From Octopus sinensis (Eukaryota), in contig NC_043004.1 in assembly GCF_006345805.1 (NCBI RefSeq), forward strand, positions 41,292,001 to 41,356,000: a stretch of DNA of 64,000 bases. The letters are read 5' to 3'. The notes beneath the pieces were generated by a model. It was given only the letters and a program-made list of their open reading frames with translations. It made no database searches and had not been told where the DNA came from. Both the position numbers and the translations under genes were made by a program. Positions 1-64,000 of the stretch are shown here, piece by piece; the first letter of the stretch is position 1; each line of letters starts with the position of its first letter.

Positions 1-204
1 CAGCTGAATACACGTCACTGATTGGTTGAAATTACCGAAATACGAGAACTTTAACGTGAAATAACTTCGTAAATATAAGTTTTTCTCAAAAATGCCAAGA
101 GTAAAATATGTTTTTTATGACACATTCTACCAGTGTCTGAAATTTGAAAGTGTTTAGTCACAAAAAATTATTTTTAAAATCTGTAAGTCAAAAGGTAAAG
201 ATCC
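1..204. mobile_element. Diverged terminal part of a GGATC-TIR MITE relative, cut by the window edge
   Basis: Resembles the right arm of copy 3417-3839 (gtcactgattggttgaaatt...acacattctaccagt...aaaggtaaagatcc). Confidence 0.7.
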
Positions 205-434
205 CCCATTTTATCCTGGTGAGCCCTTATATCCATTCGATGTTTATAAATGAGTTTTATAGATACTTCTTTCGAAATTCCTATTTTGTTTATTCACACA
301 TTAACTTGAGAAGGTCAGAGAAAGAAATTTAGCTATTACTTGCAATAACTACATCTAAACCAAAACTTTTTTTCACAGACCCTTAAAATACAGTTGTGGG
401 TCCTCAATTTACTATTTTGCTAGCGTGGACCCCA

Positions 435-992
435 CGGTCATTCGGAATGCTCACAGCAGCCATATTCCTACCGCTCTATGTCACGCTGTTGAGACCCATA
501 TTGGAGTACGGGATTCAAGCCTCTTCTCCTTATCTCCTCAAAGACATACATCATCTCGAAAGAGTCCAGAAGCTGGCTACCCGCATGGTTCTTGGTCTCA
601 AGCATTTGTCTTATGAAGAAAGGCTGAAGACGCTCGACTTTTATTCTCTTGAAAAACGCCGCCGCCGTAGTGATCTCATTCTTGCTCACAACATCATAAG
701 CGGAAAGTGTAACCTCTCGAAAGAGCTGTTCTTCACTTCTGCTCCAGAGCGTGGGATGCGGGGTCACTCCGAAAAGCTCTATCTGCGACGATTTCATCTC
801 AATCGAAGGAGAGGGGCTTTCTCCATCCGGGTTGCCAGATGAGATAGTGAAGATGCCGACGACCGCTCGGTTCAAATGACCAGAAATGACCTGAACTCTT
901 TGCATGAACACCCTCCCTGTACATAACTCCATGTCCCCCTACATGGCCTTGCTTTTTGCTTTTTGAGCCAAAAAATTAACTTTACTTAACTT
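435..992 (+). mobile_element. CR1-clade LINE 3' fragment (C-terminus of the RT ORF plus tail)
   Basis: ORF 396-842 reads LY..LLRPILEY...SPY..KDI..LERVQK.ATR...L..LSYEERL..L...SLE.RR.RSDLI...RGH..KL, typical of CR1 ORF2; short ttaac/tttac tail near 975-992. Confidence 0.88.
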
Positions 993-1561
993 ATAATCTT
1001 ATATGCCCCCTCGGGGATCATGTGGATTCTAGTTGAGAATCACTGCTTTAGATGATGTGTACTCATAACACGTGATTCATCCGTGTAAGTTTATATCAAT
1101 TAGGGACTCAATCCTCGTATTTCTTGCAGGAATAAACTTAATCCTTGGCCCTTATTTATTGTTGAGTGGACTACGTGACTATTGAGAATCTTGCCAAATG
1201 AACAGACTGCAGCAACAATGGTAGCATGCGAACTACCGACCTTTTATGCCCGGCAATTGGACACTACCATCATAACAATCATCAAAACAATTTCAACCAG
1301 ATAACGAACCAACAAATCTTTACGTGGTCGTTCGACCTGCAAGAAATAACAACTAAATCTCACTCAAATCACCGTCAACCGTCTTAAGGTGACGTTAGAT
1401 AATATAGTCAGAAGGGAGTAACTTCGGTATAAGTACTGGAAGTACCGGATACATTTCAAGAAAGTGTTATTTTTATATATGAGGGGTTAGGGTTAGGGGT
1501 GGGAGAAAAGGGTTTCTGTTATCTTCAGAAATGTAAACAAAGCCACGTGTGTACTTATACC

Positions 1562-1746
1562 TGTTTCTTTATTACCCACAAGGGGCTAAACATAGAGGGG
1601 ACAAACAATGACAGACAAACGGACTAAGTCGATTACATCGACCCCAGTGCATAACTGGTACTTAATTTATCGACCCGAAAGGATGAAAGGCAAAGTCGAC
1701 CTCGGCAGAATTTGAACTCAGAATTTGAACTCAGAATTTGAACTCA
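1562..1746 (-). mobile_element. tRNA-derived SINE family X (Tx1-like tail), 5'-truncated, between 58-bp direct repeats
   Basis: Reverse complement matches copy 9374-9606; identical 58-mer at 1504-1561 and 1746-1803; B-box 13-mer triplicated at 1708-1746. Confidence 0.9.
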
Positions 1747-2045
1747 GAAAAGGGTTTCTGTTATCTTCAGAAATGTAAACAAAGCCACGTGTGTACTTAT
1801 ACCGAAGGATCGCAGTCAGAAACATACAATGCCTGGAAAAAAAAAAAAAACGGGGTAGGCACGGCCGGAAAACTTTTCCTCATAGGTTCCGCTAGATAGT
1901 GCTGATCTGGCGCTAAATAACAACTCACCCAGCTGTTATTCATAAATAAAATGGCTTGAAGACCCAGCTATGTGCTGAGAGAATAGAACTTTATCAGTGA
2001 ATAAACAGCGAATAAACAACTGCTATGAACGGTTTTGCTACATCA

Positions 2046-2102
2046 CTGTGTGTGTGTGTGTATGTGTATGTGTGTGTGTGTTGTGTGTGTGTGTGTGTGG
2101 TG

Positions 2103-2147
<45 letters not shown>

Positions 2148-2165
2148 CTGTACTACACACACGCA
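2046..2165. repeat. (TG)n microsatellite
   Basis: Visible imperfect dinucleotide run. Confidence 0.95.
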
Positions 2166-2885
2166 CACGTAAATATATTTATATCGCAAATATCTTGCAC
2201 AATGTTATACTGTATCAACAGCTCTGACGTCAAACTAAGATTTGCTTAAAAACAGAAGATGAAAACCGACTTCAATTACAAAATTCGACGATACTCTCTC
2301 TCACACACACTCACTCACACTGCCCCCACCTTCACATTATATATATATATATATGTATGTATGTATGTATGTATGGTGTTTGTAATGTGTGTGTCCTGTG
2401 GTGGAGTCTTATTTCTTAGAGACCGCCTCTTTTATTAAAGAAATAAGAAATAAAAAAGAAATAAACAGTGAGGATGTGAAGACTTACATCATTCTCCATT
2501 TCCCGATAGTTTTCCTTTGGTGTAATGGGGAGAGGGAGAGTGTTGTCCTTCCTTATCTCTGAGAAATGAGGATTGAATTTTTACTAGAATTCCAAAAAGT
2601 GTATGTTGTTTCTTGGCTTGTAAATTGAACAAAGAGGCCATTGAATAAACCGGAGATGTAAATGTTGGCTGACTAAAGCCTATTTGTCTGTCTGTCTGTC
2701 TATCATCTATCTATCTATCTATCTTTTTTTTTTTTTTAAATCCTCCCCTTTTTTTGTCCTCTTTCTTTCCTTTTACGATCCCTTTTGATCGAAAACCAAC
2801 CCCCTCTTTTTTACCCCCAAAAGAAAAGCTCTACCTTGTAATTTGTTCTGTCTGTGTGCAGCCCTGTGTGGCTAATAAAGAAACA

Positions 2886-2919
<34 letters not shown>

Positions 2920-2989
2920 CCTACCTACCTACCTACCTACCTACCTACCGATGTGTATTTATATTACATGATGATTAATAAGATGATTA

Positions 2990-3215
2990 ATGATGATGAA
3001 GGTAATTCTTCGTGTCCGAAGACAATGAGCAAGAGCGGCAAACCCTTAAGTGGCTATGTAAGCCAATCCCTCAATGACAAACTCTGGGGGCACTTGGAGC
3101 AAATATGTAGGCTTTGATTAGGTGGCATTCGTGACTATGCCTCTTTCCGTGATTTGAGAGAAATTGGCCTGCATTTGTGGTAGATGAAATGATTACGTAG
3201 AGATTTCTTTCATTC
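2990..3215 (-). mobile_element. Decayed RTE/BovB-like LINE 3' end
   Basis: Minus strand, allowing a frameshift, gives CSKCPRVC..RIGLHSHLRVC (RTE C-terminal zinc-finger-like motif), followed by a (cat)n tail. Confidence 0.65.
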
Positions 3216-3319
3216 ACAATTTTCTAAACACCAGCCTGTGTCACTGCCAAAACACTAACTTTATGATAGCCTGCAAGCTCGTGATAGTGTGTGTGTGTGT
3301 GTGGTGTGTGTGTGTGTGT

Positions 3320-3365
<46 letters not shown>

Positions 3366-3416
3366 CGTGCGTAGGCCAGAGCAACTGCGACAGATGAGTG
3401 CCAAAATAGGAAAGAG

Positions 3417-3839
3417 GGATCTTTTCGGTTTGAACGGCAGTTTTTTCTAGCGATGTCATATGAAATTGTCACCCATAATTATGACCCTAGTATCGATCTA
3501 TTGCATTTCAATCTGTTTTAGGGTTAGGGTTAGGGTGGGGGTGGGGGAAGGGTATCTTTTTTTTCTTCAGAAATGTAAATAAACCCAATCTGTTTCTTAA
3601 ACGAGGGACATATTCATATGGCACAGAATGTTTTTTACCTCAATAGACGTCAGTGATTGGTTTAAATTGCAGAAATTGAAGAAAAAAAACAACAAATATC
3701 TTACAAACTCTAGAATTTTCTCAATAAAGCCAAGAGAAAAAGATGTTTTATAAACACATTCTACCAGTATACGAAGTTTAAAATTTTTTAGTTACCTAGA
3801 AATTATGTTAAAAAACTGCCGTTCAAACCTAAAAGATCC
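3417..3839. mobile_element. GGATC-TIR MITE, short form A (423 bp), Merlin-like
   Basis: ~30-bp TIRs ggatcttttcggtttgaacggcagtttttt / aaaaactgccgttcaaacctaaaagatcc; internal ttaggg repeats; no TSD at this copy. Confidence 0.9.
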
Positions 3840-4384
3840 TTTTATTGTCCTAGAAGGACAAAAGGCGAAATCGACCTCAATGGAATTTGAAGTCGAAACG
3901 TAAAAGCACGCAACTAAATACCACAAGACATTTGTCCATCACCCTAACCCGGTGCTCCACAACCGGTATGCTGCGGCACACTGGCATACCACAAGACGAT
4001 GATAGGTGTGCCGCTGTGTAACCTGAATCTAATTTTTTCCCCTATACCTTTAATTATATTTTAATTCAGGTGTGCCACCAAATTTTGAAACGAATATAAG
4101 TGTACCGCAAGGGAACTAATTCGGCCATTGATTCTTTTTTTTTCAGCATTGGCTGAAGTCCACAAAGATTATGGGCATTGTGGGGACACATTAAAACAGA
4201 TCCTGAAATGGAAAGACGACCACAGTGGAACTTGAGAACGCAAAGGGATGTAACTATACATTGTACTGTAATGCAAGGTCTCCAATTCCGGGACCTCGGG
4301 TTATTTGGGACCAGGCTGCACAGAAAGAATAAACTTTAAAATTGTATTCTATTTTATTGTAGTGACGCTACTGTGGCAGTTTCA

Positions 4385-4520
4385 GCGCGCATGCGCAGAA
4401 TTGGATTACTTCCGGTAGGCCGCCGGAAGTTCCCTCATGCGCATGCGCAGGAACTGCAACCTGAAAGCGTCCCCTAAATCAGTCCTTTTTTGGAAGAGCA
4501 GTCCTAACGGGCGGACGTGA
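4385..4520. promoter_or_regulatory. CpG-rich cluster of NRF1-like (GCGCATGCGC x2) and ETS-like (CCGGAAGT x2) motifs; candidate promoter
   Basis: gcgcatgcgc 4387-4396, acttccgg 4408-4415, ccggaagt 4423-4430, tgcgcatgcgca 4438-4449, in an otherwise CpG-poor window. Confidence 0.4.
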
Positions 4521-5564
4521 CTAATCTTCTCTCGGGGAAAACCCTACGCATTGAGATGCTCTCTTCGAAGCGGGAACGGAGACCGTATCTTCTTGGCTCA
4601 TCCGAGTGAACATTTGTAAACAGTCCTGTGGACTTGGCTGCCGGTTCGCTCTTAAGAAATATATATGTATATATTTTACCTGTGAACCCGAAGAATAATG
4701 TGTTATTTATTGTTATCGAAGACAGCCAGATTTTTGGTTCCTTTTCTTCGACTATTGTATGTGACAAGATAAGACCAGACACCCCTCAAGTGTTCCTGAA
4801 ACTCTCATCTTGTTACATTATAAACTATCGCAGTTTTTGTATTATATATGTAGTATATATTATTATATATATATAATAATTAAATTATACATTATGCACT
4901 TTATTGTTTTGTTATGGCCGCCATCGCCCGGTTCATAGAAAAAAAGATTCTTTTCACTATTTGATATTTTATTAACAACATTTTTACAGAAAAAAGTATA
5001 AACGATCAAATAATTGAGAAAAAAAAAAACCATAACCACCTCACCAAGGAAACAAAGAAAAAGAAAAAAGTGGGGTGGGGGAGGATAGAGGAGAAAGTTA
5101 AGGGTTGTACATCCCAGAACAAATGGCGTGTTTAGCCGCGCCTCGCGGACGTGATTGCAAAGGCAACGCCGCAGAGAAAGGCAACAACACTTGTTGCAAC
5201 AGCCACACCATCTCACGGGGCTCATTTATTAGACGGGTTGAAGTTATCCCGATTGTCCTGCATTAAAGAGGTCGTTAGTGTGAACAATGGTTGGGGACTA
5301 CTGCTGTGAGGCATATCTAGTCCGTCACCATACCATACGTTTTCCGTTCCACACATTCCTTCCAAATAAACGCATGAATATTGCACAGAAATCTTGTAAC
5401 ATATATTAAATGCTAATGCTCCTGTAAATGTGTAGACATTAATCCAGTGGTTCTCAACCGAAGTCCATATGACCCTTGGGGGTCAATACAAGCAAAGCAG
5501 TAAATTAAGGATCCACAGTAGTATTTTTGTGGTACATGAAAACATTTTGCTTCTGTCGTGTATA

Positions 5565-5625
<61 letters not shown>

Positions 5626-5630
<5 letters not shown>

Positions 5631-5781
5631 ATCCAAACAAGAAAACACAACAACGCGAGGACGTGGAACAAATATAGTATTATTGGACGCTCAGGAAAGA
5701 AGGAGGGTTTAACGTTTCGAGCGGAGCTTTTCGTCGGAAACATAGGAGAAGGAAAGATCCAGAGAAGGGAAGACAGAGGAA
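5626..5781 (-). mobile_element. Penelope-like terminal repeat fragment with a hammerhead-like motif
   Basis: Same repeat as 55250-55455 and 56605-56810; minus strand reads gttt-CCGACGA-aaagctccgctc-GAAAC-GTT-aaac. Confidence 0.55.
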
Positions 5782-5804
5782 ATATATATATATATATATT
5801 ATAT

Positions 5805-5853
<49 letters not shown>

Positions 5854-5857
5854 TTGT

Positions 5858-6141
5858 TCCTTCTCGAGCAATAAGGGCCGGTTTCGTGGTTTCCTTGGCG
5901 TGTAGGTTCCCCACCTGGACGGGACGCCGGTCCGTCCCAGGTGAGCTGCAAGGTGCAGGAGGAAACAGTGAGAGAAAGTTGTGGCGAAAGAGTCAGCAGA
6001 AGTTCGCCATTACCTTCTGCCGGAGCCGCGTGGAGCTTAGGTGTTTTCGCTCATAAACACACACATCGCCTGGTCTGAGATTCGAACCCGCAAGCCCTCG
6101 ACCGCCAGTCCGCTGCTCTAACCACTAGGCCATGTGCCTCC
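5858..6141 (-). mobile_element. tRNA-derived SINE, family Z
   Basis: Reverse complement starts ggaggcacatggcctagtggttagagcagc (A box)...gggttcgaatctc (B box); sister copy at 57810-58120. Confidence 0.85.
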
Positions 6142-6154
6142 ACACACACACACA

Positions 6155-6480
6155 CAGGGTGTCCCAAAAGTCACTATACACTTAGATTTTTTTCTATTTC
6201 GTTTCAGGTATCATTTGGAAAGACGTAAGGCCATCAGCATTTGACACTTTATCCTTTGCAGTTTTTGTTAGTGTATCATTCCCTTGCCCATGGCTTGCCA
6301 ATTGACGTTAGAGCAGTGTTGGAAAATTGCTGCCTGGCATGTAGTTTTTCAGTCCCCTACTGAATCGGTAGGCATAATAAAACTCGAGTTTCGGATGCTG
6401 GGGCGGAAATCTGCTCCGGCATATCGTCAGATATTAAGACAAACTCGGAGTTTTATTATGGCAACCGAATAGTTGTCACA
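6155..6480 (+). mobile_element. Tc1/mariner left end with remnant N-terminal HTH
   Basis: cagggtgtcccaaaagtcact TIR-like start; ORF 6284-6472 (LTLEQCWKIAAW..F.S....KLEF...SAP....I.RQ..SF) resembles transposase N-terminal HTH regions. Confidence 0.6.
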
Positions 6481-6492
6481 TATTATATTACA

Positions 6493-6526
<34 letters not shown>

Positions 6527-6528
6527 AA

Positions 6529-6674
6529 CTGTTACTCGGAGTTTAACGGGAATGTGAAACTCTGAGTAACAGCTTTTGTTGAATTTCTGCTGCTTTTAAA
6601 TAAAGCATATTACTCTACCTCTGGTATTTGAGTACTCTTTTTTCCACCTTGTTTCACATTTATGTTTACTCCGG

Positions 6675-6680
<6 letters not shown>
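6529..6680. mobile_element. Penelope-like end fragment with a short inverted duplication
   Basis: ctgttactcggagttt (6529-6544) is inverted relative to aaactctgagtaacag (6557-6572), followed by an aataaa-containing tail. Confidence 0.4.
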
Positions 6681-6755
<75 letters not shown>

Positions 6756-6930
6756 CGCTTGTATAAGTTTCTATCTACCAAATTCTCTCACAAGACATTA
6801 GTCGACCCGGAGTTATATATATTAGTAGATAGAAACTGTGAGGAAGTCAGTCGTGTGTGTGTGTATCTAACCACCGCTTGACAATGGGTACTGGTTTGTT
6901 TACGTCCCTGTATCTTTAACGAGCCGACAA

Positions 6931-6977
<47 letters not shown>

Positions 6978-7545
6978 ATATTTATTACAAGAAACAACTA
7001 GGTTTCTTATGAAGCCACTGAACATGTTCTCTCAGAATGTACAATCGTAAACTTATACAAGTGAACGTGTGAAAAACAAAATAGGAATTTAGAAAGAAGT
7101 ATCTATAAAATTCGTTTTTAAACATCGAATGGCTATGGGAGTGCACCAGGGGTCCATAGGTAAAAAAAAAAAAAAAAGTTGAGAACTACTGCTTTAACGG
7201 GTCATTGATTTACAATCGAAAGCTACGTCGTGAGATAATGAAACGAGCTCAAACTCGGCTAAACCGCAACTAACATAATTACAACCGGATATAATATATG
7301 TACAGAGGAGGTTGAATAAATTAGGGTCATTTATATGGGGTTTTTTTTGAGCACTTCAACCGAAATTTAATTATTATATCATTGCACTCTTTCTTTCTTT
7401 CCTCCACTTCGTTTTCAATGAAAACTACTTATGAGTCAGTGCCTATTCATAACCTCATAGTTAATCATCCGAGCAAATACTGAACTTGTAGTAAAAGTTC
7501 ATATTAAATATGTTCTGTGTGTGTGCGCGCGTGCATGCCTATATA

Positions 7546-7583
<38 letters not shown>

Positions 7584-7745
7584 GTAAAAGTAAAAAAATA
7601 CAAACTGGGACAAGAACGTGAAACAGTTAGAAGACGACACAAAAAACACGGACGGGACATTCGAAGCCCTCAATCTTCAGTATATATATACATACATATA
7701 TATATATACATACATACATATATATACATTCATATATACATTCAT

Positions 7746-7778
<33 letters not shown>

Positions 7779-7811
7779 CATTCATATACATATATATATA
7801 CATTCATATAC

Positions 7812-7842
<31 letters not shown>

Positions 7843-7890
7843 CGCAGAAGACATAGATGCGGGCAGCGGCATCGAACTCCCTTGAATCGA

Positions 7891-8097
7891 ACACAGAGGG
7901 GAAAAACAAGGATAGACAAAGGTATTAAGTCGATTACATCGACCCCAGTGCATAACTGGTATTTAATTTATCAATCCCGAAAGGATGAAAGGCAAAGTCG
8001 ACCTCGGCGGAATTTGAACTCACAACGTAACGGGAGACGAAATACGGCTACGCATTTCGCCCGGCGTGCTAACGTTTCTGCCAGCTCTCCGCCTTAA
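7891..8097 (-). mobile_element. SINE family X, 3' end clipped
   Basis: Reverse complement matches the aaggcggcgagctggcagaaacgttagc... consensus. Confidence 0.88.
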
Positions 8098-8244
8098 ACT
8101 TTCACACAGTTTCTACTACCAAATTCTCTCACAAGACATTAGTCGACCCGCAGCTATAGTATTCAGTTATTGGCAACAATGTGCCAGCGTTGCATTGTTC
8201 CTCTATATCTTTGCATTTCAACGACAGCGAGGTTGAGGCATCAA

Positions 8245-8868
8245 CAATATTGGCTTCAAATTTTGGCACAAGACCAGTAATTTCGGGGGAAGTGGGGTGA
8301 GACGATTACATTGACGCCAATATTTAACTGGCACTTATTTTATCGACCCCGAAAAAATGAAAAGCAAAGTCGACTTCGGCGGAATTTGAACTCAGAACGT
8401 AAAGTCGGAAGAAATGGCTCTAAGCATTTTACCCAGCATGGAAACGATTCTTATTTCTTTATTGCCCACAAGGGGCTAAACACAGAGGGGACAAATAAGG
8501 ACAGACAAAGGGATTAAGTTGATTATATCGACCCCAGTGTGTTACTGGTACTTAATTTATCGACCCCGAAAGGATGAAAAGTAAATCGACCTCGGCGGAA
8601 TTTGAACTCAGAACGTAACAGTAGACGAAATACCTATTTCTTTACTACCCACGAGGGGCTAAACACAGAGAGGACAAACAAGGACAGACAAATGGATTAA
8701 GTCGATTATATCGACCCCAGTGTGTTACTGGTACTTAATTTATCGACCCCGAAAGGACGAAAGGCAAAGTCGACCTCGGCGGAATTTGAACTCAGAACGT
8801 AGCGGCAGACGAAATACCGCTAAACATTTCGCCCGGTGTGCCAACGTTTCTGCCAGCTCGCCGCCTGA
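8245..8868 (-). mobile_element. Head-to-tail SINE array: full X (8635-8868), truncated X (8453-8634), host SINE with alternative tail Y (8245-8452)
   Basis: Three successive gtcgaccycggcggaatttgaactcag cores; junctions gaaata|ggtatt and gaaata|agaatcg on the minus strand. Confidence 0.85.
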
Positions 8869-8960
8869 AGGCATGAAAAATATTGAAAACCCAAAGTGAA
8901 GTTTTCGAACAAAAATACAATGGTCTGTGAGGGAATTTGTTGTACGGAAACTGTTTTGGT

Positions 8961-8988
8961 TTAGCCCCTTGTGGGTAATAAAGAAATA
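8961..8988 (+). mobile_element. 28-bp ultra-truncated SINE X / Tx1 3' tail with a 15-bp TSD
   Basis: ttagccccttgtgggtaataaagaaata flanked by ggaaactgttttggt at 8946-8960 and 8989-9003. Confidence 0.9.
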
Positions 8989-9373
8989 GGAAACTGTTTT
9001 GGTCGGCCCGGGGCTATGGTAGAATACACTTGCCCAAGATGCTTCGCAGTGGAACTGAACTCGAAACCACGTGGTTGCAAAGGAAACTTCTTTACCAAAC
9101 AGCCATGGCCACGCCAAAACTTTTGCAATCTTTAATTCATATATTGTTCGATCTCTTGGAAGTTTCTTCATCTTTTAAATGTTTCTTCACTGATATGAGT
9201 GTGTGTCGTGATTAAACATTAATAGGCGGTCAGAGGAAAGCTAGAGATTGGCTACTAAATGACTATGATAGTTGTATGTATGTGAAGCAGAAGGTGATGT
9301 CTAGAGAAAGAGTTGTAGTTAGCATAGTAAGTTGTGGGGTGGTATGGGTTGTTTGTGGGGTGGTATGGGTTGT

Positions 9374-9606
9374 AAGGCGGCGAGCTGGCAGAAACGTTAG
9401 CACGCCGGGCGAAATGCTTAGCGGTATTTCGTCTGTCGTTACGTTGTGAGTTCAAATTCCGCCGAGGTCGACTTTGCCTTTCATCCTTTCGGGGTCGATA
9501 AATTAAGTACCAGTTACGCACTGGGGTCGATGTAATCGACTTAATACCTACGTCTGTCCTTGTTTGTCCCCTCTATGTTTAGCCCCTTGTGGGTAATAAA
9601 GAAATA
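9374..9606 (+). mobile_element. Full-length tRNA-derived SINE family X
   Basis: A box tggcagaaacgttag, B box gagttcaaattcc; 12-bp TSD ggtatgggttgt at 9362-9373 and 9607-9618. Confidence 0.93.
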
Positions 9607-10242
9607 GGTATGGGTTGTTTGGGAAATAAAATGTTGCGTTATATCATCTTTGCCTCCATCTATGCAAAGATGTCTTGAGTGTCTTGAAGTTATCTGTAAT
9701 TATAGTGTTTGGGAGTGCAACCTGGTGGGACGGCTGATGATTTAGGGGCTATGTGTGTATGTACGTGTTTGTCAACAACCAGCCATTACACATGTACATT
9801 ACGATAATTATGTATTAGAATGAAACCGGTGTGGAATAACATATTATGGAAAAACTTGATTACTTACAAAATAAATTTGTGTACCATTGTTTTTATGACT
9901 CCTGATCAGGCAGAACTAACAGCTACTACCAGGGACTCCGTGAGAAATTTGGAAAAGCGAAACAAAACCATTTTCTGGCCTCGAGGTAGAGGTTGGAGGT
10001 CTCTCAAAATTCAAGGGTCCAGAGCCCTGTTTTTAGGAGGGGCAGAGTAGATAGTCACGGATCTCTCCTTGGCTCCTCGGGTCGCATACTGATGTGCCAG
10101 CTAAACACCCCTCTCGTAGACCCTGGCTCCATCTTACTAGCGAGGTTAGACAAATATGGTTCAATATGTTCAGGTATTTGATGGGGCAGGGATCATAGTT
10201 GTAGTTTTGTCGGCGAAATATCAATTTCTTCTAAAAACATTT

Positions 10243-10448
10243 ACTCTTTTACTTGCTTCAGTCATTTGACTGCGGCCATGCTGGAGCACCGCCTTTAGTC
10301 GAGTAAATCGACCCCGGAACTTATTCTTTGTAAGCCTAGTACTTATTCTATCGGTCTCTCTTGCCGAACCGCTAAGTTACGGGGACGTAAACACAACAGC
10401 ATCGGTTGTCAAGCGATGTTGGGGGGACAAACACACATACATACACAA

Positions 10449-10516
<68 letters not shown>

Positions 10517-10673
10517 GACAGGCTTCTTTCAGTTTCCGTATACCAAATCCACTCACAAGGCTTTGGTCGGCCCGAGGCTATAGTAGAATACACTTGCTCA
10601 AGGTGCCACGCAGTGGGACTGAACCCGAAACTATGTGGTTGGTAAGCAAGCTACTTACCACACAGCCACTCCT
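10243..10673 (-). mobile_element. SINE family W (tRNA-like head, CORE/V-like ccttgggcaag motif, internal (TA)n(TG)n, taaaagag tail)
   Basis: Matches copies at 42296, 47178, 47995 and 51228. Confidence 0.85.
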
Positions 10674-11944
10674 GCAGAGTCTCTGAAATTTCTTAAGTGC
10701 AAAATTTCAGATGCATTCACAATAATATATAACTAACAACAACTCTTCAACGTGTATCGCATGGATACATTAACGTGAGACATTAGAAACACACACAGCA
10801 GGTCCATACAAAACGTAATTACTGTTATATTAGTGGGGATGGCAAAATAACCACTTCCATAAAGTTTTTGAAGTCTACTTCGTAAAAAAAGAAAATAAAT
10901 AAATAAAACAAAAAATCCCACTTAACCTGAACGAATATATTTCCGTCAGGCAAAATCCAAGCTAAATGAATAAGCTATTAAATATACTACATATCTTCAG
11001 GAACTCACAAGAATATGTTATTTAACAACTAGAGCACATATAGCTTCGGGCCGAACAAAACCTTTTGAGTGAAATTTGGTGGGCGGTAAGTCTGTGAGAG
11101 CCAACTGGTAGGATTGTTCTCGTTCAAGTGACATAGACTTAATTCATCTCATTGTTTGACACCGCCATCTCGCACTTAGGTGACTTAGCAGACTTCACTC
11201 TATTGCAATGATTATGTCCAGGTACACAGCTTGAGGATGACTTACTCACTTCCACACACTTGTCTCGGGGGACCCGAAAAGGGTCATGGGCGCTGGTTTT
11301 CCTCCTTTAAGCCAATAAATTTTATTTTTGATTTATAGAACAGTTGACTTCAAACAATCTACATCTGCTTCACAGAGAACCACACCCTAAACTGCACTGT
11401 GGGAACAGTTAAAAACGTACAACCAGGACAAGAGCATGTAATGTACTGGGGAAAGATGAAGAAACTCAGGACTATTTATTAAACGGAATAGAGACACGGA
11501 AAGAACAAGTCAATATTCAGAAATGAGATAAAACATCATTCAAAGATATTGAGGAATTCAAAGATGTAAAAGAATTTTTAACTAAAACACATCACCACAA
11601 AAGAATGTTATCCCGATCTAAAAATCTTTAAGGTGGGTCCCACTTCACATCAGAAAACAAGTTGAGAACGAAATTGATAAACAGTTTTATCTTGATATGA
11701 ATGAAGACGTAACTCGTTTAAAAATGTTGGTATTCCCGTCCCCAACGATTACACATCGCCTCCCTTAAAAAGACGATACATTGCAGTTAGTGTTGATCTT
11801 CAACACGTTAATGAGGTAGTTAAAAGCAAGAAGTAAATTATAAAACAACTAATTTAAAGGAATTTTCAAGATACTCAAAAAAAAAAAAAAAGAACTACAT
11901 CTTGATTCATGCCATGTAAATAACATCCACACCTTTATACCTTA

Positions 11945-12457
11945 CTAGCAGTATCGCCCGGCGTTGCTCGGGTTTGTAAGGGAAATAACTATATAAGCAT
12001 TTTTAGAGAGTTACTTCCCCTATAGATGCCAATTCGGGCTTTCTTAGCCATTTCTGTTTTGGTGTCTTCAAGCCATGAAGTCGTTGTTCTAAAAGAACGC
12101 TGGTCTCCTTGACAACGCTTTACGACGTTGATTTCCTTACACTCCCTTCCCCACAGCTTCACGAGGGAGGGAAGAAGGGGGAGAAGCAAACAGGTGCAGG
12201 TGTGACCATGGACGCCAACTCCGCCGCCATTGACACACGAAAAATTATGCATTAAAATGGAATAAAAAATGATGTTAAATTATTTTTTAAATCGTAGACT
12301 CATCGTAGACGCGCGCTAATACTCAGACGGGCTCGATATGAATCACGACTATAAGATACCCGAATTTGGTCAAACTGCACCGCAAAATGTGGGAGTAGTT
12401 AGGAATCTAAATCGAAGGGGACAGATACTCACACAACTACAGTTTTATATATATAGA
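11945..12457 (-). mobile_element. Non-autonomous Helitron
   Basis: Minus strand begins a|TCtatatatataa and ends ccgagcaacgccggg-cgatactg-CTAG|t; no TSD; related copy at 58367-58750. Confidence 0.8.
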
Positions 12458-12807
12458 TATCTCAATGAAATATTGGTTTAGGAGCTTGACGCATAATTTG
12501 AGAATTCCAATAATTAATAGCCAATCTTTCGTTTTTTTAAATTTTTCTCTGTAAATCTAGCACGTGTCTGATAAAACCCATATAAGTACGGGAAAAAAGG
12601 AGAGTGACGAAACGCCGAAACAATATCTATCACTCCTTAAGGAATCTGCTCAAAGAAACACAATTTGGATGGCAAGTTGGCAGAGTCGTTAGCACGTCAG
12701 ACAAAAGTGCTTAGTAGCATTTTTTCCCGATTTTACGTTTTGAGTTCAAATTCTGCAGAGGTCGACCTCACCTTTTATCCTTCAGGGTCGATAAAATAGG
12801 AATTAGT

Positions 12808-13234
12808 GGATCTTTTCGGTTTGAACGGCAGTTTTTTTCTAGCGGTGTCATATGAAATTGTCACCCATAATTATGACCCTAGTATCGATCTATTGCATTT
12901 CAATCTGTTTTGGGGTTAGGGTTAGTTAGGGTTAGGGGTAGGGTGGGGGTAAGGGTATCTTTTTTTCTTCACAAATGTAAATAAACTCAATCTGTTTCTT
13001 AAACGAGGGACATATTCATACGACACAGAATTTTTTTTTTACCTCAATAGACGTCACTGACTGGTTGAAATTGCAGAAAAAACAACAACAAATATCTTAC
13101 AAACTCTAGAATTTTCTCAATAAAGCCAAGAGAAAAAGATGTTTTATAAACACATTCTACCAGTATACGAAGTTTAAAATCTTTTAGTTACCTAGAAATT
13201 ATGTTAAAAACTGCCGTTCAAACCGAAAAGATCC
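12808..13234. mobile_element. GGATC-TIR MITE form A nested in a SINE, 8-bp TSD gaattagt
   Basis: TSD at 12800-12807 and 13235-13242; host SINE halves at ~12668-12807 and 13235-13320. Confidence 0.93.
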
Positions 13235-13787
13235 GAATTAGTCGAGCACAAGGTCGATGTAATCTATTAGTTCCCTCCCTCAAAACTTTATGCCTTGTAC
13301 CTATAGCAGAAAGAATTATTATCATTTATTCTTTTCGACAGATGGCATCAAAACCAGAGACCTTTGGTATGGCAGCATATATTTGTTGGTTGTTGTTCCA
13401 CTAGAATTTTAGATGTCACAATTCATAATCTATTCTGTATGCAAGTAATTAGTTTGTCCTTCCTTTCTCAAGTCAGTAGGGTGTCACATGAGAGGATTCG
13501 CTGGATTCAGGGAACGTCTAGAGACGACTCCTTCGTTGGATCAAGTTTTTGGAGTTACACGAACATGTGGACAATTTTGGACAATTGTAAATCTATCTAA
13601 GGCTTCCCAACAATCTCTAATCCCAAGACATTTCTTCAAATATATATAACAGTAAAGGGAAAGCAATCGCTACGAATCTTGAGATAAATTTTGTAACTTC
13701 ACATCTCCATTCAATATATTAAAAGCGGGTCACATGCGGAAATCGCATAGTTGAGAACTTTTTCACAATATTTCAGACATATATTAA

Positions 13788-14099
13788 GGAGCACTCCGTC
13801 GGTTACGACGACGAGGGTCCCAGCTGATACGATCAACATAACAGCCTGCTCGTGAAATTAACGTGCAAGTGGCTGAGCACTCCACAGACACGTGTACCCT
13901 TAACGTAGTTCTCAGGGAGATTCAGTGTGACAAGGCCGGCCCTTTGAAATACAGGTACAACTCATTTTTGCCAGCTGAGTGGACTGGAGCAACATGAAAT
14001 AAAGTGTCTTGCTCAAGGACACAACGCGTCGCTTGGAATCGAACTCACGACCTTACAATCGTGAGCCGAATGCCCTAACCACTAAGCCACGCGCCTTCA
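13788..14099 (-). mobile_element. tRNA-derived SINE with a V/Meta-domain-like body (gtgtccttgagcaagacactt)
   Basis: Reverse complement: ggcgcgtggcttagtggttagggcattcggctcacg...gagttcgattcc; partial relatives at ~45960-46115 and ~49515-49615. Confidence 0.8.
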
Positions 14100-15802
14100 C
14101 AGACATATATTAAGAAATCGTCAAATACATATCAAGGCCATTAGTGCTCCTAAATCAACTACATACATGATATAGTAACAGACTTAAAAGGTGATGGTGA
14201 ATTCCAGGCGATAACAAAAGTTATTTCTGTTATCAATTCAAATCCCATTCTGGAGAATTGCCGCGCTGCACAAACAGAACTTTGCAACAAAGGCGATATT
14301 AATAAAGAAGAGGAGAAAGAGAAAGAACGTGTGTGTGTGGGTGGGTGTGTGTTGAAAATGGACAGAAGATAAAAGAAATTCTTAAAAATTTGGTGGCATA
14401 AAACCAAATATATTGGTTTTATGCCACCAATTTTTATGCCACCGATTTTTATGCCACCAATTTTTGGTACAAGGCGAGCAATTCTTTTTTTTTTTTACTG
14501 GGAGGCGGGAGTCGATTAGATCGACTCCAATGCTTAACTGATACTTTATTTTATCGACTCCGAAAGGATGAAAGGCAAAATCGACTTCCACGGAATTTGG
14601 ACTCAGAAGGTAAATTGCCGAAAGAAATGCCGCTGAATATTTTGTCTGAATCGCTAACGATTCTGCCAGCTAGCTGCCTCTAAAAGAAACCAGAGCAAGA
14701 CATTAAATAATTAATCAGGTCATACCTAGTATTAATTCCAGCCCTCCTTATTGTTCCTAAATGAACATTTACGATGACCAAAATACCATCACCATGGGAA
14801 CAACTTCATATTGTTATTGTTTAGCCGTAGATAAACACTGAGCAAGAAAACCTATGATTAGAGGCATTCCAGCCATGACCATTATGCCTATTTGTATATC
14901 AGTGAGTATAACGCCCAAATGTGCCCTACCATTTTTATAAGACGGTAGTATGACGTGTGAGGTATTTGGTTTCTATTTCCAGCAGGACCAGCAACTTGGT
15001 AGAGATGTCTTCGTTGGATCGAGAAGGCAGTTGTTAATTCCAAATCAGTCCTGATAGACCAGACAAATGGTGGTCAAAGGCATTCTAGCCAAGACAATTC
15101 CATCTTTTCGTATACCAGGAACTACATTTTCCAATGTGTCCTTATCTAAGATAGTAGGGTAGAATTTGGGGAGAGAGGAGGGGGGAGTGACCGTGTAGAG
15201 ATTCTTGGTTGTGGTTTGTAGTGTAGAGTGCTGACTTGTAATGCAAGTTAGTGGTTTGGTGTCATGGGATGATGTAGTGTGTTAATGTGTTGTCTATTGG
15301 TTGTTGCATCCATTAAGCGTTACATCATCCCATCTTTAATAACGAGACAATCTTATCCAATGTTTCCTTCCGTAATTCGAAGGAAGGTTTTGACGTGATA
15401 GCGATTTGACTGCTATGTATTGCAGGTCGATCTATCACACAGTGGCACCCATCGTTGGTTTGTCTTCACCTGTTATGCGTGGCATGCTACTAAATAGGGA
15501 GTAAAGTATTTTTAAAGTCAGGGATTCTCAAAATTTATCTCAGAAAAACTCTATCTTCAATAGTACTGTAGTTTGCATTAAGCATTGTCTGATATGGATA
15601 AATGTTTTTCATTTTTTCTAAAGCCTAAACAATGCGAGTCATAATAAATAAAACACGCCGACTGTTTGTACTTTATCTTATAGTTCAATATTTCAGAGTT
15701 CAGTGCCCTTCTTCAGGAAATCTTCAGAAATTTCCTGAAGTAGGGGTCCTAATCCCGAAATATTGAAATACAAGATTAAGTGGACACTATCGACTTGCAT
15801 TA

Positions 15803-16166
15803 TCTCTATATATATAAACGGCAAAATGTCTGTGTGCGTGTCCTTTATACAAATCCACAATTTTTCAGTTAGAGGACTCGCACTTTCTATGGTCATTCAA
15901 AACCGTCCAAAGGTGATCGTGCACATCTTTACATTTCCGCAGTCACCCAACAAAGCCATTATAAAATCAATAGGAGTGACTTTTTTGTGAATTTTCTATC
16001 CAAAACCCAATCAAAATGCTCGAAACTTGATATGCCAATTGAATACCAGCTAGCTGTATGTGATTGGTCGGAGATTTGGACAGTACTTGCGTGTATGTGC
16101 GCACGCACGCAGCTGTATATGCATGCACTAGCACTATGACCCGGCGTTGCCGGGTCATAGTGCTAG
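15803..16166 (+). mobile_element. Non-autonomous Helitron with a fully palindromic 3' end
   Basis: a|TCtctatatatataaac start; CTAG|t end; 18-bp perfect inverted repeat at 16127-16167; sister copy at 57099-57432. Confidence 0.8.
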
Positions 16167-16574
16167 TTTCTTATAAGTCGCATCGTTTTGGCTTTAAATG
16201 ATTAAAAGCATTTATTTATATCGATATTTTAAACAACGTAGCACTGTCACAAAACAACTTCTAAACCTAGTCTAATACTTTTACTTTTCGTCCGTAATTT
16301 AAAAGGTAATCTATTTTCGTTATCGATACTGGACGGTAGAGCAACAATATTAAAAGTTGAGTTAAATAAGGTTGACTGTTATCACAAGAAATCGATTTCT
16401 TAAAAAGAAAAGCGATTATGTGTTCATTGAACAGCGTAAAACAGAAAACACGGAACAAACTTTCTCGGTTGAAATAACACATAATTAATCAACATAGAGT
16501 GGTTCAATTTACTTCAGTGGGAATAGCGGAAAGGTCATGTTTCGGATGTTCGACCGATATTAGGGAGATGCAAG

Positions 16575-16988
16575 GAATCTTTTCGGTTTGAACGGCAGTT
16601 TTTTCTAGCTATGTCATATGAAATTGTCACCCATAATTATGACCCTAGAATCGATCTCTTGCATTTCAATCTCTTTTAGGGTTAGGGTTAGAGGTTGGGG
16701 AAGGGTATCTTTTTTTCTTCACAAATGTAAATAAACCCAATCTGTTTCTTAAACGAGGGACATATTCATACGGCACAGAATGCTTTTTACCTCAATAGAC
16801 GTCAGTGATTGGTTGAAATTGCAGAAAATGAAGAAAAAAACAACAAATATCTTACAAACTATAGAATTTTCTCAATAAAGCCAAGTGAAAAAATGTTTTA
16901 TAAACACAGTCTACCAGTATACGAAGTTTAAAATTTTTTAGTTACCTAGAAATTATGTTAAAAACTGCCGTTCAAACCGAAAAGATCC
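16575..16988. mobile_element. GGATC-TIR MITE form A, 8-bp TSD gatgcaag
   Basis: TSD at 16567-16574 and 16989-16996; left end reads gaatcttttcgg. Confidence 0.9.
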
Positions 16989-17299
16989 GATGCAAGGAAT
17001 CTTAAATGATGTAACATCTACAGAGATCCAGAAAACGCAGGTTCTATTATAACCGGCGCTAAATATATAATTGATCAAAGTATACTAGAGTTTTAATAAA
17101 TCCTTAACAACAACGAACATAACAATCTCATCGAGGACTCCTTCGACGTCATGCTATCCTTCTCATGAAATTGTAGATGAAACCGAAACAACCCAAATTT
17201 TAAAGGAAAACGGTAAACAAGGGTTAGCTTGAGGTCATGTCGACCCACATCTTTAAACAGAACTTTAGAGGCTCAATTCAGACAGCTATGTGAGGCTGC

Positions 17300-17787
17300 T
17301 GGAGACTGTGATCAAACCCTAGCTGGAAAGGGTTGCTACTGGAAGGTCATATGTAGGGCAATAGATTCGGCTGCTTGCCATATCTCCGGAAAGAGTCAGA
17401 TGTTGTTGTCGGAGAATTTCCACGACTTCACCAGCCCCAATTTCTGGCCTCCTAATTTTCCTGATTGTAATCCCATAGACTATGTGCGGAGCGCAGTTGA
17501 GAAAGACACCAACCGCTCTGCCGGCAACACCAAGGCCGAGGTGATGGTCAAAATCAAGGAGGTGTTCGAAGATCTTCCCTGGGACACTGTAAAGGACGCA
17601 TGAACTAGGTTCTGGAGCCCTCTTGAGGCCGCGGTTGAAGACGAAGGCGATTACTTTAAATAAAGTTATCTCCCAACCATAACTTGGTTAATATCTTTTG
17701 ATTTTAGAAAATATTTTTATAATTGGATAGGACATTGTTTTCTTTTCCTTTAATGCAAACTGTCAAATTTAGCCCGAATACCTTGCA
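17300..17787 (+). mobile_element. maT-type (DD37D) Tc1/mariner transposase remnant, 3' half
   Basis: DSAACHIS.KSQ..L.ENF.DF..P.FWPPN.PDCNPIDY with 37 residues between the last two Asp; then L.AAVEDEGDYF and a TIR-like end near 17787. Confidence 0.8.
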
Positions 17788-18199
17788 TATCAATAATATA
17801 CTTTATATACTGCAAACATTATCTGGTATACAACTCAATACGTTGGGTAGAGTGGATAGATGGATATTTATTATATCTAAGTCTACTCTGAGTTTCACTC
17901 TTTGCTAGGCTGTTCATGACTGTTCAGAAAATCGTGAGCTTAGAAGACTGCCGACCTTGATCTATCTATCATACATATATACATACATACATACAATCAC
18001 GCACATTTTACATATATATTTATTTATACACACACATACGCATTTCACATACATATTTATTCATTCACACTCATGTACATATATACATATATATACACAC
18101 TTATACACACACACACACGACGAGTTCAACAGGAAAAAAAGGCACAATTACTGTTGGTTGCTGAGATCGAACAAACACTGATTTAATATGCTCAGCATT

Positions 18200-18958
18200 C
18201 TGACATGCATCATTGTCATAATTTGCAAAGGCCAAATTACGTCAGACAGTGCAGAATATGTAAATTGGCGTCAATTGCAGAAAAAATTCAAGCTTGTTGT
18301 AAGATATCTAGCACAAAAAGTCAAAACTATCTTGTAAAAAGATTCAGGATCATGTGCAATTTTGCAGGCACCATAGAGATTGAAGTAAGGAGGAATGGTT
18401 TAAATTTATGTTCAGAGGCAAACACATCAAGCAATGTAAATTTAATCGTCCATTAAATTTAAGGTACTATCCCGGTTATATACTTGCAAGAGCCAAGCAA
18501 AGCTCGTCTATTACAAGAAAGGCGGCCATTTTTGCAAATATGGATGAACTGGTATTTGGATACTAATGTAACCGCATATAATTCTAAAAGCTGGATATTC
18601 TGAAGAAGCTACGTATATATTCCATCACTATATTCCAACAGCACAGTTGACCCCGTCATTCGACAAAATGCGTTTGAAAAGTGGTTTAGAGGTAAAGATA
18701 TTAGCCGGTGTCAGCTCCTGATCTGACATTTATTGAAAATGCATTGGATTACAGAAAAAAATTATAATAAATTGCAGTTTATAATACTTCATCAATTTCA
18801 GATTAAAAAAAAGAAAAAAAGAAGATACCCCGGGTTTGAACATAAAAGATAACCCCACAAAATTCGGTGGAAATGCTTGACGACATTGTTGCTGTGCCAG
18901 AGGCAAAGAGTTATAACACCTAGTATTGAACAGTGTAACTTTGATGTACATTCATATG
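18200..18958 (+). mobile_element. Highly decayed Tc1-like transposase sequence hosting the Tx1 LINE
   Basis: Frameshifted remnants HHRD*SKEEWFKFMF (cf. H.DW..E.W.KV.F), FQQ..DPRHSTK and PDLTFIEN (cf. SPDLNPIEN). Confidence 0.6.
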
Positions 18959-21900
18959 CCAACCCAAACCGCAGGAAGCAGCTCAGCCAGGTGGAAGAAC
19001 CGGGCGGCCCAGAAGGGACGGCTGAAGGTGTAGAGGTGACAGAGGCAGCGGAGGTGGCGGAGGAAACAAAGAGCGATGAAACGAAAAATGAGGAGGGGTG
19101 GTCAAAAATCACTAGGAAAAAAAGAAAAACTGAAACCACCCCTCCGAAAGTAAACCAAAAGAAAAAAGAGAGTCTTTGAACTCATTTATGGCCATTAAGG
19201 CCTCAAATAATAGACTGGGTAATGTGTTGGCAGCTATGGCCAAGGTAGAAAAAATTGGAAGAAAAAATGATTACATATTGTACAGAATAGGCCGAAAAGA
19301 TTACGGACGGATAAAGTCCGAATTTTTTCATGACGTGGGCCCCCTCAGAATGGATATATCATCACCATATATATTCGAGGGCCTGCGTCAGACTCCCCCA
19401 CGAGGCCCAGAAAAAGAGGAAAAAAATGAAGAAGAGAAAGGAAAAGTCGAACCACTGATATAAGGTAAGTCATGGATTACATTTATGTTGGTTGTTTAAA
19501 TGTGCGCGGCTTGGGATCAAGCTGGAAGCAAGGTCGCTTCCTTAATGATATCAGGTCGAGTAATTTGGATGTTATTGTTGCTACAGAAACCCGGTTAGAG
19601 GGGCCAAGAGGTCTACTCCCGCTGTTTGACGGCTACGAGAGTTTTTTTCTCTCCGGCCAGTCCTACAGGCGGGGGTGGGGTGTTGGTCCTATTAAAAAGA
19701 AACCGGGTTTTTGAGAAAAAGTTAATTTTTTCAGACCCAGAGGTAGGCTGGTCGTCATGGATTTGACGTTCAGTAACGGTAAAGTTATCAGACTGGTTGC
19801 AATTACGCACCCAACCAAAAAGGGCAAAGTGATTATTTTCGAGAACTGGAAAACTTTCTTGGTACTTCGCATTCATTAGTTGTGCTAGGAGACTTTAACA
19901 CAATTTGCAAAGCGGATGTAGATTGTGTTGGCTTGAGTCCAGATAGAAAAGGTAACATTGGCTTCCTGGAACTGCTAAGCCGCTTTGAGCTAGCAGATCC
20001 TTATAGGTTGGAATTTCCGAACGCTCCACTGTGGACATGGTCAAACAGCGACGGATCTTCCAGGTCATACATAGATAGGATACTAATTAGAAAAGTAGAC
20101 AGAAAAATAGCTAAGTGTCCACAGTTTTACCTGGTCAGCTACAGTGATCATAAAATGGTCACCTGTAAGCTTGACATAGATAAGGTTAAAAATAGAGGCT
20201 CCGGTTACTGGAAACTTAATACGTCCCTTTTGGCGATTAAGGAGTACAGAGACCGGATTAGGACTATAATTCAGAGGGCGCTATCTGGTGCCATCATTAA
20301 TAACAAATGGTGGTACGCCCTCAAGCGAGCCATCAAATTCGAGTCAATTAGATATAGCATAGGATTAGTGGCTAGAGAGGCTAGGAGGGAATCTACTCTA
20401 ATTAAGGAATTAGAGGAAGCCTTGAAAACTGGCTCTGCGGCTCAGGTGACGGCCAAGAGACTGGCGTTAAACCAGCACCTCGAGGCCAAACACATGGGCT
20501 GCATTGTCAGGGCTAGGATCCGCGCAATGGGTTGTGAAGGAATCAACGCCGTGAGATGGGCCCGAGTGGTGGAAGCTCAGCGTGGTAACGACGCCACGAT
20601 TCGATCTATGACGAACCAACAAGGGGAGTTGATAAACGAGCCCGAGGAGATGTGTGAGGCCTTTCAGGAGCACTTCGCTCAGCTTTTCGGTGAGTGCGGC
20701 GGACTGGATAGGAGGAGAGCCTTTACGGACCTCCTCGACGGGCTGCCGCGCTTATCGGGGCGAGATGCGGAGGGCTGTGAAGGGCCAATCACGCCTGGGG
20801 AGGTGGTTGAGGCGATGGCGGACTGCGGCGCGGGCAAGGCGCCGGGTTTAGATGGTCTACCCTATGAGTTATATAAGAGTATGCCAGACTTGTTCGGGCA
20901 CCTACTGGCAGAGGTCTATGCGAACTGGCAGCAGAACGGGTTCATACCCAGATCTGTGCGCCGGGGAGTAGTGACACTCGTCAGAAAGGACCCGAGCAAG
21001 GGGGAGTGCATTGATAATTTCAGGCCCATCACTCTGCTAAACACAGAGTTGAAGATTTTGGCCAAAGTGTTATCGAAAAGATTGGCGCGTGTCGTGGATG
21101 GTCTGATCGGGGAGGCACAGACATGTGCCGTTCCCGGCAGAACCATTCAGGATAATCTCCATCTTATGCGGTACACTATAGAGGGGTTTAATAGTGATTC
21201 TGGCAAGGGTGGGGCACTGGTCCATTTATATCAATCTAAAGCATTCGATAGGGTCGACCATCGTTACCTGGTATCTGCCCTGGCAGTTTGGGCTGGGCCT
21301 TGGCTTCCTCAGGTGGATTATCCAAATTTACGACAACATCGACTCGGTAGTTCGGGTGAACGGCTTCTTGTCGAAGCCGTTCAACATCAAGCGCTCGGTT
21401 CGTCAAGGGTGTCCGCTCTCCCCGCTTTTGTACGTGATGGCTCTTGAGCCATTACTGCGAAAACTGAGCGGCATCCCGAGACAGCCAGGTTGTGGAAAAT
21501 CGGCGTCAGCGTACGCGGATGACATCACCATCATCGTAACCGAAATGGATCACCTACGTAAAGTAGGCAAGGCCATAGAGGTTTACGAGACGGTGACAGG
21601 AGCAAAAGTTAATCGCGAAAAGTCAGTCGGCTTGCAACTCAGCACCTGGAGAGGCAAGTCGATGCCTCCTGACAGCGTCGTGGGACGTTGGACGGAGGCT
21701 CCGATTAAGTTGCTAGGGGTTTGGCTCGGTCCAGACCTCCAAATAGAGAAGAATTGGGGCGAGGTATCGAGCAGGGTGGCTGCAGTAACCAAGATCTGGT
21801 CTTGGCGGTGGCTATCCCTGAAAGGGCGGAGGTAGCCAATGTGTTTATCGCATCGGTTATCACCTACCGCCTTTCCGTCGTTCCTTGCCCTGATTCGTGG

Positions 21901-23100
21901 TTGATCAAGTTGGAAAGACAGCTCTTCTACTTCTTGTGGAAGGGCGGGAAACCACTTGTGAAACGCTCTACTTGCTGTCAACAACCGTTAAAGGGTGGGC
22001 TAGGGATGCCTTGGCTGATGATGCGCAGACATGCGCTGAGGTTAAGACATCTGTGGCTCTACCTGGATGGTGAACGGGTGTGGTCTCCGCTAGCAAAACT
22101 GATGTTTCCCAAGTTCACTAGTTTCGGTGGATGGGAAACCTGGCTGAATCGTAGATCGAAACTGGGCACATGGTACACGGAGTGTCGCAAGGCTCTCCTG
22201 CTATTCCGTCGCTCGGGCAACGCCTGCGGTGGGGGTTCCACCACATTCTTCTATAGAGGGTTGGTAGAGGCGGAATGTGAAGATACCTTGGGGGAAACCC
22301 TAGGTCTCGACGATAATCAGCTGGCCAGTCTGTTCCGACGTACGTTCGAGCCGAAGACACTGGACAACTTCCAGAAGTCTCTGGCATGGCAATGCTACAG
22401 AGGAGCTCTACCTGTTCGGGATAAACTCGCAAGGCACGGTGGCCAAGACAGTCCGATATGTCCAAGATGCGAGCGGGATAGGGAAACCGTCCCGCACGCT
22501 ATTGTTCATTGTTCGGTTGTGTCTGAGGTGTGGGTTTATGCCGAACAGCTGTTGTCAAGCACAAGAAGAGTACAGCTATCGACTGAGTCTATTACAAAAA
22601 TTGACCCACCAGATTTCCTCGCGAAAGAAGGTAAGAATTGTTTTCTCGTTGTAGTAGCAATTGCGAAAGAGGTGATATAGAAGACGAGAATGAAAGGTTT
22701 ACGGTCAGGTAAGTTCATATCCGGCCCTGGTTTGATGAATTACTTCATCTTTCACCTGAAAAGGAAGATAGGGCTGGAGAGAAAATGCCTGACTAAGAGA
22801 GTGTATGAAGAACGATGGAAAGATGTAGCACGAAAGTTGCGAGTGGATGATACCACATAAATGTAAAACTAGATGAAACCAAAGTATCAGTGGGGAGGCG
22901 GGGCTCGTGGGGTCCGAGCTAAACCCGCTCCCACTCCATCCGTAATGTCTTCCGGTCTGTTCCTCATTCGATTTTTGATATTTTTGTAATTTTTGTAAAT
23001 TTTAAAATTCGCCATTTTTGTAAACCCATTCGTTAATCTGACCCCACATCAGATTGTATTGTCCCCTCTATGTTCGCCCCTTGTGGGTAATAATAAAATA
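18959..23100 (+). mobile_element. 5'-truncated Tx1/L1-clade LINE (partial ORF1, disrupted ORF2, 3' UTR)
   Basis: Direct repeat attcatatg at 18950-18958 and 23100-23108 (TSD); APE and RT motifs; A-rich end. Confidence 0.92.
19472..22860 (+). pseudogene. Tx1-clade ORF2 (APE endonuclease, RT, CCHC) with several frameshifts and one premature stop
   Basis: LNVRGL, ETRL, LGDFN, YIDRIL, SDH, GYWKLNTSLL, KAPGLDG, RPITLLN, KAFDRVDH, RQGCPLSP, YADD, CPRC..ETVPH...C; in-frame TAG at 22678-22680 where Trp is expected. Confidence 0.92.
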
Positions 23101-24253
23101 TTCATATGTAAACTATTTCTCTAGTTATCTGCTTGATTCATGAAATACATTGTTTGTTTTTTGTATATAACATCATTTACAGTATAAAACCTCATTTGTT
23201 TACATATATAAATGTATTCGGTATTTGACCAAGAACTGTGTTTTACGATCAGTCACACTTCCTGAAACAGCACGGTTTCAAAAAATTTCAAAAGAAAATT
23301 TCAAAGAAAAAGTAACAATCAACAAGCTTCCGGTGAATTGAAATAACGATTCGGTTTAAATTTCTGATTGATGTAATTTCAATTCTTACGTCGATAATAT
23401 CCTTCAGAAAAGCGTGGTTTGTCACAATACCACATTTTTCTCTTCGTTTTAGGCTTTAAGACCTTAAAAGTAAGCAACTCTGGGTTAAAAGGCAACATGT
23501 TCAAAGTGAAGTAAATTTACAAAAAACATGATTTACACTTTAGTTTTATTCTCAGTCCAAATCGAACGGGAACGATGTTTTTTGCTTTAATATCGGAATC
23601 AATAATGTTAGTACCAGTGTTGTATGAAGGCATGTTTAATCAACTATTCCATTCCCAAACAAAATTTACAATTGTGAATGAATGAATTGCAATGGTTTTC
23701 AACATAAAGTGATATATTTGGGACAAAGAACATGAAACATCACCGCCAGAGGGCCTGTTCCTCTTCTGTGTCTTGAATTCTTTAAAGATCTAAATTCAAA
23801 TTAGAACTGTATCGAGTCAATATTAGTTATAGCCTACAGACTGAAAGAAAAGGTGACGGACTAAACTTAGGAAAATCGGGTTTCCGATAATATAACAACG
23901 GAAACCAAACGAAACCAGCAAGCAGCAGCAGCTACCAGATGAGAGATGCAGAAAACACCAAGAGAAACAGCAGCACTTATTTGCACATTTCTTTTAAATT
24001 GGACGCTTTTAAATTCAAAGAACAGAATTTTATTACCTAATTCCTCGTCCACCAAGAAAGACAATTTTCATTGTTTATGCAGATTCTCGTCACATTTTAC
24101 CCAATTTCATTGTTTAACACTGTTTTGAGTGTTCTCGGATTCTTGCGAAAAAGCGGTTGAAAACAGCATAAACAGAAAGAATATAACAAAACAACCACCC
24201 CATACCGCTACCACCAATACCACAGCTATAGCTACATCAACAACAAACCTTAC

Positions 24254-24410
24254 CTGAAGTTTGGTGTGCGATACTTAAGAACTGTTGGAGAAGATTCGTC
24301 GATTTTTGTTGGTTCATGGTCAATTGTGGCTTCCGCGTTATATACAATTAATCTGTTGGCAGTATCTTTTAAGGAATCAGTACCTATAAACATGTTATTG
24401 TTCATTTTCA
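24254..24410 (-). CDS. Candidate exon, or conserved end of a pseudogenised exon, paralogous to 46271-46718; unidentified protein
   Basis: Open frame VKMNNNMFIGTDSLKDTANRLIVYNAEATIDHEPTKIDESSPTVLKYRTPNF; donor ag|gtaagg; weak acceptor ttaaag|; upstream similarity is out of frame and contains stops. Confidence 0.45.
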
Positions 24411-24988
24411 CTTTAACACACGAAATATATTACCAATTATGTCCCGTTCTGTAAACGTTCTTTGATTAATTTAAAAAGGCCAGATCGGAAAAGAAAAAGT
24501 TTGCCGAGGATGTTCGGTACTTATTTCTTCCCACTGAATTCGATCCACCAAGACCGTCTTCATTACGTTGATACGTTTTCTATGATGTCACAATGACTTT
24601 CGTTAATAAGAACAATTCCACGCATCTCAGTAACTACCTCCCTTTTTCCTCTTCTTTCTCCAACACCAGGTAATATTTGAAAATTATTTCTTCGTACTAA
24701 ATAACTATACACAGTAGATATCCCACAATTCCTTGGTCGACTAACATGTACGAAAGCAATCTTTAGTGATGGTCAATAGAAAGAACTTCGATACAGTCGG
24801 ATGAAACAACAGTATTTTACACACACACACACACACATGTATGTATATATAAATGTATGTGTGTGTGTGCCTGCCTGCATGAAACTCGAGTTGCGAGACA
24901 AACTCTGAGGTTCAGTTAGAAACCGAGCTACAGGACTGAATCTGGGATCAAGTGATTGAAAGCGAAACTCTTATTATGTATGTATGTA

Positions 24989-25019
<31 letters not shown>

Positions 25020-25384
25020 GTATGTATGTATGTATGTACACGCATGCGCGTGCAGACATATACACACCTCTGTAGGTGGGAACTGAAATCACAAACCCAA
25101 GTTTAACAGCTAACATTACCGTTACACGAACAGGTGTATGTTTGTGAATGTGTGTTAATCCCTCCCGTCCCCGCTTTCTTGTTCTTCTGTATTTCGCATT
25201 TGCATTGTCTCCAAACGTCCAAAGTCCCTCTCCCAAATTTCAGACCTTGTGCCAATGCTACAACCTACTATTTTATTATCATTAGAGTGGCGAGCTGGCA
25301 AAATCATAAGCATATCGGACAAAATGCTTAGCGGCATTTCTGCCGATTCCTTACGTTCTGAGTTAGACTTTATACATTCTACAT

Positions 25385-25429
<45 letters not shown>

Positions 25430-25442
25430 CAGATATCTTGGA

Positions 25443-25993
25443 AAGACTTCCGCCCCCACCCCACCGCCATTTTCTCCCAAATTTTTTTGTTAAATTTTTT
25501 ATCTTTTTGGCCCAAAACGCCCGTTTTCGAATACGGAGGTTTCAGAAAATTGCCAAAAATCGGTATTGTTAAATTCCCCACCCCCCGCTTTACCCCCACA
25601 AATTCTTCAATTTTGACTTTTTCCCCAACACTAATCCTAACCCTAAAACCTTAACCGTAACTACAGAAATGTTTTGAAATTTTTGTCCGAATCATAATGT
25701 CCGTATTTCCCAGCATATTTAGAAAAAAAAATTCTTAAAAAAAAAAATTTTAGATAATTTTTTGGAAATTTTTTTCAGAATCAATAATCTCCGTATTTTT
25801 CCGCATATTTTGAAAAAAAAAAAACATTCTGAAAAAAGGGAAAAAATGGAGGTGATGTGGGTGGTAATTTAAAAATGCCAATTTTTGTCAATTTTTTGGC
25901 AGATTCGTATTCCCTGTAGCCGAAAACGGGTGGGGTGGTGAAAAACCCCCCTGAAAAAATGGTGGTTTTGGGTAGGGGGACGGGCGGACGTCT
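25443..25993. mobile_element. Fold-back/MITE-like element with long imperfect inverted arms
   Basis: Ends agacttccgccc / gggcggacgtct; ~25500-25585 is inverted relative to ~25860-25950; central ctaaccct repeats. Confidence 0.6.
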
Positions 25994-26380
25994 TGTCGAT
26001 ATTTTAAGTGTGTATGTACATCTACTTTCGCTGCTGCCCACTATTCCTGAAAGAGTCTTGAAGGTAGAGTCTACAAGCACTTCCTCCATAGGTTCCTATC
26101 AGAAACAATGGCCATTCAATTTTCCTGCTGAATTTCCAGGCGTGATCAACTGAGACTATGGCTATTATCTAACCATCTCATTCGCGGTCCCTTAGATCTC
26201 CGCCCGGTTGGCTGGGTTTGAAGAATGTGTCTTGCGATCCTTTCCTGAGACATTGTAACAAAGCAGAGAAGTAGCGACTCGACCTATAGATACCCGTTGA
26301 TACCGCAGCTGCGTACCCTGTCGGGTAAAGTTACTTCAGAGAACCTTCGGCCGCTTGTATTCGCAATCTTACACCTTACA

Positions 26381-26698
26381 CTTTTCAGTTTGAACGGCAG
26401 TTTTTAACATAATTTGTTGTTTTTTTCTTCAATTTCTGCAATTTCAACCAATCAATTACGTCTATTGAGTTAAAAAGCATTATGTGCCGTATGAATATGT
26501 CCCTCGTTTAAGAAACAGATTGGGTTTATTTACATTTGTGAAGAAGAAAAAAAAGATACCCTCCCACCCCCACCCCTAACCCTAACCCTAACCCTTAAAC
26601 AGATTGAAATGCAATAGATCGATACTAAGGTCATAATTATGGGTGACAATTTCATATGACACCGCTAGAAAAAACTGCTGTTCAAACCGAAAAGATCC
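26381..26698. mobile_element. GGATC-TIR MITE form A, internally deleted, reverse orientation
   Basis: Matches the consensus; one terminus clipped. Confidence 0.88.
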
Positions 26699-27070
26699 CA
26701 ATTTTGATACAGTCTTCAGAGTCCAATCAATTTTGTTAAAGAGTTTTGTTAAAGAGTTATTGAATAACTACTTAAATCTACTTAGACAAGGCAAAAACAC
26801 GTGTGTCAAAAATAAGGTTAAGGCGGGTAATAGACAGCTGATAAATAATGTTTAGTCACTTGACAACACCTTAGCAACCAAATTATTTGTAGTTCAAAAT
26901 GGCGTGACGTCCCTTTAACACGTCCATTACATTGGACAGATGCAGTGTTGTCAGAAGAAAAATTTCTGTCGTAACAAGGAACACGTTTTTATATAATTTT
27001 ACTTATGTCTAATGAGTCCTCATTACCCACAAGAATTTCATTTTTACTCCGGTTCGCCGATCCCTGAATT

Positions 27071-27605
27071 AAGGCGGCGAGCTGGCAGAAACGTTAGCAC
27101 GCCGGGCGAAAAGCGTAGCCGCATTTCGTCTGCCTTTATGTTCTGGGTTCAAATTCCACCGAGGTCGACTTTGCCTTTTGTCCTTTCAGGGTCGATAAAT
27201 TAAGTACCAGTTACGCACGGGGGTCGATGTAATCGACTTAATCCGTTTGTTTGTCCTTGTTTATCCCCCCTCTGTGTTTAGCCCCTTGTGGGTAGTAAAG
27301 AAACAGGTATTTCGTCTGCCGCTACGTCCTGAGTTCAAATTCCGCCGAGGTCGACTTAATCTGTTTGTCTGTCCTTGTTTGTCCTCTCTTTGTTTAGCCC
27401 CTTGTGGGTAGTAAAGAAATAGGCATTTCGTCTGCCGTTACGTTCTGAGTTCAAATTCCGCCGAGGTTGACTTTACCTTTCATCCTTTTGGGGTCGTTAA
27501 ATTAAGTACCATGTACGAACTGGGGTCGATGTAATCGACTTAATCCCTTTGTCTGTCCTTGTTTGCCCCCTCTATGCTTGACCCCTTGTGGGCAATAAAG
27601 AAATA
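27071..27605 (+). mobile_element. Head-to-tail array of three SINE X units followed by a host SINE head
   Basis: Junctions gaaaca|ggtatt (~27305), gaaata|ggcatt (~27421), gaaata|agaatcgttagc (27605). Confidence 0.88.
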
Positions 27606-27671
27606 AGAATCGTTAGCACGCAGGGCAAAATGCTTTGTGGTATTTCTTCCGGCTTTGCGTTCTGATTTAAA

Positions 27672-27987
27672 TTAGGGTTAGGTTAGTGGTGGCTGGAAGG
27701 GTATCTTTTTTTCTTCACAAATGTAAATAAACCCTATCTGTTTCTTAAACGAGGAACATATTCATACGGCACAGAATGTTGTTTACCTCAATAAACGTCA
27801 GTGATTGGTTGAAATTGCAGAAATTGAAGAAAAAAAAACAACAAATATCTTACAAACTATAGAATTTTCTCAATAAAGCCAAGAGAAAAAGATGTTTTAT
27901 AAACACATTCTACCAGTATACGAAGTTTAAAATTTTTTAGTTACCAAGAAATTATGTTAAAAACTGCTGTTCAAACTGAAATGATCC
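27672..27987. mobile_element. GGATC-TIR MITE form A, left end missing
   Basis: Starts at the ttaggg tract; ends aaactgctgttcaaactgaaatgatcc. Confidence 0.85.
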
Positions 27988-29288
27988 TTGCTCTGGCATC
28001 AAAATGCCCCAATTTTGATGTAATTGTAAAAGAAAATGCAACATCATTTCTCCAAAACTTGAAGGGGAAAAGTTTCATAATGAGGATATTAATTTATTTT
28101 ATAGCGTTTGTCTTATACGTTTTATATTTATAATTGCATTCTCCATATAAATAGATTCAAAGAATCTATGATTCTCTACTTTTCGAATTAAGGGGTGGGG
28201 TAACGTCAGGGTAAATAAATATATTTTGGGATAATTGGTTTAAAAAAGTTCCCCGACCCCTGCCTTAGTTGAATATCGAAATATTGGTTTCAAATTTTGG
28301 CACAAGGCCCAGTAATTTCGAGGGAAAGGGTACGTTGATCACATCGACACTTGTGTTCAACTGAAAGGACGAAAGCCGTCCCCGGCGACATTTGAACACA
28401 GAACGTAAAGTCGAAAGAAATGTTCCCGATGCGGTTACGATTCTCCCAGCTCACTACCTTATGAATACTGAAATATCGGTTTCAAATTTTGGCCTAAGGC
28501 CAGTATTTTCTGGATGGTCACGTTTGGGATGGTTTCCATCAAAGATCATCTGTTCGATAAATGGAGACTTTGGGATAAAAAGCAGCTTTGTAATACTTTC
28601 CAGTTTTAAAATAAGTGTAGGTATATTATCTTAGGTATACTATCTAAAAAAAAAAATGGGATGGTCACAAAGGGAACGCCTCTGACCATTTTTCTGTCCA
28701 ATCAGGGCTGACTGAAGTCTTTCAAATGAGAGAAGAATCTCGAAAGAACATGGTGTCGAAGTGTCAACAGAAATTCTATGCCGATTTCAAAATGGCACGA
28801 TATTGATATGATATATAAAAACAGCCTTGTGATATTTTAGTGACTTTGAAGAGAGTCTTTTCTGCTATGAAGTTGTGTATTTAACTAGAGCAACCATATA
28901 TTTCACTATAATTTATAGATATAAGTAAATAACTTTAGCGACATCAGTTTAGTTGTGATTTGAAGAAATGAAAAAGCAAAAATAAAAATAAAATATGAAA
29001 AATCTCTTTTCTACTTTATATATTTGTATATATATATATATGTATGTGTGCATATATGTGTGTGTGTGTCGTTTCTCCTTCTCTCTTTAGATTAAATCTT
29101 TTCATTAATCCACTCCACCTCTCCTGCTAAGAATTTCTCTATCTTCAAACAATATCTCTCTATGCACCTCGTCTCACCAAATCTCCGTATTTATAACCTA
29201 CTCACTCTCCGTGTTGTAATTCTCACACTCCTCGCATATATACGTGTACGCGCGTGTGTACGTACGTACGTATATATATATATATATA

Positions 29289-29324
<36 letters not shown>

Positions 29325-29788
29325 TCTCACTCACTCTCTCCTGCTTTCTAAAACGTGACTCTCTCTCTCTCTCACACTTTCAATATGAATCATTCTCACT
29401 TCTTTCCTACTGTCAATGTGAAATTCTCTTTTAAAAACCTCTGTCTATATACGTACACAGACATACATATACTCTCAAATTATCTACTTATGATATTTTA
29501 TAAGTTTCTTTCTCTTTCTCTTTCGCCATTTGTAATATCAGTGTATTCGTTTTCATATTGTATATTATCTTATGAAAGTAATTTCCGGCCATTTTATTAT
29601 AGTTATTTTTTCTCTTTCTCTTTCCTTCTAAACTCTGGAAAAGTATCTCGTTTCGGTTATTCGTTGTGTATTTTGCATTTTATGAAATGTTAAGGTCGTT
29701 CATCCTATAATCGTCACACGACATATTTTTAAACAAAGCTTCCCCACCCCTAAAAACACCAATTAAGTAAATATACGACTAAAATTTC

Positions 29789-30207
29789 GGTTTGAACGGC
29801 AGTTTTTAACATAATTTCTAGGTAACTAAAAAATTTTAAACTTCGTATACTGGTAGAATGTGTTTATAAAGCATCTTTTTCTCTTGGCTTTATTGAGAAA
29901 ATTCTATACTTTGTAAGATATTTGTTGTTTTTTTTCTTCAATTTCTGCAATTTCAACCAATCGATGACGTCCATTGAGGTAAAAAAAAAAAGCATTGTGT
30001 GCCGTATGAAAATGTCCTTCGTTTAAGAAACAGATTGGGTTTATTTACATTTGTGAAGAAAAAAAAAGATACCCTTCCCCTAACCTTAACTAACCCTAAC
30101 CCTAAAACAGATTGAAATGCAATAAAATCGATACTAGGGTCATAATTATGGGTGACAATTTCATATGACACCGCTAGAAAAAACTGCCGTTCAAACCGAA
30201 AAGATCC
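29789..30207. mobile_element. GGATC-TIR MITE form A, reverse orientation, TSD aaaatttc
   Basis: aaaatttc at 29781-29788 and 30208-30215; first 10 bp of the TIR missing at a tttc microhomology. Confidence 0.88.
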
Positions 30208-30692
30208 AAAATTTCCACTGAATGTAAATAAAATTAAATGAGTCTCTCTTTTTACTTGTTACTGTCACTGGACTGCAACCATACTGAGACACTGCCTTGC
30301 ATGGTTTTAATCAGACGAGTTCACTCCTTTTAAAGCCTAATACATATTTTATCAGCCTCTTTAGCCGAACTGCTAAGTTACGGGAACATAAACAAACCAA
30401 AACCGGTTGTCAAGCGGTAGTGGGGGACAGTCACACACATAGACAGACAGATAGATATAGATATGTACTTCAAATTTACAAAAACCGAAGACAGGTGAGG
30501 GAACAAGAAGTAGGTGTATTAGTTTGACGCTTGGGAAGAATGGAAATGTCTTTGACATTTCGAGCCAATGCTCTTCGATAGAAAGGAATGAGAGGGTAGA
30601 AATGGTGTAAGAGTGTGGGGGGGGACGGAGAGAGAAAACATGTCGGAATCAACGGTTTCACATGAATATATATATATATATATATATATATA

Positions 30693-31205
30693 CCGTAAAT
30701 CCTCGAGTATAGTCCGCTCTTGAGTATAATACGCAGGGGATTTTTAGGGGGCTGTACCTCTGAAAAACCTAAACCTTGTGTATAATACGCACCCCCTTTT
30801 AACTTGAGTCAAGGAGGTCTATATAACGTCCTTGGTTTGTAAAACTGTATACGGTAATATCCTTTATTATTATTGTATATATAACATAATGCAAACGTGT
30901 AGCTTTTTTGTGCATTTTGTTTGCAGAAAATAAAGAAATAACAGTAATAACGTTTAATAAATGTTGCTTACTGCAAGTCATGGATGATTCTTTTATGACT
31001 TCATTGCTTTCAGGCTTAGCTTAAGGTATTTTCGCGCCCGACATCACAAAATGCGTTTGAATAAATATTGCCGGGCAGCAAATAGAGACTCGGACATTGC
31101 TTAGGTAATATTTTTTATTTTTAACCTCGTATATAGTACGCACTAGGGATTTTGACCATTAAATTTGGGAGGGGGGGAATGCGGATTATACTCGAGGATT
31201 TACGG
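30693..31205. mobile_element. Tc2/pogo-like MITE, TA TSD
   Basis: TIR ccgtaaatcctcgagtata / tatactcgaggatttacgg flanked by TA; second copy in opposite orientation at 39505-40000. Confidence 0.88.
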
Positions 31206-31214
31206 TATATATAA

Positions 31215-31245
<31 letters not shown>

Positions 31246-31254
31246 TGTATGTCT

Positions 31255-31605
31255 TAAGGCTGTATCATGCGCGGGGACAGAAATAATCGGACTGAATACC
31301 CGATCGCGCGGTTAGACCATTGGGAGTGAAGGACTCCTAGCCTTTGTTAGGGCATCCTTCTAGGAGAAGGTAACTCAGATAACTGGGATAACTCCGACAT
31401 AAAGCCTTCGGCTCAGTGGTTACCGATGATGTTGACTTCTTCTTTTCGGATTATGGCTGCCGTTACTTAGTGAGTGGGATTGACTCAGTGCACAGCCTTT
31501 CCTCACTTTAAAAAGAATCTTCTTGCACAGGCATTGCACGATAACAACATTGATTAAGCTTCGTGCAATGGCCATACTCGACAACGAGGGGGAAGCCACC
31601 ACCAT
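31255..31605. repeat. GC-richer interspersed repeat, possibly RTE 5'-UTR-related
   Basis: Contains gggcatccttctaggagaaggtaactc, reminiscent of RTE 5' UTR motifs; bounded by microsatellites. Confidence 0.35.
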
Positions 31606-31627
31606 GTATGTATGTATGTATGTATGT

Positions 31628-31667
<40 letters not shown>

Positions 31668-32528
31668 ATGTATAAATATGTATGTATGTATGTATAAATA
31701 TGTATGTATGTATGTATAAATATGTATGTATGTGTTATGTGTAGTTTGGGTTCTAATGGGAAAGACAACCAAATGAAAACCATTGTTATTGTTACGTGTT
31801 TATTTACTTCTCATGTTACACGGACTCGACATTCAGCGTAGTAATACATTATATACTTTACACACAGTTTGTACTGTTCACTAACAAAATAGTGCCAAGA
31901 GTGGGGATGTAGTTTGGCATACGTAAACACATAGATATGAATGTGTAACAGTATGTACGTATAAATATGCATGTATGTATGTATGTATGTATGTATGTAC
32001 ACACAATAGACGTTCATCTAAATTAGCAAACGATGCCGATCTTTATTCATATTCAGTGACGTAGAGACTGTAAATATCTTAGCTGACGCACAAGATGCAA
32101 TTATAAACATTATTTACAGGTGTTGACTATTATGCTTAATTAAACTGACTTAATTAGTTTTATGCTTATAAAAATAAACATGAGAGTCTGGGGTTAATGA
32201 AACCGAATTAATTGCTGTTCCATACTATATTTGATAATCGTTGTTTATATATGCTGACTATTATGAATAATTACACGTGTTTGATGGCAGTGTAAGACAA
32301 TTAAGAGAGTTTAAAAGAAAAAAAGAAAGGGGGACAATTTTTTAGAAATTGTTTAAGAAATTTCAAAAACCGCTTAAAGAAAAAAAATACTTTAAAATAT
32401 ATCTTGATAAAAAAAAATATATTAGAAACACTGAGCTAAGTTGCTAGTAAGAAAATCTAAGAGATAAAAGTAGTAACTATTCTGAAAAGTAATGTCTGTT
32501 ACAACTTCAACATAGCAACAAATATTAG

Positions 32529-32952
32529 GGATCTTTTCGGTTTGAACGGCAGCTTTTTCTAGCAGTGTCATATGAAATTGTCACCCATAATTATGACCCT
32601 AGTATCGATCTATTGCATTCCAATCTGTTTTAGGATTAGGGTTAGAGGTGGGGGGGAGGGGTATCATTTTTTCTTCAGAAATGTAAATAAACCCGGATCT
32701 TTTCGGTTTGAACGGCAGTTTTTTAAAATAATTTCCACGTAACTAAACACTTTTAAACTTCGTATACTGGTAGAATGTGTTTATAAACATATTTTTCTCT
32801 TCGCTTTATTGAGAAAATTCTATAGTTTGTAAGATATTTACTGTTTTTTTCTTCAATTTCTGCAATTTCAACCAATCAATGACGTCTATTGAGGTGAAAA
32901 CATTCTGTGCCGTATGAAAATGTCCCTCGTTTAAGAAACAGATTGGGTTTAT
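32529..32952. mobile_element. GGATC-TIR MITE form A with its right half inverted
   Basis: Left half ends at ataaaccc (32687-32694); right TIR starts at 32695; inverted segment ends at gggtttat (32945-32952). Confidence 0.9.
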
Positions 32953-34490
32953 GGACCTTTTCCTTTTGAACGGCAGTTTTCAACACAATTTCTAGTTAAC
33001 TAAACACTTTTAAACTTCGTATACTGGTAGAATGTGTCTCAAAATAAAACATTTGGATCTTTTCCTTTTGAACGGCACATGTCAACACAATTTCTAGTTA
33101 ACTAAACACTTTAAAACTTCATATACTGGTAAAATGTGTCAAAATAAAACATTTTTTTCGCTTGGCTTTCTTGATAAAATTGTAATTCGTTTGTTTAACG
33201 TAGTTTAATTTTTCGAATTTTAACTAATCAATTGCCTCTAATTGAGCTAAAATCATTTGCTGCGTCTAAAACTGAGACAACATCCTGTCACTAATCCTAA
33301 CCTTCACCCTAAATTTTAGCCTTTGGTTTTTTTTCTTTTTCTTAATTGTTAAATTAATTTAAGGATAACAATTAAGAAAAAAAAAAACGAAAGGCTAAAA
33401 CGAAAGCAATGGAAAATAATTTAAACAATTAACAAGCAAAATAATTCTATAATTTTATACACACGTTTTCCGTACGTATATATAACGAAAGGCTAAGACG
33501 AAAGCAACAACTCAAAACAAAAACAAAATGAATAATTTTAGACACACGCGTAACAATTAAATTAATTTAACAATTCGAAAGGCTAAAATTTAGGGTTAGG
33601 GTTAGGGTTAGTGACAGGATGTTGTCTCAGTTTTAGACGCAGCAAATGATTTTAGCTCAATAGAGGGGATAAGATTGGTTAAAATTCGAAACATTAAACA
33701 ACGTTAAACAAACAAATTACAATTTTCTCAATAAAGCCAAGAGAAAAAAATGTTTTATTTTGACACATTCTACCAGTATACGAAGTTTTAATGTGTTTAG
33801 TTAACTAGAATTTGTGTTGACATGTGCCTATCAAAAGGAAAAGATCCAAACATTTTTTTCTATTGGCTTTCTTGAAAATTGTAATTTGTAAGTTTAACGT
33901 AGTTTAATTTTTCGAATTTTAACCAATCAATGGCCTCTATTGAGCTAAAGTCATTTGCTGTGTCTAAAACTGAGACAACATCCTGTCACTAACCCTAACC
34001 CTAAATTTTAGCCTTTCGAATTGTTAAATTAATTTAATTGTTACGCGTGTGTCTAAAATTATTCATTTTGTTTTTTGTTTTGTTTTTTTTTAGTTTTTGT
34101 TTTGAGATACACGTGTATTGTTTAAACTATTTTCCATTGCTTAAGAAAAAAAAACGAAAGGCTAAAACGAAAGCAATGGAAAATAATTTAAACAATTAAC
34201 AAACAAAATAATTCTATAATTTTATACACACGCTTTCCGTATGTAAACATAATAGCGACAGGATGTTGTCTCAGTTTTAGACGCAGCAAATGATTTTAGC
34301 TCAATAGAGGCCATTGATTGGTTAAAATTAGAAAAATTAAACTATGTTAAACTTACAAATTTCAATTTCCTCAAGAAAGCCAAGAGAAAAAAATGTTTTA
34401 TTTTGACACATTCTACCAGTATACGAAGTTTAAAAGTGTTTAGTTTACTAGAAATTGTGTTGAAAACTGCCGTTCAAAAGGAAAAGATCC
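32953..34490. mobile_element. Long fold-back form B of the GGATC family (host copy B1)
   Basis: ggaccttttccttttgaacggcag...ctgccgttcaaaaggaaaagatcc; long inverted arms; interrupted by B2. Confidence 0.9.
33055..33847. mobile_element. Fold-back form B copy (B2) nested in B1, 8-bp TSD aaacattt
   Basis: TSD at 33047-33054 and 33848-33855; inverted arms of roughly 270 bp. Confidence 0.93.
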
Positions 34491-37091
34491 AGGGTTTCTG
34501 TTATCTTCAGAAATGTAAACAAAGTCACATGTGTACCTATACCGAAGCATCGCCAAAAATCATGTTTTTGGGACTAGTGTATATCACAAAAACATTTGGC
34601 TGAAGTAACATCAATAACGCAGCAAGGAAGATCCCACAGTCTCATGTCATCGTGTTCCACTTAAGAATAAGATTGATATTAAGAAAATGGCGTCAACATC
34701 ATGTGACCAAAACTATGTGGAAACATATAAGGTATGGCTTCGAAACTATTAAGTTTCTTGTGCAAATGCATTTACCATAACTTCAGATTTATCCAAGCCT
34801 TGTGAGTAGATAAAAACTATATAGAAAGCCATCGGGTGGATTATACAATTTCATCCATTTCACAAAAACTGAATCTATAACTGCACTCTTTAGCAAAGGC
34901 TGAATTATTCTAGAATTACACACTTGTATTTTGTATAAAACCAAATTTTACGCTGGAATAATTTAAATGGGGATAAAAGCGATAAAAAATAAATAACAGT
35001 TTGAGAACCACGGCTGTAGAATGTAAATATATTATTCACATATGATTTCCTATTCAGTTTTGTTTTGTGTTGTGCTGTGTAATATAAAAGCAAGACTCCA
35101 TACTGAAATTGCACAAACCTATACTCTTTAGAAGGAAAATATTTAACAAAAGAATTCGTATATTATACAGCATTTAAAATCAACCCTCCAACTCAATCCT
35201 CCTCTTTTCCTCAACATACTTCTTCATATTTCTCATACATAGCTCTGAGTTCAAATTCCTTTAAAGATCGCTTTTGCCCAACCTAAACATTAACTCATCA
35301 ACTCAAAAAAAAACATCTTTATCTGATCACATATGGTCTTTAAAATCCTCTAATATTTCATATACCATATCTTAGAAAATCGTTTTAAAAGTTAAATCAT
35401 ATCAATACAACAACAAACCACGCCAACTATGGGCTTATGAGTTCAACGAAAAACTATTTGCAAAGTTAAAACTATTTCTGTATTAAGTCCTTCCACACAA
35501 CAGATATTTAAAAAAATACGTATATGCCAAAAGGCATATTTGGGGTACTTAAGTGTGCTCATAACTTAGTGTTTGCTTCTTCCATTAGTATAAGTATTTC
35601 ATTTATTTCATACCGTATTTATCGCTGACGAGGAGTAAATTCTTATGAATTAACTCTGAAATTGGGACCGATACGATGATAACGGAATTTTTTAGAAATT
35701 TCTGTCGGCTTACTTCGAGACGCGTGCTTATAGTGATAAATTATATGGTTATTGCCGATTTGTCTATTTTCAGCATATTTGGCATTAGAATTTATTTCTT
35801 TTGCCCTTGTTTATAAGTTTTATATATATAACGTCCACACATAGACGCGCGTGTGCATACATACACACACACATACATACGTACGTACATACACAATTCT
35901 TGAGAGACAAGAAGAGGGAAAACTCAACCAGCCAGTGTTTATAACTCAAAAAGTAAGTATGAAAAAAGGAAGAATAAGTGACGTCACAAACAATCTCTAA
36001 CAGTGACTGTAATCCGACGAAACGCCTACAGAGAATTTGAACGTCTGACCTGTTAAGATGACTGACGAATGGGAAAATATTTGAAATTACTTCATCATTT
36101 ATTCTTCATTTTTTTTATTTTTTAGTTTAATTTATTTTATTTTTTATCTTCGTGGTTTGAACGTAGAAAAAAAGGATAAAACATATTTCTTGATTAAACG
36201 ATAGAACATCTACATTAGACATCAGCAACCTTTATCGAGAAGCGAGCCGCATGAGTTGTGGCTCATCATCAGGCGGGCCGCACAACTAAAAACGTATATA
36301 AATAAAAAAATTAAAAAGATCAGGGTAATTTTTTGTTAGACTAATTATTCTGACCGCAGTTTGCTCGATGTAGATTCCATATATTCGGTCACTTGGCTAG
36401 AAATAACAGCATATGTCCTTCAAACTACCAGACTCTATTGTCCTTTAAAAGGAAGAAAACATTGTAAGATGTAGTCCTAGATATATATATATATATATAC
36501 AAAAAGACGGGATGGTCACGCATGACATGTCTTTGACCTTGGGAAGGAATCTTTTGAAAATGAAACTCCAATAAAATTTATTTACATTAAAAATACAAAA
36601 AAAAAAATTTAATTAAAACATTGAAATAGTTTAAGGATTCGAATATCGATCTCAATTTTAATTGTATCCGAATTCCATTTAAGTTACAATATATGCAGTT
36701 TCTTTTTAAAATTCAGCCCCACCTATTTTGTTTACTTAGATTCTCGTACAAAAACTGGAATTGAAATTCTTCACTTTTGGAATGCATATAAGCATCAAAT
36801 TATCTCTTAATACCAACCTAACCATTCCAGTAATGAAGTCACTGCGGGAAAAGTTTACCACTTGCTTGATGAACGAATGAAAAAACAAGAGAGAGAGAGG
36901 AAGAAAGGGATAAAATGAGAGAGCTAGAGAAAAAAAGAAAGATGATGAAAGAAAGAGCCAAATTAAAGAAAGGGACAAAAGAGAAAGAGAGAGACAAAGG
37001 GATAGAGGTCGATGTACAGAAATATAGTGAGAGAGAAAGAGAGAGAGGGGGTACAGAAAAGAAAAAAACTATAATCTTGAAAAATCCTTTC

Positions 37092-37482
37092 GGATCTTTT
37101 CGGCAGTTTTTAACATAATTCCTAGGTAACTAAAAAAATGTTAAACTTCGTATACTGGTAGAATGTGGTTATAAAACATCTTTTTATCTTGGCTTTATTG
37201 AGAAAATTCTATGGTTTGTAAGATATTTGTTGTTTTTTCTTCAATTTCTGCAATTTCAACCAATCACTGAAGTCTATTGAGGTAAAAAAAAACATTCTGT
37301 GCCGTATGAATATGTCCCTCGTTTAAGAAACAGATTGGGTTTATTTACATTTGTGAAGAAAAAAAGATACCCTCCCCCTACCCCTAACCCTAAAAGAGAT
37401 TGAAATGCAATAGGTCGATACTATGGGTGACAATTTCAAATGACACCGCTAGAAAAAACTGCCGTTCAAACCGAAAAGATCC
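37092..37482. mobile_element. GGATC-TIR MITE form A, reverse orientation, small deletions
   Basis: Both termini present; no TSD. Confidence 0.88.
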
Positions 37483-37841
37483 ATCATCGAACTCAGTATT
37501 TGACTGGTATTTTATTTTATGCTGCAGTTTGCCTGCTTGACGTCTTGGACTCCACTCGTTAAATTTACGAACAAATCTTGTGTATTCCGGGATGTCTGGA
37601 TAGGAGAAAATCCGAATTAGTACTGTTAAGTACCAGGGTCGATTTTCTATAATACAGAATAAATGTGAATGGAATTATAATATACTAGCTTAAAAGTCGC
37701 ACCCCGGGCGGACTTTTAGCCTAGCTCCTACAGAGGGCTAAATGGTCCTGCAGCCCTAAATTAAAGACAGCTATAATGACTAATATACTCCGGTGGAGTC
37801 TGATCAGAGGTTAAGGACGGGTGAGAATTAATTCTGTAATG

Positions 37842-38454
37842 CAGTAGTTCCCAAACTTTTAAGAGTCGCGACCCACTATTTATCACACCAGTTTATGACG
37901 ACCCACTTAACTCTACTGAGTAAAAACAGTAATGAAATTAACAAATTTATTTCAGCTTACATCTTCAGTGAGGCCTGTGAGAAGGATGAGCCTGTTTCTT
38001 GCTACGCTCAATAATAGAATTAACATCAGGTTCAATGCATGATGGTTTCAGGCGTAAAGAATTTGAGAGCTGCAGTTTATTTCGATATTTGCTTATAATC
38101 CCAACCATTGCTGCCGATAACAGTAGTAACTGTTATCGACTGTTATCGGCTCGATCAGTGTTATACTTCGCCTAGTTAAAGTTCTCAATAAATAGGTAAA
38201 AACAGACCTTTCCTTTTTACGATTACGTACGAATAAATAACTTGAGAAAATGACAATCTCTGATTTGTTAAGTTCGTGAAAAAGCCTATTGCTTGATAAA
38301 ACAACAAGTCTGGTATTGAAAACATAAGTCTTGAACTATCTCGATAGACAGCAGTTAATCAAAGCTAATGCGTAATTTTATAACTTTTTGCGACCCACTA
38401 AGATTCCGTTCGCGACCCATCTGTGGGTCGCGACTCATAGTTTGGGAACCACTG
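37842..38454. mobile_element. hAT (Charlie-like) MITE
   Basis: TIR cagtagttcccaaact / agtttgggaaccactg; 8-bp TSD ctgtaatg at 37834-37841 and 38455-38462; gcgaccca subterminal repeats. Confidence 0.92.
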
Positions 38455-38939
38455 CTGTAATGCAATCATTCTATTGTTCCAATCCCAAGTTGAATTTCAA
38501 CAGTTGGCCAATTTGTCCCAAAGTTCTTAATCTCGACGTAAAATTCCCGAAGCGAATGTTATTTATCTCCCCCTTGATCTCTGATGTCATCTGACAAACG
38601 CCAACCAAGATGGTGTGAATCAACCAAGCTTTATCTGCTAGAAATAGCAACCCAAATGCTTTTAAATCAAATCCCAATGCTGGATGTTCATGAACTAAAT
38701 GAAGGGCAGATTTTCAGTCCTGAGATCATCCTGGTTCTAAAAAGGTATAATATGTCTATGTAGAGCAAATATAAATTGAGATACAGGGGTCCCAGACGGA
38801 CAGACAGAATTTCACTTTTTTATTATTATAGAAGATGGTTAATACACTGTTTAGTGTCGTAAAAAAAAGAGTGACGGTTAATTGCACTAGAACTTACAAT
38901 ACTGAAGTCCCTTAACGGCGTAACTACATGTACCCGTTT

Positions 38940-39209
38940 CTTCTTCTCACTGCATTCACCCAGGGTGGGTTGAGCTGGCTTCATTTATCCTCAATGCTGC
39001 ATCTCTCACAAACGCCGACCCGGAGATCTCCAATCACTCCTTATTCCAGCGGCGAACGCCGTAGATATGGGAGCCTAGGTTGGGTTCCAGATCAGCCTTG
39101 ACCGTCATCAGCCAGGTTTTTCGTTGTCCAACACGACGCTTTCGCCAATCCTGAAGGGGAGCTGGGGCAATTGCTTCGTAGATGAATTCTCCTGGCTTCA
39201 ACTATTCCT
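38940..39209 (-). mobile_element. RTE-clade LINE 3' end, 13-bp TSD
   Basis: KTWLMTVKADLEP.LG..IYGVRRWNKE; gaagaag tail; catgtacccgttt at 38927-38939 and 39210-39222. Confidence 0.85.
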
Positions 39210-39504
39210 CATGTACCCGTTTAAATAGTATCTTCTAGTGATACCACGAGCATTTCTGAAATAGTAGCTGAGGAACCCTGCAGCAACGTAGTATATCCAA
39301 CAATGAACACCAGTAAAAAAAAAAAGCCACAGGGACTTATTTGATATCCAATGGGTGAGCTTGCTATGCTAAATTTAGGCCACATATATAGTTGTGAAGT
39401 ATTTATATTTTGTTGATCCAACGATGAGAACATCCACACAAAGATTATCGAAGGACGGTAGATGTTTGCCCAGGACATCAGCTTATAATACAGAGCGAGC
39501 GATA

Positions 39505-40000
39505 CCGTAAATCCTCGAGTATAATCCGCATTTCCCCCAAAAATTTAAAGGTCAAAATCCCTAGTGCGTATTATACACGAGGTTAAAAATGAAAATTATT
39601 TTCTAAGCAATGTCCGAGTCTCTATTTGCTGTCCGGCAATGTTTATTCAGACGCATTTTGTGATGTCGGGCGCGAAAATACCTTAAGCTAAGCCTGAAAG
39701 CAATGAAGTCATAAAAGAATAATCCATGACTTGCAGTAAACAACATTTATTAAACGTTATTACTGTTATTTCTTTATTTTCTGCAAACAAAATGCACAAA
39801 AAGCTACATTATGTTATATATACAATAAGGACGTTACTGTTTACATTTTTACAAACCAAGGACGTTATATAGACCTCCTTGACTCATGTTAGAGAAGGGG
39901 GTGCGTATTATACACAAGGTTTAGGTTTTTCAGAGGTACAGCCCCCTAAAAAAACCCTGCGTATTATACTCGAGGGCGGACTATACTCGAGGATTTACGG
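39505..40000. mobile_element. Tc2/pogo-like MITE, TA TSD
   Basis: Inverted sister of 30693-31205. Confidence 0.88.
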
Positions 40001-40759
40001 TACTTTATTAAACTTTGTATCTGTATGAGTATATATATAGTAAAATAGGTTCAGAAGCCGTAGAAAAGCTGTATGTACGTTCTATGTATCGTTTGCATGT
40101 TATATAACGTAATGGGACTTCATTGTCATCACTTCTGGTTTCTACCGCAATTTCGCAATTTACAGTCCCCTTTTCTGGACACTAAACTGCATGTTAACCT
40201 TTAAAACTATGATAGAATACTTGACGGTTAAATAGCAATAACAACACTCCTTTTGTTTTTATTAATATAACTGATTCATATTGACGCAGATGTATGGCTA
40301 AACCTGTCAGTTCTTGCAACTAAGACTCATTGTTTCTCTTGAGATAAAAAGACAAAATGACTTTTAGTCCTTCAACAAGGAACCGCAAACAATGTTTATT
40401 CTTATAGGTAAAGATTAGATGATTAGACAAGAAAATATTTACATTATAATCTATAAGCAACGATAAATACGACAACAATACAATAAGAAGTCTCTACGCG
40501 ATAGCTAAAAATACCTGGGAGATAAATATAAAATTTTACACACACCCACATGACAGTAGATCAGTAGTTGGTAACTGTGGGCTGAATATACGAAGGCTAA
40601 AGCACCTTTGATTAGAACTGAGGGTTAAACTCCTCCGACGACGACGACGAAATGAATCAAAAATAGGATGCCGAATACAATGTTTTGGGACTAACAACAA
40701 CGACACTGACGTGTTGTATTGAGAACTTTTTTTGAGCTGGCAGAATCGTTAGCATGCAG

Positions 40760-40986
40760 GGATCTTTTCGGTTTGAACGGCAGAATTATGACCCTAGTAT
40801 CGATCTATTGCATTTCAATCTGTTTTAGGGTTAGGGTTAGAGGTTGGGGAAGGGTATCTTTTTTTCTTCACAAATGTAAATAAACCCAATCTGTTTCTTA
40901 AACGAGGGACATATTCATACGGCACAGAATGCATTTTACCTCAATAGACGTGGGGAGAAGGGTATCTTTTTTTCTTCACAAATGTT
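40760..40986. mobile_element. Truncated and deleted GGATC-TIR MITE inserted in a SINE head
   Basis: gagctggcagaatcgttagcatgcag|ggatcttttcgg; internal segment duplicated at 40951-40986. Confidence 0.8.
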
Positions 40987-41807
40987 TTACTCAACTGGAC
41001 CCTCATAACTATCCGATGCTTTAAAAAAATCTTATTTTATTTTTATAATTAAATATTATAAAGAACTGTATAAAAAAATTGTTAAAGTATTTAGTGCATC
41101 GTTGAAGTAAAAGCAATTTATTGCACTCAGATTTCAACAACAAAGTCTTATATGGACCCCTAAGGGCCATATGAACCCCTGTTGAGAACTAGTTTAAAGT
41201 GTCACGAGCAAACTTGCAGTCCGCAGGACTTTCCAAATACCAGACCTAACGAAAAATTGCCTCGAATCTTTTTAGTAGTGCAGCCCACTTAATGATGAGC
41301 CGTGTCTCATCCGACTCTTTTCTCGAAAAAAATGGCTGCCCATGTCTAGCTTGTAGACAACCTGAATAGCTCGTCATGTAGAATACACAGAATAAAATAC
41401 GATAGGGTTTCACTTATGTAATACTCTGAGTTGAAAAACTTACCCTTAACTGAGATAATCCATGCAATTAAGAGACAAAAACTCCCTTTAGTGATGTTTA
41501 AAATCTATTTCACGTACAGAACGAATCCATGAAGATAATTCATATTCGGAGTCACTACATTTTCTCAAAATCTTTATCTACTGATCAGCTTTATAGACTT
41601 GCCGACTGAGTAGAATATGCTTTGCTAAGGAGATCTAATAAAACTAAACCACACTCGTTGCTTTCACCAACTAGCTTTAATCATCAAATCCATTCTCGTG
41701 TTGCATTTTCTCTATTTTCCAATCAGTTCAACTAATTCACCTTAGCGAAATTATGTTCCTTGCTTGATTTTAAGTTCCGGAAATTGGAACGATACAGAGA
41801 AGATTAG

Positions 41808-42227
41808 GGATCTTTTCGGTTTGAACGGCAGTTTTTTCGAGCGGTGTCTTATGAAATTGTCACCCATAATTATGACCCTAGTATCGATCTATTGCATTTC
41901 AATCTGTTTTAGGATTAGGGTTAGGGGTGAGGAGGAAGGGTATCTTTTTTTTCTTCAGAAATGTAAATAAACCCAATCTGTTTCTTAAACGAGGGACATA
42001 TTCATACGGTACAGAATGGTTTTCTTTACCTCAATAAACGTCAGTGATTGGTTGAAATTGCAGAAATTGAAGAAAAAAAACAACAAATATCTTACAGACA
42101 ATAGAATTTTCTCAATAAAGGCAAGTGAAAAAGATGTTTTATAAACACATCCTACCAGTATACGAAGTTTTAAATTTTTTAGTTACCTAGAAATTATGTT
42201 AAAAACTGCCGTTCAAACCGAAAAGAT
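41808..42227. mobile_element. GGATC-TIR MITE form A, TSD aagattag
   Basis: aagattag at 41800-41807 and 42223-42230, the latter overlapping the clipped right TIR. Confidence 0.88.
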
Positions 42228-42295
42228 TAGCATGACCCCAGAGCAAAGATGACACACAAATTTGTGCAGTGTTCCATATTCTTTTTTTATAAGTG

Positions 42296-42508
42296 CAAAC
42301 GTGGCTGTGTGGTTAAGAAGCTTGCTTCTCAACCATACAGTTTTGAGTTCGATCCCATTGCACGGCACCTTGGGCAAGTGTTTTCAACTATAGTCCCGGG
42401 CCGCTCAAAGCCTTGTGAGTGGATTTGGTAGACGGAAACTGAAAGAAGCCCATCGAGTATGCGTGTGTGTGAGTGCGTATGCGTGCATATTAACAACAAC
42501 CATTACAT

Positions 42509-42563
<55 letters not shown>

Positions 42564-42745
42564 ATGTCTATGTGTGTTTGTGCCCTCCGCTGCTTGACAA
42601 CCGATGTTGGTTTGTTTACGTCTCCACAACTAAGCGGCCCGAGAAAAAGAAACAGACACAATAAGTACCAGACTTTTTTTTTAAGTATTACATAATTATT
42701 TAGGGTCGATTTGTTCGACTAAACCCTTCGAGGCGGTACTCCAGA
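42296..42745 (+). mobile_element. SINE family W
   Basis: ggctgtgtggttaagaagcttgc...gagttcgatccc...ggcaccttgggcaagtg; internal microsatellite. Confidence 0.8.
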
Positions 42746-44165
42746 TAAGAGTCCCTCGAATGAGTGTTTGTCAACAGATAATCTCCGTAAGACGAAGACG
42801 TTATCGGCTCACTGTATTACGTTACGGGGGACTTCCCCCGTATACGTGTGAATTTAGTATGCAGCCCGTTCCTCAAGTTATATTGTTGAGACTTTAGAAT
42901 AAGCGGTTTCAGCCTCACCCCGTCCCCACCGTCACTGATTCACACTATTCAACCAACTAGGCTAGCAAGTAGCAAAGCTGTAAATCGGACCCTATTTCAG
43001 TTTTAACCGGGAAATAATCTGTTCTTGGGGAGGGTGAGGAAAATAAATGATCGCTGGAAGATGAAACTTTGCAAAACGAAATGTCACAGGCATCACGACA
43101 TTATGCGTGCGTTGTGGGTGTGCGCGCGTATGCTTATGTGTGCGTGTGGGGGTAATTCTGTATTTGTACATGTTTGTAAATGTGAAAATGTAAATGTATG
43201 TACTATGCCCATGGTGATAAATATAAAAGTTCTGGTGTATAAAATATGTGTATGTACAAATACGTATTTGTATAAATACGTGTGTTTTTATAACAATCCA
43301 TTTTTCTTGTAATTAAGTATGTTTTTTTTTAAAACAGAATAGCAGTGGGTGAGAACTGTGTATACGTGCGTGCATGCGTGCAGGTCGGGGCCGTGTCTTA
43401 AGGCAATGGCACACTAGGCTGTTTCCCATGCGACTCCCGAGTCTAGGGGCCCACTTTTGTGGTTTGCTCTCAATGAATAATTTCTATAGGGGCCCTGTGC
43501 AGTGATTTAATCGAAGTCCTATGATGCTGCTAAAAACAGTCCTTGTATGAGTGTCTGAGAGAGAGAGAGAAGAAAGAAAGAAAGAGAATGTATGTGAATA
43601 CAATCTGATTTTGAAGAATTCCTAGAATATTTATTATAATTAATTAAAAATGAAGGAGATAACCAACTAACTGACTAATAACAGAGTTTCTGAAGAGAAA
43701 TGGATAGAGCGGAATCGATAAAAAGTTACACACATTCGATAGGCTAGCACTATGTAAAACGTAATTCCACGAGCATTCGAGAGATGGTTATCTGGCAATA
43801 TAGTTCTCACCATGTGGAAACAAAACCGGACGATAAATAGTTAAACACTCACTCAAGCTATAAAGTTAGCGCAGGCATATCTCAACTTACGTCGGTAGCT
43901 GGTCCCCAAGACATGTAACTTCATTAGAAAATCGACGCAGTACGAAGAAATATTTCAAAAACTTTATTAGATTATGTGTGTTTTAATAAATGTTATGCAC
44001 ATATATGCGCATGCATTTTATTTGGATTTTGCACTTGAGTTTTGGTTCTTCGGTGTTATCTTACTTTTATGCTTTTCAACATGTTCGCTGAGACCGACAT
44101 AAACTCGGATAAAGCGATTGAAGTTGAGGTTTATTTTTTCCATTAATTTCATAACAAAAAAAAAA

Positions 44166-44604
44166 GGATCTTTTCGGTTTGAATGGCAGTTTTTAACATA
44201 ATTTCTAGGTAACTAAAAAATTTAAAACTTCGTATACTGGTAGAATGTGTTTATAAAACATCTTGGCGAAGTTTCATTGCCAACATCTTTTTCTCTTGGC
44301 TTTATTGAGAAAATTCTATTGTCTGTAAGATATTTGTTGTTGTTTTTTCTGCAATTTCTGCAATTTCAACCAATCAATGACGTCCATTGGGGTAAAAAAA
44401 ACATTCTGTGCCGTATGTATATGTCCCTCGTTTAAGAAACAGATTGGGTTTATTTACATTTGTGAAGAAAAATAGATACCCTTCCCCCCACCCTTAACCC
44501 TAAAACAGATTGAAATGCAATAGATCGATACTAGGGTCATAACTATGGTTGACAATTTCATATGACACCACTAGAAAAAACTACCGTTCAAACCGAAAAG
44601 ACCC
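44166..44604. mobile_element. GGATC-TIR MITE form A, reverse orientation, carrying a 17-bp insertion
   Basis: Consensus match; ggcgaagtttcattgcc at 44265-44281 between aacatctt repeats. Confidence 0.88.
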
Positions 44605-44911
44605 CCCCCCTCTCACCCAAAAAACCATGTTACTTGAAGTATGCCTGTACACAGCTAACCAAGAGCATTGTTAGATGTTCAAAGTTATTGTGATTACCAG
44701 TGGGCAGTTATAGAGACTTTAGGTATCTATGTGTGATTATATCATCCCGATAGAATCGATATATGATCAGTCACACTGTTGCCTACAATAAATTCAATAA
44801 GTCACTGTTACTCAACCGATTTCGTTTTTAACGATTGGAGTGACGGCTGACGGTCATATTCTATCGCTACACAGTTGGTGGTTGTTATTGTTAGTTAATA
44901 ATATACAGGTT

Positions 44912-45345
44912 AAATGTCTCTCTCTCTCTCTCTCTCTCTCCACACACACACACTCGCACGGACATAGATATACATATAAACATAGGCAACGGATGTGTGT
45001 GTATATCATATATATAATATACAAGTTAAATGTTTCTCTCTCTCTCTCTCTCTCTACTCACACACACAGACATGAATATACATATAAACGTAAGCAATGA
45101 GTGTGTGTGTTTATATATATATATATATATATACACATACACATCTCTCTCTCACTACACACACAAACACATGAATATACATATAAACATAGGCAATGTG
45201 TGTGTGTGTTTATATATATATATACACACACATCTCTCTCTCTCACTACACACACAAACACACGAATATACATATAAACATAGGCAATGTGTGTGTGTGT
45301 GTGTGTTTATATATATATATATACATACATACATACACATATATA
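44912..45345. repeat. Compound minisatellite, about 4 units of ~90-120 bp, each with (CT)n, (CA)n, (TG)n and (TA)n blocks
   Basis: Recurrent catgaatatacatataaacataggcaatgtgtg core. Confidence 0.8.
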
Positions 45346-45865
45346 TATATTTATATACACTTACATGTATGTACACATAAACATTAATCCGACGATGGCT
45401 TAGCTGGCCGAAACTTCGGAGTTACTATCAACAACATTCTTTTATACGAATAACAAATTTGTATTCTACAGATTAATGTAAAACTGTTTTTATAACTGAA
45501 CATAAAAACAAACATTAATATAGCATGTACCCATAAATATATATATGTGTGCGTGTGTACATACATATACAGAGTATACAGCCTATATATATATATATAT
45601 AATTATACATCTTTTGGAAAGAGAGCAACTTTCCCCACGACTTATAGACGACTCACGTACACACACACACACACATATATACATATATATATATATACTT
45701 AGCCACACACAAGCATATATATGGCCACACACACAGATGTATATATATATATTCCTCCTTTATATATTACCTTTTAACTTTATTTTATTTTCTCCCTCCT
45801 CCTTACCTATCTTACTAACGGCGTTCCCCGATATATATATATATATATATAATATATATATATAT

Positions 45866-45901
<36 letters not shown>

Positions 45902-46270
45902 TTAAAGGTCATTGGCTCATAAGGCTGGTTTTTTCAGATTCTGCAGCGTAGATATTACCTCATCCCTGGATGGGACACTGGTCCCTCGTAGGATTACTCA
46001 TTTTTGCCAGCTGAAATGAAGAGATTTGTTTAAAAAGAGCACAACGCATCGCCGCCTGATCCAAGAATCGAAACTACAATCTTTCGATCATGAGTGCAAC
46101 ACTCTAACCACTTTGTCACGCGCCTCCACATACACGCAACAATACACATTTACATACGCATGCTTACAACATACACACCTGTGTGTGTCTTGATGCTGTT
46201 TAATGGCAACTTTTCAATTTACGAGCATGCTTCTTCACTGAATAAACAACAGAAGCAAGCAAGAACTTAC

Positions 46271-46718
46271 CTGAAGTTTGGCGTGCGATATTTAATAACA
46301 CTAGAAGAACTCTCATCGATTTTCGTCGGAACGTTTTCAATCCCGGCTTCAATGTTTAATAACCGTATCCTACTTTCTTTAACTTTTCCGATGGATACAT
46401 GTGGATGTGGGACGGCTTCACTATAATAATCATCATAACCATTATTATAACCGCAAGTAGCACCATTGCAGCTATCACCGCCGTCATTAATAGTTGTAGT
46501 CAGACCAGATTTAAAAAGTTCAAAATTCGCGTAAACAGTCGCTATCTCTGGCGGAGAAGTGTTTTTCGACCCATTTTTCTCTACTAATAACTTTAATTTC
46601 GAAAACGGTACACAAGAATGGAACGCATTCTTTAGGACAAGCAAGACAGAACAAGATGTTGTGTTATTATCGTGGGAGTCGTTCAGTTTGGTTTCCACAT
46701 TGCCAGCGGTCAGCATAT
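46271..46718 (-). CDS. Candidate 448-bp internal coding exon of an unidentified, probably extracellular protein
   Basis: Open non-repetitive frame DMLTAGNVETK...PTKIDESSSSVIKYRTPNF; acceptor ttcactttttctacgaaag|, donor ag|gtaagt; phases 1/2; several N-x-S/T sequons; paralogous segment at 24254-24410. Confidence 0.65.
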
Positions 46719-47177
46719 CTTTCGTAGAAAAAGTGAAGCAACAAGTATGAGAAATGAGATGATAGATGTTTGTATAAAAAATATATGGTAAGCGAACTGA
46801 AACAAACAAAGTCTTCCAGCTAACCGCAAGCTTGTTAAACACATGCTAAGTTTGTACGTGGTATATGCGTGTGTGTGTGTATGCTTGTGAAAGACAGAGT
46901 AAAACAGATGGGAATGACTAAAAGAGAGAAAAAAAAAAACACGTCAACAATTGGTTGAGGAGGGAAGAGCTTGTGACAAACTGAAAGTGGAATCAACTTT
47001 CAGAAAAAAAGTTTTTTTTGTTGTTGTTTTTTAATTTACGAGAATAGGATGAACTGTGTAGTATCCTAACAGGAATGTGCGTGCTTGGTGTGAGCAGGTA
47101 TATTTATATGTGCGGGAATGTATGAGTGTGGGTGTGTGTTGCGTGAATTTGTGTGTATGAATAAATATATATATACT

Positions 47178-47515
47178 CTTTTACTCTTTACTCTTTTACA
47201 TGTTTCAGTCATTTGACTGCGGCCATGCTGGAGCACCACCTTTAGTCGAGCAACTCGACCCCGGGACTTATTCTTTTTGTAAGCCCAGTACTTATTCTAT
47301 CGGTCTCTTTTTGCCGAACCGCTAAGTGACGGGGACGTAAACACACCAGCATCGGTTGTCAAGCAATGCTAGGGGGACAAACACAGACACACAAACACAC
47401 ACACATACATACATATATATACATATATACGACAGGCTTCTTTCAGTTTCCGTCTACCAAATCCACTCACAAGGCATTGGTTGGTAAACAAGCTACTTAC
47501 CACACAGCCACTACT
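47178..47515 (-). mobile_element. SINE family W with an internal deletion
   Basis: Matches 10243-10673. Confidence 0.8.
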
Positions 47516-47994
47516 GCGCCTATACATACATATATGTACGTACGTACCTACCTCTACATGGATATATACATGCATATATGGGTACAGGACACCAAAAGAA
47601 AACGTCGAATATATATATATAAACGTAGTTCAAACAAATGAACTTTGACTGACTTTGCCTATTCGTAGAAAAAGAATCACTAACAATAAATAAAATTTAA
47701 AAAATCTAAGGAGAAAGAGAGGCACACACACTAAGAAAGACTAATAGTGTCCCATGAGAAACTAGGTGAAATCGAAACCAACCAACACACACACACACAC
47801 AATATATTTGCAAATACATATATACGGGCAGACACGCACATACACATTTCGCTGTGTATATTCTTTTAGTCTTTTTTTTTGCCGAACCGCCAATTCACGG
47901 GGACGTAAACATACCAGCATCGGTTGTCGAATGGTGGTGGGGAAAAGACACACACACACACACGTACGACGGGCTTCTTTCAGTTTCCAAAGTA

Positions 47995-48475
47995 ATACTC
48001 TTTTACTTGTTTCAGTCATGTGACTGTGGCCATGCTGGAGCACTGCCTTTAGTTGAGCAAATCGACCCCAGGACTTATTCTTTGTAAGTCTAGTACTTAT
48101 TCTATCGGTCTCTTTTGCCGAACCGCTAAGTTACGGGGACGTAAACACACCAGCATCGGTTGTCAAGCGATGTTGGGAGGACAAACACAGACACACAAAC
48201 ATATACTCACATATACATACATACATACATACATACATACATACATGTATACATACATATATATATATATATAATATATATATATATACATACATACATA
48301 TATATATATACATATATACGACGGGCTTCTTTCAGTTTCCACCTACCAAATCCACTCACAAGGCTTTGGTCGGCCCGAGGATATAGTAGAAGATACTTGC
48401 CCAAGGTGCCACGCAGTGGGACTGAACCCGGAACCATGTGGTTCATAAGCAAGCTACTTACCATACAGCCACTCC
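47995..48475 (-). mobile_element. SINE family W, full length
   Basis: Matches 10243-10673; longer internal microsatellite. Confidence 0.85.
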
Positions 48476-48665
48476 TATACCAGGAACCATGTGGTTGGAA
48501 AGCAAGTTTCTTACCACACAGCACTGCCTGTGAATTAAATATCCATTCTGCATTAATATATACATAATAAATACAATAAAAAAAAAGTATTAAGAAAGTA
48601 CAAAGGTACTGCCCCTGCATGGCCGCAGTCTAATGACTACATAAGTGTATGTGCATGTGTGTGTG

Positions 48666-48716
<51 letters not shown>

Positions 48717-48811
48717 ACAAGGGTAAAATTAATAATTAAGAAGTATCAATAATTTCACCAAGTAGAATTCGGCATGAAAAAAGGACCATTTCACGGTAAA
48801 CTTAAGTAATA

Positions 48812-49066
48812 CTTTATAATTAGGGTTCAGCAAAGATTTGCTTACCACATACCAAAGTTTAGAAATAGCAGCCAAAACCTTAGCTATTTCTTCTACTTTA
48901 AAAAGGAACTCCCAGAGAAACCAAAATACTTGAAAACAATCCACACAGGCAGAGAAAAGCAACGAAAATCAATCAATATCTGGTCATCCATGGACATGCG
49001 TTTGGCTGCTATTTCTAAACTTCGGTATGTGGTAAAGCAAATCTTTGCTGAACCCTAATTATTAAG
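48812..49066. mobile_element. MITE with ~65-bp TIRs and TA flanks (Tc1/mariner-type)
   Basis: ctttataattagggttcagcaaagatttgc...gcagccaaa inverted at tttggctgc...gaaccctaattattaag. Confidence 0.8.
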
Positions 49067-50192
49067 TATATATATATATATATATATATTTATTTATACC
49101 AAATGGCGGTGCCCCAGCATAGCCACAGCTCGTGAGCTGAAACTAGATAAAATGAAAAATGATGTGTGTGTGCGTGTGTATGTAACGTATAATTATAAAC
49201 AGGGCAAATTTTAGCCATTTTCCCACAGATGGAAAAAAAAAAACGATGAACCACCTTAATTGATTTTTGAACCTGATTGGGTTCTCATCAGAGGCGTCTG
49301 CATCATTCTGACAGTCTTCTTTAATTCTTTTACTTGTTTCAGTTATTACACTGAGGCCATACTGGAGCACTGCCCTAAAGGATTTTTTTTTAGTCAAAGA
49401 ACATTTTAGTCGACCCCAGGACTTATTCTTTGTAAGCCTAGTACTTACTCTATCAGTGTTTTTTTGCCAAAATGCTAAGTTAGAGGGATGTAAACACACC
49501 AACAGACACACATACCTTTAATATAGTTCTCAGGGAGATTCAGTGTGACACAGAATGTGACAAGGCTTCCCTTTGAATTACTACAAGTACTACTAATTTC
49601 TGCCAGCTGAGTGGACACACAGACATACATGGTTTCTATATACAGATAATGAATTTACATTTATACCAATAATAATTAGTGCATTTGGTAAATGCCTAAG
49701 TGACAGTCTGCATTAGCCAAGGTCCTCAGAAAAAGAAATCAATCAGCTAACTTGCATATCTAAAAGTACAATCTGTGAATATATGTGTGACTTTCTTAAG
49801 TTCAAAATGTGAATTCATTTTTGTTATCTGCATTCCAACGTTGAAGCTTTGTATCTTTGTTAAAAACCAGCTCCTTGCTTACAGGAAGATCTTAAGTAAT
49901 TAAAAATAAAAGAGACCATACATACATACATACATACATACATACATAAACACACACACACACACACACACAGAGCTATACACACACACACACATAGATA
50001 TATACATACATATACAGACACACACACACACTCACATGCACAAACACACACACATATATATATATATAAAACCCAATTATGCCATAACTAATTGTATTGT
50101 GCTTCCAAATTAATCCTCACCCCTACTCCTATCTACATCTGCAAAGTGTTCCTACTAACTACTACTACTACTACTACCACCACCACACCACC

Positions 50193-50229
<37 letters not shown>

Positions 50230-50533
50230 TGGAGTTAAAAGTATTTCTATCAAAGAGGCAATTATTTCATTTCATCCTAAAGAAGTTTTCTTAAAAGGCA
50301 TTGCAAAGAAGAAACTTTCGAACAACATTCTTCCTTAAAATGTCATCTGTGGAATGTCTCAGTGAAATTTTATATATATTTATCTATCTATATCTATATA
50401 CATATTCACACACACACACACACACACACATTTGTGTGTGTGTAAAATTAACTTTCAAGAAATTTGCTTATTATACTAAATGAACTGAATGTTCTCCTTT
50501 CCCCACCTCCCTCCCTCCCCCTCCCCCTCTCAA

Positions 50534-50571
<38 letters not shown>

Positions 50572-51227
50572 TTGTCTATCTTTTTATCTGCCTTGCACTC
50601 TTTCTCATTTCCTTTCTCTTCCTTCCCCTCTCTCAATCTGTGCATTCACATACATATACATACATAAAGATACATATATATACACATATAAACATAAATA
50701 CATGCACACACATATCGTCATCACCATTTAACATTCGTTGTCCACGCTATATATTAAACGGATATGAATTATACACACATACTTGAATTATATATATATA
50801 TAGACAAAACATAAATACATAAACTCACACATAACATATATTTATGAATTGTGTGTGTTGGGAAGAGCATCCAGCTGTAGAAACCATGCTAAAACAGACA
50901 CAGAAGCATGGTGCAGGCTCCCGCCTGGCCAGCCCCTCTAAAACTGTCCAACCCATGCCAGCATGGAAGATAGACATTAAACGACGATGATGATGTTGAT
51001 GATACTTACACACACACAAACACATATATACATAAAAACACACACGTCATCATCATCATCATCATCATCATCATTTTCTGTCCATTTTCCATGCTGGTGA
51101 GGGCTTAACAGAATCTGGTAAGCTGTAAGGGCACGTTAAGCTAGCTAGCTTCCTGCCTGCTTGCATGCATGTAAAACGTATGTACATACATACATACATA
51201 CATGTATTTTAGAAAGAATGAACAATA

Positions 51228-51417
51228 GGCGCTGGTGTGGGTGTGTGGTAAGTAGCTTGCTTACCAGCCACATGGTTCCGGGTTCAGTCCTGCTGCGTGG
51301 CACCTTGGGCAAGTGTCTTCTACTATAGCCTCGGGCCGACCAAAGCCTTGTGAGTGGATTTCGTAGACGGAAACTGAAAGAAGCCCGTCGTATATATGTA
51401 TATATATACATACATAC

Positions 51418-51490
<73 letters not shown>

Positions 51491-51705
51491 GATGTTTGTG
51501 TGTCTGTGTTTGTCCCCCTGGCATTGCTTGACAACCGATGCTGGTGTGTTTATGTCCCCGTCACTTAGTGGTTCGGCAAAAAGAGACCGACAGAATAAGT
51601 ACTAGGCTTACAAAGAATAAGTCCCGGGGTCGAATTGCTCGACTAAAGGCGGTGCTCCAGCATGGCTGCAGTCAAATGACTGGAACAAGTAAAAGAGTAA
51701 AGAGT
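51228..51705 (+). mobile_element. SINE family W, full length
   Basis: gtgtgtggtaagtagcttgcttacc...gggttcagtcc...; taaaagag tail. Confidence 0.85.
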
Positions 51706-52259
51706 AATCAAAATGTGAGCCCCACAGACTTTTGTCTTAGAGCCTGCTTGATATTTTCTTGAAATGGGTGACATCTATACAGTCTTCACAGCTGTTTCAG
51801 GAAATGCTGTTTATATAGTGTATATCTCATTGAGCAAAGATTTTCATATAAAATCCAACTATTCACTCTTCAGAGAGGTAAACTTAAGGAATATCCTTAG
51901 TAAAAGATATTAGTAGTTATCAGTCCCATCGTCGAAGATATGTGTGTGTCTGTGTGTGTGTGTGTGTGTGTGCGGTGTGTTTATGCACATGTGTATGCGT
52001 ATGTGTATGCATATACATATATATGTGTGTATATACATATATATATTGACTATATTTGGACAGTGCTTTTTACATGCCACTGGCACGGGGAGCCAGGCAG
52101 GCGGCACTGGCATCAACCCATGCATGGATGGTGCTTATTGTGTGCCAGCAGCACAAGAGCCAGCCAAGTGGCAGCGGCATTGGCCACAACTACAATTTCC
52201 ATTTTGATTTCGATTTGATTGAGATTCTGATTGTGATTTTGATTTTACTTGACTCAATA

Positions 52260-52421
52260 TGTCTCCTCAGTACATATATATATATATATATACATACATG
52301 CATACATACGCACATACATACATACATACATATATTACATATATATATATGTATATATACATATATGTATATGTATATATACATATATATACATGTATAT
52401 ATATATATGTATATATACATA

Positions 52422-52461
<40 letters not shown>

Positions 52462-52469
52462 AATATATA

Positions 52470-52501
<32 letters not shown>

Positions 52502-52542
52502 CATATATATACATATATATATACATATATATATATGTATAT

Positions 52543-52585
<43 letters not shown>
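52260..52585. repeat. Long (TA)n/(TATG)n microsatellite
   Basis: Visible; source of the spurious IY-rich ORFs. Confidence 0.95.
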
Positions 52586-52594
52586 TGATGACTG

Positions 52595-52940
52595 GCACCT
52601 GTGCCAGTGGAGTGCTAAGAACACCATTCGAGCGTGATCATTGCCAGAGCAGCTGACTGGCTTCCATGCCAGTGGCACATAAAAATCCCAGTGGCACGTG
52701 AAAAAACAGCATTTGAGTGCGGCCTTTGCCAGTACCACCTGACTGGCCCTCGTACCCATAGCACGTAAAAGCACCCACTACACACTCGGACTGGTTGGCA
52801 TTAGGAAGGGCATCCAGCTGTAGAAACTCTGCCAGATCAGATTGGAGACATGGTGCAGCCATCTGGTTCACCAGTTCTCAGTCAAATTGTCCAACCCATG
52901 CTAGCATGGAAAGAGGACGTGAAATGATGATGATGATGAT
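52595..52940 (+). mobile_element. SINE-like family ending ggaagggcatccagctgtagaaac...(gat)n
   Basis: The same 3' part occurs at 50862-51003 and 56163-56340. Confidence 0.75.
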
Positions 52941-53949
52941 ATATATATATACACAGGTAGATAGCTAGGTAAATAGACAGGTAGATAGAAGGGTGGATGG
53001 ATAGATGGATGAATGGACAGACAAACTGATGGATAGACAGACAGACAGATAGGTGGAAGATGTATTAAAAGCAAACTTGAAGGTAAAAATAAAGATATGA
53101 TAAAAATTACTCAGCAATTCTTTGTATTACTTATTCTATTATCTTCATAAGAGAGAAAGAGAGAGAGTGTGTGTCTGTGTGTGCGTGTGTGTTTGTGCGT
53201 GCATGTTGTGTTTGTGTATAGTGTGTGTATGTGTTGTATTTGTGTGTGTGTGTGTGTGCACACAAATAGATGGGATAGAAGACTTACATATATCAATAGT
53301 ATGTGAAGTGTGTGATAAGAAAGTTTCAGTCAGATCTAAATAACAAATAATATATTTATTTATCACAAATATTTAATATTTATCTATTTAATGTTTGTAG
53401 ATCTGGACAAGTTCATATGTCATGGAATGACAAGGATCGTGACATTTTAAACCAAGCCCTTTGTCGGAGAAAGAAATTGTTTCTTAAAATTTTAAAATGA
53501 TTTTTGTGTTCTCTGAAGAAGAGCTTTGCTTGAAATGTCAGGAGTCTTGTCTCTTCAAGGCATATTAAGTTATCCAGATATATGCTAAGTAATTTTTGCT
53601 GATGATGATTAATACCAGTTTGCTTGTATTAATCATATATTTTAAAGACTGGAGTTTAACTATCTATAATAGAGCTCCAATATTGCAAAGCTTAGTTTCA
53701 TAATTCTTGGCTCTGATTTCAATTCTTGCCAAATGCAGGTAAAATAAATATCAGTTTGTAAAATAAATATTGGTAATACAAGATGTAAGGTACAGGTTGT
53801 GGTTAAGAAATTTGCTGCTCAACCATTTGGTTTTTGTGGCTTAGTCCCACTGCATGGCATCTTGGGCAAGTGTCTTCGACCATAACATTATGCCAACCAG
53901 GGTCTTTTGTGTGAATTTGGTAAACTGAAAATTATCTGTTGTGTGTGTA

Positions 53950-54105
53950 TATATATATAATATATATATATATATACATATACACACACACACACATATA
54001 ATATACATCTATATATATACATATATATATATATATACATATATATATACATATATATATATACATATATATACATATATATATACATCTATATATATAT
54101 GATGA

Positions 54106-54143
<38 letters not shown>

Positions 54144-54171
54144 TATATATACATATATATAATATATATAC

Positions 54172-54216
<45 letters not shown>

Positions 54217-54259
54217 TATATATATATATATATATATATGTTATATATATATATATGTG

Positions 54260-54290
<31 letters not shown>

Positions 54291-54313
54291 GTATATATAT
54301 ATATGTATATATA

Positions 54314-54355
<42 letters not shown>

Positions 54356-54370
54356 ATATATATATATATA
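53950..54370. repeat. Long (TA)n microsatellite
   Basis: Visible. Confidence 0.95.
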
Positions 54371-55245
54371 TCATCATCATCATGGTTCGGCTTCGCGAAC
54401 GAAGATCAGGAAGGCTGTCCACATCGCGTACATGCACGCTCATGACTGACAAGTCCAATATGGGAAAGGCAGGTCCGTGAGCAGTGTCCACAGACAAAGG
54501 TAACATCCGGTGTGGTGTCAGAGGTGGCTCGCGCCTTCCTCCTGCGACTCTTCTTTGTTCTTCAAACTTGCTGACTGCGTTGAAGATCGTGTGGCACATC
54601 ACGTCCTGCTTTGCAAATACCTCGCAGCTCTTTGGCCTGGAGATCAGCCTCAAGAAAACAGAGGTACTTCACCAACCTACACCCCAAGAGGAATACCACC
54701 CACCCCACATCACTATCTGCGGTACCGAACTGAAATCAATACAGCAGCTTACATACCTGGGCTGCATCATCTCATCCAATGCAAGGATCGACAAGGAAAT
54801 TGACAATAGACTTTCTAAGGCAAATAGCTCCTTTGGCAGATTGTACAAACGTGCTTGGCACAATGGTGGCCTGAAAAACAAAACAAAGATCAGTGTCTAC
54901 AGGGCCGTGGTTCTCACCACTCTTCTCTATGGCTCAGAGACCTGGATCATTTACTGCTGTCACATCCGTCTCCTCGAGATCTTCCACCAGCGATGTCTCT
55001 GCACCATCCTCAACATTCACTGGAGTGACTTCGTCACAAACATTGAAGTCTTGGAGCGGGCCAAGATCCCCAGCATTGAAGCCACGCTACTGAAGTACCA
55101 CCACCGATGGGCAGGGCATGTCTCCATAATGGAGAACCATTGCCTTCCAAAAATTGCCCTGTTTGGTGAACTCTCCACCGGCCACTGAGTGAGAGGAGCT
55201 CTGAGGAAGCGCTACAAAGACTGCCTCTAGAAGTCTCTAACAGCA
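54371..55245. mobile_element. RTE/BovB-like LINE with an inverted 5' segment
   Basis: Plus strand ~54596-55245: ITSCF...FGLEISLKKTEVL...FTYLG-like...LLYGSETW...RYKD. Minus strand ~54605-54371: HTIFNAVSKFEEQRR...[23 protein letters not shown] plus a (gat)n tail. Confidence 0.88.
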
Positions 55246-55249
55246 TGAC

Positions 55250-55455
55250 CATGTGTGTACCGTTGGCGATTTTTTTCCCTCTGTCTTCCCTTCTCTGGAT
55301 CTTTCCTTCTCCTATGTTTCTGACGAAGAGCTCCACTCGAAACATTAAACCCTCCTTCTTCCCTTCCTTCCTGAGTGTCCAATAATACTATATTTGTTCC
55401 ACGTCCTCGCGTTGTTGTGTTTTCTCTTTGTGTTTTCATGTTTGGATTAATTATA
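55250..55455 (+). mobile_element. Penelope-like terminal repeat fragment with a hammerhead-like motif
   Basis: gttt-CTGACGA-agagctccactc-GAAAC-att-aaac at 55316-55350. Confidence 0.55.
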
Positions 55456-55494
55456 TATATATATATATCCTTTCAGTATTTGAAAGGATCGGGT

Positions 55495-55915
55495 ATTCAA
55501 ATAATTAAAGCACCAAGGGGTAGAGTCAGGGATAGTGCGCCTGTGTACAAACAATGTATACTGACATACATGTACTTTATAATATAAATATAGATTTGTC
55601 CTTCCCATTATACATACATTCACAAGTAACTGACTGCATACACAACGTGACATCAAAGTCATACAGGGATACACTCACTGCACATATTCCACAGTCAACT
55701 ACAGACTTCATATCCAAATATATAGAAGGTTCCCATTTAGGTGAAGAAGAAATAATAACACAAATGGGTTGCAATTCACTACAGCTGTTTCAGACATGTT
55801 TTCTGTTGATGAACAAAATCTGTATTTACTTTAGTAAGTATGTATATATCAGTATATATTGTCATGACACAGGTGCGCTGTCACCGACTCTACCTTGGTG
55901 TTTTTACTATTTAAC
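55495..55915. mobile_element. Old MITE-like element with ~85-bp imperfect inverted ends
   Basis: gcaccaaggggtagagtcag...cctgtgt...tatactga inverted at tcagtata...acacagg...gactctaccttggtg. Confidence 0.6.
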
Positions 55916-56301
55916 TACCTGTATATATACACACACACACACACACCACACACACACACACACACACATACATACATACATATACATCCATACAGGATGA
56001 GCCAAAAGTCATGCACAAAGTTCAATATGTTCTAGAATTGTCTATGACATGTTTCAGTTTTTCTAAAATTGAATAAAACAATATTGAACACATACGTACT
56101 TGTACACGTTGAACAAAATGAATAATAATAATAACAATAATAATAATAATAATAACTACACTCATGGAGTGGTTGGCGTTAGGAAGGGCATCCAGCTGTA
56201 GAAACACTGCCAGATCAGACTGGGCCTGGTGCAGCCTTCTGGCTTCCCAGACCCCAGTTGAACCGTCCAACCCATGCCAGCATGGAAAACAGACGTTAAA
56301 C

Positions 56302-56341
<40 letters not shown>

Positions 56342-56604
56342 GTTTCTAATTCTGAAAATGTTTATATTATGTCTACCTTGGAAGCATATTTCCATGAAGC
56401 TTCTGATACTTAAGATATAAAAGGTTAACCTAGATTTCTCACTAAAGGACGTCTCAATCCACAGTAAGGACTTATACGTATACCAACTTGAAATGTTTTT
56501 TTTTATATTTTGCATGCGGTAACACTTTTGTGCATCAATTAAAAACATCTCTGAAACAGCTGTAGTGAAGTGCAACCCACCTGTGTTATACATACATATA
56601 TACA

Positions 56605-56810
56605 TAGTTAATCCAAACATGAAAACACAAAGAGAAAACACAACAACGCGAGGACGTGAAACAAGTATAGTATTATTGGACACTCAGGAAAGAAGGAGGG
56701 TTTAACGTTTTGAGCAGAGCTCTTCATCAGAAACATAGGAAAAGGAAAGATCCAAAGAAGGGAAGATGGAGGAGAAAAAAATCACCAACGGTACACATGT
56801 CGTCACATAC
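56605..56810 (-). mobile_element. Penelope-like terminal repeat fragment
   Basis: Sister of 5626-5781; minus strand reads gttt-CTGATGA-agagctctgctc-aAAAC-GTT-aaac. Confidence 0.55.
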
Positions 56811-56821
56811 ACACAAACATC

Positions 56822-57098
56822 AGCTGCCCAGCAGATGTTAACATAGAGCTAAAGATCAGCAAAAAAGAAAATACCTATGCTAAACTATTGAGGTATCTAC
56901 AGCTACTCTATCCAGGTTACAAGTTCAGGTTTATACTTGTAATTATTGGGGCACTGGGATATGTAACATACTGCCAAGATGCCAATCTTCAGAAATTAAG
57001 CTTCGCAAGACAAGAGAGGAGAAAACTGATTTGAAGACTACAAATCCAGTCCATCACTCGAACTGTAAAAATCTGTAAAACTTTCCAGAGGTTTATCA
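56822..57098 (+). mobile_element. C-terminal restriction-like endonuclease region of an R4/Dong/NeSL-type LINE
   Basis: SCPADVNI..K...KENTY..L...LQLLYP.Y.F.F..VIIGALG.V...; one stop; truncated by the Helitron at 57099. Confidence 0.75.
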
Positions 57099-57432
57099 TC
57101 TCTCTATATATAAATGGCAAAATGTCTGCGTGTGTGTCCTTTATACAAATCCACAATTTTTCAGTTAGAGGGCTCGCACTTTCTATGGTCATTCAAAACC
57201 GTCCAAGGGTGGTCGTGCACATCTTTACATTTCCCTCGCAAAGCTATTAAAAAGTCAATAGAAGTGACTTTTTTGTGAATTTTCTATCCAAAACCCAATC
57301 AAAATGCCTGAAACTTGATATGCCAATTGAATGTCAGAGATTTGGACAGTACTCACGTGTATGTGCGCACGCACTCAGCTGTATATGCATGCACTAGCAC
57401 TATGGCCTAGCAACCCCGGGTCATAGTGCTAG
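57099..57432 (+). mobile_element. Non-autonomous Helitron, sister of 15803-16166
   Basis: a|TC...CTAG|t; degenerate terminal palindrome at 57393-57433. Confidence 0.8.
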
Positions 57433-57775
57433 TTTATGTATATAGGAGCAAGTCTAGGGATGCAAGTATATATGTGAGAATACATGCATAAAACAAAACA
57501 TACAAACCTGCACATATACAAACATACATACAAAAATATCCTGTTGGTGTTGTTGAAATTCCAATGAAGGAGGATTGGATCTTGGTTAGACACTGGCTCT
57601 TTCTCTATTGGCAATAAATCTTGAAATAAAACTGAATAATGACATATAATGGCACCTTGAGCAAGTGTTTTCTATTATAGCCTTGGGCTGGCCAAAGCTT
57701 TGTGTGTGGATTTGGTAGAAACCCATCATATATATATATTCATACATGTATGTCTGTGTATATATATATATGTGT

Positions 57776-57809
<34 letters not shown>

Positions 57810-57810
<1 letters not shown>

Positions 57811-58120
57811 GAGGCGCAATGGCCCAGTGGTTAGGGCAGCGAACTCACGGTTGTAGCATTGAGGTTTCGATTCCCAGACCGGGCGTTGTGAGTGTTTATT
57901 GAGCGAAAAACACCTAAAGTTCCACGAGGCTCCAGCAGGGGGTGGTGGCGACCCCTGCTGTACTCTTTCACCACAACTTTCTCTCACTCTTTCTTCTGTT
58001 GGCCTGCTCACTTAGCCAGCGAGGTGGTGGCATTTGAAGGCTAAAACAATGCGAAGCGCATTGTGACCAGCGATGTGTAGCAACAGCTGATAGCCTGGTC
58101 ATCATGGTGATCACGGTGAT
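57810..58120 (+). mobile_element. tRNA-derived SINE family Z
   Basis: ggaggcgcaatggcccagtggttagggcagc...gtttcgattccc. Confidence 0.85.
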
Positions 58121-58366
58121 ATATATATATATTTATATTTATATGCATGTGTTTGTGTGACTGTGTTTGTCACCTCACCATCACTTTGACAACCCATGTT
58201 GGTGTGTTTACTTTACTGTAACTTAGCAGTTCAGCAAAAGAATCCTATAGAATAAGTACTAGGCTTAGAAAGAAAAAGTCCTGGGGTTGATTTGTTCAAC
58301 TAAAGATGGCGCTCCAGCATGGCTGCAGTCAAATGACTGAAACAAATAAAATAGTAAAAGAGCATA

Positions 58367-58750
58367 TCTCTCTCTATATAAACGGCAGTTTGTCTGTGCG
58401 TGTTTCTGTGTGTCTGTTTGCTTGTACCCTCACCCTGACCACGGCTTTCAACCGATTCTGATGAAACTTGACACACACATAGCCCAATGTCATAATTCAA
58501 AACTAACGCAGCGAAAATTTTGAAAAGTTTCCCCAGTTCTGAAAAAAATCGATAAATTCGACATGGGGTCGAGAATCAGAAACACAAACCACAAACTGTC
58601 TAGGGGGCGCAACTCCACCTTTTTAAATCTCAAAAAAAATTTACCATAATTTTTTTTCCATTTTTTTGCTATTTTTTGGCTATAACTCTCTAAAAATGCT
58701 TTATAGTTATTTCCCTTACAAACCTGAGCAACGCCGGGCGATACTGCTAG
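58367..58750 (+). mobile_element. Non-autonomous Helitron
   Basis: a|TCtctctctatataaac...cctgagcaacgccggg-cgatactg-CTAG|t. Confidence 0.8.
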
Positions 58751-58821
<71 letters not shown>

Positions 58822-58844
58822 TATATATATTTATATATATTCTT

Positions 58845-59062
58845 TATTGCCCACAAGGGGTTAAACAGAGGGGACAAACAAGGACAGACAAAGAAATTAA
58901 GTCGATTACATCGACACCAGTGTGTAACTGGTACTTTATTTATCGACCCTGAAAGGATTAAAGGCAAAGTCGACCTTGAAGGATTTGAACTCAGAACATA
59001 ACGGCAGACGAAATACTGCTAAGCATTTCGCCCGGCGTGCTAACGTTTCTGCCAGCTCGCCT
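58845..59062 (-). mobile_element. SINE family X
   Basis: Consensus match; tail abuts (TA)n. Confidence 0.88.
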
Positions 59063-59436
59063 GACCCCAGTGCATGGTGGTTGGTGAGGAGTTGAAAGGG
59101 TGGATGCAACTAGGGTGAATGAAAGGAAGAGAGATAAATAAGTCAAAATTTGAGACCAATATAAGTATTTTCCATGATAAACACAATGTTACAAGCAATT
59201 TGGAAAATCACAGAATCTATGATATTGATTAATTAAGTTTTCATTGAATCATGCTTTTAGAATAAAATGGTTCTGGTCTGGTCCTTGCTCTCTGACTCTA
59301 TTCCATTGTTCAAAATATCCCCTTTGGTGAACACAGAATTAATCAATCATGAACAGACACTCTCCAGCCTCTGGCCCACAAGTGTGCTGTCTCTTTTCTC
59401 TAACTTTTCTATCACTACAATAATAGCCCCTTTTTG

Positions 59437-59843
59437 GGATCTTTTCGGTTTGAACGGCAGTTTTTAACATAATTTCCACATAACTAAACACTTTTAAACT
59501 TCATATACTGGTAGAATGTGTTTATAAAACATCTTTTTCTACAGTTTGTAAGATATTTGTTGTTATTTTTCTTCAATTTCTGCAATTTCAACCAATCAAT
59601 GACGTCCATTGAGGTAAAAAAACATTCTGTTCCGTATGAATATGTCCCTCTTGTAAAAAACAGATTGGGTTTATTTACATTTGTGAAGCAAAAAAGATAC
59701 CCTTTCCCCCACCCCTAACCCTATCCCTAACCCTAAGCCTAAAACAGATTGTAATGCAATAAATCGATACTAAGGTCATAATTATGGGTGACAATTTCAT
59801 ATGACACTGCTAGAAAAAACTGCCATTCAAACTGAAAAGATCC
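59437..59843. mobile_element. GGATC-TIR MITE form A, reverse orientation, imperfect 8-bp TSD
   Basis: cctttttg (59429-59436) versus cgtttttg (59844-59851). Confidence 0.88.
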
Positions 59844-60019
59844 CGTTTTTGGAAGCTATTATTGTAGGGATAAAAAAGTCTTATACCTTCTCAGGTATAA
59901 GACCTTAAGAGGTATAAAACCTTGCTGGTCCCATACCTCCACTGCTCAGGCATCTTTGACCCATTTATCTCTCTTCCTTTCATCCACCCCACTCAACTCT
60001 TCACCAACCACCATGCACA

Positions 60020-60159
60020 ATCCTTTTTTCTCAGAACATTGGCCTTTTGGATCTCCTCTCTGCTTCTGTTTTCTTGGCAGATGTCGATCTGCAACAGTTT
60101 AAATGGTACATTAACGACATCACCCTCGCCAGTGAAGGTCGTGGCTACTGCTTCTCCCT
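60020..60159 (-). CDS. Weak candidate exon (GEAVATTFTGEGDVVNVPFKLLQIDICQENRSREEIQKANVLRKKD)
   Basis: Strong pyrimidine tract and AG (ctttctttttttattctgttgcttcgtctag|), open non-repetitive frame; no clear donor. Confidence 0.25.
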
Positions 60160-60375
60160 CTAGACGAAGCAACAGAATAAAAAAAGAAAGTGTTGTAATC
60201 AAAATATTACATTGAATATTTTTGTGTTGGGATAATTTATTCCATACTCAAATAAATCCAATAATTTTATTATTGTAGCTCTCACACGCGCGCGCTCTCA
60301 CACGAAAACAGACAGACAGACACACACGCAAGCACACACACACACACGTGCGCACAATTGAATATTACAGATAAG

Positions 60376-60794
60376 GGATCTTTTCGGTTTGAACGGCAAT
60401 TTTTTCTAGCGGTGTCATATGAAATTGTCACCCATAATTATGGCCCTAGTATCTATCTATTGCATTTCAATCTATTTTAGGGTTAGGGTTAGGGGTGGGG
60501 GAAAGGGTATCTTTTTTTGTTCACAAATGTAAATAAACCCAATCTGTTTCTTAAACGAGAGACATATTCATACGGCACAGAATGTTTTTTTTACCTCAAT
60601 AGACGTCAGTGATTGGTTGAAATTGCAGAAATTGAAGTAAAAAAACAGCAAATATCTTACAAACTATAGAATTTTCTCAATTAAGTTAAGAGGAAAAGAT
60701 GTTTTATAAACACATTCTACCAGTATACGAAGTTTAAAATTTTTTAGTTACCTAGAAATTATGTTAAAAACTGCCGTTCAAACCGAAAAGATCC
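60376..60794. mobile_element. GGATC-TIR MITE form A
   Basis: Both TIRs intact; no TSD. Confidence 0.9.
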
Positions 60795-61217
60795 GTACTT
60801 TATTTTATTTTCAGCTCGTGAGCTGAAACTAGATAAAATAAAATAAATAAAATAAACTCCAAATGGATGAAAGGCAAAGGAAGGATTTGAACTCAGAACG
60901 TAAAGAATCGGAAAAAATATCAAAAAGACACGATTTTCCGAAGCTCTAACGATTCTGTGAATCTATGGCTCATATTAAGCTGGAGAATATCGATAGAAAA
61001 AAAAAACGCGCAATCCAAGGGAGACAACTTTCAAATTATGAAAGATTATTTACCTTGTATTATAGTTACAATCCGACAAGAGAACTTCTTACGTCATCAT
61101 TCGGCCTACTAGAAATATCAGTCAAGTCTCACCCAAATCACACTTAACTGTCTCTAAAGAAAAAGTACACATTGAATAATTTATAACGATGAGATAGTCA
61201 TAGCTAGAACGTCTTTG

Positions 61218-62252
61218 GGATCTTTTCCTTTTGAACGGCACATGTCAACACAATTTCTAGTTAACTAAACACTTTAAAACTTTGTATACTGGTAGAATGT
61301 GTCAAAATGAAACATTTTTTCTCTTGGCTTTCTTGAGAAAATTGTAATTTGTTTGTTTAACGTAGTCTAATTTTTCGAATTTTAACCAATGAATCGCCTC
61401 TAGTGAGCTAAAATAATTTGCTATGTCTAAAACTGAGACAACATCCTGTTACTAACCCTAACCCTCACCCTAACCCTAAATTTATTTTCTTTATTGTTAA
61501 ATTAATTTAATTGTTACACGGAAAGCGTGTGTATAAAATTATAGAATTATTTTGTTTGCTAATTGTTTAAATTATTTTCCATTGCTTTCGTTTTAGCCTT
61601 TCGTTTTTTTTTTTCTTACTTGTTATCCTTAAATTAATTTAACAATTAAGAAAAATAAAAAACGAAAGGCAAATATTTAGGGTTAGGGTGAGGGTGAGGG
61701 TGAGGTTGTTGTCTCAGTTTTACACGCAGCAAATGATTTTAGCTCAATTAGAGGCGATTCATTGGTTAAAATTTGGGATCTTTTCCTTTTGAACGGCACA
61801 TGTCAACACAATTTCTAGTTAACTAAACACTTTTAAACTTCGTATACTGGTAGAATGTGTTTATAAAGCATCATTTTTTCTTGGCTTTATTGAAAAAATT
61901 CTATATGTTGTAACATATTTCCACTTTAATTTCAAGCATTTCGGCAATTTTAACCAATCGCTGACCTCCATTTGGGGTGAAAACATTCCGTGCTGTATGA
62001 ATATGTCCCTCGTTTAAGAAACAGATTGGGTTTATTTACATTTGTGAAGAAAAAAAGATACCCTTCCCCTAACCCTAACCCTAACCCTAACTCTAACTCT
62101 AAATCTAAAATAGATTGAAATGCAATAGATCGATACTAGGGTTATAATTATGGATGACAATTTCATACGACACTATTGCATTTCAATCTGTTTTAGATTT
62201 AGGGTTAGATTTAGGATTAGCATTAGAGTTAGGGGTGGGGGAAGGGTATCTT
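61218..62252. mobile_element. Composite: truncated form B (61218-61775), then a B-end/A-body hybrid (from 61776) ending in a fold-back duplication
   Basis: Second ggatcttttcc at 61776; ~62175-62252 is the reverse complement of ~62050-62146. Confidence 0.85.
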
Positions 62253-62529
62253 GGAATGATTTGGTGTGGAACATTTCCAGTTTTGTCAGATAACAGATTT
62301 TCTTGGTGATATACAACAATAATAAAACCGCAACGTTTTTGTGCGCATGTTAATTAAACTTTTACGATTGCACTTTTCTGTTAGTATAAAGAAGGTGATG
62401 GCTAAAAGAATCTGAAAACAAATTAAGGAGGTGCACAATGTAGGGCTGAGAGAAGAAGAAGCACGTTGATGGGCTGCGAAAAATGGGTAGGACTGAGAGA
62501 AGATGAGAGGCACATTATAAAGGCCTGAG

Positions 62530-62910
62530 AAGGGGGAGTAAATTGTAGAGCTTAGAGAAGGAGATTACATTATAGGGGCTGGAAGATGAAGCATAATATA
62601 GAGCTTGCAGTAGGGAAAGCATTTAATAGAGCTGGGAGAAGGGGGAAGTATTGTAGAGCTGGGAAAAGGGAAGGCATATTGTAGAGCTAGGAGAATAAGG
62701 GAGTACATTGAAGTGCTGGGAGAAGAAGAGTACTTTGAAGGGCTGAATGAAAAGGAGTATATAGGGCTGGCTGAAGGGGGAGTACACTGTAAGACTGGGA
62801 GAAAGGGAAGTATATTGTAGAACAAGGGGAAAGGGAATACATTGTAGAGCTGGGAGAATAAGGGAGGTACATTGTAAGCTGAGAGAAGGAGAAGTACGTT
62901 GTAGGGCTCG
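62530..62910. repeat. Purine-rich minisatellite, ~28-30-bp unit (tacattgtagagctgggagaa.aggga.), roughly a dozen diverged copies
   Basis: Recurring attgtagagctgggagaa motif. Confidence 0.8.
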
Positions 62911-62991
62911 CTTCAGGTGCTGACTATCCTGGTACTGGTCCTGCATAACAGTATAATGTACACATGATATTGTAATATTACATACGTAATA

Positions 62992-63765
62992 AAGGCGGCG
63001 AGCTGGCAGAATCGTTAGCACGCTGGGTGAAATGCTTAGCGGTATCTCGTCTGCTGCTACGTTCTGAGTTCAAATTCCGCCGAGGTCGACTTTGCGTTTC
63101 ATCCTTTCAGGGTCGATTGAATAAGTACCAGTTACACACTGGGGTCGATGTAATTGATTTAATCCCTTTGTCTGTCCTTGTTTGTCCTCTCTGTGTTTAG
63201 CCCCTTGTGGGTAGTAAAGAAATTGGTATTTCGTCTGCTGCTACATTCTGAGTTTAAATTCCACCGAGGTCGACTTTGCATTTCATCCTTTCAGGGTCGA
63301 TTAAATAAGTACCAGTTATGCACTGGGGTCGACATAATCGACTTAATCCGTTTGTCTGTCCTTGTTTGTTCTCTCTGTGTTTAGCCCCTTGTGGGTAGTA
63401 AAGAAATTGGTATTTCGTCTGCTGCTACATTCTGAGTTTAAATTCCACCGAGGTCGACTTTGCATTTCATCCTTTCAGGGTCGATTAAATAAGTACCAGT
63501 TATGCACTGGGGTCGACATAATCGACTTAATCCGTTTGTCTGTCCTTGTTTGTTCTCTCTGTGTTTAGCCCCTTGTGGGTAGTAAAGAAATAGGTATTTC
63601 GTTGTCTTCACATTCTGATTTCAAAATCTGCTGAGGTCGACTTTGCCTTTCATCCTTTCGGGGTCGATAAAACTAGTTCCAATCAAATACTAACTAAGAT
63701 CAATATAATCGACTTAATCCCTCTCCGAAATTGCTGCCCTTCGACCTACATTTGAAACCAATATT
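62992..63765 (+). mobile_element. SINE array: full X, two near-identical 184-bp X units (63225-63408, 63409-63592), then a Y-tailed SINE remnant
   Basis: Each junction is gaaat(t/a)|ggtatttcg; identical ORFs are offset by 184 bp. Confidence 0.9.
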
Positions 63766-64000
63766 ACATATGTAATTTTATAATATCGTAATATTGATTT
63801 CTAATATTGGCTCATACAGGCACATCAGCGCTTTCTAATCTTTTACCATTATAATATATTTTAGCAAACCCAAAACCCTCGCAATCTTTTTTATTTTTTT
63901 TAATATTCAAATAATTTTATGCCAGTCTCCACTTCTGTCATGATCTTTTCTCTAGAAATGACATACAGGCTTTACTTGGGGCGATTTCGAGTAAAGGAAA

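What the first reader, a model, noticed from the sequence alone, without database searches (positions are those of the whole stretch)
32529..34490. Inversion with the signature of reversed-ends (alternative) transposition between two neighbouring MITEs
Seen: element A runs normally to ataaaccc (32687-32694), then its right TIR follows immediately (32695) and reads inward to gggtttat (32945-32952, the reverse complement of the same 8 bp), directly abutting the TIR of element B1 (32953). Exactly 8 bp are duplicated in inverted orientation, equal to the family TSD length. Established: in maize Ac/Ds, facing ends of two nearby elements can be used together, losing the spacer and inverting the segment up to the target. 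Inference: the A right end and B left end transposed jointly into A's own body. Several TSD-less copies (3417, 37092, 44166, 60376) would fit similar flank rearrangements, so the family may be restructuring this locus.
Basis: partly seen in the sequence, partly recalled or inferred. Interest (0 to 1): 0.75.

Follow-up and report, generated by a model that had tools for sequence, protein, structure and literature searches.

The report
MITE half flipped by two-element transposition
In a cephalopod-like genome, the right 258 bp of a small non-coding transposon is inverted in place, with the sequence scar expected when a transposase joins the facing ends of two neighbouring elements and inserts them into one of them; the mechanism is known and the example is clean but has no evident consequence.

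Summary
Element A belongs to a roughly 419-bp MITE family with 29-bp TIRs and 8-bp TSDs.

- A runs collinearly with the family consensus from 32529 to 32694, ending in ATAAACCC.
- A's own right terminus follows at 32695. The rest of A reads backwards to GGGTTTAT at 32945-32952.
- GGGTTTAT directly abuts the left terminus of B1 at 32953. B1 is a 737-bp long-armed relative that carries a nested copy, B2.

Un-inverting 32695-32944 restores a gap-free 416-bp family member. A simulated reversed-ends transposition reproduces the observed 701 bases exactly. Among 351 pairs of terminus flanks in the window, this is the only inverted 8/8 match. The outer flanks of A (AATATTAG) and B1 (AGGGTTTC) have no partners, as expected if the spacer between the elements was lost.

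NAHR, nested insertion and macrotransposition each make a prediction that fails. An in-place flip of B1 plus A's right part is disfavoured but not excluded.

Three things remain untested: the ancestral allele, read-level support, and the transposase, which is not in the window.

Verdict: a natural footprint of a known mechanism in a new family and host. Interest is moderate.

The parts
32521..32528 (+). Left flank of element A (AATATTAG), an orphan TSD copy with no partner
   Evidence: No matching 8-mer next to any other terminus in the window. This is expected if the right-hand copy lay in the lost spacer.
32529..32694 (+). Element A, left part (consensus 1-165), starting with the 29-bp left TIR
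   Evidence: 157/166 identical to the consensus. Collinear with all family copies.
32687..32694 (+). Target-site copy 1, ATAAACCC (consensus 158-165), abutting A's right terminus
32695..32952 (-). Element A, right part, inverted (consensus 419 back to 158). The right TIR is now at 32695-32723, reading rightwards.
   Evidence: 245/262 identical to the consensus. The subterminal sequence is of the right-end type.
32945..32952 (-). Target-site copy 2, GGGTTTAT (reverse complement of copy 1), abutting B1's left terminus
   Evidence: The only inverted 8/8 flank match among 351 terminus pairs
32953..33054 (+). B1, first 102 bp including the left TIR (GGACCTTTTCCTTTTGAACGGCAG)
   Evidence: Aligns with the left ends of B2 and B3. 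21/24 identical to A's right TIR.
33055..33847 (+). B2, a 793-bp long-armed element nested in B1, with 8-bp TSD AAACATTT (33047-33054 and 33848-33855)
   Evidence: Arms of about 309 nt, 88% complementary (I1). TSD shown. Removing B2 and one TSD copy restores a collinear B1.
33856..34490 (+). B1, remainder, up to its right TIR (ends GATCC at 34490)
   Evidence: (I2, I4)
34491..34553 (+). Right flank of B1. The orphan 8-mer AGGGTTTC opens a copy of an unrelated short repeat, here called R.
   Evidence: 94% identical to 1509-1561 and 1751-1813. Alignment.

Best explanation
This is a single alternative (reversed-ends type) transposition event.

Ancestral state (inferred): an intact element A of about 416 bp lay at 32529, flanked by AATATTAG. 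Some distance downstream lay B1, a 737-bp long-armed relative with nearly the same TIR, inserted in an R repeat and flanked by AGGGTTTC.

Event (inferred): a transposase encoded elsewhere paired A's right terminus with B1's left terminus, which faced each other across the spacer. It cut both. The released spacer, carrying one TSD copy of each element, was lost. The two liberated 3' ends were inserted into an 8-bp staggered target, ATAAACCC, inside A itself, about 250 bp from A's right end. A's right terminus joined the left half of the target and B1's left terminus joined the right half. This inverted the 258-bp segment between the target and A's right end. Gap repair then left the 8-mer at both termini in inverted orientation.

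Shown by the sequence: the anatomy, the exact 8-bp inverted duplication at two TIR termini, collinearity after un-inversion, the orphan outer flanks, and 8-bp TSDs in both families.

Inferred: the ancestral arrangement, the existence and loss of a spacer, that one transposase serves both families, and that both ends were on the same chromatid rather than on sister chromatids.
For: - Consensus mapping places 1-165 forward and 419 to 158 inverted, sharing exactly consensus 158-165.
- Un-inverting gives a 416-bp element aligned without a gap across the junction to 13 family copies.
- A generic reversed-ends inversion applied to that ancestor reproduces window 32400-33100 exactly, 701/701.
- The pair is the only inverted flank match among 351 terminus pairs, against 0.13 chance matches of any kind expected.
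- The TSD is 8 bp in both family A and family B.
- A's right TIR and B1's left TIR are 21/24 identical. One of the three differences is private to B1's left end.
- A's left flank and B1's right flank have no partners.
- The two halves of A are similarly diverged from the consensus, 94.6% and 93.5%.
- The structure matches the published RET inversion signature (PMC8225341; PMC2775673).
Against: - No ancestral or empty allele could be retrieved. Two junction-ORF look-ups and two metagenome scans found nothing.
- There is no read-level validation of the assembly.
- No DDE transposase is present in the window, so the superfamily and the sharing of one enzyme by A and B are unknown.
- A subfamily-variant test for a single-element origin of the two halves was inconclusive.
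- One coincidence is not explained by the model. B1's right flank is a copy of repeat R, which is homologous to the A module whose 3' end was the target.
- Four of nine A copies lack TSDs, so the orphan flank of A is weaker evidence than it looks.
Confidence: 0.74

Rival explanations
1. B1 first inserted normally into an intact A at ATAAACCC, making a direct 8-bp TSD. The block made of B1 plus A's right part, bounded by B1's left terminus and A's right terminus, was then excised and religated into the same gap in the opposite orientation.
For: It also yields ATAAACCC|A-right-TIR ... GGGTTTAT|B1, and it needs no lost spacer. B1's arms are near-palindromic, so its original orientation cannot be read from its ends.
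Against: - It predicts A's own right flank, a second AATATTAG, to the right of 34490. The observed flank is AGGGTTTC within an R repeat. This argument is weakened because 4 of 9 A copies lack TSDs.
- It needs footprint-free religation at two termini, which is not a known transposase reaction.
- It needs two events rather than one.
Confidence: 0.07
2. Multi-step history of nested standard insertions plus deletions. A second A copy, in minus orientation, inserted into a first A copy at ATAAACCC. B1 then inserted into that second copy at the same 8-mer. Deletions later removed everything else.
For: Nested insertion is common here, as B2 in B1 shows. Internal deletions and duplications occur in other copies: 26381, 40760, 61776.
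Against: - It needs the same 8-bp site to be hit twice independently, roughly 1 in 400 per event.
- It needs at least one deletion ending exactly at a terminus.
- No remnant of the missing halves is present.
- B1's right flank is 94% R, not A.
- The direct TSDs expected around a nested insert are absent.
Confidence: 0.04
3. Assembly artefact: reads from different MITE copies were joined wrongly in a repeat-dense region.
For: The window holds more than 20 copies or fragments of related elements. No reads are available to check the assembly.
Against: - Misjoins occur inside shared sequence. Here both junctions sit at the exact last base of a TIR, with a TSD-length inverted duplication.
- The junction is not a palindrome, so it is not a missed-adapter foldback.
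- There are no Ns or gaps in the window.
Confidence: 0.06
4. The structure arose elsewhere, by whatever mechanism, and reached this site as a mobile composite or as part of a fixed subfamily. The unit would be 32529-34490 or 32695-34490, both of which have outward-facing termini.
For: Both candidate units carry correctly oriented TIRs (I16 and I20). Macrotransposition of linked elements is documented for Ac/Ds; it is cited in PMC2775673.
Against: - There is no TSD around either unit: AATATTAG versus AGGGTTTC, and ATAAACCC versus AGGGTTTC.
- The junctions are unique in the window.
- This rival would move the event to another place. It would not change how the structure was made.
Confidence: 0.05
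5. Transposase-independent inversion: ectopic recombination (NAHR) between inverted homologous segments, or replication template switching or NHEJ.
For: B arms are homologous to A's right half at 79-87%. A foldback-type junction with no TSD signature exists at 62173.
Against: - NAHR gives breakpoints inside homologous sequence, chimeric copies and exchanged TSDs, and no new TSD (PMC8225341; PMC2775673).
- Here both breakpoints are at exact element termini and a new 8-bp duplication is present.
- Random breakage would not place both ends on TIR termini with an overlap equal to the family TSD length.
Confidence: 0.03

Closest known systems
Reversed-ends transposition (RET) of maize Ac/Ds and fAc (Zhang & Peterson 2004; Sharma et al. 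2021, PMC8225341)
   Same: Facing termini of two neighbouring cut-and-paste elements are used together. The segment from one terminus to the target is inverted. The DNA between the elements is lost. An 8-bp TSD sits at the two termini at the breakpoints.
   Different: - The target here lies inside one of the two participating elements, so only 258 bp of the element itself is inverted and no host DNA.
- The elements are non-autonomous MITEs of unknown superfamily in a cephalopod-like genome.
- This is an old footprint in a genome, not an event recovered from a known progenitor.
Hybrid element insertion of Drosophila P elements (Gray, Tanaka & Sved 1996; summarised in PMC2775673)
   Same: Two ends that do not belong to one element insert together. 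The TSD is 8 bp. Nearby inversions, deletions and duplications result.
   Different: Hybrid element insertion uses ends on sister chromatids or homologues of the same insertion. Here the ends belong to two different elements. Whether they lay on the same chromatid cannot be told.
Inside-out (inverse) transposition of bacterial composite transposons such as Tn10/IS10 (from my own knowledge)
   Same: The inner ends of two flanking elements act together on a nearby target and give deletion or inversion products, with loss of the material between the ends.
   Different: That system is prokaryotic IS chemistry with a 9-bp TSD. The resemblance is in mechanism only, not in family.
Galileo / Foldback long-TIR elements and their natural inversions in Drosophila (PMC2775673)
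   Same: The B family has arms of about 300 bp out of 740-790 bp. Nested and rearranged copies cluster together.
   Different: Galileo inversions carry the NAHR signature of exchanged TSDs and chimeric copies. This locus carries a new TSD at exact termini.

Membership tests
RET-type alternative transposition product (inversion class) | Both breakpoints coincide with the exact termini of two different TIR elements | tested here: met
   32694|32695 is A's right terminus and 32952|32953 is B1's left terminus
RET-type alternative transposition product (inversion class) | A duplication of family TSD length flanks the two termini, in inverted orientation | tested here: met
   ATAAACCC / GGGTTTAT, 8/8. 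The family TSD is 8 bp. It is the only such pair among 351.
RET-type alternative transposition product (inversion class) | The inverted segment runs from one terminus to the target and is otherwise collinear with the uninverted sequence | tested here: met
   Un-inversion restores a gap-free 416-bp family member. The simulation reproduces the observed sequence exactly.
RET-type alternative transposition product (inversion class) | The inter-element fragment is lost, and the original TSD partners of both elements are missing | tested here: inconclusive
   The outer flanks AATATTAG and AGGGTTTC are orphans, as predicted. The ancestral allele with the spacer could not be obtained, and 4 of 9 A copies lack TSDs anyway.
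RET-type alternative transposition product (inversion class) | A cut-and-paste transposase recognises both termini | not testable with these tools
   There is no DDE transposase ORF in the window. The TIRs are 21/24 identical. Both families make 8-bp TSDs.
hAT superfamily (non-autonomous member) | 8-bp TSD | tested here: met
hAT superfamily (non-autonomous member) | Short hAT-type TIRs, a weak nTnnnnAn target consensus, and an autonomous partner with a hAT transposase | tested here: inconclusive
   The TIR is 29 bp and starts GGATC. The seven TSDs seen do not follow nTnnnnAn. No autonomous partner was found. P, Merlin and other superfamilies with 8-bp TSDs remain possible (from my own knowledge).
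NAHR inversion between inverted TE copies | Breakpoints within homologous copies, chimeric copies, exchanged TSDs and no new TSD | tested here: not met
   The breakpoints are at exact termini and a new 8-bp duplication is present. Criteria are taken from PMC8225341 and PMC2775673.
Simple nested insertion | Direct TSD on both sides of the insert, with the host element continuing collinearly after it | tested here: not met
   Met for B2 in B1 (AAACATTT). Not met for 32695-34490 or for B1: the flanks ATAAACCC or GGGTTTAT versus AGGGTTTC do not match.

The most novel reading that the evidence does not exclude
Pairing of ends from different elements may be frequent for this transposase and a main force reshaping MITE clusters in this genome. 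It could account for the many TSD-less copies (4 of 9), for truncated elements abutting foreign termini (61776), and possibly for the origin of the long-armed B family, whose two arms both derive from the A-type right end. This locus would then be the one event whose scar happens to be fully readable.
Probability: 0.15. Interest if true: 0.6.

Novelty: new member of a known kind. Interest (0 to 1): 0.4.

Why it matters
Alternative transposition is well documented experimentally in maize, rice and Drosophila. Fixed natural footprints with a fully readable scar are rarely reported, especially for MITEs in animals.

This locus gives sequence-level evidence that a still unidentified cut-and-paste transposase of a cephalopod-like genome could synapse ends of two different non-autonomous elements from two related families.

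It also gives a simple search rule for counting such events genome-wide: same-orientation termini whose outer 8-mers are reverse complements.

The event itself alters only repeat DNA and has no evident functional consequence.

Tried and rejected
1. Looking for the same locus or junction elsewhere.
- Exact-protein look-ups of the two ORFs that span the junctions found nothing.
- A degenerate pattern matching both the canonical and the junction form, and the 24-nt TIR, gave no match in the metagenome collection.
- The best named LINE hits are cephalopod: Argonauta hians at 49-69% and Acanthosepion pharaonis at about 40%. The host genome itself does not appear to be in the protein collection. No outside comparison was therefore possible.

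2. Testing a single-element origin of the two halves through shared subfamily variants was inconclusive. The left half is nearest c3417 and c41808. The right half shares a few variants with c59437.

3. Macrotransposition of 32695-34490 is rejected because there is no direct TSD.

4. The 23-37-bp similarity between 32669-32694 and 34491-34527 is not a long TSD. The right copy is a separate repeat, R, 94% identical to two other R copies.

5. BLAST extended the inverted half to 32960. This is a spurious extension into B1's TIR.

6. I considered a protein-database search with MITE-derived ORFs and dropped it. Canonical copies carry only 20-41-aa ORFs in that frame, so a null result would say nothing.

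7. No tRNA gene and no transposase domain were found in the window.

Full report
**What the window is.** The window is eukaryotic DNA. It is AT-rich (62% A+T), has no Ns, and is full of microsatellites, LINE fragments and SINE-like repeats. The 521-aa LINE ORF at 19882-21447 has its best named relatives in cephalopods: Argonauta hians at 49-69% and Acanthosepion pharaonis at about 40%. The host is therefore probably a cephalopod whose own genome is not in the protein collection.

**The MITE family.** The TIR GGATCTTTTCGGTTTGAACGGCAG occurs 26 times within three mismatches, against 0 expected. Nine full-length copies of 391-439 bp give a 419-bp consensus with 29-bp TIRs.

**The TSD is 8 bp.**
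- GAATTAGT at 12808/13234
- GATGCAAG at 16575/16988
- 7/8 at 59437/59843
- AAAATTTC (29779) and AAGATTAG (41808), each still visible beside a small terminal deletion between short direct repeats

**Check of the observation.** BLAST of the consensus places consensus 1-165 at 32529-32694 in forward orientation (157/166 identical). It places consensus 419 back to 158 at 32695-32952 in inverted orientation (245/262 identical). The left piece ends ...GTAAATAAACCC. The next base is the first base of a right-end-type TIR. The inverted piece ends ...AAACAGATTGGGTTTAT. The next base is the first base of B1's TIR, GGACCTTTTCCTTTTGAACGGCAG. The two pieces share exactly consensus 158-165. Joining 32529-32694 to the reverse complement of 32695-32944 gives a 416-bp element that aligns to 13 family copies without a gap across the junction.

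**The neighbour.** B1 is not a simple MITE. The B family is 740-790 bp long with inverted arms of about 300 bp. These arms are homologous (79-87%) to the right end of A. B2 (33055-33847) is nested in B1 with a perfect 8-bp TSD, AAACATTT, at 33047-33054 and 33848-33855. Removing B2 and one TSD copy restores a collinear 737-bp B1, 32953-33054 plus 33856-34490. Family B therefore moves with the same TSD length as family A. Its TIR differs from A's at two family-specific positions. B1's left end has one further private change (21/24 identical).

**Is it more than chance?** I took the outer 8-mers of 27 termini and compared all 351 pairs. Left against right flanks were compared directly, and same-side flanks as reverse complements. 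Apart from four ordinary TSDs and one chance 7/8 match, the only hit is the inverted 8/8 match of 32695 with 32953. About 0.13 hits of any kind are expected. Under random breakage of an element, an overlap of exactly the TSD length would occur about once in 400. Both breakpoints falling on the last base of a TIR would be far rarer. Both junction sequences are unique in the window.

**Mechanism.** The anatomy is that of an inversion made by reversed-ends alternative transposition. [quoted passage not shown] TSDs flank the TE termini at the breakpoints (PMC8225341). The same scheme is summarised for neighbouring copies on one chromatid in PMC2775673. I coded a generic reversed-ends event with these steps:
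- cut at A's right terminus and at B1's left terminus;
- discard the spacer;
- make an 8-bp staggered cut at ATAAACCC inside A;
- join A's right terminus to the left target half and B1's left terminus to the right target half.

The product equals window 32400-33100 at 701 of 701 positions. The model also predicts that both elements have lost one TSD partner. A's left flank AATATTAG and B1's right flank AGGGTTTC indeed have no partners. What is special here is that the target lay inside one of the two participating elements. Only 258 bp of element A is inverted, and no host DNA.

**Rivals.**
- *NAHR between inverted homologous segments* predicts breakpoints inside homology, chimeric copies, exchanged TSDs and no new duplication. 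None of these is seen.
- *Nested insertions plus deletions* needs the same 8-mer to be hit twice and deletions ending exactly at termini.
- *Macrotransposition of 32695-34490* predicts a direct TSD, but ATAAACCC and AGGGTTTC differ.
- *B1 nested in A, followed by a flip of the block made of B1 plus A's right part*, reproduces the junctions. It predicts AATATTAG to the right of 34490 and needs footprint-free religation. It is disfavoured but not excluded, because 4 of 9 A copies lack TSDs.
- *Misassembly* would not create a TSD-length inverted duplication at two exact termini. Only reads can exclude it.

**What I could not do.** No allele or orthologue was reachable. No transposase is in the window, so the superfamily stays open. 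An 8-bp TSD fits hAT, P, Merlin and others, and the seven TSDs do not follow the hAT target consensus. The subfamily-variant test for a common origin of the two halves was inconclusive.

Copies 3417, 37092, 44166 and 60376 do have unrelated flanks. None of these flanks pairs with any other terminus flank in the window, directly or inverted. With about one copy every 3-4 kb, unequal recombination between copies is at least as good an explanation. This part is unsupported, not refuted.

**Unexplained.** B1's right flank, 34491-34553, is a copy of a short repeat, R. It is 94% identical to 1509-1561 and 1751-1813. R is homologous to the A-family module at consensus 105-165, whose 3' end is the target 8-mer. 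As a result, 32695-34490 is bracketed by diverged direct copies of TTCTTCAGAAATGTAAA(T/C)AAA. No model needs this. It may be chance, or a target preference for such modules.

**Verdict.** The reversed-ends interpretation is the best explanation (about 0.74). It is a natural example of a known mechanism in a new family and host. Interest is moderate (0.4).

Noticed in passing
window 34491-34553, 1484-1561, 1746-1813; A-family consensus 105-165: A short repeat, R (AGGGTTTCTGTTATCTTCAGAAATGTAAACAAAGYCACRTGTGTACYTATACCGAAGSATCGC), occurs three times. It is homologous to an internal module of the A MITE family, including the telomere-like TTAGGG run upstream in one copy. The MITE family seems to have captured this module, or to share it. 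One R copy is B1's right flank.
   Followed up: partly
window 1504-1561 and 1746-1803, insert about 1562-1745: A 58-bp perfect direct repeat flanks a SINE-like insert of about 184 bp that ends in (GAATTTGAACTCA)3. This would be an unusually long target duplication for a retroposon, or else a local tandem duplication. The same SINE-like sequence recurs elsewhere, for example near 7900-8050.
   Followed up: partly
window 61218-62252: This is another rearranged cluster. A B-type element (B3) is truncated in its right arm at about 61775 and directly abuts the terminus of an element with a B-type TIR and an A-type body. That element runs consensus 419 to 37, then flips at 62173 to forward consensus 82-138. 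The junction is of foldback type and has no TSD signature.
   Followed up: partly
window 40760-40985 and 26381-26698: These are damaged A copies. Copy 40760 has consensus 1-24 joined to 58-231, followed by a second copy of 120-155. Copy 26381 lacks consensus 291-380. Both look like error-prone repair or slippage products.
   Followed up: no
window 3417-3839, 37092-37482, 44166-44604, 60376-60794: Four of nine full-length A copies have completely unrelated 8-bp flanks. No partner flank exists in the window. At 44604 a C-rich filler of about 14 bp precedes a poly-A that could be the displaced TSD.
   Followed up: partly
window 29779-30207 and 41808-42229: Two copies keep their TSDs (AAAATTTC, AAGATTAG) but have lost 10 and 7 terminal or flank bases between short direct repeats (TTTC, AAGAT). 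These small deletions would immobilise the copies.
   Followed up: no
window 19882-22680: A degraded LINE with apurinic-endonuclease remnant, RVT_1 and zf-RVT domains spread over three overlapping frames. Its nearest named relatives are in Argonauta hians.
   Followed up: partly
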